Below are positions 1 through 64,000 of a stretch of 64,000 nt of DNA, in pieces. The notes beneath the pieces are model-generated. The model worked only from the letters and a program-made list of their open reading frames with translations. It had not been told where the DNA came from and did no database searches. A program made the position numbers and the translations under genes. The DNA is from Acidobacteriota bacterium (GTDB taxonomy: Bacteria > Acidobacteriota > UBA6911 > RPQK01 > JAJDTT01). The stretch covers positions 4,960,001 to 5,024,000 of the forward strand of contig CBDCJH010000002.1 of assembly GCA_965217775.1 (NCBI GenBank), given 5' to 3'. Numbering within the stretch: the stretch's first letter is position 1; every line of letters begins with the position of its first letter.

Positions 1-254
1 TGCCCAGATCAATGGCCAAATCGTGGGAAAAAGACTTGAACAGGGAACGAAAAATCATTGGTCCCTTATGCCCCTCGGGATTTCAGCGGGAGCACACCCT
101 CGGCCAAGGCAGCCCCATTTTACCGGCGTCCATTATCGGACACCGTCAGGTTTTTTCGCAACAGACGAGTCTCCGGAGACCGGGTAGCAGTATCAGGCCC
201 ATGTTATAATCGCCGGCTGACGCAAACCTGTTTCCGGGGCTGACGGAGGGCTGG

Positions 255-2159
255 ATGCTACCCTTTTTCCGCGAGAAGAGACGAGGGCTCAAGTGGATCC
301 TGTGGTTGGTCATCATTGGCTTGGGCGTCGGGATGCTGGGCCTGTTCGTCGATACACCGGGTCCCAGTTCCGGCGTTTCCTCCGCCCACGCGGCCGAAGT
401 CGCCGATTTCGTCATTACTTCCGGTGAATTTCGGAGACATTACATCCAGTTGGTCGACGCCTACCGCCGCGTCTACAAGTTGGACCGGCAGGATCCTGCC
501 CTCATCAGGCAGTTGCGTCTGGGCCAACAGGCGCTCGATCAGTTGGTAGCGGAATACGCGACGTTCCACGAAGCACGCCAGATGGGAATCGCCGTGACCT
601 CGGATGAAATCGTCCGATCCATCACCAAGACCCCCGTATTCCAGGAAAACGGCAACTTCATCGGGGTGGATCGGTATCGCGCCATCTTGCAGGCCAACAA
701 CTGGGCGCCCCAGGAATTCGAGGACAGCATCCGGAGGCAGCTCGCCCGGGAGAAGCTGCGCAGAATCCTGACTGATGGGATCTTCCCCACGCCCGGAGAG
801 ATCCGGCGGGAGTTTCTAAACCGGAATCAGGAGGTGAAGCTCCGGTACGTGACCTTCGATCCGGAGAGGTTGGCCCCGGTGGACGTGGATGCGGAAAAAC
901 TCAAGGAGTATTTCGACGAGCGCCAGGAGAATTACCGGGTCGGCGAGCAGCGCAGGATCCGCTACGTTTCCGTTGCCGTCGACCCTGAGAACGTCAACGT
1001 CTCCGAAGAGCAGATCCGCGATCGAATGGATCGCGTCACTGACACGGACCAGGTGAGAGTCAGCCATATTCTGGTTTCGGTGGGAAGCCCTGACGAAGAA
1101 CCCGCGGCGAGGGTCAAGGTCCGGACCCTCTTGCAGCAGCTTCGATCCGGTGCGGATTTCGCACAGTTGGCGCGAGAGCATTCCGAGGACCCGGGTTCGG
1201 GGGCATCCGGTGGGGATCTTGGTTTTTTCGGGCGAGACAAAATGATGCCGGAGTTCGAGAAGGCCGCTTTTGCGTTGAAGCCCGGAGAGCTGAGCGATCT
1301 GGTGGTGACGCCTTTCGGGTACCACATCATCCGCGGCACCTTCAATCCCGAGCACCACGATGGCGATGCCCGGCGGCCGATCGCGGAATATGAAGCCCGG
1401 CAGCAGGAGGCGGAGAACCAGGCCAAGGATCTGGCAACGGAAATATCCGGAGAGCTGGCGGAGGACCCGGACCTGGCGAAGGCGGCGAGCGCTCGCGGCC
1501 TCCCGGTCGAGGAATCGGATTTCTTCGAGCTCGGCGGCTTCATTCCCGGCCTGTCCGTCAAGAACGACTTCAACCAGGATGTCTTCGGTCTCCAGGAGAA
1601 CCAGTCACTGGAGCCGTACCAGGCGGCCGGTTCCTACCTGGTGGCTCAGCTGATGGAGATCCGGCCCGCCCACATGCCGGCTTTCGAAGAGATACGCGAC
1701 AAGGCTCTCTCCGATTACCGCTCCACGCAGGGTGACGAATCCGCTCGGGAGAACGCATTCGCCCTGCACCAGACCATCCAGGACGGCAGCGAATTCCGGA
1801 AGCTGGCGCAGGAACGAGAACTGCAGGTCATGACGACGCCCTTCTTCAAGCGGGGCGCGACCATCGACGAGAACCTCCGATTTTCGCCGCAGGTTCACGA
1901 CCATGCCTTTCGACTGAAGACGGGAGAGGTCGCGCCGCCCGTCCTGGTCACCGGAAAGTACTTCGTGCTCCAGGTGGCCGAGAAGACGGAACTGGACCAG
2001 GAGAAGTTCGAAGGCGAGAAGAGTCAACTGGAAAAGGAGTTGACGGAGAAGAAGCGTGCGGACTACTTCAATGCCTACGTGGAAGGCACACTGGAACGCC
2101 TGCGCAGCGCCGACGCCATCACCATCAACCAGGAGATGGTGGACGCCATGACCGGATAA
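255..2159 (+). CDS. ppiD: PpiD/SurA-family periplasmic chaperone, parvulin-type peptidyl-prolyl isomerase
   Basis: N-terminal TM anchor, SurA_N-like region and rotamase motifs (VSHILV, DFAQLAREHSEDPGS..GGDLGFF, PEFEKAAF, TPFGYHII); GGAGG RBS upstream. Confidence 0.85.
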   Translation: MLPFFREKRRGLKWILWLVIIGLGVGMLGLFVDTPGPSSGVSSAHAAEVADFVITSGEFRRHYIQLVDAYRRVYKLDRQDPALIRQLRLGQQALDQLVAEYATFHEARQMGIAVTSDEIVRSITKTPVFQENGNFIGVDRYRAILQANNWAPQEFEDSIRRQLAREKLRRILTDGIFPTPGEIRREFLNRNQEVKLRYVTFDPERLAPVDVDAEKLKEYFDERQENYRVGEQRRIRYVSVAVDPENVNVSEEQIRDRMDRVTDTDQVRVSHILVSVGSPDEEPAARVKVRTLLQQLRSGADFAQLAREHSEDPGSGASGGDLGFFGRDKMMPEFEKAAFALKPGELSDLVVTPFGYHIIRGTFNPEHHDGDARRPIAEYEARQQEAENQAKDLATEISGELAEDPDLAKAASARGLPVEESDFFELGGFIPGLSVKNDFNQDVFGLQENQSLEPYQAAGSYLVAQLMEIRPAHMPAFEEIRDKALSDYRSTQGDESARENAFALHQTIQDGSEFRKLAQERELQVMTTPFFKRGATIDENLRFSPQVHDHAFRLKTGEVAPPVLVTGKYFVLQVAEKTELDQEKFEGEKSQLEKELTEKKRADYFNAYVEGTLERLRSADAITINQEMVDAMTG

Positions 2160-2193
2160 CCCGCATTTCGTCCCCTTCCCCCAAGGACCCTAG

Positions 2194-2323
2194 CCCGCAT
2201 TACTCACCAGGTCGCTACGCGTATGATGAAAATGAGGCTGTTCTTGGCCATCTACGCGAATTTTTCCACGGTTTCTCCGGGACCGACTGCGCGATCGTCA
2301 CGCCCCCTTCTGAGAAATGCGGG
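2194..2323. mobile_element. MITE family C, copy 1 (plus an orphan end CCCGCATTTC at 2160-2169)
   Basis: Terminal inverted repeats CCCGCATTACTCA...TGAGAAATGCGGG flanked by CTAG/CTGG; internal sequence resembles the copies at 24228, 26242 and 36908. Confidence 0.75.
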
Positions 2324-2336
2324 CTGGATCGACGGA

Positions 2337-4163
2337 TCACTGCACCGTGACCGACTTGGCCAGATTCCGGGGCCGGTCGATGTCGCAACCCCGCTCCCTC
2401 GCCACGTAGTAGGCCAGGAGTTGGAGCGCGATCACGCTCAGGAAAGGCGTGAACATCTCTCCACAGTGCGGAATCTCGATCAGGTCGTCGACCAGCTCGG
2501 TCAAGTGCGGGTCTCCTTCCGTCCCCACCGCGATGACCGGCCCGTTTCGGCTCTTGATCTCCTCAATGTTTCCGATCGTCTTCCGATAGACGCTGTCGCG
2601 GGGCGCCAGGCAGACGGTCGGGAAATTCTCGTCCACGAGTGCGAGAGGCCCATGTTTCATCTCACCTGCGGCATAGCCTTCGGCGTGCAGGTAGGAGATC
2701 TCCTTCATCTTCAGGGCGCCCTCCATCGCCACCGGATAGCTGAAGTTTCTCCCCAGATAAAGAAGGTTCCGATAGTGGGCGTAGCGGCGGGCGATTTCTT
2801 CAATGGCCGCCGCCCGAGCGAGCATGGACCGCATCTTCTCGGGCAGGGCCCGGAGCTCATGGACAAATTCCTGGCCTTCGCTCAATGACATCTGCTGGTG
2901 ACGGCCCAGCAGGAGGCCCACCAGATAGAGAATCGCGATCTGGGAGACGAAAACCTTGGTGGAGGCGACACTGATTTCCGGACCGGCATGATTGTAGATT
3001 CCGGCGTCGGTCAGGCGGGCGACCGTGCTGCCTACCACGTTGACGAGGCCCAGGCTGAGAGCACCACGCCGTTTGACCTCGCGCACCACGGCCAGGATGT
3101 CAGCCGTCTCCCCCGATTGGCTGATGGCCAGAACCGCCGTACGAGCTTGCAGGTTCAGCTTGCGGTATTGGAACTCGGAAGCGAGATCGACGTCGACAGG
3201 ATAGTTGGTGCAGCTCTCGATGACGTAACGTCCCAGCAAGCCCGCATAGTAGGAGGTCCCACAGGCCAGTATGATGAGCCGCCGCATGTTCCGCAGGCGC
3301 CCCCAGACTCGCTCCAAGCCTCCCAGCTTGGCCAGTCCTTCCGCCTCGATCAGCCTTCCCCGGATGGCCTCTCCGACCACCTCGGGTTGCTCGTAGACCT
3401 CCTTGAGCATGAAGTGGGGGTAACCCTGCTTCTCGGCGGAGGACATGTCCCAGTCCAGGGTCTGGACCGATCGATTCATGGGCATCCCGCTCAGAGTGCG
3501 GATCCGGTAACTCCCGGGCTTCAGCAGCGCCACCTCACCATCATGGAGGTAGGCCACCTCTCGCGTGTGACTCATCAGGGCCGCCGCGTCGGACGCGGCA
3601 AAGATCTCACTGTCCCGGATTCCCAGGACCAGGGGGCTGCCCAGCCGGGCAACCACGATCTGGGAAGGATTCTCGGAGGAAATCACTCCGATTCCGTAGG
3701 TACCGTCCACGCGTTGAAGGGCCGAGTTGACCGCGTCTTCCAGGTCACCTCGATAGTCTTCCTCGATCAGGTGGGCCAGCACCTCGGAATCGGTGGAAGA
3801 GCGGAACAGATGCCCCTTTTCCCGAAGTTCCTCCCGCAATTGCCGGTAATTTTCGATGATTCCATTGTGCACCACGAAGATGCGGCCCCGGCAATCGCCA
3901 TGCGGATGAGCGTTTTCGGGAGAGGGAACACCATGCGTGGCCCAACGAGTGTGGGCGATGCCGCCCCAACCCGTCCAAGGCTTGTCCCCGAGAAGATTGG
4001 CCAGATCCGAGATTTTTCCCACCGCCTTCCGGCAGTGAATCCCGTTGCTCACGGCTACCGCGACACCGCTGGAGTCATAGCCGCGGTATTCCAGCCTTCT
4101 CAAGCCGTTGAGGAGGATAGGCAGGGCGGGGCGATCCCCCAGGTAGCAGATAATTCCACACAT
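2337..4163 (-). CDS. glmS: Glutamine--fructose-6-phosphate transaminase (isomerizing)
   Basis: N-terminal MCGII, LEYRGYDS, GIAHTRWATHG, SQSGET, C-terminal PRNLAKSVT. Confidence 0.98.
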   Translation of the reverse strand: MCGIICYLGDRPALPILLNGLRRLEYRGYDSSGVAVAVSNGIHCRKAVGKISDLANLLGDKPWTGWGGIAHTRWATHGVPSPENAHPHGDCRGRIFVVHNGIIENYRQLREELREKGHLFRSSTDSEVLAHLIEEDYRGDLEDAVNSALQRVDGTYGIGVISSENPSQIVVARLGSPLVLGIRDSEIFAASDAAALMSHTREVAYLHDGEVALLKPGSYRIRTLSGMPMNRSVQTLDWDMSSAEKQGYPHFMLKEVYEQPEVVGEAIRGRLIEAEGLAKLGGLERVWGRLRNMRRLIILACGTSYYAGLLGRYVIESCTNYPVDVDLASEFQYRKLNLQARTAVLAISQSGETADILAVVREVKRRGALSLGLVNVVGSTVARLTDAGIYNHAGPEISVASTKVFVSQIAILYLVGLLLGRHQQMSLSEGQEFVHELRALPEKMRSMLARAAAIEEIARRYAHYRNLLYLGRNFSYPVAMEGALKMKEISYLHAEGYAAGEMKHGPLALVDENFPTVCLAPRDSVYRKTIGNIEEIKSRNGPVIAVGTEGDPHLTELVDDLIEIPHCGEMFTPFLSVIALQLLAYYVARERGCDIDRPRNLAKSVTVQ

Positions 4164-4184
4164 CTTTCAGCCACGGGGTGCTAG

Positions 4185-4342
4185 GAGTCTGCGCCGTAGA
4201 AATGATCGTAGCGAGAAAGTGGGGAGTCGAGGCCAGATTTTCTCGATTTTGACGTGCATAGTCGTTCTATTCGCCGAGAAATCGAGGAAATATGGACCGA
4301 TTCACCGCTTTCGCAGTAGATCAATTTCTGCGGCGCAGGCTC
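4185..4342. mobile_element. MITE family A, copy 1
   Basis: ~24-bp TIRs GAGTCTGCGCCGTAGAAATGATC / GATCAATTTCTGCGGCGCAGGCTC; 4-bp target duplication CTAG at 4181-4184 and 4343-4346; inverted second copy at 44927-45085. Confidence 0.85.
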
Positions 4343-4714
4343 CTAGAGAAGCCCCAATTGGAGCCTTGCCGCCTCGGACATGTTCTCCATGGTCCAGGGC
4401 GGATCCCACACGACTTCCACGGCGACTTTCTCTACGCCGGGAAGCGCCCGAATCTTGGACTCGACTTCCAACGGCAGCGACTCGGCCACCGGACAACTGG
4501 GCGAGGTCAGGGTCATCTTGACATCCACGGCTCCGGCGGCGGCGACTTCGACCCCGTAGATCAGGCCCAACTCGTAGATGTCCACCGGAATCTCCGGATC
4601 GTAACAAGTCCTGAGGACCGAAATCACCTCTTCCTGATTGGGGCCACCCACTGGCGGCGTCCCGCTTCCCGATTCGGTCTGGAAACCCGGTTCCGGATTC
4701 AATTCTTCTACCAT
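4343..4714 (-). CDS. sufT: SUF-associated Fe-S assembly protein, DUF59/PaaD-like (SufT)
   Basis: YDPEIPVDIYELGLIY, MTLTSPSCP, VWDPPW motifs; last gene of the suf operon. Confidence 0.9.
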   Translation of the reverse strand: MVEELNPEPGFQTESGSGTPPVGGPNQEEVISVLRTCYDPEIPVDIYELGLIYGVEVAAAGAVDVKMTLTSPSCPVAESLPLEVESKIRALPGVEKVAVEVVWDPPWTMENMSEAARLQLGLL

Positions 4715-4745
4715 GGATCCCCCTCTGCGGTGTTCCGCCGGAATC

Positions 4746-5204
4746 TCATTCGGTCGAGACGACCTGGTTTCTCTTTTCGAGTGCCGCCCGCAACGTATGC
4801 CAGGTCAAGGTGGCGCATTTCACCCGAACCGGATAGCGGCTGATCCCTCCAAACACCACCAACTTGCCCAGATCCTGTTCGGAGAAATCTTGCGAATCGA
4901 GATTTCCCGTCACCAGTTGGTGAAAACGTTCGAACAGAGCCTCGACTTCCTCCAATTTCCGACCCTTCAGACTCTCGGTCATTATGGAGGCGGAGGCCAT
5001 GGAGATGGCGCATCCCGACCCCCGGAACGAGATCTGGTCGACGACAGACTCCTTCAGCTTGACGTACACGCTGACCCGGTCGCCGCAGAGGGGATTGAAT
5101 CCTTCCGACTGGTGATCCGCGTCTTCCAGAACACCGAAATTCCGAGGTCGCCGATTGTGATCCAGGATGACCTCCTGGTAGAGGTCGCTCAGGTCCGACA
5201 TCAC
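4746..5204 (-). CDS. sufU: SUF-system NifU-family sulfur transfer/scaffold protein
   Basis: LYQEVILDH, NPLCGD, GCAISMASAS, RVKCATL. Confidence 0.93.
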   Translation of the reverse strand: MMSDLSDLYQEVILDHNRRPRNFGVLEDADHQSEGFNPLCGDRVSVYVKLKESVVDQISFRGSGCAISMASASIMTESLKGRKLEEVEALFERFHQLVTGNLDSQDFSEQDLGKLVVFGGISRYPVRVKCATLTWHTLRAALEKRNQVVSTE

Positions 5205-6466
5205 TCAAACACCTCGATCACCTTTTCGAGGCCCCGGCACAAGGCATCGATCTCTGCTGGCGTGTTGTAGAATGCCAGCGACGCCCGCGCCGTGGCCGGC
5301 AGCCCATAGTAATCCATCAGGGGCTGGGCACAGTGATGGCCGGTCCGAATCGCCACCCCCTCCAGATCCAGAATGGTGCCCAGGTCGTGAGGATGGACTT
5401 CGTCCAGAACGAAGGAGAGCACCGCCACCTTCGACGGCGCAGTGCCGATCAGGCGCAGGCCGGGAACCTGCGAAAGCCGGGAAGTCGCGTATTCCAGGAG
5501 CTCGTTCTCGTAGGCCGCCACCCGATCGAGGCCCAGGTTCTCCAGATAGTCCAAGGCCGCAGCCAACGCGACGCCGCCGGCAATATTGGGAGTCCCCCCC
5601 TCGAACTTGTGCGGGGGTTCGTTGTACGTCGTCTTCTCGAAGGATACGGAACGGATCATCTCCCCTCCCCCCTGATAGGGAGGCATGGATTCCAGATGGT
5701 TCCATTTGCCATAAAGGATGCCGATTCCGGTGGGTCCGTAGATCTTGTGTCCGGAGAAGCAATAGAAGTCGCAATCCAGTTCCTGCACGTCCACCTTGAC
5801 GTGTGGCACCGCTTGAGCCCCGTCCAGAAGGACGAGGGCACCGTGCCCATGCGCCATTTCAACCAGTTTCCGCACCGGGTTGATGGTCCCGAGAACGTTG
5901 GACACATGGGTCACCGCGACGATCCGGGTCCGATGGTTCAACAACTTCTCGTACTCGTCCAGATAGAGCTCGCCCCGGTCGGACACGGGAATGACCCGAA
6001 GCCGAGCGTCCTTTTCCTGGCAGAGCATCTGCCAGGGAACGATATTGGAATGGTGCTCCATTTGAGAAACGACGACCTCGTCACCCGGATTCAGTACGCT
6101 CCGTCCCGCGGTCTGGGCCACCAGATTGATGGCCTCGGTCGTGCTCCGGACGAAGACGATCTCTTCCGCCCGGGTGGCGTTGAGGAACTTCTGCACTCTT
6201 TCACGGGTGGCCTCATAGGCTTCCGTGGCTCGGACGCTCAAGAGATGGACGCCCCGCTGAATGTTGGCGTTGCTGCGGGAATAATATCGGCACACCGCAT
6301 CGATGACCTGCTGCGGTTTCTGGCTGGTGGCCGCATTGTCCAGGTAGGCCAACGGCTTGCCGTGAACCTTCCGGGAGAGGATCGGGAAATCCCGGCGGAT
6401 GTGTCCTGGATTCAGCTCTCCGGACACTTTCCGGTGATCGTCTCGGGCCGTTGAGCTGAAACTCAC
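5201..6466 (-). CDS. sufS: Cysteine desulfurase (group II)
   Basis: YLDNAATSQKP, FSGHK (PLP lysine), RTGHHCAQP. Confidence 0.96.
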   Translation of the reverse strand: MSFSSTARDDHRKVSGELNPGHIRRDFPILSRKVHGKPLAYLDNAATSQKPQQVIDAVCRYYSRSNANIQRGVHLLSVRATEAYEATRERVQKFLNATRAEEIVFVRSTTEAINLVAQTAGRSVLNPGDEVVVSQMEHHSNIVPWQMLCQEKDARLRVIPVSDRGELYLDEYEKLLNHRTRIVAVTHVSNVLGTINPVRKLVEMAHGHGALVLLDGAQAVPHVKVDVQELDCDFYCFSGHKIYGPTGIGILYGKWNHLESMPPYQGGGEMIRSVSFEKTTYNEPPHKFEGGTPNIAGGVALAAALDYLENLGLDRVAAYENELLEYATSRLSQVPGLRLIGTAPSKVAVLSFVLDEVHPHDLGTILDLEGVAIRTGHHCAQPLMDYYGLPATARASLAFYNTPAEIDALCRGLEKVIEVFE

Positions 6467-7806
6467 GCCAGTGCCTTCCTCAGAAAACGCCCCTGGGGCA
6501 GCCGGTCGAAAACCAGCGAACTGAGTCGATCTCGCAGGCCGGCCAGCCGCACGCGGCGGATCAAATCTTCGGCAAAGCCGTAGATCAGGATGCTGCGCGC
6601 CATCTCTTCATCGATGCCTCGCGACCGCATGTAGAAGAGGGCTTCCCGGTCGAGCTGTCCGATGGTGGCGCCATGAGTGCATTTGACTTCGTCGGCGTAG
6701 ATCTCCAGTTGGGGCTTCGTATTCACCAGGGCTCGATCGGACAGGAGCAGGTTGTTGTTGGTCTGTTCCGAGTCGGTCTTCTGGGCTCCGGGATGGACCA
6801 CGATCCGGCCCCGAAACACACCTCGGGAACGTCCGCCCAGAATTCCCTTGTACAGCTCTCGGCTACCGCAATGAGGAGCCGCGTGCTCGATCCGGGTGTG
6901 GTTGTCGACCAACTGCTCGCCGGAAGCGATGAAAATGCCGTCCAGCACCGCGTCCGCGCCCTCGCCTCCCAGAACCACGTTCAGATCGTTGCGCGTCAGC
7001 GTTCCCCCCAGGTCTGCCGACATGGTGCGCAACACACTGTTGGATTCCTGCCGGATCTCCAGGGTCGAGACATGGTGCGCGGCACGGCTCTCCTCCTGCA
7101 GCCGATAGTGATCCAGGTTGGCGTTCTCCCCCACCGCCACCTCGGTGACCGGATTGCTGAAATAGGACTTCTCTCCGGCTCCCGCATAGTGTTCGACCAC
7201 GGAGCACTCGCTGCCGTCGCCGACCAGGATCAGATTCCGGGGATGGGTCACGAATGCCGGCCCGCCGTTACCGGTGGAGAGAAAAACGAGATGGATGGGC
7301 TCCGGGATCCGGACTCCTGCGGAGACCCGGACCACCGCTCCATCTTCAATAAACGCAGTGTTGAGGTTAGCGAATGGATGGCGCTCGGCCTCGACATAGC
7401 GGGCCAGGTGAGCCTCGACCGCTTCGGGGCTCTCCCGAAGAATGGCCGCCAATGAGCCGACCCGGACCCGACTCCCCATCTCGTCCAAATGGGACAACTC
7501 GGCACAGTATCGTCCATTCAGGAAGACGCAACGGACGCCGCTGCTGCCGCCGGCCGTCGTGGAATTCATTCGGCAATGTCCGTCCGGAGAGGGCGCGGGA
7601 GCGGTCTCATATGAGGTGGCTGCCAGGGCGGCGACGTTCGTATAACGCCAATCCTCATCGGCGATGGTGGGGAACCCCGTCTCGGCGAAGCGAAACATGG
7701 CTTCCCGGCGAAGTTGGGACAACCAGCCGGGAGTGTCCGCCGCCGTTTCGTCCAGGCGGTTGAACCGTTCCAGATAGGAGTCCAGGGATTTTCGTGCGAC
7801 CTTCAT
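6463..7806 (-). CDS. sufD: Fe-S cluster assembly protein SufD
   Basis: EDWRYT, KPQLEIYADEVKCTHGATIG, FYMRSRGI. Confidence 0.95.
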   Translation of the reverse strand: MKVARKSLDSYLERFNRLDETAADTPGWLSQLRREAMFRFAETGFPTIADEDWRYTNVAALAATSYETAPAPSPDGHCRMNSTTAGGSSGVRCVFLNGRYCAELSHLDEMGSRVRVGSLAAILRESPEAVEAHLARYVEAERHPFANLNTAFIEDGAVVRVSAGVRIPEPIHLVFLSTGNGGPAFVTHPRNLILVGDGSECSVVEHYAGAGEKSYFSNPVTEVAVGENANLDHYRLQEESRAAHHVSTLEIRQESNSVLRTMSADLGGTLTRNDLNVVLGGEGADAVLDGIFIASGEQLVDNHTRIEHAAPHCGSRELYKGILGGRSRGVFRGRIVVHPGAQKTDSEQTNNNLLLSDRALVNTKPQLEIYADEVKCTHGATIGQLDREALFYMRSRGIDEEMARSILIYGFAEDLIRRVRLAGLRDRLSSLVFDRLPQGRFLRKALA

Positions 7807-7830
7807 TTCGATCCGTACCTCGATCCCGAA

Positions 7831-8598
<768 letters not shown>

Positions 8599-8655
8599 TG
8601 GATTCCCTTCCTGAGTTCAGGAGCCTCGCGGCTTGATGGAGTGGCAACCTGGCGG

Positions 8656-10113
8656 CTACCCGACACTTCCTTCGAGGCTGATCGACAGCAGTTTCTGGGC
8701 CTCGACGGCAAATTCCATCGGCAGTTCCTTGATGACCTTCTTGCAAAAGCCATTGACGATCATGGAGACGGCATCCTCCGCCGAGAGCCCCCGCTGCTGG
8801 CAATAGAAGATCTGATCCTCTCCGATCTTGGAGGTCGAAGCCTCATGCTCCATGTGGGCGCTGCTGTTGTTCACCTCGATATAGGGAAAGGTATGGGCTC
8901 CACACTGGTCCCCCATCAACATGGAATCGCACTGGGTATAGTTGCGGGCCCGTTCGGCACGGGAGCCGATCCGGACCAGGCCACGGTAGGTGTTCTGTCC
9001 ACGGCCGGCCGAAATTCCTTTGGAAACGATGTTGCTCCGGGTGTTCTTGCCGATGTGGATCATCTTGGTGCCCGTATCCGCCTGCTGGCGGTTGTTGGTC
9101 AGCGCCACCGAGTAGAACTCTCCCACGGAATTGTCGCCCAGCAGGATGCAACTGGGATACTTCCAGGTAATTGCCGAGCCCGTCTCCACCTGCGTCCACG
9201 AGATCTTGGAGTTGACCCCCTGGCACTTGCCCCGTTTGGTGACGAAATTGTAGATGCCGCCTTTGCCGTCCTTGTCTCCCGGATACCAATTCTGAATGGT
9301 GGAGTACTTGATCTCGGCATTGTCCAGCGCCACCAACTCCACCACCGCCGCGTGGAGTTGATTCTCGTCTCTCATGGGCGCGGTGCAGCCCTCCAGGTAG
9401 CTGACGTAGGACCCCTCGTCGGCGATGATCAGGGTGCGCTCGAACTGCCCGGTCTTGGCGGCGTTGATTCGGAAATAGGTCGAGAGCTCCATGGGGCAGC
9501 GGACGCCTTTGGGGACGTAGACGAAGGAACCGTCGGTGAAGACGGCTGAATTCAGGGACGCAAAGAAATTATCGGTATGGGGCACGACCGACCCCAGATA
9601 GCGCCGAACCAGCTCCGGGTGCTCCTGAATGGCGTCGCTGAACGAGCAGAAGATGATTCCCAGTTCCGACAGTTTATGCTTGAAGGTCGTGGCCACCGAG
9701 ACACTGTCGAAGACGGCATCCACGGCCACCTCCGTGACTCCGGCCAACATCTCCTGCTCGCGCAAGGGGATTCCCAGCTTCTCGTAGGTGGCGCGGATCT
9801 CGGGGTCGATGTCGTCCAGGCTCGTGGGGCCGTCGCCGTTCGACTTGGGAGCCGAATAGTAGACGATGTCCTGGTAGTCGATGGGCGGATAGTGGACATT
9901 GGGCCAATCTGGCTCCGTCATCTTCTGCCAGCGGCCATAGGCCCTGAGCCGCCACTGGAGCATCCATTCGGGCTCTCCCTTCTTGGATGCGATCAGCCCG
10001 ATGGTGTTTTCGTCCAGACCGGGAGGAACTTCGTCGGCCTCCACATCGGTGTAGAAGCCGTATTTGTATTCCTCCGTCGCCAGATCCTGCAACTGCTCCA
10101 TTTCAGTAGGCAT
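8656..10113 (-). CDS. sufB: Fe-S cluster assembly protein SufB
   Basis: [34 protein letters not shown]. Confidence 0.97.
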
Positions 10114-10154
10114 GGGATTCCTCTCTCACCGACGATGGTCGTTCCGGCAATCCT

Positions 10155-10634
10155 TCAGGGCTTCCAGCCTGTGACCTGCGGCCGTTCCGGCTCAATCCCG
10201 CGGCCCGCTTCCAGCGGGACCAGCGAGTCTGAGAGGGGAGAAGTCATGTCCAGCAGACTGATCCGCTCCAGCGCGTCGAGAACCGCCTGGTTGATCACCT
10301 GCCAGTTGCTTCGGATACAGCAGACGGGTTCCTGCTTGCACTCTCCGGGCGTCCCGATGCACTCGGTCATGGCAATGGGCCCCTCGATGACGTTGATGAT
10401 GTCCGCCACCGAGATTCGCCCCGGCTTGAGTGCCAGACTATAGCCTCCCTTGGCGCCGCGGCGGGACGACAGGATTCCTTCCCGAGTCAACCCCTTGAGG
10501 ATCTTGCTGACCATGGGCAGCGGGATCCGGGTTTGGTCGGAAAGTGTTCGAGCACTGTAGGTCAGTCCCTCGCCACCGGCAAAATGCGTCAACAGAACGA
10601 TTCCGTAGTCGGCCTCCTTACTCATTCGCATCAC
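10155..10634 (-). CDS. Rrf2-family (IscR-like) SUF system Fe-S cluster regulator
   Basis: Rrf2 wHTH (SRRGAKGGYSLA, IINVIEGP) with Cys cluster C-x6-C-x5-CC; first gene of the suf operon. Confidence 0.88.
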   Translation of the reverse strand: MMRMSKEADYGIVLLTHFAGGEGLTYSARTLSDQTRIPLPMVSKILKGLTREGILSSRRGAKGGYSLALKPGRISVADIINVIEGPIAMTECIGTPGECKQEPVCCIRSNWQVINQAVLDALERISLLDMTSPLSDSLVPLEAGRGIEPERPQVTGWKP

Positions 10635-10659
10635 GATCGCATCATCCTCACAGCCGCAT

Positions 10660-10689
10660 ATAGTACTAATCTAGTCCTGTTTCTGTCAA
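10660..10689 (-). promoter_or_regulatory. Sigma70 promoter of the suf operon overlapped by a putative Rrf2 operator
   Basis: Minus strand TTGACA-18 bp-TACTAT; imperfect palindrome ATAGTACTA-ATC-TAGTCCTGT (10660-10680) covers the spacer and -10. Confidence 0.7.
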
Positions 10690-10832
10690 CGCGCGCGGCA
10701 GCCTATTTTCGCACGGTTCTCAAACCCCGTGGAGGGTTCTCCGGGCATCACCGCTGGAGGGGGACGCCGCGCACTGAGGCCACGGGGGCCGGGGCCGTTG
10801 CGGCATCAGATTTTTGCCGGAGCGAAGGGAGC

Positions 10833-11825
10833 CTACTGCCCGGGACCCGGCGGCGTCCCGGCCGCGTAGTATCCGGGCCTCGTTCGAACCACCGCCCCTG
10901 GAACCGCCGCCCGAATCGCCACCTCGCGCCAGGAGCCGTCACGGGCTCGATTCGTCGGACGATAGGAGATATAGTATTGATTCTTAAGCTCTTCCGCCAC
11001 ATGCACATAGACGTCGGAGAGACTTCGAAAGGCCTCACTGTCGAGCACCCGGCCACCGGTTCGATCAGCCAGCGTGCGGAGGAATCTCTTCACGCCCAGG
11101 ATGTACTCGTCCGTCATCTGCCTGGGGACGAGCCGGCCTCGGCTCTGGAGTTGGATTCGCATGTTCATGGCGCTTACCCAGTAAGCTTCCACCGTCGAGG
11201 CGATGTAGGTGATGGCCTCGGAGCGGGTCACCAGATCCAGAACCTCCTCGGCGGTGACCATGCTGTGGGTGTCGATGCCGTCGGAGAGAAGAATGATGGC
11301 CTTTCTTCCCGACACGTTTGCCAGGAGGTCGTCGCAGGTCACGTAAAGGGCATCGTTCAGAACGGTCTTTCCTTTGGCATAGATCTTCAGCATCGCATTC
11401 TCGATGCGCTGACGGTCGTTGGTCCAATCGAGAATGAGCTTGGGAACGCTGCTGAAGGTGATGACGGCGATCTGGTCCTCCTCCCCGAGACTGTCCACAA
11501 AGCGGAGAGCCGCCCGCCGGATCTCACCCTGGCTGCCCCGCGTGCTTCCACTCACATCCACCAACAGCACGACGCGCACGGGCAAGGCCTCGCTGTAGAA
11601 GTTCAGGATCTCCTGTCGGACGCCGTCCTCGTAGACGGTAAACTGGTCCCGGGTCAGGTCCCGAAGGAATCCTCCCTGGATTGAGCGCGCGTTCACGGAA
11701 AGGAAGACCTGGTCGACGGCGACACCGATTCGAAAGCCGGTGTCGGTTTCTTCTGCTTCGGCAGGAACGTCATCCTGGATACTGGGCCAGAAGAGACCCC
11801 AGATCAACAACGCCAGATGAACCAC
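10833..11825 (-). CDS. Secreted VWA-domain protein (acidobacterial VWFA-related type)
   Basis: Signal-like N-terminus, LTRDQFTVYEDGVRQEI, MIDAS DVSGS, LSDGID, C-terminal VRTRPGYY; GTG start chosen 6 nt after TATAAT. Confidence 0.8.
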   Translation of the reverse strand: MVHLALLIWGLFWPSIQDDVPAEAEETDTGFRIGVAVDQVFLSVNARSIQGGFLRDLTRDQFTVYEDGVRQEILNFYSEALPVRVVLLVDVSGSTRGSQGEIRRAALRFVDSLGEEDQIAVITFSSVPKLILDWTNDRQRIENAMLKIYAKGKTVLNDALYVTCDDLLANVSGRKAIILLSDGIDTHSMVTAEEVLDLVTRSEAITYIASTVEAYWVSAMNMRIQLQSRGRLVPRQMTDEYILGVKRFLRTLADRTGGRVLDSEAFRSLSDVYVHVAEELKNQYYISYRPTNRARDGSWREVAIRAAVPGAVVRTRPGYYAAGTPPGPGQ

Positions 11826-11862
11826 TTGGCCATTATAGCGGAGGACTCGGTCTTGGATGCGG

Positions 11863-12318
11863 TCAGGGAAGCGGCGACTTCGTCTTTTCCAGGAGACGAA
11901 TCTGTGAGATCGCCATTCCCGAGTCCACTGCCTTGCACATGTCGTAGAGGGTGAGGGCGGTGACGGCAACCGCCGTCAATGCCTCCATCTCCACACCGGT
12001 CGCCCAGCGGCAGCTGACCCGGCTCCGGATCAAGAACCCGGACTCGTCCACGTCCACGTCCACGTCCACGAAATCCAGGTTGATATTGTGGCAGAGCGGA
12101 ATCAGCGCGCTGGTCCGCTTGGCCGCCTCGATCCCGGCCAGACGGGCGACTTCGAATGGGTTTCCCTTGGGAAGACCGGCGTCCAATATCACTTGGCGCG
12201 TCTTCTCCGAAATCAGGACCCGTCCCTCGGCCGCCGCCGTCCTGCGAACCAGGTCTTTGCCGCCGATGTCCACCATGCGCGCTCTTCCCGTCGAATCGAC
12301 ATGGGTCAGCCGCGTCAT
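11863..12318 (-). CDS. moaC: Cyclic pyranopterin monophosphate synthase
   Basis: LTHVD..GRARMVD, LIPLCH, GVEMEAL, LYDMCKAVD; start after AGGAGG. Confidence 0.95.
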   Translation of the reverse strand: MTRLTHVDSTGRARMVDIGGKDLVRRTAAAEGRVLISEKTRQVILDAGLPKGNPFEVARLAGIEAAKRTSALIPLCHNINLDFVDVDVDVDESGFLIRSRVSCRWATGVEMEALTAVAVTALTLYDMCKAVDSGMAISQIRLLEKTKSPLP

Positions 12319-12329
12319 CCCACCTCCTC

Positions 12330-13568
12330 TCATGCCAGTCGGCCTCGACCCGGATCGGCGTCGAGGAGCAGAACCGAGACCCGCGCTCCGGCGGCGATCC
12401 CGGAGACGTGGGAAGGTATGATCAACAGGGAATCCGCTCTGGCGAATCCCGTCAGATCGGCAGACCCGCCCGTCTCGACGGGGGAAACCCGAAGTGTTCC
12501 GCTCCAGTCCGTGCGGGCCGGTTTGAAGAAGGTGCGGCCCGGCTTGTGGGAAACCGCCTTCGTCAACGTCGCCTCGATACGGCGTAGCGAAACGGATTCG
12601 AATCCCATCCATTGGCGAACCAACGGCCTCACAAAGAGCTGAAAAGTGACAAACGCCGAAACCGGATTCCCGGGAAGACCGAAGGCCAGCGTCGACCCCT
12701 TTCGGCCCACGCAGATCGGTTTCCCCGGTTTGACCGCGGCTTTGTGGAAAATCAGTCTGGCTCCTTCTCGTTCCAAGACCCGGTGGACGAAATCATACTC
12801 GCCCATGGAAACGCCGCCGGAGAGCAGGAGGAGGTCGAATTTCAGTCCGGATCGAATGACCTCCGCGATGCGTTCCGGAACGTCCCCCACCGAGACCTCC
12901 GAGACGACCTTCATCCCGAGCCGGCGACAGAGCGCCGAGATCATGGGGCCGTTGGAATTTCGAATCTGCCCGAACCGGGGCCGGGCTTCGACCGGGACCA
13001 ACTCATCTCCCGTGGAAACCACGGCGGCCGAAAGTGGGCGAAAGACCTCCGGCCGAGCCTGGCCGAAGGAGGCGAGGACGCCAATCTCGGCGGGACCGAT
13101 CAATCGTCCCGCTTCCAGGACTACGCTTCCTCTGGTGACTTCTCTGCCCTGTCTCGAGACGTTGGCTCCCGGCGCCACCGTTTTCAGGATCTCCACGGTG
13201 GATCCATCGACCATTCTCGATTCCTCCACCATCTGCACCGCATCGGTGTCGGGGGGGACAGGCGCCCCGGTCATGATCCGTACCGTTTCGCCCGGAGCTA
13301 CGGACGGCAATGAATCTGCTCCGGCCGCCACCTCTCCAACCACGGCCAAGCGCGCCGGGACTGTCCTGACGTCGCCGCTGCGGACGGCAAAACCATCCAT
13401 GAACGATTTGTTGAATGGAGGAACGTCCGCGTCAGCATGGACGGGAGACGCCAGAACCCGATCCAGACACCGCTCCAGCGGAAGCGCAACCGTCACGGGG
13501 GACGGACATTGGGAAAGAATCCGCTCCAAGGCACCTTCATAGGGAAGCAACTCGACCATTTCGCTCAT
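12330..13568 (-). CDS. moeA: Molybdopterin molybdotransferase
   Basis: PPFNKSFMDGFA, RIMTGAP, STGDEL, SGGVSMG, GLPGNPVS. Confidence 0.95.
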   Translation of the reverse strand: MSEMVELLPYEGALERILSQCPSPVTVALPLERCLDRVLASPVHADADVPPFNKSFMDGFAVRSGDVRTVPARLAVVGEVAAGADSLPSVAPGETVRIMTGAPVPPDTDAVQMVEESRMVDGSTVEILKTVAPGANVSRQGREVTRGSVVLEAGRLIGPAEIGVLASFGQARPEVFRPLSAAVVSTGDELVPVEARPRFGQIRNSNGPMISALCRRLGMKVVSEVSVGDVPERIAEVIRSGLKFDLLLLSGGVSMGEYDFVHRVLEREGARLIFHKAAVKPGKPICVGRKGSTLAFGLPGNPVSAFVTFQLFVRPLVRQWMGFESVSLRRIEATLTKAVSHKPGRTFFKPARTDWSGTLRVSPVETGGSADLTGFARADSLLIIPSHVSGIAAGARVSVLLLDADPGRGRLA

Positions 13569-13726
13569 TCCCCCTGTTCGGTTTCGGTACCTGCAAGGCT
13601 GGGAGGATGGGATTGAAGAATCTCATTCCAAGCCCTTGCCGTCACCGGATTCCATCCCGCCGAATTACCTGCAAATATCTGATATGGAATAGGTTGTCGA
13701 TAAAGATGCCGGATCCTCGAAGCTAA

Positions 13727-13884
13727 CAGTCCGTGGTGAAAGTCCCGCGAGCACCGAGACCGTTCCTGCGCCCGCCGGAGAAGGCGCGATTCGGGTGCAT
13801 ACCGGGAGTATGTGCCCGAATCGCAACGCCGTCCGCCGGGATGCAGGGACGGTCGAATGCCGTGATGACTTTTGCCACGGGCTG
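13727..13884. mobile_element. MITE family B, copy 1
   Basis: TIRs CAGTCCGTGGTGAAAGTC / GACTTTTGCCACGGGCTG; perfect CTAA duplication (13723-26, 13885-88); internal hairpin; related copies at 18427 and 47959. Confidence 0.85.
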
Positions 13885-15486
13885 CTAAAGCACCACCTGC
13901 TCCCGATATTCTCCGAACACCTCACCCATGGCAGCAGACATTTCTCCAACCGTCGCGCCCGCCTCGACCCCCTCTATGATAGCGGCCATCAGGTTCTCCC
14001 GTCCCCGGGCCATTTGGGTCAATCTCTCTACGGATCGCTCCCAGCGGTCCCGGTCCCGACGGGCCCGATGCCGCGACAATTCCACGATTTGCCGCTCTCT
14101 CGTCTCGGGATCCACCCTCAGCAACTCAATGTCCACCGGCTCTGCATCTTGAAACCGATTGACCCCCACGACCACCCTTTCTCCCGACTCCAAGGTTCTC
14201 TGGAGACGATGGGCCGAATCCTGGATCTCTCGTTGGATGAACCCGCTCTCGATGGCCGGAACCATCCCTCCCATGGACCGGATACGTTTCAGATAACTCT
14301 CGGATTCCTCCTCCAGGCGGGTCGTGAGCTGCTCCAGGTACCAACTCCCGCCGAGCGGATCCGCCACCTCCGTCAGACCCGATTCGTGGGCCAGGATCTG
14401 TTGGGTCCGGAGCGCCAACTGCGCAGCGGCCTCCGTCGGCAGCGACATCGCCTCGTCCTTCCCGTTGGTGTGCAGCGACTGGGTGCCGCCCAGGACCGCA
14501 GCCAACGCCTGTACCGTGGTTCGGACCACGTTGTTGTCAGGCTGCTGCGCCGTCAACGTACTTCCACCGGTCTGGGTGTGAAAACGCATCATGCAGGACT
14601 TCGGATTCGCGGCGCCCCAGCGTTCCTTGACACAACGGGCCCAGAGCCGGCGCGCCGCCCGGAATTTGGCCACCTCCTCGAAAAGGTCGTTGTGGGCGGC
14701 GAAGAAAAAGGAGAGCCGGGGGGCGAAGTCATCGATCCGGAGGCCCGCCTTCAAGACCGATTCGACATAGGTTTCAGCATTGGCCAGAGTGAAACCGATT
14801 TCCTGAGCCGCCGTAGAGCCGGCCTCCCGGATATGGTAGCCGCTGATGGAAATGGGATTCCATCCGGGAACCGTCCCCTGGCAGAACGTCACCAGGTCGG
14901 TGACCAGCCGGAGGGACGCCTCCACCGGGTAGAGATAGGTGCCGCGCGCAATGTACTCCTTGAGAATGTCGTTCTGGACCGTGCCCCGTACCGCCCCCCA
15001 GGACGTCCCTTGACTGCGTGCCTGAACCAGATAGAGCGCCAGCAGAATCGGCGCCGTTGCATTGATGGTCATGGAGGTGGAGACCCGGCTCAGATCGATA
15101 TCGCGAAACAAGGTCTCCATGTTCCACCGGCCATCGATGGCAACGCCGGCGCGGCCGACCTCTCCCTCCGCCAGGGGATGGTCCGAATCCAAGCCCAGCT
15201 GAGTCGGCAGATCGAACGCCACCGACAGACCGCGGTTGCCCTGAGAGAGGAGATAGCGATATCGCCGATTCGATTCTCGAGCCGTTGCGTACCCCGAATA
15301 CTGGCGGATCGTCCAGAGCCGGTCACGATACATGCCAGGGTAAGCGCCGCGAGTGAAAGGATAGCCGCCCGGTTCCCCCAGATCCGTATTCTCGCCGAAA
15401 TCCGGCACGTCTTCGGGCCCGAAGCATGTCTTCTCGGGCTCGCCGGCCCCGGCCCCGGAACTCAAGCTGGTGGCATCGTTTGTCAC
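13885..15486 (-). CDS. Methylmalonyl-CoA mutase family, substrate-binding (large) subunit, no B12-binding domain
   Basis: [17 protein letters not shown] (Tyr as in MCM), [34 protein letters not shown]. Confidence 0.9.
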
Positions 15487-15600
15487 TTTACAAGCATCTC
15501 GCGTTTGATATCATGGGCTCAATTCAAGGCTAGAGTTCCGCAAGGCTGCAGCCTTGCTTGATTGCGGATGGATGTTAGCAACGGGAAGGGTGGAACTCAA

Positions 15601-15864
15601 ATGCAAGACGGGCAGCTGAAGGACTACAAGAAGCAACTCGAGTCGGCCATCAACGACGCCCTCGTCAGCTCCCCCCAGATCAACGCCGCCATACAGGGTA
15701 TTCGAGAACACGGATACGACGTCTTCCTCATCATCGAAGCCACCATCGGTTTCAATGCGAGGGGGAGCGGATCGGCGCCGGCCAAGAAACTGTCAGCGGT
15801 GCGGCTGCAGTTGACGGGTCAGGACGAGAAGTTTCTACGTTCGCTGAAGATCAGCCCCGAGTAG
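15601..15864 (+). CDS. Small conserved hypothetical protein
   Basis: Clean ORF with RBS-like GGGTGGA; the [15 protein letters not shown] ... [11 protein letters not shown] pattern resembles a small protein family I associate with Acidobacteriota. Confidence 0.7.
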
Positions 15865-15931
15865 TACGCCCTTCGTGGCCGGGGCCTTTTCGGACGCCTC
15901 CTGCTGCGAAGACTCGGATATAATCCCCACC

Positions 15932-17836
15932 ATGCCCGATCTCTCGGTCGACGTCATTGTCATTGGGGGCGGCCACGCCGGCTGCGAGGCGGCGTTTGCC
16001 GCGGCCCGAATGGGGGCCAATACCGCCCTGGTCACCATAAACCGCGAAATGATTGCCCAGATGTCGTGCAACCCCTCCGTCGGGGGCATCGGCAAAGGTC
16101 ACCTGGTACGGGAGATCGATGCCTTGGGGGGCTTCATCGGCCAAGTGGCGGATTCGAACGGAATCCATTTCCGTCTGCTCAATCGGAGTCGCGGCCCTGC
16201 TGTTCAAGCCCCGCGCGCCCAGTGCGACAAGAAACTCTACCGGCAGGAGATGCAACATCGGCTCCATTGCCAGAAAAACCTCACGGTGGTCCAGGCAGAG
16301 GCCACGGCCCTGTTGCGGAATGGGAACCGAATCTCCGGCATCGAAACCGCTGCCGGAGACCGGGTCGCGGCACCCTGCGTCGTATTGACCACCGGCACCT
16401 TCCTGAACGGGCTCTGCCATCTGGGACAGAAGAAGTTTCGTGCCGGCCGTTCAGGAGAAAAGGCTTCCGTCCAGCTCGCGCGCTCCTTGAAGTCCATCGG
16501 CTTTCGCCTCGGCCGCCTGAAGACGGGAACACCACCGAGGCTTGAAAAGAAAAGCATCGACTTCTCGCGTTTCGAAGTCCAGCCCAGCGAGCCGGATCCC
16601 ACCTTGTTCTCGTTCCAAAGCCACGAGCCGAAACTGCGCCAAGTCGACTGTTGGCTCACACTCACCAACAATCGTGTCCACGATGTGATCCGCAACAACC
16701 TGCATCGCAGCCCCCTCTACAGCGGAGACATCGTGGGCCTCGGACCTCGTTATTGCCCCTCCATCGAGGACAAGGTGGTGAAATTTCCGCACCACGACCG
16801 CCACCAGCTCTTCCTGGAGCCGGAAGGACTCGATTCCGAGCTCATTTACGTAAGCGGCCTCTCCACCAGCCTCCCAGTGGATGTACAGGAAGAGATTCTG
16901 GCCCAGATCGACGGCTTGGAAGAGGCGACCATGATCCGGCCTGGTTATGCCGTCGAGTACGACTACGTCCAACCGTCGGAGTTGCGTCCTTCGCTGGAGA
17001 CCAAGAAGGTCGGGGGATTGTTTCATGCCGGCCAGATCAACGGGACCACGGGCTATGAGGAAGCCGCCGGCCAGGGGATCCTGGCCGGAATCAATGCCGC
17101 CCTCAAGGCCGCCGGGGACGAGCCTTTCGTACCCAGCCGCAGCGAGAGCTACCTGGGAATCCTGGTGGACGACCTAGTCACCAAGGATGTCGACGAACCG
17201 TATCGAATGTTCACGTCTAGAGCCGAATGCCGGCTGTTGCTCAGGATCGACAATGCCGACCGTCGACTCATGCCCCACGGCCACAGGCTGGGACTGGTCT
17301 CATCGAAGCTCTTCGACAGATTCCAGCACAAATGGAAGCGGATCGACGATGCCATCGAATTTTTGCGGAAAACTCGTCTGAAGAAAGCGTCCCCGCTGCT
17401 CGAGGACCTGCGGTTGCAGACCGGCGCTCCCCGCGGGGCCTGCCTGGACCGCCTGCTCAAGCGGCCCGAGGTCGACATTGGCGACATGACCCCCATTTTG
17501 AGGGCCCACGGGCATTTTCTGAACCGGGAGGAGGGGCTGGTCGTTCAGACGCAAATCCGGTACGAAGGCTATATCCGCCTGCAGATGGACGATGTCCGGC
17601 GGCTGAAGAGCATGGAGGGCAGAACCATCCCTACCGGACTCGACTTCGGCCGCGTCAACGGGCTTTCCCTGGAAATGAAGGAGCGTTTGGAGCGGGTTCG
17701 CCCCACCAGCCTGGGTCAGGCGTCTCGAATTCCCGGAATCACTCCTGCCGCACTGTCGATGCTGAGCATTCACCTCGAAGTGAGAAGAAGGTCTCTGGTA
17801 CGGGAGCCTGTCGCACGAACGATATCCCAAGCATGA
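15932..17836 (+). CDS. mnmG: tRNA uridine-5-carboxymethylaminomethyl(34) synthesis enzyme
   Basis: [53 protein letters not shown]. Confidence 0.97.
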
Positions 17837-18426
17837 GCCGCTTCTCCAAATGCGTCTCTTCGCTTGAAACCCGCTTCGGCCTGACCCTCGACCCAGCGCA
17901 ACGGAACGGCGTCCGGACCTATCTACTGCTGCTGGCCAAATGGAACTCGCGCGTGAACCTGACGCGCCTGGTTCGAATGGAAGACAAGTTGCGGTTTCAT
18001 TTCTTCGAGTCGTTCTGGCTGGCACAGCGGTTTCTGGAGCCGAGCCATGCCGTGGTGGACATCGGCAGCGGAGCGGGTTTCCCAGGGCTGGCGATGCAAC
18101 TCTACTACCCCAGCCTCTCCTTGACCCTCACCGAAAAGAGCTTCAAGAAGACCGTCTTTCTGAAGGAAGTGGCCCGAACTCTTTCCCTGCGGCCCCGGAT
18201 CGTTCATGGAGAGGCCGAGACCCACGCCGACTGGGAGGGCGTCCAACTGGCCACGGTCCGAGGCCTCAAGCCGTCACCCAGGCTGGCCGAAACCTTGGAC
18301 CACCGCGGCATCCCGCTGCTGGCGCTTCACGGTGAGAACCTCAGTGAAACCCTGAAGGGGCGACGATACGTTCGCCGGGAACGGGTTCCAGGCTCGCGGC
18401 GCCGTTTTGCGACGCTATTCGGCTAA
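17833..18426 (+). CDS. rsmG: 16S rRNA m7G527 methyltransferase
   Basis: [24 protein letters not shown]; ATGA overlap with mnmG. Confidence 0.9.
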
Positions 18427-18585
18427 CAGTCCGTGGTGAAAGTCCCGCGAGCACCGAGACCGTTCCTGCGCCCGCCGGACAAGGCGCGCTGAGGGAGCAT
18501 ACTCGACCGTATGTGACCGAGGCGCAACGCAGTTCGCCGGGATGCAGGGACGGTCAAATGCCGTGGCGACTTTTACCACGGGCTG
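18427..18585. mobile_element. MITE family B, copy 2 (ERIC-like core)
   Basis: Same TIRs as the 13727 copy; flanks CTAA/GTAA; core AAGGCG..GGAGCATAC..GTATGTGACC..CAACGCAG. Confidence 0.85.
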
Positions 18586-18611
18586 GTAAGACCCGCCGGA
18601 ACAGGCTCGCA

Positions 18612-18627
18612 TGTTTCACGTGAAACA
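18612..18627. promoter_or_regulatory. parS: parS centromere-like site
   Basis: Perfect 16-bp palindrome TGTTTCACGTGAAACA ~150 bp upstream of parA. Confidence 0.92.
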
Positions 18628-18775
18628 AATCCAACCTGGTTCAGCGAGCAAGTCAGGCCACTGCGCCGATTATTGGTCGGCGCGCCGTGTATCCGTCGAA
18701 ACGGGATGTCCGAGTGGCGCGCTTTCCGGATCTTTCACCGCCTGCTGTTAATATGCCGGCACCCGGAACCGCAAA

Positions 18776-19582
18776 ATGACAAGAACCATCGCCATTGCCA
18801 ACCAGAAAGGTGGTGTCGGCAAGACCACGACCGCTATCAACTTGGCGGCCTCACTGGCTTCCGCCGCGTGGCGCGTCCTCCTGGTTGACCTGGACCCCCA
18901 AGGAAACGCCACGTCGGGATTGGGAATCGACAAAAACGAAGACGCTCTCTTCATCTACGACATCCTCACGGGCGGCGCCGAGCCTCTCTCAGCCTTGAGG
19001 CGGACAGAGATGGAGAATCTGCATCTCCTCCCTGCCAATCGCGCTCTCGTCGGCGCCACAGTGGAGCTGCTCGACGCATCGGACCGTGAACGGCTTGTCG
19101 CCCGGGCTCTGAACCGAATTCGTTGCAACTACGACTACATCCTGATCGACTGCCCGCCGTCGCTGGGCATTCTCACTCTCAACGGCTTGGTGGCCGCCGA
19201 CTCGGTCCTCATTCCCATCCAGGCAGAATATTTTGCCCTCGAAGGGTTGTCGGACCTGATGGAGACGATTCGCCGCATCCGGGAAGGGTACAACCCCGGT
19301 CTGGAACTGGAAGGAGTCCTCCTCACCATGTACGACGAGCGCCTCATTCTCTCCTCCCAGATTCGGGCTGACGTCTGTTCTCACCTCGGCCCCCAGGTCT
19401 TCGACACCTTTATTCCCCGCAACGTCCGGCTGGCCGAATGCGCCAGCTTTGGACAACCCATTCTTCTGTATGACGCCCGCTGTAAAGGAGCCAACAGCTA
19501 CCGGAGCCTGGCCCGGGAATTGGTTGGCCGGCGCCAGCCGGGACTGGATCAGGACTCGACATCCCGTGAGGTGAACGGATGA
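18776..19582 (+). CDS. parA: Chromosome partitioning ATPase ParA/Soj
   Basis: NQKGGVGKTT, DLDPQGNAT, IDCPPSLG, IPRNVRLAE. Confidence 0.95.
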   Translation: MTRTIAIANQKGGVGKTTTAINLAASLASAAWRVLLVDLDPQGNATSGLGIDKNEDALFIYDILTGGAEPLSALRRTEMENLHLLPANRALVGATVELLDASDRERLVARALNRIRCNYDYILIDCPPSLGILTLNGLVAADSVLIPIQAEYFALEGLSDLMETIRRIREGYNPGLELEGVLLTMYDERLILSSQIRADVCSHLGPQVFDTFIPRNVRLAECASFGQPILLYDARCKGANSYRSLARELVGRRQPGLDQDSTSREVNG

Positions 19583-20403
19583 AGCGAAGAGTTCTCGGAC
19601 GGGGCTTGGCCGCACTACTGCCCAGGCCCGAAACCGACTCCTTTTTCCTTCAGGTCGAATTGGATCGGATCCGGCCGAATCCTTTTCAGCCCAGAATCCG
19701 CATGGACAGCGCCAGACTGCAGGAGCTCGCCGACTCGATCACCGAAAACGGCATCCTCCAACCCATCGTGGTCCGGTCCCGTCCTGAGGGCTACGAGATT
19801 GTCGCCGGCGAACGCCGCTGGAAGGCGGCTCAACAGGCCGGTCTTTCCCGGATTCCTGCTGTCGTTCAGGACCTATCCGACGAAAAAATGGTGGAAGTCG
19901 CCGTTGTCGAGAACATCCAGCGCGACGAATTGAGCCCGATCGAGGAAGCTCACGCGTACCATATCCTGACCCAGGATTTTCGACTCACCCAGGAACAGGT
20001 GTCTCAACGCGTCGGCCGCAGCCGGTCAGCCGTCGCCAACACGCTTCGCCTGCTGCGTCTACCCAAAGCTGTGCAGGAATCCCTTCTGGACGGCAAGATC
20101 AGCATGGGACACGCCCGGGCTCTGATTCCCCTGACTCAAGCACAGCAATTGAAGTTGGCCCGCAAGATTGTGTCGGAGGACCTCTCGGTGCGGCAGGTGG
20201 AGCGCCGCGTTCAGGCGCTGCGCCGCGACCCACCCTCGCGCCCAGCTTCACTTGACCCCAACGTCAAGGCCGCGCAACGGCGGCTGCAGCGACGCTGGAA
20301 GACGAGAGTTCAGATCCGGACCCGGGGCTCAAAGGGCCAGATCGTATTCCACTTCAATTCCAGCGACGAATTGGACCGCCTGTACGAGAACCTCATGACG
20401 TAG
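19579..20403 (+). CDS. parB: Chromosome partitioning protein ParB/Spo0J
   Basis: LGRGLAALL, NPFQPR, AGERRW, ENIQR, RSRSAVANTLRLL. Confidence 0.96.
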   Translation: MKRRVLGRGLAALLPRPETDSFFLQVELDRIRPNPFQPRIRMDSARLQELADSITENGILQPIVVRSRPEGYEIVAGERRWKAAQQAGLSRIPAVVQDLSDEKMVEVAVVENIQRDELSPIEEAHAYHILTQDFRLTQEQVSQRVGRSRSAVANTLRLLRLPKAVQESLLDGKISMGHARALIPLTQAQQLKLARKIVSEDLSVRQVERRVQALRRDPPSRPASLDPNVKAAQRRLQRRWKTRVQIRTRGSKGQIVFHFNSSDELDRLYENLMT

Positions 20404-20482
20404 GGGGCGACCCTTGTGTGGTCGCCCTCCCCGGACCGAACAGTGAGGGACCACAGCGGGCACCCGCAACGGGTGCCCCGAT
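20400..20482. repeat. GTAG-type REP doublet (REPIN-like) between convergent parB and mnmE
   Basis: GTAGGGGGCGACC-CTTGTGT-GGTCGCCC followed by an oppositely oriented degenerate unit GGGCACCCG-CAA-CGGGTGCCCCGAT. Confidence 0.6.
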
Positions 20483-20508
20483 GTCGCTTCGGCTTCCCTG
20501 TTCTCCCG

Positions 20509-21936
20509 CTATTTCCCGATGCAGAAAGAGCTGAAAATCTGGCCCAGCAGGTCTTCCACGGTCGTCTCGCCCGTCACCCCGCCCAGTTCGGCCAAGGCAC
20601 CCCGCAGATGGTACAGCGGAAATTCTTCGCTCAGACCGTCCCGGTAGGCATCCATTCCCGCGCCGAGCCTCTGCCGGGCACGCTGCAGACACCCCTTGTG
20701 CCGAACGTCGGTGATCACGACGCGTTCCCGCTCCCAGTCGCTGTCAGGAGCCACGGCCTCCCGGATCGCCCGCCTGAGGAGGTCCAGCCCCTGACCCGTC
20801 AAGGCCGAAACGTCGGACCTGCTTCGAGCGCCGGACTCCAATTCGGAAGGAATTCGAACGACGCCCTCCAGATCCACCTTGTTCACCACCAGCAGATAGG
20901 GCGTTTCCTCGAGCTCCGTCCAAATTCTGGCGTCCTCCGCGGAGAAGTCCCGGCTGCGATCGACCACGAACAGGGTCAGGTCCGACGCTCCGACGTAGTC
21001 CAATGATTTTCGGACACCCAGCCGCTCCACCGGGCTTCGCGCTCTTCGGATTCCAGCCGTATCCACCAGTTGCATCGGGATGCCCTCCAGGTCCACGGTC
21101 TGGTCGATGGCGTCTCTGGTAGTTCCGGGGACAGAGCTGACGATAGCCCTTTCATGTCTGCATAAAGCATTGAAAATACTAGACTTACCAGCATTTGGCC
21201 GGCCGGCGATCGTGGCTACGAAACCGTCCCTGAGAACCCGTCCGACACGAAAGGATTCCTCCAGCTCGCCGATGCGGCCGCTGATCCGCCGCAAGTCCCG
21301 TAGCAAATGGTCCCGGCTGTCGGGTTCCACGGGATCTTCGACGAATTCCAACCCCGTTTCCATGTGCGAGATGACCCGCACCAGGCGCTCCTGCACCGAG
21401 CGGAGTGCCCGGGACAACTTACCGTCCAACTGGTCCCGGGCGATGCGCGCCTGGTACGTGGTCTGGCTTCGGATCAGATCGCGGACCGCCTCTGCCTGGG
21501 CCAGATCCATCTTTCCGTTGAGAAACGCCCGCAGCGTAAACTCTCCCGGTTCAGCCAGGCGGGCGCCGGCTTCCAGGAGGCCATCCACGATCTGCGCCTC
21601 TACCGCGGGGCTTCCATGGCAGGAAATCTCCACCACGTCCTCCCCGGTGTAGGAGGCCGGTGCCGCGAAAAACGTCACCAGCACCTGGTCGATCCGATTC
21701 CCGTCTCGGTCCAGAAAGTCCGTCAAAGACGAATGCCGGGGTTTCCAAGGTCGGCGGAGGGAGGGGGGCAGCCGCCGGCCTACCAGACACCGGCTGGACG
21801 CACCGCTGACGCGAATCACCTTGATGGCTCCGCGCCCCGGGGGCGTGGCGGCCGCAACTATGGTTTCACTGTAGGGGTCTGTGGCGTCAGGGGGTTGCGT
21901 GGATGATGACGCGCCGATTGGCTCCCGTGCCTTCAC
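20509..21936 (-). CDS. mnmE: tRNA modification GTPase MnmE (start uncertain)
   Basis: TIVAAATPPGRG, SYTGED, GRPNAGKSS, GTTRD, DTAG, NKVD, C-terminal FCIGK. Confidence 0.96.
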   Translation of the reverse strand: MKAREPIGASSSTQPPDATDPYSETIVAAATPPGRGAIKVIRVSGASSRCLVGRRLPPSLRRPWKPRHSSLTDFLDRDGNRIDQVLVTFFAAPASYTGEDVVEISCHGSPAVEAQIVDGLLEAGARLAEPGEFTLRAFLNGKMDLAQAEAVRDLIRSQTTYQARIARDQLDGKLSRALRSVQERLVRVISHMETGLEFVEDPVEPDSRDHLLRDLRRISGRIGELEESFRVGRVLRDGFVATIAGRPNAGKSSIFNALCRHERAIVSSVPGTTRDAIDQTVDLEGIPMQLVDTAGIRRARSPVERLGVRKSLDYVGASDLTLFVVDRSRDFSAEDARIWTELEETPYLLVVNKVDLEGVVRIPSELESGARSRSDVSALTGQGLDLLRRAIREAVAPDSDWERERVVITDVRHKGCLQRARQRLGAGMDAYRDGLSEEFPLYHLRGALAELGGVTGETTVEDLLGQIFSSFCIGK

Positions 21937-22465
21937 TTTCAGTCCGAACTCCGGGCTCGTCGGCCAAGCTCAAATGAATGATTCTCCGCTCGGCCGCCGG
22001 CAGAGACTGGAACACGAACTCTCGGCCGGTGAGCCGCACCTGCTCCGCGCCCTTTCCCGCCAGCAGCCTCAACTCCCCGTCCCGATCGGTGCGGTAACCA
22101 TTGCAATCGACCCAAAAGTTACAGCCTGTCAGAGACTTGCGGTAGTAGATCTGGTTCAGAAGGTGATTCACCGCGTAGAGGAAACGGGCATTGTTGGCCA
22201 GGACCACCTCACTGTCATGTCCGCTGAGGCGAAAACCGATGATGTCGCCATCGAGACTTGATTCGAAGGAGAGGTCCAGGTCCAACTTCTCCAACAAGTT
22301 CGTCAGGAACATCTCCGAGCTGGCCAGAATCTCGCCATTGTCAACCTTTGGCTGAGCCTTCCACGGCCGTCCCGGTCCGCGACGCCCTCGAGGCCGGCGC
22401 CAGCGCTCCCGGCGACGCCCAGACTGGCCTCCGGACGGAGGTCTCCAGGGCCGGGACTCCATCAC
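21887..22465 (-). CDS. jag: Jag/KhpB (EloR)-like RNA-binding protein, KH + R3H, without Jag_N domain
   Basis: R3H motif ERRIIH, TESEGTG.NRRV; canonical position between yidC and mnmE. Confidence 0.8.
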   Translation of the reverse strand: MMESRPWRPPSGGQSGRRRERWRRPRGRRGPGRPWKAQPKVDNGEILASSEMFLTNLLEKLDLDLSFESSLDGDIIGFRLSGHDSEVVLANNARFLYAVNHLLNQIYYRKSLTGCNFWVDCNGYRTDRDGELRLLAGKGAEQVRLTGREFVFQSLPAAERRIIHLSLADEPGVRTESEGTGANRRVIIHATP

Positions 22466-24153
22466 TTCTTCCTGGTTTTCTTGGGGGAGGACTTACGCTT
22501 CGGCGCCAATTCAGGCTTCCATTTCTGCATCAAGACCTGAAACATCATAGCAAAGAGGTTGCTGAACAGAAAGTAGACCACCAAGCCGCTGGACAGGTTC
22601 AAGAAGAAGAACGTGAAGACCACCGGCAGCAGCATCATCATGCGCCTCTGCATCGGGTCCCCGGCAGCAGGCGTCATCTTCTGTTGGACCACCATGCTCG
22701 CTCCCATGACGATGGGAGTGATGTAGTACGGGTCATGCCTCGAGAGATCCTGTATCCAGCCCATGAACGGCGCGGCTCGCAATTCGATGGAGGAATCCAA
22801 CATGCGGTAAAAGGCGAAAAGGAAGGGCATCTGGATCACCAGCGGCAGACACCCGCCCAGAGGATTCACACCGTGCTGCTTGTACAGCCCCATCATTTCG
22901 GGGTTCATCTTCTGGCGTCTGGGGTCGGTCCGTTTCATCCTCTTGTACCGATCCTGGATGGAGCGGATCTTGGGTTGAAGCTCGGACATCTTCTTCATGG
23001 ACGCGATCTGCTTGTAGCGCAGGGGGAAAAGAGCCAGATTGATGAGGAAGGTGAGAATGATGATGGAGACGCCGTAATTGCCCACATAGGCATAGGTCAG
23101 CTTCAGGCAATAGAGCAGGGGCCTCACCAGAAGATCGAACCAGCCGTAGTCGACGATGTCGCTCAAAAAGGGGTCGGCAAGAGCCAGTTCCTCTTGATCC
23201 TTGGGCCCCAGAAACAAGCTGTACCGGGCCGTGCCCCTGAACTCGGCTTCTCCCAGCACCAGCGGCGCCTCGTCCGACTCGCCGCCAGCTCCACCCGGCC
23301 CCGAGACCGCCGACAGGCGCGCCGCGCGGATCTCGTCGGGCGCGATCACGACGCTGGCAAAATACTTGCTGTCGACCGCCACCCAGCGAGCAGACGTCTC
23401 GATCCGGTGGGCTCCCTCGGCCAGATCCGAAGCATCGTACTTTTCCATCGAGCCCGCCGCGTAGTAGGCAACGCCGGGCCACCAAAAATCCGTAGAAGTG
23501 CCTCCCTCCGGGTCCGCCCGTCCGATGCCCGGCCCCAGCAGGACCGAATAAGCGGCTGGTCTTCCGCCGAGCTCGACCCGCGTCCGGACCTCCAACAGAT
23601 GACCCGATTGAGGAATGGTGATCTCCTCTTCAACCAGCAGACCCTGGTTCCGATAACTGAACGCAATCTGCGCAGGCGCCTGCACCGTGCCGGCCGCCCC
23701 TCCCGTGACCTCGAACGGCGAGGTGGCCAGTTCCCGGTCCAACTCTTCATCGTCCAGGCGCAGTTGCATGGGTCTGGGAAGGGTCTCGGAGAGGCCCTGC
23801 ACCAACAGTTCCACCGGTTCGCCGGACTCATCCGCGTATCGTTTGAGGCGCACGCTCTCCAAGCGGGCACCGGTGCTGCTCCAAGTCAGCACCATATCGT
23901 CGTTCTCGACCTGAATCTTGCGATCCCGCCCCCGGGTTGGGCTCAAGGGCTCGCTGCTTCCGCGACTCGCTTGGGAAATGCGCTCCTGGTAGGGCTCGGA
24001 TTCGACGCGTTTTTCCTCGACCCGCGGCTCCTCAGGAGTCTCCACGGCCACCGGAGCCGGGGTTGGCCCAAGCCACTGGTAAAGGAAGGGAATCAACAGC
24101 AGAACGGCCATGGAAAGAAGCATCGCCATAAGGAGGCGCTTTTCCATGTCCAT
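22462..24153 (-). CDS. yidC: Membrane protein insertase YidC
   Basis: EKRLL N-terminal TM, DYGWF, GNYGVSII, GVNPLGGCLP..QMP, DPYYI. Confidence 0.96.
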   Translation of the reverse strand: MDMEKRLLMAMLLSMAVLLLIPFLYQWLGPTPAPVAVETPEEPRVEEKRVESEPYQERISQASRGSSEPLSPTRGRDRKIQVENDDMVLTWSSTGARLESVRLKRYADESGEPVELLVQGLSETLPRPMQLRLDDEELDRELATSPFEVTGGAAGTVQAPAQIAFSYRNQGLLVEEEITIPQSGHLLEVRTRVELGGRPAAYSVLLGPGIGRADPEGGTSTDFWWPGVAYYAAGSMEKYDASDLAEGAHRIETSARWVAVDSKYFASVVIAPDEIRAARLSAVSGPGGAGGESDEAPLVLGEAEFRGTARYSLFLGPKDQEELALADPFLSDIVDYGWFDLLVRPLLYCLKLTYAYVGNYGVSIIILTFLINLALFPLRYKQIASMKKMSELQPKIRSIQDRYKRMKRTDPRRQKMNPEMMGLYKQHGVNPLGGCLPLVIQMPFLFAFYRMLDSSIELRAAPFMGWIQDLSRHDPYYITPIVMGASMVVQQKMTPAAGDPMQRRMMMLLPVVFTFFFLNLSSGLVVYFLFSNLFAMMFQVLMQKWKPELAPKRKSSPKKTRKK

Positions 24154-24227
24154 CTGTTCCGGTCCTTGACCACCCAGCATCGTCTACTACAATCCACGAA
24201 TCGCGGCTCTCGCGACCAGATCTCCCG

Positions 24228-24391
24228 CCCGCATTTCTCGCCAGGGGGCGCGATGGCCGCGCAGGATTTTCGCCCTCAGCGAGGGCGTGCCCAGGACAGT
24301 CGGTCCCCGAGAGATCTTGGCAATAGTCGCGTAAATGCTTAACAACATACTCTTTTCAGAATAAGCATAGCGGCTTGGTGTGAAATGCGGG
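24228..24391. mobile_element. MITE family C, copy 2 (with inserted hairpin)
   Basis: CCCGCATTTCTCGCC...GGTGTGAAATGCGGG; internal similarity to the 2194 copy (inverted); abuts the yidD stop codon; no clean target duplication. Confidence 0.75.
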
Positions 24392-24601
24392 CTACGGAAG
24401 AGGATCGAACCCTCCGGCATGCCAAGGGTGACAACAGGCCACTCGCCTGAGCCCGAGCAGGATTCCCCTGAGCACTCCCTTTTTCTGAATCGCTTGGCGC
24501 ATGTACTCCGAACAGGAGGGGTGAAACCGACAGGACGGGGGTAACAAAGGAGACACGAACTTCTGATACGAACGCAGACACCCGGTCAGGAACCGTCTCA
24601 C
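24392..24601 (-). CDS. yidD: Membrane protein insertion efficiency factor
   Basis: YQKFVSP..CRFHPSCSEY..CHPW..GGFDP. Confidence 0.92.
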   Translation of the reverse strand: MRRFLTGCLRSYQKFVSPLLPPSCRFHPSCSEYMRQAIQKKGVLRGILLGLRRVACCHPWHAGGFDPLP

Positions 24602-24957
24602 GACCCCTGCATCCTTCTCTTCCAGCGTGAAACCACTCGAAGAAACTCTCCTTGAAGTTCCTGGAACGTTGCCACCGCGGCGCAACGCCGAACGTTGACC
24701 ACTACATCGGAGCAGGGAAGGATCCCCTGCTTGTTCCTGCGGAAGCCTTCCCGCAGGCGCCGCCGGATGCGGTTCCTCACGACCGGCCGTCCCATCTTCC
24801 GCGACGCGGCGATCCCCAACCGGCTGAACTGCCGCCCGTTCTCCCGGAAGTAGAGGACGAAGTAGGGCGTGAAGACCTTGTACCCTTCCCGGTAAACGGC
24901 CAGAAATTCTTTCCGCGTGTGCAGGCGCTCTTCCCAGGAGAAACCGAACTGTTTCAC
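24598..24957 (-). CDS. rnpA: Ribonuclease P protein component
   Basis: [12 protein letters not shown] motif [12 protein letters not shown]; follows rpmH. Confidence 0.92.
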
Positions 24958-25094
24958 CCGCTCACCGAAAGCATCGTCCGCTTTTTGGCTCGCCTCCGCC
25001 TCAGAATCGCCCGCCCCGCCGGCGACGCCATGCGCGCCCGGAACCCATGATTCTTTTTTCGGCGGCGATTATTCGGTTGAAAAGTTCGCTTCAT
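24954..25094 (-). CDS. rpmH: 50S ribosomal protein L34
   Basis: [22 protein letters not shown]. Confidence 0.97.
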
Positions 25095-25210
25095 CTCCGT
25101 CTCCGCCCGTATTGAAAGGAACCAGATGCTATCAATTTCGGGTGCCGGGTTCAACTCGCCCCGCCACCTCCCGGCTCACATCTCTCCCCTCATGTCAGCT
25201 ACGGGCACGG

Positions 25211-26080
25211 CTACATTCCCTTCTTTTCATGAGTCGCATCCCTGCGGTAACAACCCAGCACGGTCAGGAACTCCGTCAATTCACCGAGGTGGCTCAACGC
25301 GTTGCGCACCCGCGTCTCACCGGTATTCCCGAGAAAGTCGAGGTAGAACAGGTACTCCCAGGGACGGCCGTGGATGGGGCGGGATTCGATCTTCGTGAGG
25401 TCGAGGTCCCTCAGCGCGAAGACGCTCAGACACTTGAAGAGCGCTCCTGCGGCGTTCTTGAAACTGAAGACGATGGAGGTCTTGTCCGCGCCTTCCGGTA
25501 CCGGGGATTTGCTCGAGAGCAGAAAGAAACGGGTGAAATTCTCCTCTCTGTCCTCGATCCGCTCCATCAGGACTTTCGCGCCATAAAATCGGGCGGCATT
25601 CTTGCTGGCGATGGCGGCATGGTCCCAGAGGCCTTCTTCTACGATTTCTTTGACGCTTCCGGAAGTATCGTAGCCGGTTTCCCGCACCAAGTGCGGATGC
25701 CGCCTGAAGAACAGCTCGCACTGATCCAGCGCCACCGGATGAGAACGGACCGTTTTCACGTCCTCGAAGGCACCTCCGGCCAGCGTGATCAGGCTGTGCT
25801 CAACGGGCAGATTCGTCTCCTGTCGAATTCTCAATCCGTGACGAACCAGAAGATCGTAGTTCCGGTGAATCGATCCGGCCAGAGAATTCTCGATGGGGAT
25901 GACAGAAGAGCCGCATTCTCCCTGGGACGTGCGCAGAAAGACCTCGTCAAACGTCCGGCAACAGAGAAACTCCAGCGGCCCCGGGACCATCCGGATGGCC
26001 GCCTGCTCGCTGAACGATCCGCGTTCTCCCTGAATGGCGACTCGGGTCGCCTTTCCCCTATCCTGCAGATCCGCGTCCAA
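25211..26080 (-). CDS. pheA: Prephenate dehydratase (PDT + ACT)
   Basis: VAIQGERGSFSE, PIENS, SHPVALDQC, NFTRF, LTKIESRP; TTG start 7 nt after GGAGG (the longer ORF runs into selC). Confidence 0.92.
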   Translation of the reverse strand: MDADLQDRGKATRVAIQGERGSFSEQAAIRMVPGPLEFLCCRTFDEVFLRTSQGECGSSVIPIENSLAGSIHRNYDLLVRHGLRIRQETNLPVEHSLITLAGGAFEDVKTVRSHPVALDQCELFFRRHPHLVRETGYDTSGSVKEIVEEGLWDHAAIASKNAARFYGAKVLMERIEDREENFTRFFLLSSKSPVPEGADKTSIVFSFKNAAGALFKCLSVFALRDLDLTKIESRPIHGRPWEYLFYLDFLGNTGETRVRNALSHLGELTEFLTVLGCYRRDATHEKKGM

Positions 26081-26131
26081 CCGGAACCTCCATTTCTGCT
26101 CTCGTCCACCGACTATCCCAGAGCCATCCGG

Positions 26132-26227
26132 CGGAGGCACATGGGAATCGAACCCACCGGCCCCGGCTCTCGCCGCGGCCCGACTGATTTTGAAGACCAG
26201 GCCCGTCACCAGACGAGAAGTGCCTCC
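26132..26227 (-). tRNA. selC: tRNA-Sec (anticodon TCA)
   Basis: 8-bp acceptor stem GGAGGCAC/GTGCCTCC, 6-bp D stem with TGGT loop, anticodon loop CTTCAAA, long variable arm, 5-bp T stem with TTCGATT, G discriminator; CCA not fully encoded (CCG follows). Confidence 0.93.
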
Positions 26228-26241
26228 GTGCCGTCATTTTA

Positions 26242-26381
26242 CCCGCATTTCTCGCCGGGGAGCGTAACGATCGCGCGCCCAGCGCAGTCTGTGCACCGGA
26301 ATAATTCCACAGAAAACGTGTAAATACCCGAAGCTTCTATCCTTTTCGTCAAATTCTCAGCGACCCGGCGAGAAATGCGGG
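26242..26381. mobile_element. MITE family C, copy 3
   Basis: Perfect 18-bp TIR CCCGCATTTCTCGCCGGG / CCCGGCGAGAAATGCGGG; TTTA duplicated on both sides. Confidence 0.85.
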
Positions 26382-26438
26382 TTTAGCATTCAAAATGCTC
26401 TTTTCCGGCCGGCCGCCGGCTGCTACCATCACGCTGGA

Positions 26439-27605
26439 ATGGCCAAGACGCGGGAACGGCGCCGGCCGAAGTCCATGCAATCACTCTGCCGCAGCGCCGC
26501 ACGCTTACGCGACCAAGTCAAGGGCCGGACCATCAGTTTTTCTCCCAAAGTCTTCATTCCCCTGACCCGCCTCTGCCGCGACCGTTGCGGCTACTGTGCC
26601 TTCCGGCAGGATCCCAATGATGAGTTCCCACCCTACATGACCCCGGCCCAGGTTCTCACCGTCGTTCGGCGGGGAGAAGAACTGGGCTGCCGCGAGGCCC
26701 TTTTCGTTTTGGGCGATCGCCCTGAGCGCAGCTACCCGCGAGCGCGCCGCTGGCTGCGTCAGCACGGATACGACAGCACCATCGAGTATCTCTACGACAT
26801 GTGTTCTCTGGTTCTGGAGGAGACCCGCCTCTTCCCGCACAGCAATCCCGGCATCCTCACTCGGCGCGAGTTGGCGGCCCTGAAGCAGGTCAACGTCTCC
26901 ATGGGCCTGATGCTGGAAAGCACGAGCCGTCGACTCTCCGAACCGGGAGGGCCGCATTATCGGAATCCAACCAAGGATCCCCGGCTTCGCCTCCGAGTGC
27001 TTCAGGACGCCGGCGAGCTGAAGATCCCTTTTACAACCGGCCTCCTCGTCGGAATCGGGGAAACCTTCCGGGAACGGATCGATTCCCTTCACCAGCTCCG
27101 GCGTCTCCAGAGCCGATACGGCCACCTGCAGGAGTTCATCATCCAGAACTTCGTCCCCAAGCCGGGAACTCCCATGGAGGCAGTGCCGGGTGCAACCGGC
27201 CGGCAGATGATGGAAACCATCTCACACGCCCGTCTGATCCTGGGCGGCTCAGCCAACCTGCAGGCGCCCCCCAATCTCTCGGCCCACAACCTTCGCTATC
27301 TGAATTACCTGGATGCCGGAATCAACGACTGGGGCGGCATTTCTCCGCTGACCGTCGACTTCGTGAATCCGGAGGCGCCCTGGCCCCGATTTTCCGACCT
27401 GGCCCGCCAGACCGAATCGCGGGGCTTCCGGCTCAAAGCCCGCTATCCCGTCTATCCCGAATACATTCGAGGCCCTGCTTCATTCCTGCCCTCATCTCTG
27501 CGCTCCCGATTGCGATCCGAGGCGGACCCGGACGGGTATTTGCCGGTCGTCTTCTCCCGGGCGCATACCCCAGTTTCAGTCGGGGAGGTCACCGGTGCCA
27601 ACTGA
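26439..27605 (+). CDS. cofG: FO synthase subunit CofG (radical SAM)
   Basis: KVFIPLTRLCRDRCGYC, PHSNPG, SMGLMLE, FTTGLLVGIGET, GINDWGGISP. Confidence 0.93.
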   Translation: MAKTRERRRPKSMQSLCRSAARLRDQVKGRTISFSPKVFIPLTRLCRDRCGYCAFRQDPNDEFPPYMTPAQVLTVVRRGEELGCREALFVLGDRPERSYPRARRWLRQHGYDSTIEYLYDMCSLVLEETRLFPHSNPGILTRRELAALKQVNVSMGLMLESTSRRLSEPGGPHYRNPTKDPRLRLRVLQDAGELKIPFTTGLLVGIGETFRERIDSLHQLRRLQSRYGHLQEFIIQNFVPKPGTPMEAVPGATGRQMMETISHARLILGGSANLQAPPNLSAHNLRYLNYLDAGINDWGGISPLTVDFVNPEAPWPRFSDLARQTESRGFRLKARYPVYPEYIRGPASFLPSSLRSRLRSEADPDGYLPVVFSRAHTPVSVGEVTGAN

Positions 27606-28878
27606 TCCGGAGCGGGCGCTGAGCGGCGTTCGAATCGACGTCGCCCGTATCTTGGGCAACTCCCTGGAGGGGCGCGATCTGGCGGTTCCCGACATGGTCC
27701 GGCTGTTGGAGTGCCAGGGACCCGAGTTTCTCGCCCTGCTGCAAGCCGCCGACTCTCTGAGGCGCCGTTCCGTCGGCGATCAGGTGACCTATGTGGTCAA
27801 CCGAAACATCAATTTCACGAACGTTTGCGCCAAGAAATGCAGCTTTTGCGCCTTTAGCCGAACCTACCGCAGCGACGAAGGCTATTTGCTGCCCGTGTCT
27901 GAAATCGTTCGCCGGGCCCGGGAGGCGCGGCAATTCGGCGCGACGGAGGTCTGCATCCAGGCCGGCCTGCCTCCTGCCATGCCGGGAGACCTCTACATTC
28001 GAATCTGCCAAGCCGTGACCGACGCTCTTCCGGGCCTGCACGTCCACGCCTTTTCGCCGGAGGAGATCCTTTACGGCTCCCAGCGTTCCGGGATAGGGGT
28101 TCGAGATTACCTGGCGGAACTCCTCGACGCGGGAATCGGCAGCCTGCCCGGCACATCGGCCGAAATCCTGGACGACGATCTCCGCAACCTGATCTCGCCC
28201 GGACGCATCAGCAGCGGGGAATGGACCCGAATCATCTCGACGGCCCACTCCCTGGGCATCCGGACCTCCTCCACCATGATGTTCGGTCACCTCGAAACAC
28301 CGGTGCACATCGCAAGGCACCTGGCACACCTGAGAACCATCCAGCGCCAGACCGGCGGCTTCACCGAGTTCGTTCCCTTGGGCTTCGTCCATACCGAGAC
28401 ACCCCTGTTCCAGAGCCAGCGGCTGCCGAATCTCCGGCCCGGGCCCACGGGTTGGGAGGTTCTGAAGGTTCACGCCGTCTCCCGGCTGGCCCTGGACAAG
28501 GATATCCCCAACCTTCAGGTCTCCTGGGTCAAGGAAGGGATGAAGCTGGCTCAACTCTGCCTGGCAGCGGGTGGAAACGACCTGGGGGGCACGCTGATCA
28601 ACGAGAGTATCTCCACCGCCGCCGGGGCCGGCCACGGACAATTGGTGACCCCGGAAGAGCTGCATCGCCTGATTCGCGATGCGGGCAGAGTCCCGGCGGA
28701 ACGGAACACGCTCTACGGGACCCTGCGCGCCTTCACCGGCAGCGACGAAGACGGGACTCACCCTCTGGACTCCCTGCGGCCCGGCGACCGGAACCGTTTC
28801 GGCTCCTACGCCCAGTTGACCGGGTCGCGGCGGTTTCGCTTCAATCCGGGCGCAGCCCGGAGACATTCCCCGGATTGA
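27595..28878 (+). CDS. cofH: FO synthase subunit CofH (radical SAM)
   Basis: VTYVVNRNINFTNVC..CSFC, GATEVCIQ, PGTSAEIL, TEFVPL, QVSWVK, NDLGGTL.NESI. Confidence 0.93.
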   Translation: MPTDPERALSGVRIDVARILGNSLEGRDLAVPDMVRLLECQGPEFLALLQAADSLRRRSVGDQVTYVVNRNINFTNVCAKKCSFCAFSRTYRSDEGYLLPVSEIVRRAREARQFGATEVCIQAGLPPAMPGDLYIRICQAVTDALPGLHVHAFSPEEILYGSQRSGIGVRDYLAELLDAGIGSLPGTSAEILDDDLRNLISPGRISSGEWTRIISTAHSLGIRTSSTMMFGHLETPVHIARHLAHLRTIQRQTGGFTEFVPLGFVHTETPLFQSQRLPNLRPGPTGWEVLKVHAVSRLALDKDIPNLQVSWVKEGMKLAQLCLAAGGNDLGGTLINESISTAAGAGHGQLVTPEELHRLIRDAGRVPAERNTLYGTLRAFTGSDEDGTHPLDSLRPGDRNRFGSYAQLTGSRRFRFNPGAARRHSPD

Positions 28879-28929
28879 CTGCCAAGCCGATTCACCGGAT
28901 GCAGCCTGTCTGATGTAAAAGAGGCTCGG

Positions 28930-29685
28930 CTAACGAAACAGGTCCCGCTCCGGAGGCCGCACCAGGTTCGACCCGGCGCCAAGACCTTCTTCCAGCCGCA
29001 CACCCCGGACCAAGGCCACCGGCACCCGGCGCCGCTTTCCCATCACCAGTTCCGCCGCGGAGGCGATTTCGTCGGCACGCGCGATGCAGGTGGACTGAAG
29101 CGTTCGGCCGAACCCGTCCTTGCTTCCCCGATAGTCCGACAGCGGCATTCCTCCGGCCACGCCGATGGCCACGTTCACCTGCCCCTCGCGCCAGGGGCGG
29201 CCGAAAGTATCGGCGATGATCACTGCCAGGTCCACCCCCATCGTCTCAGTCAGACACGCCCTGATGCCGGCCGCGGAGCGGTCCGGGTGCTCCGGAAGCA
29301 AGGTGGCCATCCCCTCCGGACTGTTGGAGAGATCGACGCCGGCATTGGCGCACACGAACCCGTGCCTGGTTTCAGCCAGCAGCACGCCGCGATCCATTCT
29401 CACGATCCTCCGGCTCTCGGAGAGGGCCAATTCGACCACCCTGGGATCCCGGCCCCATTCACGCGCCCAGGAGTTGGCCAGCGGCGACGGGGTGACCGTC
29501 GCCAGAGGAACAGTCCGCCCCTCCGCCTTGGAAACGATCTTGTGGGCCAGCACCAGAATATCCCCTCGGCGGACCTGGACAGGGATCCTCCTCAGCGCCT
29601 CCAGCAGCAGCGGGCCCAGAGCGTCCCCCGGTTTCACTTCGGGGAGTCCCGGGATGCCCAGGATGTGAACGCCGGTGTCACTCAT
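28930..29685 (-). CDS. cofE: Coenzyme F420-0:L-glutamate ligase (single domain)
   Basis: KIVSKAEG, ANAGVDLSN, DTFGRPWREG, DEIASAAELV, RDLFR; no C-terminal nitroreductase domain. Confidence 0.93.
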   Translation of the reverse strand: MSDTGVHILGIPGLPEVKPGDALGPLLLEALRRIPVQVRRGDILVLAHKIVSKAEGRTVPLATVTPSPLANSWAREWGRDPRVVELALSESRRIVRMDRGVLLAETRHGFVCANAGVDLSNSPEGMATLLPEHPDRSAAGIRACLTETMGVDLAVIIADTFGRPWREGQVNVAIGVAGGMPLSDYRGSKDGFGRTLQSTCIARADEIASAAELVMGKRRRVPVALVRGVRLEEGLGAGSNLVRPPERDLFR

Positions 29686-30352
29686 GAAGGTTCCTCACCT
29701 TTTCTGCCAGACGGCTGACGAGGCCACTCTCGGCGAGATAGTCCCTGGTCGCCGCCCCTCCCTCTCTCTGCCAGAACCGAACCAGGTCTTCGGGTCCATC
29801 CAGATCCAGACCGAACCGCGGGTTCGACAGCACGGTGGCAGGCACCCGTGCACGGCGGGCCTCTGCCAGATGCCGGCGCAGGCTGTCCCGGCCGAAACGG
29901 GACGGAAAGGCATCCGGCGGCATTCTCAACAGGGCATTGGTGCCCCGGCCGTCTCGCGAGGGGACCAGAAGAGCCGCCGGGGAAGCCAGCGGGTGGCCCA
30001 GCAGAGCGTCCACATCCCGCCCCTGGATGAGCGGGACGTCCAACGGCACCCGGAGAACACACGTCGCTCCTTGTTGGCGAAGTGCGGCGGCGCTCTCATC
30101 CACGGAGCGGCTCTCGGAGGATTGGCGCCGCTCCCGAATGAATCCCCATCGCCGGCGCGCGGCGTAGGCCGCAAGCTCCGGGTCCCGGCCTGCCACGACC
30201 ACCTTGTCCGGTGTTCCAGCGCCGGCCAGCGCCCTGCCCACATCCTCCAACATGGCCCAGACCAGCCCAATCCTTTCCCGGCGGGACAGCCACGGAGCCA
30301 TTCGCCGCTTGGCTTGGACGAGCTCCTTGACTGGTATCAGGACGACTTTCAC
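29678..30352 (-). CDS. cofC: 2-phospho-L-lactate/PEP guanylyltransferase
   Basis: IPVK....KRRM, MLEDV, GRGTNAL, FGRDS...H, DLDGPEDL. Confidence 0.88.
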   Translation of the reverse strand: MKVVLIPVKELVQAKRRMAPWLSRRERIGLVWAMLEDVGRALAGAGTPDKVVVAGRDPELAAYAARRRWGFIRERRQSSESRSVDESAAALRQQGATCVLRVPLDVPLIQGRDVDALLGHPLASPAALLVPSRDGRGTNALLRMPPDAFPSRFGRDSLRRHLAEARRARVPATVLSNPRFGLDLDGPEDLVRFWQREGGAATRDYLAESGLVSRLAEKVRNLHE

Positions 30353-31329
30353 GCCAACCGCAGCAGGGCGCGAGCCAGCGCCCGTTTCGCACCGGAGGTA
30401 TCCATGACGGTATTCCGAACCACGACCCGGACGCCCAGGCGCTCGATGGACGCAGCGCTGCCCGCATCGCGCTCATCCAATACGAAAACGTCCATGACAC
30501 CCCGATAGATCCGGGCAACGCCTTCGGCCGAGACCGGATGCCCCAGCTCCCTGAGCATTTTTGCCGCCGGCCCCTTGAGGGCGCGCCCGCCCACGATCGG
30601 ACTCACCGCTACCACCAGGCCCCGGCTTTCCATCACCGCCCGCCTGATCCCCGGGACCGCCAGAATGGGACCCACGCTGATAAAGGGGTTGCTGGGACAG
30701 ATGACGATGATCCGGGCATTTCGAATGACCTTCTCCACACCCGGCGCCGCACGCTGACAACTCAAACCAGTGTATTCGAAACCGTGAACCCGGGGTGCGC
30801 ACTTCTCCCTGACCAGATACTCCTGAAGATGAAGACGGCCGGCATCGGTCTCCACCAGAGTCGGATTGTAGCCTTCGGCCATAGGCAAAACTGAAGGCTC
30901 TATCCCGAACCCCTTGCAGATATGGGCGGTTACGGCGGCCAGGCCCCACCCCCGGTTCAGCCGGGACGTCCGCCACAGATGGGTTGCCAGATCCTGGTCT
31001 CCCAAGCCGAACCAGGTGTCAGCGCCCAAGCGTCCGAGGGCCTCCAGACAGCGGAATGTGTCGCCCTCGATGCCCCAGCCCCAAGTCCGGTTGGACAATC
31101 CCGCCAGGGTATAGGTGATGGTGTCGAGATCCGGACAGATCCGGAGCCCGAAGGCTTCCAGGTCATCCCCGGTGTTGACCACCACGGACAGGCGGCTCCC
31201 AAGCCCCTCCTGCGCCAAGCCCCAGACCAGTTTCGCGGCGCCGACGCCTCCGGCCAACGCCACCACGCGAGCGTCGTGCGATCCGCAGAGGCCGTCACCG
31301 ATCCCGACCGGACGAGGGGCTGCCGCCAC
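30349..31329 (-). CDS. cofD: 2-phospho-L-lactate transferase
   Basis: LAGGVGAAK, VNTGDD, CPDLDT, WFGLGDQDLATH, PSNPFISVGPIL, KGPAAK. Confidence 0.93.
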   Translation of the reverse strand: MAAAPRPVGIGDGLCGSHDARVVALAGGVGAAKLVWGLAQEGLGSRLSVVVNTGDDLEAFGLRICPDLDTITYTLAGLSNRTWGWGIEGDTFRCLEALGRLGADTWFGLGDQDLATHLWRTSRLNRGWGLAAVTAHICKGFGIEPSVLPMAEGYNPTLVETDAGRLHLQEYLVREKCAPRVHGFEYTGLSCQRAAPGVEKVIRNARIIVICPSNPFISVGPILAVPGIRRAVMESRGLVVAVSPIVGGRALKGPAAKMLRELGHPVSAEGVARIYRGVMDVFVLDERDAGSAASIERLGVRVVVRNTVMDTSGAKRALARALLRLA

Positions 31330-31335
31330 GAGTCG

Positions 31336-31995
31336 TCAAAGCCCCACGACACGAAAACGCGATTCGTGAACCCGGTATCGGCGATTGATGCCGATCAGAA
31401 GGGCACTCATTCGCTCCAGCGTCCGGGCCGCGTCGAGCCGGCCTGCGTCCACCGTGCGGACTCCCGGCCAGCGGTTCAGCACTTGCGCCACCTCACCTTT
31501 CCGGCGCGCCGAATTGCCACACACGAAGACATCACAGTCGAGAGGAGCGGCCACCTCCCCCAGAAGGCGGGCCGGAACCGTCTTCAGGGCCGACACCAAG
31601 GCGCTCGGATCAGGAAGGCCCGCAGCCAACTGCTCACTGCCGGAACCGGCCTCCAGGGGAACCATCTTTATCCGGCCGGCTTCGAACGCCACCGGCACCG
31701 TGACATCGACCCAGGTGGTCTCAGGCGCAACGTGCGGCGCACAACCGGACACCAGATCGGCGGCCCCGGCGAAAGGCGCCGCCAGAAAGAGGACCCCGGA
31801 CCGGGTCGCCGCCTCCAGGTTCAGCGCCCCCCGGATACGGGCGTCACCCCCCAGAAGACAATTCAACTCTGACGCCGTCCCGGCCGCCCGGGTCCGGCTA
31901 CGAGATCCCACAATGACCTCGAATCCCGCCTTGGCCAAACGCAGCACGATGCCCCGGCCCTCTTGACCGGTGCCGCCGAGCACACCCAGCTTCAC
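31336..31995 (-). CDS. npdG: NADPH-dependent F420 reductase (F420H2:NADP+ oxidoreductase, Fno)
   Basis: LGGTGQEGRG, IVGSR, N.EAA, GSGSEQ, VDAGRL..ARTLE, INRRY; leads the cofD-cofC-cofE operon. Confidence 0.88.
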   Translation of the reverse strand: MKLGVLGGTGQEGRGIVLRLAKAGFEVIVGSRSRTRAAGTASELNCLLGGDARIRGALNLEAATRSGVLFLAAPFAGAADLVSGCAPHVAPETTWVDVTVPVAFEAGRIKMVPLEAGSGSEQLAAGLPDPSALVSALKTVPARLLGEVAAPLDCDVFVCGNSARRKGEVAQVLNRWPGVRTVDAGRLDAARTLERMSALLIGINRRYRVHESRFRVVGL

Positions 31996-32270
31996 AATCC
32001 GCCCTCTTTTTCACCCGCCGCGCGAAACCCCAACCCGGGATCGACGCTTCCCGGAAGCCGCATTACAACAAAGCGCGATGGCCCCCACAAGTCTCACATT
32101 CAGCGGCTTTTGTCCGCTTGGGGCCACTGCCTTCACGGGCGCGTAAGGCTTGCTAGGGAGAGAGCGTCCGCGTAATCTCTCCAGTGCGTTGATGAGTTGA
32201 AGGAGGGGCCGCCAGCAGCATTCCGGCGGCGGTGTAACGGCCTGGGCCCGGAGGTTCCGGGTATCTGTCA

Positions 32271-35200
32271 ATGAACTCGGTATCCGAATATCTCAAGGGC
32301 AAGACGCTGTTCATCACCGGAGCCACCGGCTTCCTGGGACAGTGCCTGGTCGAGAAAATCCTTTGGGCGGTACCGGACGTCGAGCGCGTCTACATCCTGA
32401 TCCGCCCGCGAACGAACCTGCGCGGCGCGGTCGTGACCGCCCAGATGAGGCTGGAACGGGAACTCCTCCGGTCCAGTTCCTTCGACCGCCTCAGGAGCAG
32501 GCTCGGTGACGGCTTTTCGGCCTTCCTGAAAGAAAAACTGGTCGCGGTTTCGGGCGACTTGTCCAGGGACGACCTGAACCTCGACGAGCAGACACGGCTT
32601 CGCCTGCAGGGCGAAACCGACATCGTCATCAACAGTGCCGCCGTCGTCTCCTTCGACGCCCCGCTGGACGAAGCCTACCACCTGAACGTCCTGGGAGCTC
32701 AGCGCGTCGCCCGGTTCGCCCAGTCCTGCGGCCGCTGCGTCCTGGTGCACGTCTCCACTGCGTATGTCTGCGGGGCTGCCGTCGGCTCCGTCCCGGAAAC
32801 GATTCCGGAGCTCTCGGATCCGGGCGATGGACCCTTCCCGGCGCGCGCCTTCAGCGACGTGGATCTGGACATCGAACGCATCGAGACGATAATCGCCACG
32901 GTCCGGGAGCGCGCCTATGCGCCCGGTCTCGAGCGCGAATTCGCGGCGGCGCTGCTGCGCCGGTTCAAGCGCTCGAAGCGGGGCCGCAACGTTCGCAGGC
33001 GGGAGAAGATCGAGAATCTCCGCAAGAAATGGATCCGGAACCAGCTCTCGCAGGAGGGGATGCGCTGGGCTCGCGAGCGGGGCTGGAACGACACGTACAC
33101 CTACACCAAGGCCATCGGCGAACAGATGGTCTTGCGGACCCGAAACGGGGCTCCGACCATCATCATCCGCCCCTCTGTTATCGAAAGCGGTTTTTCCGAG
33201 CCGAGTCCCGGATGGCTGGAGGGCCTTCGCATGGCGGACCCCCTCATCGCCGCCATCGGCAAGGGCCGCCTCCGGGCACTGCCTCTGAGCCCCAAGGTCA
33301 TCATCGACCTGGTGCCCGTGGATATGGTCGTGAACTCGCTGCTGGCGTCGCTTCCCGCGGCGGCCGCAACGGGCGTCCAGGTCTACCAGGTGGCCACCGG
33401 ATCCTGCAATCCCATCACACTGGGCTATCTCTACGATCTCATCTATCGCTATTTCAAGAGAAACCCCATGTTCGACAGGTCGGGGCGGCCGATCAACATC
33501 CGTTACCTCCGCTTCCCGAAGCCGGCCAGCTTCCGCTTGCAACATCGACTCCAGGCGCTGCCCCTGAACACGGCGGGCAGTATCTTGGACAAGCTCACCT
33601 TATTCCGCGCATTCGACGGCGCCCAGCGCTTCAACCGGCGCCTTTCGGCCCTGAGGGCCGCTCACGAGAAGTTGTATTACTACGGAGAAATCTACGAACC
33701 GTATCTGAACTTGAATTGCCGCTTCGGAGTGGAGAACACGCTGGGCCTTCTGGAGACGATGCCCCCCGAGGAGCGGGAAGCCTTCAACTTCGACGTGACG
33801 CGCCTGAACTGGCGCCACTACGTTCAAAACATCCACATCCCAGGGGTCAAGAAGTTCATTTTGAAGATGGAGGGAGCCGGAACGCTGGAACTGGATGTCC
33901 AACCGTCCGGCGAAGGCCGATCCGTCTCGACCATCAACGACCTCCTGGCATACAGCGCGTCCCGGTTCTCCGAGAAGACCGCGCTTCGGATGCAGCGCGA
34001 CGGTGAGTGGATCAGCTATACATACGCGGACCTGCAGCGCCGGGCCCGGACCGTCGGCCGGCAACTCCGGACCGAGGGTCTCGTCAAGGGAGACCGGGTG
34101 GTCCTTTTTGCGGAAAACCAACCGGACTGGGGCGCCGCGTACCTGGGCGCAGCTTCCCGGGGAGTCGTCGTCGTTCCCCTCGATTCCCAGGCGTGGCACC
34201 GTGAGGTCTGGTCTGTCGCCCGCTTCACCGAGGCCCGTGCCATCCTGGCTTCCGAGCGCACGATCGAGCGGCTGCCACCCGGCAGCCTGGCGCGGAATGA
34301 AGCCGGCGATGCCCCAATTCGACTCCTGAACATCAACGGCCTGGCCCAACCGTTCGACCTTCCGCAATACCCCGGAAGCACCGGAACGGCGGCCCCTGTT
34401 CCCGAGGCGCCCGGCGACCGCCCGGTGAAAGTCGAACCCGGCGATCCGGCTTCCATCATCTTCACCACCACCACGGCAGCGGACCCCAAGGGCGCCGTTC
34501 ACACCCATTCCGGCTTCCTCAGCAATCTTCACGGCATGAACCGTTATCTGGCGGCAGAGGAGACGGACCAGATCCTGTCGGTACTCCCTCTCTACCATGC
34601 TCTGGAATTTACCTGCGGGTTTCTGTCCCCCCTGTATGGGGGCGCGACCATCACCTACCTGCATTCCCTGAAGCCTCGAGTCATCCTGAAGACCATGCGG
34701 GAGACGGGCACCACCTGCATGTTGGGCGTCCCCAGTCTTTACGCTCTGATCCGGGACGACATCAACCGGCGCACCCTGCGCGCCTCCAAGTCACCTCTGA
34801 AATCCAACCTGGTGGCCAGGTCGCGCCAGCTCAGCAAGTCCATCGACAAGACCTTCGGCAAGAACCTGGGGCGCCAGATCTTCGCTCGGGTACACCAGGA
34901 ATTCGGGGGCAGGATTCGAGCTTTCGTCAGTGGCGGTTCTGCTCTGGGCGATGAACTCTACGATGACTTCAAGGCCTTGGGCCTGCCCATCTACGAGGGC
35001 TACGGGCTCACCGAGACCGCGCCGGTCCTCACGGTCAATCCGCTGAATCGAAGCCGCCGGGGCTCGGCCGGCAAGCCGTTGCCCGGGACCGAGTTGCGAA
35101 TCTACCGGGCCGATGACCGGGGAGAAGGCGAGATCATCGTCCGCACGCCCAGCCTCATGAAGGGCTACTACAAGAACCCGGCAGCCACCCGGGCCGCGCT

Positions 35201-36638
35201 GCGGGACGGCTGGTTTCACACCGGTGATCTGGGGTGGGTCGACGAAGACGGATACCTCTATATTACAGGGCGCAAGAAGAACGTCATCGTCACGGGAGCC
35301 GGGAAGAACGTCTATCCCGTGGACCTGGAGGCCATCTACCGCAACGTGCCGGCCGTCGAGGACATCTGCGTGGTGGGAACCCCCAAGGGACTGACCGAAG
35401 ACGTCCATGCCGTCATCCTGCCCAAGAAGGAGATATTGCGGGACGTGGCGACCGAGGAATGGCCGCGGGCCATGAAGCGGGCCACTCGCGCACTGGCCCG
35501 CCAGCTTCCGGGCTATCAGCGGCTGCAGCACATCCATCTTTCGGAAACCCCCCTCCCGCGGCGCAGTGACGGATCTCTCGCCCGCGACGTGATCCTGCAG
35601 AACGTCCGGCGGAACCTCGCCCGCTCTCAGGCACGCGGGGGCCCGGCGGCGCGACCCCAAGGCAGTGACGTCGCAACGGAGTTGACCCGGGAGTTGAGCC
35701 GGATCTCGGGGATTCCCTCAGCGGAAATCACTCCGGACTCCCATCTCTACACCGACGTGGGCCTGGATTCGCTCGCCGCCATGGAGCTGCTGATTCAGTT
35801 GGAGCATCGGTTCGGCATCTCGCTATCGGAGGAGCGCGTCGCTTCCCTGGTCCGCTTTGGCGATCTGGTCGATGCGGTGAAGGAGAGCAAGTCGGCACAT
35901 GTGACCGGCAAAGACGACACGGTCGCCGTCCGGTCTGCCTTGCCCTGGTCACAGCGCCCGCCCCTGGACCGCGCCCTCCTCGGCCTCTCCTTTTCGGCGC
36001 TGAGGCTCCTGTACGCGAGCTACTTTCGCCTGCGGCTGGGTTTTCCGGAACACCTTCCCCGTGAGGAGGCCTACATCATCGCCGCCAACCATTCCAGCCA
36101 TCTGGACAGCGGTGCCGTCATCGCCGCATTGGCGGGGGCGCTGGGACCAAGCCAAGCCAGGAAACTCCATCTTCTCGGGGCCCGCGACTACTTCTTCAAC
36201 AATCCCCTTCGCGCCTGGTTTTTCAGCACCTTTCTCAACGTGGTGCCCATCGAACGGGAGGAAACCTCGTTGGCGGGACTCCGTACCATCCAGGCGATCC
36301 TGCAGGAAGGCGAACCCATTCTCATCTTCCCGGAGGGGACGCGGTCCCGGACCGGCGAACTCCGATCCTTCAAACCGGGCCTGGGCCTCATCGCCAGGGA
36401 ACTCAGGGTGCCGATCGTCCCCACTCACATCGACGGCGCCTATCGAGCCTTCCCGGCGGGACGCTACCTTCCCCGGCCCGGACGGTTGACGGTGACCTTC
36501 GGCAAACCGATCACGACCGAGCAGTATTTCACGGACGGCGTCGAGGAGTCGCGAGTCCGCCTCTACCGAAAGATTGCCCGGGATGTCAGGGAGCACGTCG
36601 TGCGGTTGGGGGACGGGGGCCGGCACGAACCAGTTTGA
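32271..36638 (+). CDS. ElbD-like multifunctional lipid enzyme: fatty acyl reductase + AMP-binding + ACP + acyltransferase
   Basis: TGATGFLG and YTYTK (FAR), YEGYGLTE/HTGDLG/GRKKNVI (ANL), GLDSL (phosphopantetheine Ser), NHSSHLD and FPEGTRS (PlsC type); same domain order as Myxococcus ElbD. Confidence 0.85.
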   Translation: MNSVSEYLKGKTLFITGATGFLGQCLVEKILWAVPDVERVYILIRPRTNLRGAVVTAQMRLERELLRSSSFDRLRSRLGDGFSAFLKEKLVAVSGDLSRDDLNLDEQTRLRLQGETDIVINSAAVVSFDAPLDEAYHLNVLGAQRVARFAQSCGRCVLVHVSTAYVCGAAVGSVPETIPELSDPGDGPFPARAFSDVDLDIERIETIIATVRERAYAPGLEREFAAALLRRFKRSKRGRNVRRREKIENLRKKWIRNQLSQEGMRWARERGWNDTYTYTKAIGEQMVLRTRNGAPTIIIRPSVIESGFSEPSPGWLEGLRMADPLIAAIGKGRLRALPLSPKVIIDLVPVDMVVNSLLASLPAAAATGVQVYQVATGSCNPITLGYLYDLIYRYFKRNPMFDRSGRPINIRYLRFPKPASFRLQHRLQALPLNTAGSILDKLTLFRAFDGAQRFNRRLSALRAAHEKLYYYGEIYEPYLNLNCRFGVENTLGLLETMPPEEREAFNFDVTRLNWRHYVQNIHIPGVKKFILKMEGAGTLELDVQPSGEGRSVSTINDLLAYSASRFSEKTALRMQRDGEWISYTYADLQRRARTVGRQLRTEGLVKGDRVVLFAENQPDWGAAYLGAASRGVVVVPLDSQAWHREVWSVARFTEARAILASERTIERLPPGSLARNEAGDAPIRLLNINGLAQPFDLPQYPGSTGTAAPVPEAPGDRPVKVEPGDPASIIFTTTTAADPKGAVHTHSGFLSNLHGMNRYLAAEETDQILSVLPLYHALEFTCGFLSPLYGGATITYLHSLKPRVILKTMRETGTTCMLGVPSLYALIRDDINRRTLRASKSPLKSNLVARSRQLSKSIDKTFGKNLGRQIFARVHQEFGGRIRAFVSGGSALGDELYDDFKALGLPIYEGYGLTETAPVLTVNPLNRSRRGSAGKPLPGTELRIYRADDRGEGEIIVRTPSLMKGYYKNPAATRAALRDGWFHTGDLGWVDEDGYLYITGRKKNVIVTGAGKNVYPVDLEAIYRNVPAVEDICVVGTPKGLTEDVHAVILPKKEILRDVATEEWPRAMKRATRALARQLPGYQRLQHIHLSETPLPRRSDGSLARDVILQNVRRNLARSQARGGPAARPQGSDVATELTRELSRISGIPSAEITPDSHLYTDVGLDSLAAMELLIQLEHRFGISLSEERVASLVRFGDLVDAVKESKSAHVTGKDDTVAVRSALPWSQRPPLDRALLGLSFSALRLLYASYFRLRLGFPEHLPREEAYIIAANHSSHLDSGAVIAALAGALGPSQARKLHLLGARDYFFNNPLRAWFFSTFLNVVPIEREETSLAGLRTIQAILQEGEPILIFPEGTRSRTGELRSFKPGLGLIARELRVPIVPTHIDGAYRAFPAGRYLPRPGRLTVTFGKPITTEQYFTDGVEESRVRLYRKIARDVREHVVRLGDGGRHEPV

Positions 36639-36681
36639 CCCGGTAAGCCAAGCCCCTCTAGAATGGCGTCCTTCTCTGGCC

Positions 36682-36773
36682 GGAGAGGTGCTGGAGTGGC
36701 TGAACAGGGCTGCCTGCTAAGCAGTTACTCGGGGGAACCTGGGTCGGGGGTTCGAATCCCCCCCTCTCCGCCA
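36682..36773 (+). tRNA. tRNA-Ser (anticodon GCT)
   Basis: GGAGAGG/CCTCTCC acceptor stem, anticodon loop CTGCTAA, long variable arm, TTCGAATCC, encoded GCCA. Confidence 0.95.
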
Positions 36774-36790
36774 ACTCCTCATCCGGAGAA

Positions 36791-36907
36791 ATGAGTGCAT
36801 TTGGAGAAGACCTGATCCAGTCACTCAAAGAGGCACTCGCTCACGCCAAGGGAGATGGCTACGCCATCCTCCACGCTCCTGTAACTCCACGCGAGGTTCG
36901 GGAACAT
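36791..36907 (+). pseudogene. Truncated HTH antitoxin-like (HigA/XRE) gene fragment
   Basis: MSAFGEDLIQSLKEALAHAKG...TPREVRE resembles the N-terminus of such regulators; sequence switches to MITE DNA where the HTH should begin. Confidence 0.55.
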
Positions 36908-36993
36908 CTGTTTTTTAGCATTTACGCGGATTTTTCCAAGGTTTCTCCGGGACAGACTGCGCTGGGCGCTCGCTCGCTGGTGAGAAATTCGGG
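36908..36993. mobile_element. MITE family C, partial copy 4
   Basis: TTTACGCGGATTTTTCCAAGGTTTCTCCGGGACAGACTGCGC...TGAGAAATTCGGG matches the right half of the 2194 copy; left end missing. Confidence 0.7.
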
Positions 36994-37015
36994 TTCGCAT
37001 TCCACGGGTCTTTAG

Positions 37016-39048
37016 ACGGAACTTCACTGCCGCTCAAGCCATAGTAAATCATTGAAATAGCGCGGTTTACGGTTCCTTAGCCCGAGCCTCCAACTGGATA
37101 TTTGTTTCCATGTACGGACTCGCATATTATGTCAGTATTCCCTTATATGGTAGGAGTATCAGTGATTGATATTGTTTCCATGTAAGAGGCCTCTCCACCA
37201 TGTCCTACCACGTCGATGTCATCCCCAACCGCAACAGCCCACCCGCCATCCTCTTCCGCCACGCCAAACGCGAGGGCAAGCGCATCCGCCGCACCACCCT
37301 CGCCAACCTCTCCAAGCTCCCCCCGGAGATCGTCGACGGCATCCGCGCCCTGCTCAAGGGGGGCCAAGTCTATCGCCCCCTCGACGATGACCTCGCCATC
37401 CGCCGCGCCCTTCCCCATGGTCATGTCGCCGCCCTCCTCGGTCTTGGCCGCCAACTCGGTCTCGAACGCCTCCTGCACCGCAAACGCAGCCGCAACCGCG
37501 ACCTTGCCCTCGCCGCCCTCGTCGCCCGGGTGCTCCAACCCGCCTCCAAGCTCGCCACCGCCCGGGGCCTGTCTCCGGAGACCGCCACCAGCAGCCTCGG
37601 CCCCGTCCTCGGCCTCGGTCCGGTCCGCGGCAACGAGATGCTTCAGATGCTCGACTGGTTGCTGAGCCGCCAAGTCTGGATCGAGAAGAGCTTGGCGCGG
37701 CGCCACCTGGAGGGCCGGACACTTTTGCTTTATGACGTCTCCTCCAGCTATCTCGAGGGGCGCTGCTGTTCCCTGGCCGCATTCGGCCACAACCGAGACG
37801 GCAAGAAAGGTAAGAAGCAGATCGTCTTCGGCCTGCTCTGCGCCGGGGACGGTTGCCCGCTGTCCGTGGAGGTGTTCCCGGGCAACACCGGGGATCCGAG
37901 CACGGTGGCGGCGCAGGTCAAGAAGATCCAGGGGCGCTTCGGCATCGAATCCATCGCTTTGGTCGGGGACCGCGGCATGCTCACCACGGCGCGGCTGCGC
38001 GAGGACCTTTCACCGGCCGGTCTGGCCTGGATCTCGGCCTTGAGAACGGGCGCCATCCGCAAGCTGATGCGGCCCCCAAAATCGGGCGGGAAGGGCGAGG
38101 AACCGGCGCCGTTGCAGCCGGGCGAGTTGGTTCCGGACGGGGTCGCGGAGATTCTGAGCCCGGATTTTCCCGGCGAACGGCTGCTGGTCTGCCTCAATCC
38201 CCGCTTGCGGCAGGAGCGGGCCCGCAAGCGCGAGGATCTGCTGTGCGCGACCGAGAAGATCCTGGAGACCATCGCCAGCGCCGTGCGCTCCCCCCACGCT
38301 CGGCTACGCGGCCAGGAGGCCATCAACCGCCGGGTGGGCCGGGACGTCAGCCGCAAGAAGGTGGACAAACACTTCCTGATTGAAGTCACCGACGAGGACA
38401 TCCGCTGGTCGAGGCGGCAGGAGAAGATCGACGCGGAAGCGCGACTGGACGGCATCTACATCATTCGCACCAGCTTGGAGGCCTCCGACATCGGGGCTGC
38501 GGAGGCGGTGGAGGCGTACAAAAGCCTCTCCCAGGTCGAATGGGCGTTTCGCTCGCTCAAGACGGCGCAGCTGGCCCTGCGCCCGGTCTTCGTCTACAGC
38601 GAGGACCATGTGCGCGGGCACGTCTTTCTGTGCCTGCTGGCGTACTACCTGCAATGGCACCTGAGGCGGCGTCTGGCGCCGCTGCTGTTCGAGGAGGAGG
38701 ATCGTCCCGGGGCGCGAGCGTTGCGGACCTCACCGGTGGAAAAGGCAAAGGTGTCCGCGCGCACGAAAGCTAAGGCCGCGCGCAAGCAAACGGCTGAGGG
38801 GCTCCCCGTGCATAGCCTCCGGACGCTGCTGGCGGATCTCGGCACGCTCACCCTGAACCAGGTGACCCTGCCGGACGCTCCGGAGCATCCGTTTCCGATG
38901 TTCGCCAAGCCGACGCCGCTGCAGGCGAAGGTTTTCGAGCTGCTCGACGTCAACCCGACCCGATTTGTTGCCAGTAATTGGGCAGGTTGATTTCGTCTAT
39001 CTTCCTGACATACAAACGATTAGACGGATTTCGGAAGTGAAGTTCCGT
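37016..39048 (+). mobile_element. IS1634-family insertion sequence
   Basis: Perfect 13-bp TIR ACGGAACTTCACT / AGTGAAGTTCCGT, TTAG duplicated on both sides (37012-15, 39049-52), single transposase ORF. Confidence 0.85.
37200..38990 (+). CDS. IS1634-family DDE transposase
   Basis: PNRNSPPAIL..TLANLS N-terminus, LYDVSSSY, VGDRGM, YKSLSQVEWAFRSLK, RPVF...HVRGHVFLC. Confidence 0.9.
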   Translation: MSYHVDVIPNRNSPPAILFRHAKREGKRIRRTTLANLSKLPPEIVDGIRALLKGGQVYRPLDDDLAIRRALPHGHVAALLGLGRQLGLERLLHRKRSRNRDLALAALVARVLQPASKLATARGLSPETATSSLGPVLGLGPVRGNEMLQMLDWLLSRQVWIEKSLARRHLEGRTLLLYDVSSSYLEGRCCSLAAFGHNRDGKKGKKQIVFGLLCAGDGCPLSVEVFPGNTGDPSTVAAQVKKIQGRFGIESIALVGDRGMLTTARLREDLSPAGLAWISALRTGAIRKLMRPPKSGGKGEEPAPLQPGELVPDGVAEILSPDFPGERLLVCLNPRLRQERARKREDLLCATEKILETIASAVRSPHARLRGQEAINRRVGRDVSRKKVDKHFLIEVTDEDIRWSRRQEKIDAEARLDGIYIIRTSLEASDIGAAEAVEAYKSLSQVEWAFRSLKTAQLALRPVFVYSEDHVRGHVFLCLLAYYLQWHLRRRLAPLLFEEEDRPGARALRTSPVEKAKVSARTKAKAARKQTAEGLPVHSLRTLLADLGTLTLNQVTLPDAPEHPFPMFAKPTPLQAKVFELLDVNPTRFVASNWAG

Positions 39049-39861
39049 TTAGAAACGGAACAACAACAGGAATTGTGGGAGCACTTCGTCGGCGTCCTCA
39101 AAGCCGAACTTGTTGATCCAGACGTGCATTTCCATCCCTGCGAAGACCCGTCCCGGCCGCCGGGCAACCGCCTTGCCCAAGTCGAAACGCAACTGGGGCT
39201 GAAGCAGGACCCAGTAGGGTGCGCGGATCCCGAACTCAGTGTCTCGCGGACTCTGCCATTCTGCGTGCCCCTCGAAAGAGAACGGGGCGCTGCCGATCTC
39301 GAAGGGCAGGCCCCAGTTGAAATCGACGAGATGGCTGTTGCCTTCCTTGGGGGGCCCGCCGGCCGCCACCCCCTGGTTGCGATCCACGAGACACACGTAA
39401 TCGACGTTCGCAAAGGCGAAGCCGGGAAGATCGAGCTGGAACCGGAAACCGGGACCGATCTTGAGAACTTTCGCCTGGGCTCCCCAGTTCAGCCCCCCCA
39501 ATGGACCGATCCCCCGGATGGGCCCCCAGGACAGCTTCTGCCCGGTGATCGACCCCAGGTTGAAGTAGGGATACCACTCCATGTAGATATCCCGGTCCGC
39601 ACTCGACCCCGAACAGCAGATCATGTCCACGAAGAAGAAGTTCTCTCCGTGGCTCCAGCCGCTGGCGTGCTGAAGGGTCAGAATATGCTGGAACCCATTG
39701 GGACTCACCGGGTGAGGCCGGAGTGCGCTGCCACCCTGGTACTGAACCTCGGTAACGCTCCAGCCCTGGGCCAGAACGTTTCCGTCAATCACCAGCGGAC
39801 AAATCGCAATCAGGACCAGGACGATACCGCAACGGTGGTTCGTCTTCTTCATGGCATGCAA
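39049..39861 (-). CDS. Tsx-like nucleoside-specific outer membrane channel
   Basis: Signal peptide, TLQHASGWSHGENFFFVD, QPQLRFDLG, W.NKFG, C-terminal Phe of a beta-barrel. Confidence 0.7.
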   Translation of the reverse strand: MHAMKKTNHRCGIVLVLIAICPLVIDGNVLAQGWSVTEVQYQGGSALRPHPVSPNGFQHILTLQHASGWSHGENFFFVDMICCSGSSADRDIYMEWYPYFNLGSITGQKLSWGPIRGIGPLGGLNWGAQAKVLKIGPGFRFQLDLPGFAFANVDYVCLVDRNQGVAAGGPPKEGNSHLVDFNWGLPFEIGSAPFSFEGHAEWQSPRDTEFGIRAPYWVLLQPQLRFDLGKAVARRPGRVFAGMEMHVWINKFGFEDADEVLPQFLLLFRF

Positions 39862-39907
39862 TGACTACGAATTCGGCGGCGGCGCCTCGACCCCGGGCCG
39901 TGGCCTT

Positions 39908-40576
39908 TCAGTGCGCCGCCGGTTTCCGCTTCCAGGCAAATTTACCGATCAGCGGCACGAAAATACATCGCTCCGCGCGTTTGGTGCGATATCCGTCTCC
40001 ACTTCGGGTCACGATGTGAAGGACCTGCGAACGATCCCGCCCCACCGGGATCACCAAGCGCCCCGTTTCGCTCAACTGCTGCAACAGGGGCTCGGGGATT
40101 CCGGGAGATGCTGCCCCGACGATGATGCTCTCGAACGGTGCGAATTCTTCCCAGCCCAGCGTCCCGTCGGCCACACTCGCCTGGACGTCCTGATACCCCA
40201 GCTCGTCGAGCCGAGCCGCCGCCTGGTGGGCCAGCTCCGGAATCCGTTCCACGGTGAAGACCTGGGCCTTCATGCACGCAAGCAACCCAGCCTGATATCC
40301 GCTTCCGGTCCCTATCTCCAGGACACGGTCGCCCGGGGACACCCTCGCCGCTTGAACCATGGCGGCAATCATGTAGGGCTGACTGACGGTCTGATCATGG
40401 CCGATGGGGATGGGGCGGTCATCGTAGGCCCGCTCAACCCATTCGTCAGGCACGAAACGATGACGAGGGACTCCCAGGAACGCCTTCAACATCCTGCGGT
40501 CCCGGATGCCTCGGGCTCTCAGTTGCTGCTCCACCATCTTGCGGCGTTCCGGGCCGTAGGATGCAGATCGTTTCAT
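39908..40576 (-). CDS. pcm: Protein-L-isoaspartate O-methyltransferase
   Basis: VPRHRFV, QTVSQPY, LEIGTGSGYQ, FVPLIG. Confidence 0.95.
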   Translation of the reverse strand: MKRSASYGPERRKMVEQQLRARGIRDRRMLKAFLGVPRHRFVPDEWVERAYDDRPIPIGHDQTVSQPYMIAAMVQAARVSPGDRVLEIGTGSGYQAGLLACMKAQVFTVERIPELAHQAAARLDELGYQDVQASVADGTLGWEEFAPFESIIVGAASPGIPEPLLQQLSETGRLVIPVGRDRSQVLHIVTRSGDGYRTKRAERCIFVPLIGKFAWKRKPAAH

Positions 40577-41355
40577 GCCGCTCCCCGGCAGAATGTTCTC
40601 CGATGCACCGGCGTCGTCCCATACTTCTCGATTGCCCGGCGGTGCTGTCTGGTCGGGTAGCCCTTGTGACGGGCGAATCCATATTCCGGATACACCCGGT
40701 CCAGCTTCATCATGAGCCGATCCCGATGGGTCTTCGCCAGGATCGATGCCCCGGCGATCGAGAAATGCCTGCGGTCCCCGCCGACGCAGGTCTCCTGCGG
40801 GATTTCGAGGCCCGGAATCCGGCGGCCGTCCACCAGTGCGATCTCCGGCGCCGGCTGGAGAACTGCGACGGCCCGCTTCATGGCCAGAAGACCGGCATGG
40901 AAGATGTTCAACCGGTCGATCTCCGGCACCGACGCCTCTCCGATCCCCATGGCGACCGCGTCTCGGGCAATGATCCCGGCCAGCTCGTCGCGGCGGGCGC
41001 TCGAGAGTCTCTTGGAGTCGTCCATGCCGCAGATTTCAGTGCCCGGCTCGAAGATCACCGCGGCAGCGACGACCGGTCCCGCCAGCGGGCCCATGCCGGC
41101 TTCGTCGACTCCGGCGACCCGTGCGGTTCCGCCACGCCACAGCCCGCGCTCCTTCTCCAGCATCGAATTCAACCGGCGTCTCTCCGCTCGGGCCGAGGCC
41201 CGCGCGCGCTCCAAGCGACGCCCAAGACGCCGCACGCCGACTCTCGGGTCCCGCGCCAAGGCGGACAACACCGCGGAAGTCACCCGGATTTCGCCGGAGG
41301 CAAGCGCTTCCCTTATTTGGGACAGGGTCAGCCGAGACAGCTCCAGTGCCACCAT
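40573..41355 (-). CDS. rnhB: Ribonuclease HII
   Basis: GVDEAG.GPLAGPV, DDSKRL, IAGASILAK, HKGYPT, HRRTF. Confidence 0.95.
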   Translation of the reverse strand: MVALELSRLTLSQIREALASGEIRVTSAVLSALARDPRVGVRRLGRRLERARASARAERRRLNSMLEKERGLWRGGTARVAGVDEAGMGPLAGPVVAAAVIFEPGTEICGMDDSKRLSSARRDELAGIIARDAVAMGIGEASVPEIDRLNIFHAGLLAMKRAVAVLQPAPEIALVDGRRIPGLEIPQETCVGGDRRHFSIAGASILAKTHRDRLMMKLDRVYPEYGFARHKGYPTRQHRRAIEKYGTTPVHRRTFCRGAA

Positions 41356-41461
41356 GCAGTTCGCCACTCCAGCCGATTCAGGCACACATGAGCTTAGCAG
41401 CCCGGACACCGGCAGGCAGGCAATGTGTCGGGTGTCCGCAACTCCATTATAATGCCCCGTT

Positions 41462-42211
41462 GTGAACACCGGAAATATCGGCCTCCTGGGCTTTGGGCGC
41501 TTCGGACAACTAGTCTACCGCCACCTCCCCGCCGGCAAGGTCGCCGGCGTATTCGACCAGGATCCCGCAAAACTGGCCAGGCTGTCCGATGGCGCCACCC
41601 TGGAGCAGGTGCTCACGGCCAAGTACATCATTCTCGCCACCCCAATCTCCGCCATCGATGCCGTCTGCAAACAGATTTCTCCGGTCCTCAGAACCGGCCA
41701 AGTGGTCGTGGACACCTGCAGCGTCAAACAATATCCCGTCGACTGCATGTTGTCCTTGCTCCCCGCCGGGATTCAGATTTTGGGCACCCACCCCCTCTTC
41801 GGGCCCGACAGTGGCAGGAATGGGATCGGAGGCATGAAGATCGCCGTTTGTCCGGTGCGAATCGACTCTGCGAATTACGGCTGCATACGCGCCTTTCTCC
41901 GCGGCCTCGGCTTGGAGATCATCGAGACGACGCCGCGGGAGCACGACCGCAGACTCGCTCGCACCCAAGCCATATTCCATCTGATCTCCCAGGCGCTGAA
42001 GGAGTTGGATTGGCGGGGGCAGCGACTCTCCACACCGGGCCCGGCTGCTTTCTATCGGCTGGCCGAAACCGTTCAGAACGACACGGCAGAGCTGTTTCTG
42101 GACATGGAGCGGCGCAACCTCTACGCCCGCGCGTGCCGACGACGGTTCATCGGCAAACTGGTCGAGATCGACGAACTTCTCTCCCGGGGCGAGACGTCCG
42201 GGCCGGCTTGA
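41462..42211 (+). CDS. tyrA: Prephenate/arogenate dehydrogenase
   Basis: GFGRFG, DTCSVK, THPLFGP, EHDR...TQAIFH. Confidence 0.85.
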   Translation: MNTGNIGLLGFGRFGQLVYRHLPAGKVAGVFDQDPAKLARLSDGATLEQVLTAKYIILATPISAIDAVCKQISPVLRTGQVVVDTCSVKQYPVDCMLSLLPAGIQILGTHPLFGPDSGRNGIGGMKIAVCPVRIDSANYGCIRAFLRGLGLEIIETTPREHDRRLARTQAIFHLISQALKELDWRGQRLSTPGPAAFYRLAETVQNDTAELFLDMERRNLYARACRRRFIGKLVEIDELLSRGETSGPA

Positions 42212-42217
42212 GAAATC

Positions 42218-42901
42218 ATGACCGCCGAAGCAGTGCACCTGTCGCAGCGCCTTCGTCTGGCTGCAGGGAGTACGGCCGGGTGGGCCCTGATATGGAGCCT
42301 CGGCACGCTCCTTCGGTATCGAGTCGAAGGTTGGGAACATTTTGACCGGTTCAATCGCCAAGGTGTTCCCTTCATCTTCAGCTTCTGGCACAACCAGATC
42401 TTTTGCGCCACCCATTTCTGGCGATTCCGGGAGATCGGCGTGATCACCAGCCAGCACGCCGACGGAGAGTACATCGCTCGCATCATTCGCCGATTCGGGT
42501 ACTTTCCGGCCAGGGGATCCAGCCGCCGGGGCTCTACCCAGGCTCTCCTTCGACTCAAACGCCATCTGGCCGACGGGCGGCCCGTGGGTTTTGCCGTCGA
42601 CGGACCCGTGGGCCCGGTCTACAAGGTCAAGCCGGGGCCGCTCTGGCTCTCCATGAAGACTGGCGTTCCCATCCTTCCGTTCCACATCCAGCCTCACCGG
42701 TTCTGGGCAGGGTCCGGTTGGGACGGGTTTCGAATCCCCAAGCCCTTCTCCCAAGCTCTGGTGAAGATCGGAAAGCCGCTACTGGTGCCTCCCGGACAAT
42801 CCGCCGCGGACTGGCTGCCCAGATATCAGGCAACGATGGACGCCCTCAAGGAATACTGCGAATCCTACCCCTGGAGCCGGAAGAGAGGCCTGGAGGGCTG
42901 A
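42218..42901 (+). CDS. DUF374 / lysophospholipid acyltransferase-family protein
   Basis: FWH, SQHADGE, RGSSRRG, VDGP.GP, WDGFRIPKPF. Confidence 0.8.
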   Translation: MTAEAVHLSQRLRLAAGSTAGWALIWSLGTLLRYRVEGWEHFDRFNRQGVPFIFSFWHNQIFCATHFWRFREIGVITSQHADGEYIARIIRRFGYFPARGSSRRGSTQALLRLKRHLADGRPVGFAVDGPVGPVYKVKPGPLWLSMKTGVPILPFHIQPHRFWAGSGWDGFRIPKPFSQALVKIGKPLLVPPGQSAADWLPRYQATMDALKEYCESYPWSRKRGLEG

Positions 42902-44330
42902 CCCTGACGTCACGCTGGAAGAAGAACATTTTCCAGGTTGGAATTTCCAACAGGGCTATTCGAAAATTGTATCGCCCCGGCCGTACGAAAAGCTTGTTGG
43001 TGTAGATGATCCCGCGGCCGTCCCGGAGCTCCTTCCTTTCCAAGGTGGCCCTGAAGAACTCTCTCATCCTTACGACTTCCTGCCCGTTCGCATCCACCAG
43101 TTGGCCGATGATTCCCAGTTGGGTTCGGACATCTCCCCCCTTCTCCCGCGACAGCGTATAGGGGCTGATCTTGATGCGGAAGGGCAACCCGACTTTGCCG
43201 GAGATCAGCCCCCTGGGCCGGAGTATGTCGACATCGGCACCCAGCTCGTACCGATCCAGACCCTCGTCCTCGGGTTGTCCCAGCTCGACCTCGCTGTAGA
43301 AGAGGGCCTCGATGAACTTTTTCTTGGCGCGGAGACGGCCGGGTGCCCGAGTGAACGGGCGTGACACCAGTAGATTGGCGTTCCGAGTGGTGACCACGGC
43401 CGGCGAGTCGGGATCGGTCCCCGGCGCCGCGTCGCCGGAGATGCCGATGGAGTAGAGGTTGCCGAAAACGTCGTCGTTGATCTGTGCCAAAGTGGAATCG
43501 AAGTCCAGGATGGTTTCGATTCCGCTGAAGTGCATTCCGCCGGTCTTCGCGGCCAAACGCGCGAAGGCGGCGGCCTTCTCTTCCGCCTTCGGATCTTCCA
43601 CCGCGACGAGTCCCGGAGCCGTCGGCAGCGCCGTCGCCGACGGAACCAGAATGGTATAGATTCTCACCTCCTCGCGTAGGGCCCGGGCCGCGGCCCTCTC
43701 GGCCCGGTGGTAGGCGTCGTCCATCCCGTCGGAGACGAGAATCAACACCTTTCCGTCGCCGGGCCTCGCCCGCGAACCGAGCGGGGCAAGCAATGCCTCC
43801 ACCGACTCGTAGATTGCGGTTCGCCCCTGGTGCGGGCGGGCCGCCGCGAAGGCCTTTTCCGCAAGTTCCTTGCGGGAGGTGAACTCCTGAAATACCAGCA
43901 ACTTGTCGGTAAACCCGAAGACGCCGATCTGGGTGAACAGATGGATGTTGTCCAGGAAGTTCTGGGCGGCCATTATCTCCTCCGCCCTGGTGGCAAAGGT
44001 GCTTCCACTCACGTCCAGAAGGAAAGCAATCCAGAGGCGGCCCAGATCGGGTGTCTGCTTTCGCGGAGGCCGAAAAAAGACGATCTCCCTTTCCCTGCCT
44101 CCCTCGACTACACGGAAGTCCTCCTGGGTCAGGGAGTTGACCAACTTGTTTCGAGAATCTCTGACGGTGAAACGAAGCAGCACCAGATCCACTCTGACCC
44201 GGATCGCTTCGTCCTGAGTCTGGTCCTGTGGAATCGCCCAAGTCGGACCCAGCCAGATCCAGAGAATCGGGGCCAGGATCAGCCGCCTGAGCTGCCCCCA
44301 CCGTCGCCGACTCCGGATCTCACGCTTCAT
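42846..44330 (-). CDS. Secreted VWA-domain protein (acidobacterial VWFA-related type) with C-terminal extension
   Basis: Signal-like segment, IRVRVDLV, LTQEDFRVVE, MIDAS DVSGS, TAIYE, VSDGMD, LAAKTGG. Confidence 0.8.
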   Translation of the reverse strand: MKREIRSRRRWGQLRRLILAPILWIWLGPTWAIPQDQTQDEAIRVRVDLVLLRFTVRDSRNKLVNSLTQEDFRVVEGGREREIVFFRPPRKQTPDLGRLWIAFLLDVSGSTFATRAEEIMAAQNFLDNIHLFTQIGVFGFTDKLLVFQEFTSRKELAEKAFAAARPHQGRTAIYESVEALLAPLGSRARPGDGKVLILVSDGMDDAYHRAERAAARALREEVRIYTILVPSATALPTAPGLVAVEDPKAEEKAAAFARLAAKTGGMHFSGIETILDFDSTLAQINDDVFGNLYSIGISGDAAPGTDPDSPAVVTTRNANLLVSRPFTRAPGRLRAKKKFIEALFYSEVELGQPEDEGLDRYELGADVDILRPRGLISGKVGLPFRIKISPYTLSREKGGDVRTQLGIIGQLVDANGQEVVRMREFFRATLERKELRDGRGIIYTNKLFVRPGRYNFRIALLEIPTWKMFFFQRDVRVSPPGLSSGSRGRIRSIP

Positions 44331-44331
44331 T

Positions 44332-44889
44332 TCAAATTTTCCGGGCACCCACCAAGTGCAGAAACTCACCCCGGGACCGCTGATCATCCCTGAACTTGCC
44401 CAACATGGCGGAAGTCATGATCCGAGCTTGCCGCTTTTCGACCCCTCGCATCAACATGCACAAGTGTTGCGCCTCGACAACGACCGCCACGCCCTTGGGC
44501 CGGATCTTGTTGTTGACGGTCTCGGCAATCTGTTGGGTGAGCCGTTCCTGGACTTGCAGGCGCCGCGCGAACACGTCCACGATTCTCGGAATCTTGCTGA
44601 GCCCGATGACCCGATCCGAAGGAAGGTATCCGACATGGCATCTGCCGAAGAAGGGGAGCAGATGATGTTCGCAAAGGCTATAGACCTCGATGTCTTTGAC
44701 GATGACCATTTCATCGTAGTCCACCTTGAAATAGGCGCCGTTGAGCAACTCGTCCACATCCTGCTCGTATCCTCTGGTCAGGAAACGCATGGCGCGCCCC
44801 ACCCTTTCAGGCGTGCCGACAAGCCCTTCCCGCATGGGGTCCTCTCCTATCTCATGAAGCAACTGCCTCACCAACTCTTCCAAGGCCAA
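44332..44889 (-). CDS. folE: GTP cyclohydrolase I
   Basis: [43 protein letters not shown]. Confidence 0.97.
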
Positions 44890-44926
44890 CCTCCTGCTAA
44901 TCCCGTTTTCCGAACCTGCGTCCTGG

Positions 44927-45085
44927 GAGCCTGCTCCGCAGAAATTGATCTACTGCGAAAGCGGTAGAATCGGTCCAGATTTCCCCGACTTCTCGGCGAA
45001 TAGAACAACTATGCACCTCAAAATCGAGAAAATCTGCCCTCGATTCCCCACTTTCTCGCTACGATCATTTCTACCGCGCAGACTC
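44927..45085. mobile_element. MITE family A, copy 2 (inverted)
   Basis: Reverse-complement match to 4185-4342; CTGG duplicated at 44923-26 and 45086-89. Confidence 0.85.
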
Positions 45086-45098
45086 CTGGGAGCCAGTG

Positions 45099-45440
45099 TC
45101 AACCCGGAGGCCAGCCCAGGTGTCGACCGCCCAGAACATGGGCGTGAATGTGAAACACGCTCTGCCCGGCAGCGCCGCCGTTGTTCAGAACGACACGATA
45201 GCCCGAGGCCAACCCTTCAACGCGCGCTACCACCTTGGCGAGCAGCAACAGCCGGCCAAGCAGGACGGCGTCTTTCTCCGCCGCTTCGCCCAAAGAACCA
45301 ATGTGCTTCTTGGGAATCACCAGGATATGGATGGGCGCCTGTGGGCTGATGTCTCGAAACGCCAGGGCCCATTCGTCCTCCGCCACCACAGCCGCGCCAA
45401 GTTCCCCGCTCACGATCCGGCAGAACAGGCAATCACTCAC
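45099..45440 (-). CDS. Histidine triad nucleotide-binding protein (HINT)
   Basis: DCLFCRI, AFRDISPQAP.H, GQSVFHIHAH, LGWPPG. Confidence 0.93.
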   Translation of the reverse strand: MSDCLFCRIVSGELGAAVVAEDEWALAFRDISPQAPIHILVIPKKHIGSLGEAAEKDAVLLGRLLLLAKVVARVEGLASGYRVVLNNGGAAGQSVFHIHAHVLGGRHLGWPPG

Positions 45441-45441
45441 G

Positions 45442-46350
45442 CTACACCTCGCCCTGGTTCCCCCGGACCAACACCAGACAACGTTCGATGCCCGCCAGAT
45501 CCTTCCGGACCTCCACGTCGCGCCAGCCCCAACGCCGTGCCGATCGGCAGACACGCGCCTTGGCACCCGCGCCGATCTCCAAAACCAGCGGAGCTGACGG
45601 TTCCATTACCGGCGGACATCCTTCCATCACCGCTTCGTACATCTCCATGCCGTCTCGCCTCGCAAAGACGGCCTCGCGGGGCTCATGGGCGGCGACCGAC
45701 CGGTCGACCCTTCCGCGGTCGGATGTTGCGACGTAGGGGGGGTTCGACACCAGCAGGTCCCAACGGTCCGCCCGCCCAGCCACCGGCGCCAAGTCTCGCC
45801 CTTCCAGAAACTCGACCCGGGACTCGCAGCCGTAGCGCGACGCGTTCTCCCTCGCCACCGCCAGGGCGCGGCGCGAAACGTCCGTGGCCGTTACCCGGAG
45901 CCGCTGCCGTTCGGCGGCCAACGTCACCGCTATGGCCCCCGAACCCGTTCCCACATCGAGCACTCGCGGATCCGCTTGGGCCATGCCGTCGAGCCACTCC
46001 AAACAGACATCCACCAACAGTTCCGTTTCCGGACGCGGAATCAGCACTCCCGGCCCAACCGCGAAACTCCTTCCGTAGAACTCCTGATGCCCCAACAAAT
46101 ACTGGAGCGGATAATGCTCGCCTCGTTTCCGGAGCCAGCTCTCCCATCTCGCGGCCTCGCCGCCGGCCAATCGCAATCCGGGGTGCGCCAACAGGTAGGC
46201 TCGGGGACGCGCCAGAATGGAACCAAGCATCAGCTCTGCGTCCAGACGAGGAAAACGGATTCCATGTCGCCTGAGATGCGAAGTTCCCTGCCGAACCGCC
46301 TCCCCCACCGTCATCCCCGCCGGAATCCTTTCCAGACGCGATTCAAGCAA
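45442..46350 (-). CDS. prmC: Release factor glutamine methyltransferase
   Basis: PLQYL.G, VLIPRPETE, DVGTGSG, SNPPY; follows prfA. Confidence 0.95.
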   Translation of the reverse strand: MLESRLERIPAGMTVGEAVRQGTSHLRRHGIRFPRLDAELMLGSILARPRAYLLAHPGLRLAGGEAARWESWLRKRGEHYPLQYLLGHQEFYGRSFAVGPGVLIPRPETELLVDVCLEWLDGMAQADPRVLDVGTGSGAIAVTLAAERQRLRVTATDVSRRALAVARENASRYGCESRVEFLEGRDLAPVAGRADRWDLLVSNPPYVATSDRGRVDRSVAAHEPREAVFARRDGMEMYEAVMEGCPPVMEPSAPLVLEIGAGAKARVCRSARRWGWRDVEVRKDLAGIERCLVLVRGNQGEV

Positions 46351-47416
46351 TTTTCTGTGCCTTCAGCGCTTCTGCCTCATCATAAGCGATCAGGGGATCG
46401 AGAATGTCGTCGAGAGAGCCCCCCAGCACGGCCTCCAGACGGTGCAACGAGACACCGACCCTGTGGTCGGTGATGCGATTCTGGGGAAAGTTGTAGGTCC
46501 GGATCTTCTCGCTGCGGTCGCCGGTGCCGACCAAGGCGCGGCGTGTGGCCGCCACCTCATCGTGCCGTTCCCGGAGAGCCCGCTCGTACAACCGGGACCG
46601 CAACACCTTGAGCGCCTTGTTCTTGTTCTTGAACTGCGACTTCTCGTCCTGGCAGGTCACGACCTCGCCGCTGGGAATGTGAGTGATACGCACGGCTGAG
46701 TAAGTCGTGTTCACCGACTGGCCACCGGGACCGGAGGAACAGTAAGTGTCCCACCGCAGATCCTTGGGGTGGATCCTGATGTCGACGTCATCCGCTTCCG
46801 GCAAAACGGCAACCGTCACGGCGGAGGTGTGAACCCTTCCCTGAGTCTCCGTTTCCGGCACCCGTTGGACCCGATGCACGCCGCTCTCAAATTTCAGGCG
46901 ACCGTAGACCTGCTTGCCTTCGATGGTGGCGCTCACTTCCTTCAGTCCGCCCGCATCGGTGGCATGCGCGGCGATAATATCCACCCTCCACCCGTGCGAC
47001 TCGGCATACCTTCCGTACATACGGAACATTTCCTGTGCGAACAGGCTGGCTTCGGCGCCTCCCGTGCCGGCACGAATCTCCAGGATGGCATTCTTTTCGT
47101 CGTTGGGGTCCCGGGGCAGGAGCAGGACACGCAACTCCTCTTCCTGCTCGGAGACGCGAGTCTCCAGCGTCCCCAACTCGCCTCTCGCCAATTCCGCCAA
47201 CTCGGAGTCCGCCTCGGCCCGAGCCATCTCCTTGAGATCCTTCACCTCGCGCACGGCTCCCCGGTACTCCCTGTATTTTTCGACCAGTGGCCGCAACTCC
47301 GAATACGTTTTCGCAGCCTCCCGGTAACGATCCCGGGAGGCAACGACACGCGGATCTCCCAATTGTCGGGAAACCTCCTCGTAGCTTGCTTCCAGGGCAC
47401 GCAATTTCTCTAACAT
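46343..47416 (-). CDS. prfA: Peptide chain release factor 1
   Basis: EIRAGTGG, HRVQRVPET (PxT), GPGGQSVN, RTYNFPQ. Confidence 0.96.
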   Translation of the reverse strand: MLEKLRALEASYEEVSRQLGDPRVVASRDRYREAAKTYSELRPLVEKYREYRGAVREVKDLKEMARAEADSELAELARGELGTLETRVSEQEEELRVLLLPRDPNDEKNAILEIRAGTGGAEASLFAQEMFRMYGRYAESHGWRVDIIAAHATDAGGLKEVSATIEGKQVYGRLKFESGVHRVQRVPETETQGRVHTSAVTVAVLPEADDVDIRIHPKDLRWDTYCSSGPGGQSVNTTYSAVRITHIPSGEVVTCQDEKSQFKNKNKALKVLRSRLYERALRERHDEVAATRRALVGTGDRSEKIRTYNFPQNRITDHRVGVSLHRLEAVLGGSLDDILDPLIAYDEAEALKAQKIA

Positions 47417-47544
47417 GGCGGGGACTTTCGGAGACATGTCTCCCCAGCTCCGGTTTGAGGTTCCAGGGTCCCGGGGCGAGAGTCGCCACAGCATTCGGGC
47501 GCAACACCGGCGCCAGTGCGACGCTGGACCGTCACCGCGGGCTC

Positions 47545-47751
47545 CTATCGGATGAGGCCGTACTTCCTCTGGAACCGCTCTACGCGGCCTGCGGTGTCTA
47601 TCAGCTTCTGCTTACCGGTGAAAAAGGGGTGACAACTGGAACAGATATCGAGGCGCAGTTGGCCACTCTGGGTGGATCGGGTCTCCCAACCCGCGCCGCA
47701 CGCACAGCGCACCGTGACGACGTCGTAGTCGGGATGGATGCCTGCTTTCAT
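47545..47751 (-). CDS. rpmE: 50S ribosomal protein L31 (Zn-binding form)
   Basis: [29 protein letters not shown]. Confidence 0.96.
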
Positions 47752-47958
47752 CTCTGACCGCTCCCCTTTCTCACTCGCCTCGTACGCAGATGCCGAGGAG
47801 TTTAGCAAATCGGCCGCTTCGAGTCGAGCCGGCCCACGCCGAGAGGCGGAGCTTCCCTGGAACCGGGGCGATGGCGAAACCACCGCCGGCGACTCGCTTC
47901 TCACCTTCTCGACCCGGCGGGCGACGGCTCCTTGACAATACGGACGACCGGGGGTTAA

Positions 47959-48055
47959 CAGCCCGTGGCAAAAGTCGTCACGGCATTCGACCGTCCCTGC
48001 ATCCCGGCGGGCGCAGGACCGGTCTCGGTGCTCGCGCGACTTTCACCACGGACTG
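47959..48055. mobile_element. MITE family B, copy 3 (inverted, core hairpin deleted)
   Basis: TIRs CAGCCCGTGGCAAAAGTC / GACTTTCACCACGGACTG; perfect TTAA duplication; 97 bp versus 158-159 bp for the other copies. Confidence 0.85.
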
Positions 48056-48210
48056 TTAATGATCAACCTCTCGCCCCGGGGCGGTTGCGGAAGGCAGACT
48101 GAATATCCTATCCTGAATACCCCCTCTTTGAATTTGTCGGCCGGTGAGGAGGGGGGAAGTTTGCAGTCCGTCAGGAAAGTAGGCGCCGGCTGGCAGGAGG
48201 AACATTGCGG

Positions 48211-49995
48211 ATGGCTCCAACTGGAACCGACAAAGGGCTTGAACGCCTGATTGCTGCGGGGCTCTCGAACGTCGCGCTCCCCACCATCGAGGTCGCCGAC
48301 GACCTCGATTACGACGCGTTGGTGCAAGCGTACGATTCGAGCTTCAAGAACCTTTCCGAGGGCGAGGTGATCCCCGGAACGGTCATCGACGTCACCGATT
48401 CCCATGTTTTAGTCGATATTGGATTCAAGTCCGAAGGCTTGGTTCCCATCAGTGAGTTCCGTGAGCGGGGCGGCGTCGTCAACGTCAAGCCCGGCGATAC
48501 CGTAGATGTTCTGATGGAGATTTCGGAGACGTTGGACGGCGGCGTGATTCTCTCTCGCGAGAAGGCGGAGAGAATGAAGATCTGGGATAGCATCGAGCGC
48601 GCCTATCAGGAACAGGCGGTGATCCAGGGGCGCGTTATCGAGCGGGTGAAGGGGGGACTGTCCGTCGATATTGGCGTTCGTGCCTTCCTGCCGGGCTCTC
48701 AGGTCGACATGCATCCGGTACGTAATCTGGACAGCTTGCGCGACCAGGAACTCCAACTCCGGGTGATCAAGGTAAACAAGCGCCGCGGCAACATTGTCCT
48801 TTCGCGAAAGGCGGTCTTGCAGGAAGAATACCTCAAGCGCAAGGAGGAAACCCTCCGCAGCCTGGAAGAGGGGAAGGTCAGGTCCGGGGTCGTGAAGAAC
48901 ATCACCGACTACGGCGCCTTTGTCGACCTGGGCGGCATCGACGGCCTGCTGCACATCACCGACATGTCCTGGGGCCGGGTCAACCACCCCTCCGACCTCT
49001 TCAAGATAGGAGACGAAATCGACGTCAAGATTCTCAAATTCGACAAAATCGACGAGAAAGTCTCCCTGGGATACAAGCAACTCACTGCTGACCCCTGGTA
49101 CACGGTGGCCCAGCGTTACCCACGCGGTTCCCGTGTCCCCTCGGTGGTCGTCAGCATTACCGACTACGGCGCCTTCGTCGAACTGGAGGAGGGTGTCGAG
49201 GGGCTCATCCACATCTCCGAAATGACCTGGAACCGCCGGATCAAGCATCCGTCCAAGATCCTTTCCGTACGCGACCAGGTCCAGGCTGTCGTCCTCGATG
49301 TCGACGCCAAGGCCAGACGCATCTCCATGGGCATGAAGCAGACCGAACCGAATCCCTGGGACTCGGTCGAGGAGCGCTACGCGATCAATTCCGTCGTCGC
49401 CGGCACCGTCCGAAACCTGACCGATTTCGGCGCCTTTGTGGAGGTGGAGGAGGGAATCGAGGGTTTGGTCCATATCTCCGACCTGAGTTGGACGAAAAAG
49501 ATCAAGCACCCGTCGGAGGTTCTCAAGAAAGGGGATGAGGTCACGGCTGTGGTTCTGAGTGTCGACGGCGAAAACCAGCGCCTTTCGCTCGGGATCAAGC
49601 AACTGGGACCCGACAAGTGGGAGGACTTTTTCTCCCGGCACCAAGTCCGCGACCGGGTGCTGGGCAAGGTCGTCCGGTTGACCTCGTTTGGCGCGTTCGT
49701 GGAGCTGGACGAGGGCGTGGAAGGTCTCTGCCACATCTCCGAACTGTCCGAGGATCGCGTCGACGACCCCACATCCCACGTCTCGGTAGGCCAGGAACTC
49801 GATTTCGAGATCATCAAGCTCAACCTCCTCGAGCGGAAAATCGGGCTGTCCCTGAAGGCGCTGGTCGAGCGCAGCCACCGGGAAACCTGGTCTTACCGTC
49901 CGGAAGTGGGCAAGACCTCCATTGGAGAATTGGCGGGTCGCCAACTGGGTGGTCTCAAGCAGCGGGCCATCGACGCAGCGAGAACCAAGAAATGA
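48211..49995 (+). CDS. rpsA: 30S ribosomal protein S1
   Basis: Six S1 repeats (DIGFKSEG, AFLPGSQVD, DYGAFV..GL.HI), AGGAGG upstream. Confidence 0.96.
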   Translation: MAPTGTDKGLERLIAAGLSNVALPTIEVADDLDYDALVQAYDSSFKNLSEGEVIPGTVIDVTDSHVLVDIGFKSEGLVPISEFRERGGVVNVKPGDTVDVLMEISETLDGGVILSREKAERMKIWDSIERAYQEQAVIQGRVIERVKGGLSVDIGVRAFLPGSQVDMHPVRNLDSLRDQELQLRVIKVNKRRGNIVLSRKAVLQEEYLKRKEETLRSLEEGKVRSGVVKNITDYGAFVDLGGIDGLLHITDMSWGRVNHPSDLFKIGDEIDVKILKFDKIDEKVSLGYKQLTADPWYTVAQRYPRGSRVPSVVVSITDYGAFVELEEGVEGLIHISEMTWNRRIKHPSKILSVRDQVQAVVLDVDAKARRISMGMKQTEPNPWDSVEERYAINSVVAGTVRNLTDFGAFVEVEEGIEGLVHISDLSWTKKIKHPSEVLKKGDEVTAVVLSVDGENQRLSLGIKQLGPDKWEDFFSRHQVRDRVLGKVVRLTSFGAFVELDEGVEGLCHISELSEDRVDDPTSHVSVGQELDFEIIKLNLLERKIGLSLKALVERSHRETWSYRPEVGKTSIGELAGRQLGGLKQRAIDAARTKK

Positions 49996-50267
49996 CTAAA
50001 GCCCAGCTGGTTGAGCGAGTCGCCGGTGACTCAAGCCTCACCAGAAAGGAGGCCGAGGTCGTCGTCCAGGCCGTCCTCGACAGCATCGTCCAATCTCTGA
50101 AAGGCGGCACCAAAGTCGAGTTGCGGGGATTCGGCAGCTTCCGGCTGCGCCACCGCGCGGCACGCATCGGCCGCAACCCCAAGACCGGCGCCAAGGTCCA
50201 CGTTCCCGCCAAGCGGGTCCCTTATTTCAAGCCGGGCAAGGACCTGAAAGAGTTGATCAATTCCTGA
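49992..50267 (+). CDS. ihfB: Integration host factor beta / HU-family DNA-binding protein
   Basis: MTKAQLV, VELRGFGSF, GRNPKTG, PYFKPGK; ATGA overlap with rpsA as in the canonical rpsA-ihfB pair. Confidence 0.8.
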   Translation: MTKAQLVERVAGDSSLTRKEAEVVVQAVLDSIVQSLKGGTKVELRGFGSFRLRHRAARIGRNPKTGAKVHVPAKRVPYFKPGKDLKELINS

Positions 50268-50740
50268 GCGGCTCCCGCGTTCGGCAACTCGCTGCCGGCC
50301 TCCGTTCATGCTCAGCCGCCGATAGTTCCCGGTGGCTTGCTTGGCGACTCCTCGTCAGCATCGTGGCGCAGGCGTCGAAGCAGCGACCCAAAAATCACCC
50401 AAAACGTCAAAAAAACACCCAAGCGGTCCCGACCGCGTACCACGCGCGGACCCGATGTTGACGCAATCTTCACAAAACCCTTGCGAGAACTGAAAAAATC
50501 GGATTCCCTGTCACACAACCTCACCGAACAACTCGTTTTTGTCCCCTAAGTTATTGGATCAAAAAGTATATCCAGTACTCATCCGGGTAGCATCCAGGAC
50601 CACGAAAGAAACTTCTTTCGCCTCCGAAACCGACTGTGCTACCTTAATTCGGCCCGAAACAGTAAATGACCGTGGGCTGTGCGCCGCCGCCCATTTCTTC
50701 TTTGCAGAGCCCACAGAACTTTCAGGGGAGACTGCCAGCT

Positions 50741-52066
50741 TTGGATTTATGGCGGGACATCGTAGCTTCCCTTGAAGCAGCAGGACAGATCTCACCCGAG
50801 AATCTGGCAGTCTACTTCCAAGCGACCTCCCAGGTCCGCTACGACCATGGTGATCGGCGCCTTGTGGTTCGGGTTCCGAACAGCCGCTTCAGCAGGTGGA
50901 TCTCCCACCAGTACGGCGATCTCCTGAAGGCGAAGATGGAAGAGATGGGGTTTCCAAATGCGGAAATCGTTTTCCAGGCAGATCTCGGCGAACCGCAATC
51001 AAGCCTGATCTCGTCACCTCATCTGTTGGGCTCCTACATCGGCGCGGCCGATTGCGACCTGAACCAACGTTACACGTTTGCCAACTTCGTCGTCGGTTCG
51101 AGCAACCAATTCGCCCGCGCCGCCGCTCTCGCAGTCGCGGAACGTCCTTCCAGGAGCTACAACCCTCTCTTTCTCTACGGTGGGGTGGGTCTGGGAAAAA
51201 CTCATCTCATGCACGCTATCGGGCACTCGATCAAGATTGAATTTCCCAGTGTGAATCTCGCCTACGTGCCCTCGGAGCGTTTCACCAATGACTTGGTCAC
51301 CTCCATCCGTTACGACCGGACGCCCGGTTTTCGACAGAAATACCGGAACATCGACGTCCTGCTGATGGACGATGTTCAGTTCCTCGCAGGCAAGGAGAAG
51401 ACTCAAGAGGAGTTCTTCCACACCTTCAACAGCCTGTACGACGCCCAAAAGCAGATCGTCATCTCCAGCGATTCCCCTCCTCACGAAATCCCGACCCTGG
51501 AGGAGCGTCTCCATAGCCGCTTCCAGTGGGGACTGATTGCCGACATACAAGCTCCGGATCTGGAAACCAAGGTCGCCATTCTTCGGAACAAGGCGGCCTT
51601 GCAACGGGTGGAACTTCCTGACGACGTTGCTTTCTTCATCTCGAGCAACACCAAGTCCAACATTCGCCAACTTGAAGGATCCCTCATTCGCCTCATCGCC
51701 TACAGTAGTCTGATCGGCGAGGAGATCACCCTCGACTTGGCCCAATCCACCCTCAAGGATCTTGCCGCGTCCGCGCAGCGAGTGATCACCATCGGAGAAA
51801 TTCAACGGGTCGTCGCCCGACACCACTCCCTGACCGTGTCCCAGCTCGTGAGTCGAAGCAACTCCCCGAGAATCGTGGTTCCAAGACAGATCGCCATGTA
51901 CCTCTGCAAGGAGTTGACGCCGGCCTCTCTGCCTCAGACCGGCCGAGCGTTCGGCGGCCGGCATCACACGACCGTGCTCCACGCCGTCCGGAAGATCTCT
52001 CGGCTCATCAAGAAGGACCCGCTGCTGGATTCCACCGTCAACAAGCTGACCGACCAAGTTTCATGA
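50741..52066 (+). CDS. dnaA: Chromosomal replication initiator DnaA
   Basis: YTFANFVVG, YNPLFLYGGVGLGKTHL, DDVQFL, FFHTFN, RQIAMYL, HTTVLHA; TTG start after GGGGAG. Confidence 0.97.
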   Translation: MDLWRDIVASLEAAGQISPENLAVYFQATSQVRYDHGDRRLVVRVPNSRFSRWISHQYGDLLKAKMEEMGFPNAEIVFQADLGEPQSSLISSPHLLGSYIGAADCDLNQRYTFANFVVGSSNQFARAAALAVAERPSRSYNPLFLYGGVGLGKTHLMHAIGHSIKIEFPSVNLAYVPSERFTNDLVTSIRYDRTPGFRQKYRNIDVLLMDDVQFLAGKEKTQEEFFHTFNSLYDAQKQIVISSDSPPHEIPTLEERLHSRFQWGLIADIQAPDLETKVAILRNKAALQRVELPDDVAFFISSNTKSNIRQLEGSLIRLIAYSSLIGEEITLDLAQSTLKDLAASAQRVITIGEIQRVVARHHSLTVSQLVSRSNSPRIVVPRQIAMYLCKELTPASLPQTGRAFGGRHHTTVLHAVRKISRLIKKDPLLDSTVNKLTDQVS

Positions 52067-52290
52067 CGTTTTCCCGCTTTTCCACCGGTGGTAGAATGTA
52101 ATGGCTGTGGAAAAGGCTGCGCAGACTCGGACCGGGCCTTTTTCCACCTTGTATCAAGAGCCGAATTCACAATTGATGAGTGACTCTATCCACTTGGAAA
52201 TAAACGTTTCTTCCAGTTCATCCACAGTTTCCGCCAACTCTACGGCGACGATTCAAAATACATTTTCCCTTGTGACTTGAAGACGGAGAA
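52067..52290. other. oriC: Putative oriC (dnaA-dnaN intergenic)
   Basis: AT-rich relative to flanks; DnaA-box-like 9-mers TGTGGAAAA (52106), TTTTCCACC (twice), CTATCCACT, TCATCCACA (52218). Confidence 0.75.
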
Positions 52291-52294
52291 CACC

Positions 52295-53434
52295 ATGGAC
52301 ATAACTTTGAAGCGGGAGCATCTGTTTCCCGAGGTCCAACATCTTCAGACCATTGTCGAGAGAAAAACGACGGTTCCCATCCTTGGTCACATTCTCCTTG
52401 AAACCCTCGGGAACAACCTCGTCCTGACTGCGACCGACCTGGACGTCTCTCTGCGCTCCCGGTGCGAGGCCCAGGTGCGGGTCGGCGGCGCCCTTACCAT
52501 CTCAGCCCGGAAGTTATTCGAAATCGTTCGTCTGGCACCACCAGGTTCGATTATCCACATCAAATCCGTAGCCGAAGGCGATTGGGTCGAGATCGGCTAC
52601 GATCGGTCGCGGTTCAAGGTAGCTGCCTTGGGGAAGAGCAACTTCCCCGAGATCGGCGAGGCGGAAGGACAACTCATCCGGATGGACGCGGCCATAGTTC
52701 GCCGCATGATCGGGAGTTGCGTCTTCGCCATCACCCAGGAGGAGAGCCGATATACTCTCGGTGGGGCGCTAGCCGTGATTACTCCTTCGGGTCTGTCCCT
52801 GGTCACCACGGATGGGCACCGCCTGGTTGTTGTCCAACGGGACGTGGAGATGGATATCGACCAAGAGGAGATTCGAGTTCTGATTCCGAAGAAAGCACTG
52901 GTCGAGTTGGTGAAGCTACTCGGTGAAGCTGACGGGGATATCGAGTTCAGGAGTGGAGAGAGAAGGATTTCATTTGGAATCGGTAGCCGGCTGTTGATTT
53001 CTCGCATCCTGAGCGGTGAATTTCCAAACTACAAGATGGTCATTCCGCAAGGAAACAATCTGGTCGTGCACCTCAGCACCTTGGGTTTCACTGGAGCCCT
53101 GCGGCGTGTCGCGGTCGTGTCGGACCAAGAAGCACCAGCGGTCGAGGTGAGCCTGAGCGAGGGGCAGGTCAAGCTCGCCTGCCAGAATTCGAATGGAGAG
53201 CGGGCCGCCGAAGCGATGGAGACCACCTATGAGGGCCCGCAGATCGTGATCGGTTTCAATGTGAACTACCTGCTCGACTTCGTTAACGCCGTGGAGACCG
53301 AACAGGTACGGATTTCCCTCAAAGACTCGGATGCTCAGGGGCTGCTCCAACCCATCAGTGCGCCCGATGCAGACGACTCCGAACCGACCGGCGACTACAA
53401 GATGCAATATGTCATCATGCCGCTGAGCCTCTGA
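52295..53434 (+). CDS. dnaN: DNA polymerase III beta sliding clamp
   Basis: T.PILG, ATDLD, TTDGHRL, GEFPNY, IGFN..YL, YVIMPL. Confidence 0.95.
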   Translation: MDITLKREHLFPEVQHLQTIVERKTTVPILGHILLETLGNNLVLTATDLDVSLRSRCEAQVRVGGALTISARKLFEIVRLAPPGSIIHIKSVAEGDWVEIGYDRSRFKVAALGKSNFPEIGEAEGQLIRMDAAIVRRMIGSCVFAITQEESRYTLGGALAVITPSGLSLVTTDGHRLVVVQRDVEMDIDQEEIRVLIPKKALVELVKLLGEADGDIEFRSGERRISFGIGSRLLISRILSGEFPNYKMVIPQGNNLVVHLSTLGFTGALRRVAVVSDQEAPAVEVSLSEGQVKLACQNSNGERAAEAMETTYEGPQIVIGFNVNYLLDFVNAVETEQVRISLKDSDAQGLLQPISAPDADDSEPTGDYKMQYVIMPLSL

Positions 53435-53481
53435 GCCGTACGGTTCCGTCGATCCGTTTGCGACACATGTACCGGGTATAA

Positions 53482-56007
<2,526 letters not shown>

Positions 56008-56145
56008 GCGCTTGCGGTCGAGGTCGGCGCGGCCGGTTTCCTGGCGTTTCCACTGTGACCCCAGTGCTGCACGTTTCCCCAGTCGGGCGCCGCTTCGCCC
56101 GCGCACCGTGACTTTTCGAATGGCCAGGATGGGAGGAACAAGTCG

Positions 56146-58608
56146 ATGAGAGAGTACCAGGGCCGGGAGATTCCGGTCACCATCGAAGCGGAGATGAAGA
56201 CGTCCTACCTGGACTACGCCATGTCGGTCATCGTGGGGCGGGCCCTGCCGGATGTCCGAGACGGGTTGAAGCCGGTTCATCGGCGCATCCTCTACGCCAT
56301 GAGCGAACTGAACAACAGCAGGAACCGCCCCCACAAGAAGTCGGCGCGGGTCGTGGGTGAGGTCATCGGAAAGTACCATCCCCACGGGGATGCGGCTGTC
56401 TACGATGCGCTGGTCCGAATGGCTCAGGATTTTTCCATGCGGGAGTTGCTGATCGACGGCCAGGGGAACTTCGGGTCCATCGATGGCGACTCGCCGGCAG
56501 CCATGCGATACACCGAGGTTCGGATGGCGCGAATCGCCGACGAGATCCTGGCGGACATCGAGAAGGAGACGGTCGATTTTCAGGCCAACTACGACGAGTC
56601 AATGCAGGAGCCGACCGTTTTGCCGGCTCGAATTCCCAATCTCTTGATCAACGGGGCCTCCGGGATTGCCGTGGGGATGGCGACCAACGTGCCTCCCCAC
56701 AACCTCAGTGAGGTCATCGACGGCCTTTTGCTCCTGCTCGATCGACCGGCGGATGCGACATTGTCGGCGCTTATGCGGTTGATTCGGGGACCGGATTTTC
56801 CCACCGCGGGGATCATCTACGGGCGCAAGGCCATCCACAGTGCGTACGCTACGGGCCGCGGCATCATCCAGTTGCGGGCCAAGGCCGCCATCGAGAAGAT
56901 CAGAAAAGACAAGGAGGCCATCATCATCGATGAGCTCCCGTATCAGGTCAACAAAGCCAAGCTCATCGAGACGATTGCAGCGCTCGTTCGCAGCAAGAGA
57001 ATCGATGGGATCAGCGACTTGAGAGACGAGTCCGATCGGGACGGGATGCGGGTCGTCATCGAGCTGAAGCGAGGCGAGCAGCCACAGGTGGTCCTGAACC
57101 AGCTCTACAAACTGACGCCGATGCAGAATTCGTTCGGGATTATTCTGCTGGCCCTGACGGCCGGCCGGCCGCGCGTCCTGACCCTCAAGGAAATGCTGAA
57201 CCATTTCCTTGCACATCGCAGGATCGTCGTGCGGCGGCGCACACAGTTCGACCTGAAGAAGGCCGAAAAGCGGGCACACATCCTGGAGGGTCTTGCCAAG
57301 GCTCTGGATCACCTGGATCTGGTGATCGCCCTGATCCGAGGTTCGAGGACGCCGGCGGAGGCCAAGACACAGTTGATCCAGAGCCTTGAGTTCACCGAAA
57401 TCCAGGCTCAGGCCATACTTGAAATGCGGCTGCAGCGCCTCACGGGCCTGGAACGGGACAAGATCGTGGAGGAACTGGAGCGGATTCGGGACCGGATCGT
57501 CCAACTGCGGAAGATTCTCACCAGCGGGGCCGAACTCCGGCGGGTGATCCGCGACGAACTCAGGGAGATTCAGGACAGGTACCATTCGCCGCGCCGCACG
57601 GTGATCCTGGACGAGGCGATCGACCTGACGATCGAGGACCTCATCGCCGAGGAGCAAGTGGTCATCACAGCCACGCACGGTGGCTACATCAAGCGGACGG
57701 CCCTTCACATCTACCGTAGTCAGCATCGCGGAGGCAAGGGCCGGATCGGAATGTCCACGCGCACGGTCGATGACGTCCTCGACTATCTTTTTGTCGCCTC
57801 CACGCACAGTTACATCCTCATCTTCACGAACCAGGGGAGAGTCTATTGGCTGAAGGTTTATGAGATTCCCGATGTGGGCGCCGCCGGGAAAGGGAAGCCG
57901 ATCGTCAATCTGGTCAAGTTGGAGCGGGGCGAGAAGGTGGCGGACATGATCGCCGTTCAGGACTTCAAGACCCCGGGTTTCATCGTGATGGCATCTCGCC
58001 AAGGGCGGGTTAAGAAGACGGCGTTGGGGGCTTACTCTCGACCCCTGGCGAAGGGGATCATCGCATGTGCAGTGGTGCAGGGGGATGAGCTGATCGTAGT
58101 GAGCCGAACCAGCGGCAAAGACGACATTCTTCTCTGCACGGAACAGGGTAAGGCCGCCCGGTTCTCGGAAAAACAGGTCCGGGAGATGGGGCGCGTCGCT
58201 CGGGGCGTATGGGGTATACGCCTCAAGGGAGGCGACTCGGTCGTCAGCATGGGCGTCATTCGAGAAAATCACGAGAGCATATTGGCGGTGACCGAACACG
58301 GATTCGGAAAGCGGACACCAGTCAACGAATACGCCCCGAAGGGGCGGGCGGGCCAGGGCGTGATCAACATCAAGACCAGCGGCCGAAACGGCAAGGTTGC
58401 GGCGACATTCCCGGTGGGACCTGGTGCTGAGTTGATCATCATCACCGCAAGGGGCAAGATCATACGCTTGGAAGCGGATAGCATTCGAATGACGGGCCGC
58501 AACGCATTTGGCGTGACGCTGATGGAGATGGGGGATGGAGACACTGTGGCCGATGTGAGCCTGGTGGCCGACGGGGTTGTAGAAGTGGAATCGGAGGCTT
58601 CCGAATGA
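56146..58608 (+). CDS. gyrA: DNA gyrase subunit A
   Basis: [26 protein letters not shown], GyrA-box QHRGGKG. Confidence 0.97.
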
Positions 58609-59396
58609 GATCTGCGGTCCCCTGGTTGGTCCTGGTCGCGGCTGCTGCAATTCTGTTCCTATACGGTCACGACCAGGCGGGAGCGGAATTCCAGAGGGCC
58701 CGTGACCTCTGGCTGACCGGGGAGTATCGGGCGGCGACCCGCGTCTTTGAAAGTGTCCGCCGCCTCCACCCCGACAGCCGGCATGCCGCGGAAGCCCTCT
58801 GGGAGATCGCTTCCATCTACTACTCGCATCACTACGACCTGTCCGAGGCGCGTACGCATCTGGAGGAACTGGTCTCCCGCTACCCCACGAGCCTCCGTGT
58901 CGGTGACGCGCTCCTCCGCCTGGCGGAAATCCATGAAGCCGGAGAAAACGATCTGGCCGCGGCCGTGAAGTACTGGTCCCTGGTCCTGGAACGGAAGCTG
59001 CCCCCGGAGGAGGAGCGGGAAATCCTCTATAAGCGGGGGCGTGCGCTACTGAAGCTGGAACAGATCGACGAGTCGGAACGCGACCTGTGGGCGGCGGCGG
59101 GTGACTCGTCGGACCACCTGTCCCAACAGGCACATGTCTGTCTTGGAACGATCGCCCAGATCAGGGGGGACCATCGGGCGGCGGTCCGTCTTTTCGAGAA
59201 GACCCGGGATCTGGGCCGCTGTGGCGAATGCCTGCTCCAATGCCGCCTCAGCATGATTGAGAGTTTCGAATATACGGGCGAACTGGACCGGGCAATCGAG
59301 ATCGCCGGCGTTCTGGACAAGACGGGCTACCCGAAGGCCGGCGAGCTGATCGTCCGGCTCAGACAGAAGCGGGATTTCTACGCCGACACGAAGTAG
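58605..59396 (+). CDS. Tetratricopeptide-repeat envelope protein
   Basis: N-terminal hydrophobic segment and repeated TPR-like helices (HPDS...AEAL, YPTS...DALLRLA); ATGA overlap with gyrA. Confidence 0.7.
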
Positions 59397-59445
59397 CGCC
59401 TCCCCTGAAACCCACGTATCCTTTCTCGCTCGTCGCCCAAGGCCG

Positions 59446-59475
59446 TTGACACGAGGGCCGAAACCGGACTATATT
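59446..59475 (+). promoter_or_regulatory. Sigma70 promoter of rpsU
   Basis: TTGACA-18 bp-TATATT, 26 bp upstream of the start codon. Confidence 0.6.
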
Positions 59476-59501
59476 GTCGGCTCCAAGAAAGGTGGAACGA
59501 A

Positions 59502-59705
59502 GTGGCGTACGTCTTCATTCATGATGGGGAGCCCCTGGAAAGCGCGCTCAGGCGCTTCAAGCGAAAGGTGCAGCAGGAAGACATCATCAAGGATGTCAAG
59601 CGCCATTCCTACTATCTGAAACCGGGCGAGAAACGGCGCCTCAAGCAGGCCCTGGCACGGAAGAGAGCCCGGAAGAAGTTCATGAAGAAGCAGCTTCACA
59701 GATAG
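59502..59705 (+). CDS. rpsU: 30S ribosomal protein S21
   Basis: ESALRRFKRK, YYLKPGEKRR. Confidence 0.93.
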   Translation: MAYVFIHDGEPLESALRRFKRKVQQEDIIKDVKRHSYYLKPGEKRRLKQALARKRARKKFMKKQLHR

Positions 59706-59788
59706 TATCCACGACCCGTCTCCGGACCCCCGGCAGCCTCCTGCCGGCATGTCTCACCGGGTTTCCCGGCAGACCTTCAGCTACAAAT

Positions 59789-60409
59789 TCAGGGATTGAT
59801 GCAGCGGATCGCTTTCCAGTGACCCAGGAAGTCGATGGGCATTTCCGATTCGATTTCCAGCCCGCACTCGCGCAGCAGCTTCTTTCGATCCAGATCGGTT
59901 CGGAATCCGATCCGGTAGCAGAGGGGGGAAATGAGCGCCTCGAGCGAACCGAGGATAGGGTTCTCGTTGCGAAAGTGGTTCAGGAAGACGAGATATCCGC
60001 CCTTCTTGCAGACTCTCTTCATTTCTTCAATCACCATCACGGCGTCGGGGACCACGGAGATGAAATAGGCGGCGAGGATTCGATCGAAGCTGCCGGAGGG
60101 AAAATCGAGACTGGTGGCGTCCATCTTCAGCAACTGCACATTCTCCAGCCCCAATTCCTTGGTCCGGCGCCGCGCCTGGTCCAACATTTTCTCGGACAGG
60201 TCGACACCCGTTATCTGGATGTTTTGCGGTAGCATCGGCAGGGAGAGGCCGGTTCCCACCCCCACTTCCAGGAGACGAGATTCGGCCGTCAGGTCCAGCA
60301 GGAGGGGGGCTATTTCCCGCCCGCTGCTGAAGATGGGACCGAACAGGAGATCGTAGAAACGAGAGTACCTGTTGTAAACCTTCTCGATGTGTTCGACATC
60401 GACATTCAC
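59789..60409 (-). CDS. Class I SAM methyltransferase, PmtA-like (phospholipid N-methyltransferase)
   Basis: Y.RYSRFYD..FG, LEVGVGTGL, GVDLS..ML, SVVPD, RVCK.GG, NHF. Confidence 0.7.
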   Translation of the reverse strand: MNVDVEHIEKVYNRYSRFYDLLFGPIFSSGREIAPLLLDLTAESRLLEVGVGTGLSLPMLPQNIQITGVDLSEKMLDQARRRTKELGLENVQLLKMDATSLDFPSGSFDRILAAYFISVVPDAVMVIEEMKRVCKKGGYLVFLNHFRNENPILGSLEALISPLCYRIGFRTDLDRKKLLRECGLEIESEMPIDFLGHWKAIRCINP

Positions 60410-60487
60410 AAAACGGCCCCCCTTTTCCGCGCCATTGTAGCATTATCCCCCACGGAGGGTAGAATCTGCCTATGCTATGATCGGGCC

Positions 60488-61075
60488 GTGTCACAAAGCC
60501 GGTCAGATGGGCTGGATGTTCTCATTGAAGCGGCTGAGATCCGGCAGCGCGTCGCTGAAATGGCTCGTCGCATCGAGGCCGATTACCGGGGCAGGGAACC
60601 GCATTTTGTCGGTGTCCTCAAGGGAGCGGCCATATTCCACGCCGACCTGGTCCGGGAGCTGGCCCTTCCCCTGACCATCGACTTCCTCTCGGTTTCCAGC
60701 TATGGCTCATCCATGGCACCGGTGGGTCCGTTGTCGCTTGACAAGGACTTGGAGGATGACATCGAGGGCAAGGACGTCATTCTGGTGGAGGACATCGTCG
60801 ACACGGGCCGCACCGCCACCTTTCTGTTCCAATGGTTGCCGGAGCGAAAGCCGGCGTCCTTGAGGCTTTGCGCCCTGCTGTCCAAACCGGCCCGCCGCGA
60901 GTTTCCCGCGTACCCCGACTATGTCGGCTTCGATGTCCCCGACCGTTTCGTCGTCGGCTATGGTCTGGACTACAATCAGAAGTATCGCAACCTGCCGTAT
61001 ATAGCGGCCCTGCGGCGTTCGCGCCCGGTGCCGCCCCCCGCGCATTTGGAGCACGCCGCCACCGGCGAACCGTGA
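60488..61075 (+). CDS. hpt: Hypoxanthine phosphoribosyltransferase
   Basis: VLKGA, SSYG, VEDIVDTG.T, FVVGYGLDY..KYRNLP. Confidence 0.95.
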   Translation: MSQSRSDGLDVLIEAAEIRQRVAEMARRIEADYRGREPHFVGVLKGAAIFHADLVRELALPLTIDFLSVSSYGSSMAPVGPLSLDKDLEDDIEGKDVILVEDIVDTGRTATFLFQWLPERKPASLRLCALLSKPARREFPAYPDYVGFDVPDRFVVGYGLDYNQKYRNLPYIAALRRSRPVPPPAHLEHAATGEP

Positions 61076-61121
61076 GGCCGTTCAGGCCGGGGACACGGCT
61101 TGCAAATGAGGAGAATCCGAG

Positions 61122-63080
61122 ATGAGCGAGAGAGAAGGAACCATATCTGCATTGATGACGGAGGATCGGCGGTTCTCCCCTGCCCAGGAGTTCACCGCCC
61201 AGGCGAACTGGAGCGACCCGGAGGTCTATCAGCGGGCCCTGTCGGACCCGGAAGGCTTCTGGAGCGAGATGGCCCAGGCCATCGACTGGTTTGAGCCCTG
61301 GAGCTCGGTTCTGGAGTGGGACCCGCCCACCACGAAGTGGTTCCTTGGGGCCAAGGTCAACGTTTCCTACAACTGCGTCGACCGGCATCTGGCGACGTGG
61401 AGAAAGAACAAGGCGGCCATCATCTGGGAAGGTGAGCCGGGTGACACCCGGGTCCTCACCTACCAGGACCTGCACCGCGAGGTGAATCGTTGCGCGGCGG
61501 CCATGAGGCGGCTGGGGATCGAAAAGGGTGACCGCGTGGCGCTCTATCTGGGGATGGTGCCGGAACTGCCGATCGCCATGCTGGCCTGTGCGCGGCTGGG
61601 CGCGCCCCACACCGTTGTGTTTGGCGGCTTCAGTCCCGAGTCGCTCCGCGACCGCATCGTGGATTGTCAGGCCAAGCTCCTGGTCACGGCCGACGGCGCG
61701 TGGCGCCGGGGAAAAGTGGTGGAGCTGAAAGAGAACGCCGATCGAGCATTGGACGGTTGCCCGGGCATCGAGAATGTCCTGGTGGTGAACCGCGTCGCCT
61801 CCCCCGAGCAGGTTTCCATGGTGAAAGGACGGGATCGATGGTGGCATGCCGAGATGGAGGCGAGCGGGACGGAAACCGTCGAGCCCGAGTCGCTGGACAG
61901 CGAGCACCCCCTGTACATCCTGTACACCTCGGGGACGACGGGGAAGCCGAAGGGCCTGCTCCATACCACCGGGGGTTACCTGGTCGGCGTCCACACCACC
62001 GCCAAGTACGTATTCGACCTGAAGGAAAACGACACCTATTGGTGCGCTGCCGATGTGGGGTGGGTCACCGGGCACAGCTACATCGTGTACGGTCCTCTCT
62101 CCAACGGCGCCACCTCCATCATGTACGAAGGGGCGCCCGATTACCCTGGGAAGGACCGTTTCTGGCAGATCATCGAGAAATACCGGGCCAACATTCTGTA
62201 TACGGCCCCGACCGCGATCCGGGCGTTCATGAAGTGGGGAACGGAGTATCCGGCAGGCCACGATCTGAGCTCACTCCGGCTCCTGGGGACGGTGGGAGAG
62301 CCCATCAACCCGGAGGCCTGGGTCTGGTATCGGGACCATATCGGTTCCGGTCGGACCCCGGTGGTCGACACCTGGTGGCAGACGGAGACGGGCATGACGC
62401 TCATCACTCCCTTGCCGGGGGTGACGGTCTTGAAGCCCGGGTCGGCAACCTTTCCCTTTCCGGGAGTCGAGGCCGACATCGTGGACGAAGCCGGAGAGTC
62501 GGTGCCTCTCGGAGGAGGTGGGTATCTGGTGCTGAAACGCCCCTGGCCGGCCATGGCCCGAACCATCTGGGGCGATCCGGCGCGATGGCACGATCAGTAT
62601 TGGTCACAATATCCCGGAATCTACTTCACGGGAGACGGGGCCAAGCGGGATGAGGACGGCTACTTCTGGTTACTGGGCCGCGTGGACGATGTCCTGAACG
62701 TGGCCGGTCACCGCATCGGGACCATGGAGGTGGAAAGCGCACTGGTGAGCCACCCCAGCGTTGCCGAAGCGGCCGTTATCGGCATCACCCACGAAATCAA
62801 GGGTCAGGCGATCGGCGCGTTCGTCACTCTCCGTGGAGATCAGACGGCGACGCCGGAGCTGGTCGCTGAACTCAAGCTCCACGTGGGAGAAAAGATCGGA
62901 CCCATTGCCCGTCCCGACACCCTGATCCCGACCGGGGAGCTGCCCAAGACCCGCAGCGGAAAGATCATGCGGCGCCTGCTCCGCGACATCGCCGAGGGCC
63001 GGGTCGTCGGCGACACTACGACACTGCAGGACCCGGGAGTCCTGGACGCCATCAAGGACGAATACGAAGAGAGCGAGTAA
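61122..63080 (+). CDS. acs: Acetyl-CoA synthetase
   Basis: [42 protein letters not shown]. Confidence 0.97.
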
Positions 63081-63084
63081 CGCC

Positions 63085-63200
63085 GGCGAGGAGTGAGGAA
63101 AGAGAAAAAGAGAAGAGAGAGAAGGGCAGCGGGCGGCGCGCCGTTGCGCGTGGCCCCCGGCTCCCCCTCTCGCTTCTCGGTCGTTTCAACTCACCACCGA
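63085..63200. terminator. Long imperfect hairpin between convergent acs and brx genes
   Basis: Purine tract GAGAAGAGAGAG..GCAGCGGG pairs with CCCGGCT..CTCTCGCTTCTC. Confidence 0.4.
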
Positions 63201-63242
63201 GCGGGTCGCGCCGGCCGCGCCACCGCCCAGCCGGAGAACTCT

Positions 63243-63683
63243 TCAGGAAGTCGCGGTTTCCGCCTTGGCGCAGTGTCGCGCAAACGCGTCCCGCAGATCG
63301 CTGGAAATTTCGTAGGCTTCCCGACTCTCGATCAGGTGGCGCTCCATCATGTAGACCAGCTTGCCTTCGCGCAGCAGGGCGATGCTGGGAGACGATGGAG
63401 GATAGGGAAAAAAGTACTCCCTGGCTCGGGCGGTCGCCTCGAGATCCTGGCCGGCGAACACCGTGGTCAGGCGATCCGGCTTGGGATCATCCCTGAGCGC
63501 ATCCGCAATCGCCGGGCGGGCCCGGGCGGCGGCGCATCCGCAAATGGAGTTGACCACCACCAGAACGGTGCCCTCCTCCCCGGTCAGCGCCTGGTCCACG
63601 TCTTGAGCGGTACGCAATTCTTCAACGCCGATGCGAGTCAACTCCTGTCGCATCGGGGTCACCCATTGTTCAGGATATGGCAT
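63243..63683 (-). CDS. BrxA/BrxB-family bacilliredoxin
   Basis: PMRQELT, VNSICGCAA (CGC motif), TVFAGQD, PPSSPSIAL. Confidence 0.9.
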   Translation of the reverse strand: MPYPEQWVTPMRQELTRIGVEELRTAQDVDQALTGEEGTVLVVVNSICGCAAARARPAIADALRDDPKPDRLTTVFAGQDLEATARAREYFFPYPPSSPSIALLREGKLVYMMERHLIESREAYEISSDLRDAFARHCAKAETATS

Positions 63684-63758
63684 GAATTTCTCCTCCTTCC
63701 GGCTGATGTATGTCGATTCACTCTACATTCTAATTTGGAAGCCGTTCCCAAATCCAGG

Positions 63759-64000
63759 TTACTCGAAAGCGGCGATGCCGGTGATGGACTGGCCCAGGAT
63801 CAGGGTGTGGATGTCGTGGGTTCCCTCGTAGGTCGAAACCGTTTCCAGGTTCGACATGTGGCGAAAAACCGGATACTCGGCGAGGATTCCGTTGGCCCCC
63901 AGGAGATCCCGGGCCAGCCGCGCGATGCGAAGTGCGACGGCGACGTTGTTGCGCTTCGCCATGGAGATCTGATCGTGACGGCACTTGCCCTCTTCCATGA
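63759..64000 (-). CDS. Acyl-CoA dehydrogenase (glutaryl-CoA dehydrogenase-like), 3' end only
   Basis: [32 protein letters not shown]; truncated by the window edge. Confidence 0.85.

Follow-up and report, generated by a model that had tools for sequence, protein, structure and literature searches.

Clade-wide alteration of the P-loop and A10 lysine motifs in the ligase domain of an ElbD-like protein from an acidobacterium

The analyzed stretch of DNA (64,000 nucleotides, hereafter the window) carries, in an acidobacterium, an open reading frame with a stop-free translation of 1455 aa (Table 1). Pfam profiles matched NAD_binding_4 (aa 15–356), Sterile (aa 450–532), AMP-binding (PF00501, aa 561–967), PP-binding (aa 1138–1202), and Acyltransferase (aa 1257–1387); AMP-binding_C (aa 1019–1092) was matched weakly, below the cut-off (E 6e-4). 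The domains thus follow the ElbD-type order in a single polypeptide: fatty acyl reductase (FAR), AMP-binding ligase, acyl carrier domain (ACP), and PlsC/AGPAT acyltransferase. The ligase domain has the ANL profile and fold, the AF2 model (pLDDT 88.9) being matched by Foldseek to ANL structures with TM up to 0.85. F420 genes and a transposase neighbor the gene; neither elbB (HAD hydrolase) nor elbE (NAD-dependent epimerase/dehydratase) was found in the window, and the gene therefore does not lie in an elb operon there. Among 12 relatives, no conserved partner gene was found beside the ortholog: a HAD gene and a Zn-ADH gene adjoin it in one, and a YegS-type lipid kinase gene lies upstream in five.

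Table 1. Features of the ElbD-like gene, with positions in the window and the evidence for each
Feature	Position (nt)	Strand	Evidence
ElbD-like gene: FAR / ANL ligase / ACP / PlsC acyltransferase	32271..36638	+	open frame, Pfam, orthologs
Fatty acyl reductase part (aa 15-532; NAD_binding_4 and Sterile; GATGFLG, Y276xxxK280)	32313..33866	+	Pfam E 3e-62, 3e-14
ANL ligase N-terminal subdomain (aa 549-1000)	33915..35270	+	PF00501 E 1e-69; dN/dS 0.144
Variant P-loop (A3) FTTTTAADPKG (aa 731-741); canonical [YF]TSGTTGxPKG	34461..34493	+	phmmer alignment to FadD13
A5 YGLTE (aa 911-915), retained	35001..35015	+	T914 119/120, E915 120/120
A7 TGDLG (aa 984-988), retained	35220..35234	+	D986 120/120
A8 GRKKNVIVTGAGKNVYPVDLE (aa 1000-1020), thioester-state face, retained	35268..35330	+	R1001, K1003 120/120
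Ligase C-terminal subdomain (aa 1001-1121), basic patch lost	35271..35633	+	dN/dS 0.115; net charge
Degenerate A10 LPRRSDGSLAR (aa 1095-1105), Ser1102 at the catalytic Lys position	35553..35585	+	column counts
Acyl carrier domain (aa 1138-1202), D1166-S1167-L1168	35682..35876	+	PF00550 E 7e-12
PlsC-type acyltransferase (aa 1257-1387), H1274xxxxD1279 and FPEGTRS	36039..36431	+	PF01553 E 6e-24

An earlier note on this DNA, made from the sequence alone, had described a ligase domain with altered ATP-binding motifs among otherwise intact active sites, and all of the intact motifs that it listed were found (YGLTE at 911, TGDLG at 984, GRKK at 1000, the FAR YTYTK, DSL at 1166–1168, HxxxxD, and FPEGTRS). 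In the reductase, Y276 and K280 of YTYTK (aa 276–280) are invariant across 46 clade members, in which D1166 and L1168 of the carrier are also invariant and S1167 is kept in at least 90%. The acyltransferase motifs, NHSSHLD (aa 1273–1279) and FPEGTRS (from aa 1353), recur in 29 orthologs, allowing for conservative variants. Within the ligase, A5, A7, and A8 follow the ANL patterns YGxTE, TGD, and GRxK; conservation was counted over 120 sequences, the window protein and its 119 best homologs. The mean frequency of the top residue in A8 was 0.87 in the variant set described below, versus 0.75 in canonical FAR-type proteins. In adenylation, the A5 Glu is a Mg ligand, and the A5 Thr-Glu pair contacts the alpha-phosphate and Mg. 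The invariance of this Glu therefore counts against a loss of adenylation.

Two further motifs deviate, both within 34455–35590, where the earlier note had placed the anomaly. Its reading of the P-loop was correct, and the canonical loop that it mentioned for comparison in acs of the same window (61122–63080) is present at 61923–61955. In the phmmer alignment, 'iifttttaadpkgavhth' is paired with 'imytsgttghpkgvvhth' of FadD13 (3r44), the loop of which is YTSGTTGHPKG. Relative to the canonical loop, S is replaced by T733, G by T734, T by A736, and G by A737, so that TTTTAADPKG departs from the ANL pattern [ST][ST]G[ST][TS]GxPKG in both Gly and one Thr. The second Gly is kept in none of the 120 sequences, T735 in 118. 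An acidic residue before PKG is common in canonical enzymes too and lies outside the anomaly. The earlier note called the P-loop lost; the Gly-rich core is indeed substituted, but the loop is modified rather than absent, with unchanged length and with F731, T732, P739, K/R740, and G741 kept. Phosphates could thus still be held, which again counts against a loss of adenylation. Mutating the P-loop Gly and Pro is described in PMC6122825 as severely inhibiting activity.

The A10 motif PRRSDGSL (aa 1096–1103, nt 35556–35579) lacks the Lys, as the earlier note had read, and Ser1102 stands in its column. Lys occupies this column in 11 of the 120 sequences. Across the larger groups defined below, it is present in 153/154 canonical, 61/61 middle-group, and 19/77 variant-clade sequences. 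The 77 hold 14 different states (K19, E17, A9, G7, Q5, R5, S4, and others), and the column is unconstrained within the variant clade; the return of Lys in 12 inner clade members counts against a loss of adenylation. The surroundings have changed as well. Five basic residues of canonical FAR-type ElbD (K1083 in 44/59, K1086 in 52/59, R1101 in 57/59, K1102 in 59/59, and K1104 in 51/59) are replaced in the variant clade by Q/H, Q, G, variable residues, and D, respectively. The net charge of the C-terminal subdomain is +3.2 in canonical FAR-type proteins, +1.0 in the middle group, and +0.1 in the variant clade.

Clades were defined on a tree in which the P-loop and A10 stretches were masked. The change in the ATP motifs falls in one clade of 77 leaves (support 0.993), which is also without the five-residue basic patch around A10 and spans phyla, including Acidobacteriota, Gemmatimonadota, Poribacteria, and others. 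Of 75 columns conserved at 85% or more in the 154 canonical sequences, 13 drop below 70% in the variant clade. The P-loop and A10 stretches account for 14 of the 75 columns but for eight of the 13 (Fisher p 1.5e-4, a purely descriptive value, as related sequences are not independent). The changes are thus concentrated where the ATP beta/gamma-phosphates and PPi are handled. In the sister (middle) group, the second P-loop Gly is replaced (V in 33 and L in 18 of 61) and the A10 Lys is invariant, so the Gly change alone is compatible with Lys-dependent function. Judged from these alignments, ElbD proteins split into a canonical group (myxobacteria, Pyrinomonadaceae), an intermediate group, and a variant clade without the A10 Lys and the Gly-rich P-loop core.

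Selection was estimated from 28 pairs among eight members of the genus. The dN/dS values of the two ligase subdomains (0.12–0.14) compare with 0.14–0.17 elsewhere in the protein (FAR 0.174, ACP 0.173, acyltransferase 0.139) and give no sign of relaxation; purifying selection on the ligase domain is as strong as on its neighbors. The ligase N-terminal subdomain has the highest mean pairwise identity of the five parts (0.66 in 29 orthologs). The variant P-loop peptide is identical in the eight same-genus orthologs, among which six of the 11 codons differ synonymously, indicating more than chance. Two departures are particular to the genus: the first P-loop Gly has become T734, and A8 contains N1004 (GRKKN in 8/8 members, D in relatives).

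These results bear on the suggestion of the earlier note that the domain was repurposed rather than randomly decayed. Decay, a pseudogene, or a sequencing error private to the host genome would account for unusual motifs, the genus-specific T734 and N1004 included, and for nothing else. The gene is uninterrupted here, as are its orthologs in 41/41 genomes of the same order, and the loop varies only synonymously within the genus under low dN/dS. Private decay is thereby refuted, and its probability is close to nil. A case in which close homologs are all canonical and selection is relaxed only here is likewise excluded by the clade-wide variant motifs and dN/dS. The part of the suggestion that denied random decay therefore holds: the substitutions are shared by a clade, selection is purifying, and the changes cluster on two ATP/PPi motifs with A5, A7, and A8 kept.

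The reference for this protein type is ElbD of Myxococcus xanthus, which acts in ether lipid biosynthesis and is encoded in the elbA–E operon (Lorenzen et al. 2014, via PMC9131029 and 10.64898/2026.06.23.733905). It matches the window protein in its four domains and in their order, and it is the only ElbD for which PMC9131029 reports in vitro ligase activity. In tblastn, residues 4–1449 of the window protein matched myxobacterial loci of Archangiaceae (31%), Myxococcales, and Enhygromyxa with E 0 and 30–33% identity, pointing to full-length homology as judged on these orthologs rather than on the M. xanthus protein. The myxobacterial orthologs have FTSGTTGxPKG at 29/29 loci and the A10 Lys at 27/29, whereas the window protein has neither. 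Both motifs are canonical in Hyalangium, Anaeromyxobacter, and Enhygromyxa; Sorangium has a canonical P-loop but Q in the Lys column (LPRTASGQVKR). M. xanthus ElbD itself is presumably canonical, as its family suggests. Since the window protein is without both motifs, the ligase activity of M. xanthus ElbD cannot be carried over to it, and at the motif level it does not look like an ATP-dependent ligase of the ElbD type.

Other systems resemble the window protein in part. ElbD of Pyrinomonadaceae (Acidobacteriota subdivision 4) shares its phylum and architecture but is canonical (FTSGTTG[QR]PKG, LPRTATRKVKR) and falls outside the variant clade; two kinds of ElbD thus occur within Acidobacteriota. 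These homologs have been discussed in connection with ether-bound iso-diabolic acid lipids (10.64898/2026.06.23.733905). Aas-like A-ACP-AT fusions of about 900 aa, called 'ElbD-like homologues lacking FAR1' in PMC9131029, have ligase, ACP, and PlsC parts in common with the window protein (32–35% identity); they have no reductase, are canonical in both P-loop and A10 Lys, and are present in two copies in the host genome. In module 3 of the cystobactamid NRPS CysK, an ANL domain beside a carrier lacks the A10 Lys, as does the window protein with its Ser1102 beside an intact DSL; that domain was judged inactive, its substrate not being loaded in vitro (PMC7966384). CysK module 3, however, is one module of one NRPS, with a carrier primed by a dedicated shuttle protein, whereas the window protein belongs to a phylum-spanning clade of lipid enzymes. 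In Acs and PrpE, adenylation is blocked once the charge of the A10 Lys is removed, with little effect on the thioester half-reaction (PMC11255334). Acs or PrpE with this Lys acetylated or mutated would correspond to the functional state proposed here for the window protein; there it arises by reversible regulation or by mutation of a canonical enzyme in the laboratory, whereas in the variant clade it would be fixed in evolution and joined by an altered P-loop.

From the motif pattern, the clade-wide conservation, and the selection values, we infer a loss of adenylation, an acyl donor, and a transfer chemistry, each at its own strength. Adenylation is probably disabled in some form in the variant clade, though by no means surely: the first half-reaction (fatty acid + ATP -> acyl-AMP + PPi) would have been lost with the Gly-rich core of the P-loop, the A10 Lys, and the surrounding basic patch. 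The adenosine-phosphate pocket (A5 Thr-Glu, A7 Asp, A8 Arg), the thioester-state A8 face, and the carrier serine are kept. The ligase domain might then run the second half-reaction alone, transferring a pre-activated acyl group onto the built-in ACP with no ATP consumed; this step, our preferred reading, is proposed tentatively and is somewhat less than an even prospect. The likeliest donor would be acyl-CoA, via bound AMP, by the thioester step reversed and then re-run, and the resulting acyl-ACP would be used by the reductase and acyltransferase parts. A conversion of the ANL domain throughout the clade to an ATP-independent acyl shuttle, with AMP as cofactor and CoA or another activated donor feeding its own carrier, is the boldest form of this proposal and is rather improbable. 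We know of no ANL domain with physiological CoA -> ACP acyl shuttling through bound AMP, which counts against the transfer mechanism.

The protein might instead still be a working ATP-dependent acyl-ACP synthetase, in which the roles of the Gly and Lys are taken over by the modified P-loop together with some other residue or domain, perhaps at a slower turnover sufficing for a scarce lipid. The kept length and ends of the loop, T735, the essentially unchanged A5 Thr-Glu pair, and the sister group, in which Gly-less loops evidently can serve a Lys-using enzyme, all favor this. Mycobacterial fatty acyl-AMP ligases are likewise without the second P-loop Gly. The retained carrier serine implies that something loads the ACP, and no separate ligase gene adjoins the ortholog in the 12 relatives. 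However, such free drift of the A10 column, with the four flanking conserved basic residues also lost, would be unexpected were the adenylation-state face still in use, and no newly conserved Lys was found in the C-terminal ligase subdomain of the clade. PMC6122825 calls the A10 Lys fully conserved in the superfamily. A working synthetase is on this balance unlikely, though a serious contender.

A catalytically dead scaffold, which would hold the four-domain protein together or bind an acyl chain while the ACP is primed in trans, has its precedent in CysK module 3 (PMC7966384), and the two canonical paralogs of the host genome (TSGTTGxPKG with the A10 Lys) fit it, as does an A-ACP-AT paralog of about 900 aa in at least 38 of the 41 genomes of the order among the matches listed. 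Such paralogs are generally widespread, however, which makes them unspecific as evidence. Holding every AMP-contacting and A8 residue at 119–120 of 120 would be unnecessary in a scaffold, and the ligase would not be expected to show the highest conservation within the protein; we consider this explanation unlikely, slightly more so than a working synthetase.

Homologs of elbD serve as markers of the ability to make ether lipids in Acidobacteriota, Poribacteria, and other phyla (10.64898/2026.06.23.733905), and ElbD biochemistry so far concerns only the canonical Myxococcus enzyme. No remark on altered ATP motifs was found in searches of the accessible ElbD literature or of the 2026 preprint. 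Should the variant prove unable to adenylate, models of the pathway in these phyla, and lipids predicted there from genes, would need revision; the variant clade would also be a natural, selected case of an ANL domain that can no longer carry out its first half-reaction. If the acyl group is in fact shuttled through AMP, two biochemically different routes would stand behind genes lumped as 'elbD' in ether-lipid and brGDGT surveys.

The ElbD-like gene of the window encodes a fusion protein with the same domain order as that given for M. xanthus ElbD in a review (PMC9131029). In the homolog search, its closest named proteins were annotated as 'AMP-binding protein' and came from uncultured Acidobacteriota and Gemmatimonadota. 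Residue numbers are those of the window protein throughout. The two motif losses described in the earlier note were confirmed. The P-loop (A3 motif) does read FTTTTAADPKG, and phmmer aligned it with the loop of M. tuberculosis FadD13, so both P-loop glycines (now T734 and A737) and one threonine (now A736) are replaced. The A10 Lys column holds Ser1102. All the sites that had been listed as intact were found (YGLTE, TGDLG, and GRKK in the ligase, YxxxK in the reductase, DSL in the carrier, and HxxxxD and FPEGTRS in the acyltransferase), and the acs of the window, taken there as the canonical reference, has a canonical P-loop in its sequence.

Features of the ElbD-like locus, of the loci of its relatives (L numbers, loci in other genomes), and of the L109/L110 paralogs on the source-genome contig (G000:C2)
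Feature	Location	Strand	Description
ElbD-like gene	32271–36638	+	single long gene, 1455-aa product, four parts (Pfam)
Fatty acyl reductase (FAR) part	NAD_binding_4, aa 15–356; Sterile, aa 450–532	+	Pfam
ANL ligase part	AMP-binding, aa 561–967; AMP-binding_C, aa 1019–1092	+	Pfam; AMP-binding E 1e-69, AMP-binding_C weak
Carrier domain	PP-binding, aa 1138–1202	+	Pfam
PlsC-type acyltransferase	aa 1257–1387	+	Pfam
Variant P-loop FTTTTAADPKG	aa 731–741, nt 34461–34493	+	counterpart of FadD13 YTSGTTGHPKG
A10 stretch PRRSDGSL	aa 1096–1103	+	without the A10 Lys
F420 gene set	26439–31995	+ and −	two radical-SAM CofG/CofH-type genes (+); CofE, CofC, CofD, F420-dependent NADP oxidoreductase (−)
DDE transposase ORF, 596 aa	37200–38990		just downstream of the ElbD-like gene
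PCMT (isoaspartate methyltransferase) and RNase HII genes	39908–41469		near the ElbD-like gene
YegS/DAGK-type lipid kinase	L113:12067–13122; L114:11960–13033; L117:6838–7722; L121:6836–7729; L122:12102–13112		directly upstream of elbD
HAD hydrolase (ElbB-like) and Zn alcohol dehydrogenase	L117:12100–14050		right after elbD, 1/12 relatives
AGPS-like FAD-linked oxidase	L116:13199–14959		1 kb downstream of elbD, 1/12 relatives
Canonical A-ACP-AT paralogs (L109/L110 pair)	G000:C2:5062909–5065437; G000:C2:3683610–3685775	−; +	outside the window; TSGTTGxPKG and A10 Lys

Whether a clade shares the substitutions was answered positively at two depths. The close set of 120 was made up of the window protein and the top 119 homologs retrieved from 5.8 billion proteins (57–94% identity in the ligase part). 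The second P-loop Gly was kept in none of the 120 (V in 95, A in 21, S in 4), the first in 75, and Lys stood at the A10 column in 11, the others having E (44), S (19), A (14), G (9), or other residues. A5 T914 was found in 119/120, and A5 E915, A7 D986, A8 R1001, A8 K1003, and the loop residues P739 and G741 were each present in all 120. Within the order (41 genomes, one of them unpublished, from 16 families and 22 genera), every genome carried a full-length ortholog (53–93% identity), two of them split, by a contig end and by one TGA, respectively. The second Gly was absent from all 29 aligned orthologs of the order, of which two had the A10 Lys (unpublished genome left out). The A8 motif reads GRKKN in 8/8 members of the source genus and only there (N at aa 1004, nt 35280–35282); at its fifth place, the remaining 21 orthologs of the order have D in 19 cases, Q in ortholog L094, and E in L107. 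With N1004 and a Thr at the first P-loop Gly, the source genus departs furthest from the canonical state within the clade.

Selection was estimated from eight sequences within the genus (28 pairs, mean dS ~0.33). The dN/dS ratio was 0.144 for the N-terminal and 0.115 for the C-terminal subdomain of the ligase, against 0.174 for the reductase, 0.173 for the carrier, and 0.139 for the acyltransferase, which excludes relaxed selection on the ligase domain. The N-terminal subdomain was the best conserved part of the protein (mean pairwise identity 0.66, 29 orthologs), and the variant loop peptide was identical in the eight genus members despite synonymous differences at 6 of its 11 codons. The altered motifs are thus a character of the clade and not a lesion, and decay private to the source genome is excluded.

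For the origin of the change, 150 diverse relatives were retrieved from 1.84 billion cluster representatives, two further searches raised the set to 488 proteins, and, once the P-loop and A10 columns had been masked, a tree was built from a non-redundant set of 292 ligase domains. A first grouping by the two scored columns was circular; the clades of the masked tree were used instead, with the same outcome. Of the 154 leaves in the outside group, which comprised FAR-containing ElbD, stand-alone ligases, and A-ACP-AT fusions (ligase-carrier-acyltransferase proteins lacking the FAR part), 143 had the second Gly and 153 the A10 Lys. A clade of 138 leaves (support 0.997) has lost this Gly. Its middle part of 61 leaves (V in 33, L in 18), with names from Planctomycetota, Methylomirabilis, Verrucomicrobiae, and Armatimonadota, retained the A10 Lys in 61/61. 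In the inner, variant clade (77 leaves, support 0.993), where the window protein was placed via its nearest representative, the A10 Lys was present in 19, and seven of these 19 were basal sequences whose A10 motif was complete in all other respects. Names in the inner clade came from Acidobacteriota, Gemmatimonadota, and Poribacteria, plus one MAG each of Armatimonadetes and Nitrospinota.

The CHARACTERISED form is the canonical one. A contig scan, a mixed sample with at least seven variant-type loci among the matches listed, was used for names and not for counts. [FY]TSGTTGxPKG together with the A10 Lys was found in Hyalangium proteins and, among the matches listed, in loci of Myxococcaceae, Archangiaceae, Anaeromyxobacter, Polyangiaceae, Nannocystaceae, and Enhygromyxa salina. 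The gene was present in 79 of the 81 genomes sampled from the family of an Archangiaceae genome (one genome unpublished), and the best 29 loci of that family had the canonical loop in 29/29 and Lys at the A10 column in 27/29. Two of these 29 (among L126–L155) read LPRTAKRSVKR at A10, possibly a register shift. In Sorangium sp. So ce176 (L038), the P-loop is canonical and the A10 Lys column holds Q as aligned (LPRTASGQVKR). The ElbD of Pyrinomonadaceae (Acidobacteriota subdivision 4) is canonical as well. P0143, considered as a myxobacterial representative, was rejected as a Methylomirabilis/Planctomycetota protein. From the Hyalangium proteins and the 29 family loci, we infer that M. xanthus ElbD is canonical. 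Its ACP and ACS activities have been confirmed in vitro (PMC9131029); that finding applies to the canonical form and does not transfer to the variant clade.

The changes were concentrated on particular stretches. Of 75 columns conserved at ≥85% in the outside group, the variant clade keeps 62 at ≥70% and 13 fall below. The P-loop and A10 stretches hold 8 of these 13, against 14 of the 75 overall (odds ratio 15, Fisher p 1.5e-4, a descriptive value only since related sequences are not independent), and the remaining five are conservative swaps (L/F, P/A, V/A, I/L, E/D). Near A10, canonical FAR-type ElbD (n = 59) has basic residues at K1083 (44), K1086 (52), R1101 (57), K1102 (59), and K1104 (51). 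K1083, K1086, and R1101 are already missing from the middle group, and the variant clade has Q/H, Q, G, a variable residue, and D at the five positions. The putative order of events is loss of these three along with the Gly change, followed by T1098, K1102, and K1104. The C-terminal subdomain has a net charge of +3.2 in the canonical FAR type, +1.0 in the middle group, and +0.1 in the variant clade. In the thioester-forming state, the active-site face is formed by the A8 stretch, whose conservation in the variant set equals or exceeds that of the canonical one (mean top-residue frequency 0.87 versus 0.75). Judged by these columns, the changes appear aimed at the ATP-handling stretches, in a selective pattern. 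Asp738, before PKG, was considered as a sign of ATP exclusion (D/E 93% in the clade) and rejected because Asp is also common there in canonical enzymes. The alignment gave no newly conserved Lys in the variant clade that could compensate; newly conserved were R810, R833, R/K929, H1046, and H1089.

An AF2 model of the variant A-ACP part (pLDDT 88.9) lay at rmsd 4–6 Å from thioester-state structures (5x8f, 5bsr, 7thq, 6o6e, 3cw9, 3etc) and at 11–14 Å from ATP/adenylate-state structures (4gxr, 4fut, 5bsm, 6k4d, 3r44, 1ult). The canonical Archangiaceae ElbD A-ACP model (pLDDT 89.7) served as a control and gave the same split (4g37, 3cw9, and 5bsr at 4–5 Å; 4gxr and 4fut at 11 Å). Conformation was dropped as evidence on the variant, on which it is uninformative: the control failed to DISCRIMINATE, both models being in the thioester state.

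In the window, the ElbD-like gene stands alone, with the full F420 cofactor gene set upstream and divergent and the transposase ORF downstream. Its neighbourhood varies among members of the genus. F420 oxidoreductase and/or CofD also adjoin the ortholog in L113, L114, and L120. Synteny with the sister genus is conserved, since PCMT and RNase HII adjoin the ortholog in L113 and L114 too. In 5 of 12 relatives, the lipid kinase overlaps variant elbD or lies within 30 nt of it; the source genus has no such kinase at that place. The kinase, the HAD hydrolase/Zn alcohol dehydrogenase pair, and the AGPS-like oxidase place the relatives' genes in a lipid setting, in line with a 2026 preprint (10.64898/2026.06.23.733905), which notes DAG kinases next to elbD homologs. 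A radical-SAM gene and a metallophosphoesterase come after the first A-ACP-AT paralog of the source genome.

On the motif evidence, the losses take in the triphosphate/pyrophosphate side and, in the C-terminal subdomain, the entire adenylation-state face. Strictly kept are the pocket for AMP, the face used in the thioester state, and the serine of the carrier. The pattern fits a domain that has given up forming acyl-AMP from ATP and continues to act with its carrier. The A3 loop binds phosphate, orients the ATP β/γ-phosphates, and binds the leaving pyrophosphate (PMC11255334). The A10 Lys is among the residues fully conserved in the superfamily, conservation of the two loop glycines is 97% and 93%, and activity was severely inhibited when Gly and Pro residues of the P-loop were mutated (PMC6122825). 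From the motif pattern and selection, adenylation is probably disabled in the ligase domain. Against this stand the unchanged length and both ends of the P-loop, the invariant A5 Glu, the coexistence of a Gly-less loop with a constrained A10 Lys in the middle group, and the sporadic recurrence of Lys within the clade. An ATP-dependent ligase still active through a non-canonical site seems somewhat unlikely.

A dead scaffold with its carrier primed in trans seems improbable. Such an arrangement has a precedent: in the cystobactamid enzyme CysK, the module 3 A domain has no A10 Lys, substrate loading failed, and the carrier is primed in trans (PMC7966384). No ligase gene able to load the ACP was found beside the ElbD-like gene in the 12 relatives. 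Of the earlier proposal of a repurposed domain rather than decay, the rejection of decay holds on the clade-wide pattern and selection, and the chemistry of repurposing stays conjectural.

The gene family, including its presence in Acidobacteriota and Poribacteria, was already described in the preprint (10.64898/2026.06.23.733905). What appears new is that the ElbD family is split by the state of its ATP-handling motifs, a split of which no mention was found in the ElbD literature searched or in the preprint text. If adenylation is disabled, the variant domain may, as the favoured but tentative reading, hand an activated acyl group to the ACP independently of ATP. It would take a group that is already activated, most simply from acyl-CoA by way of enzyme-bound AMP, and pass it to the ACP, and the reductase and acyltransferase would then act on the acyl-ACP.
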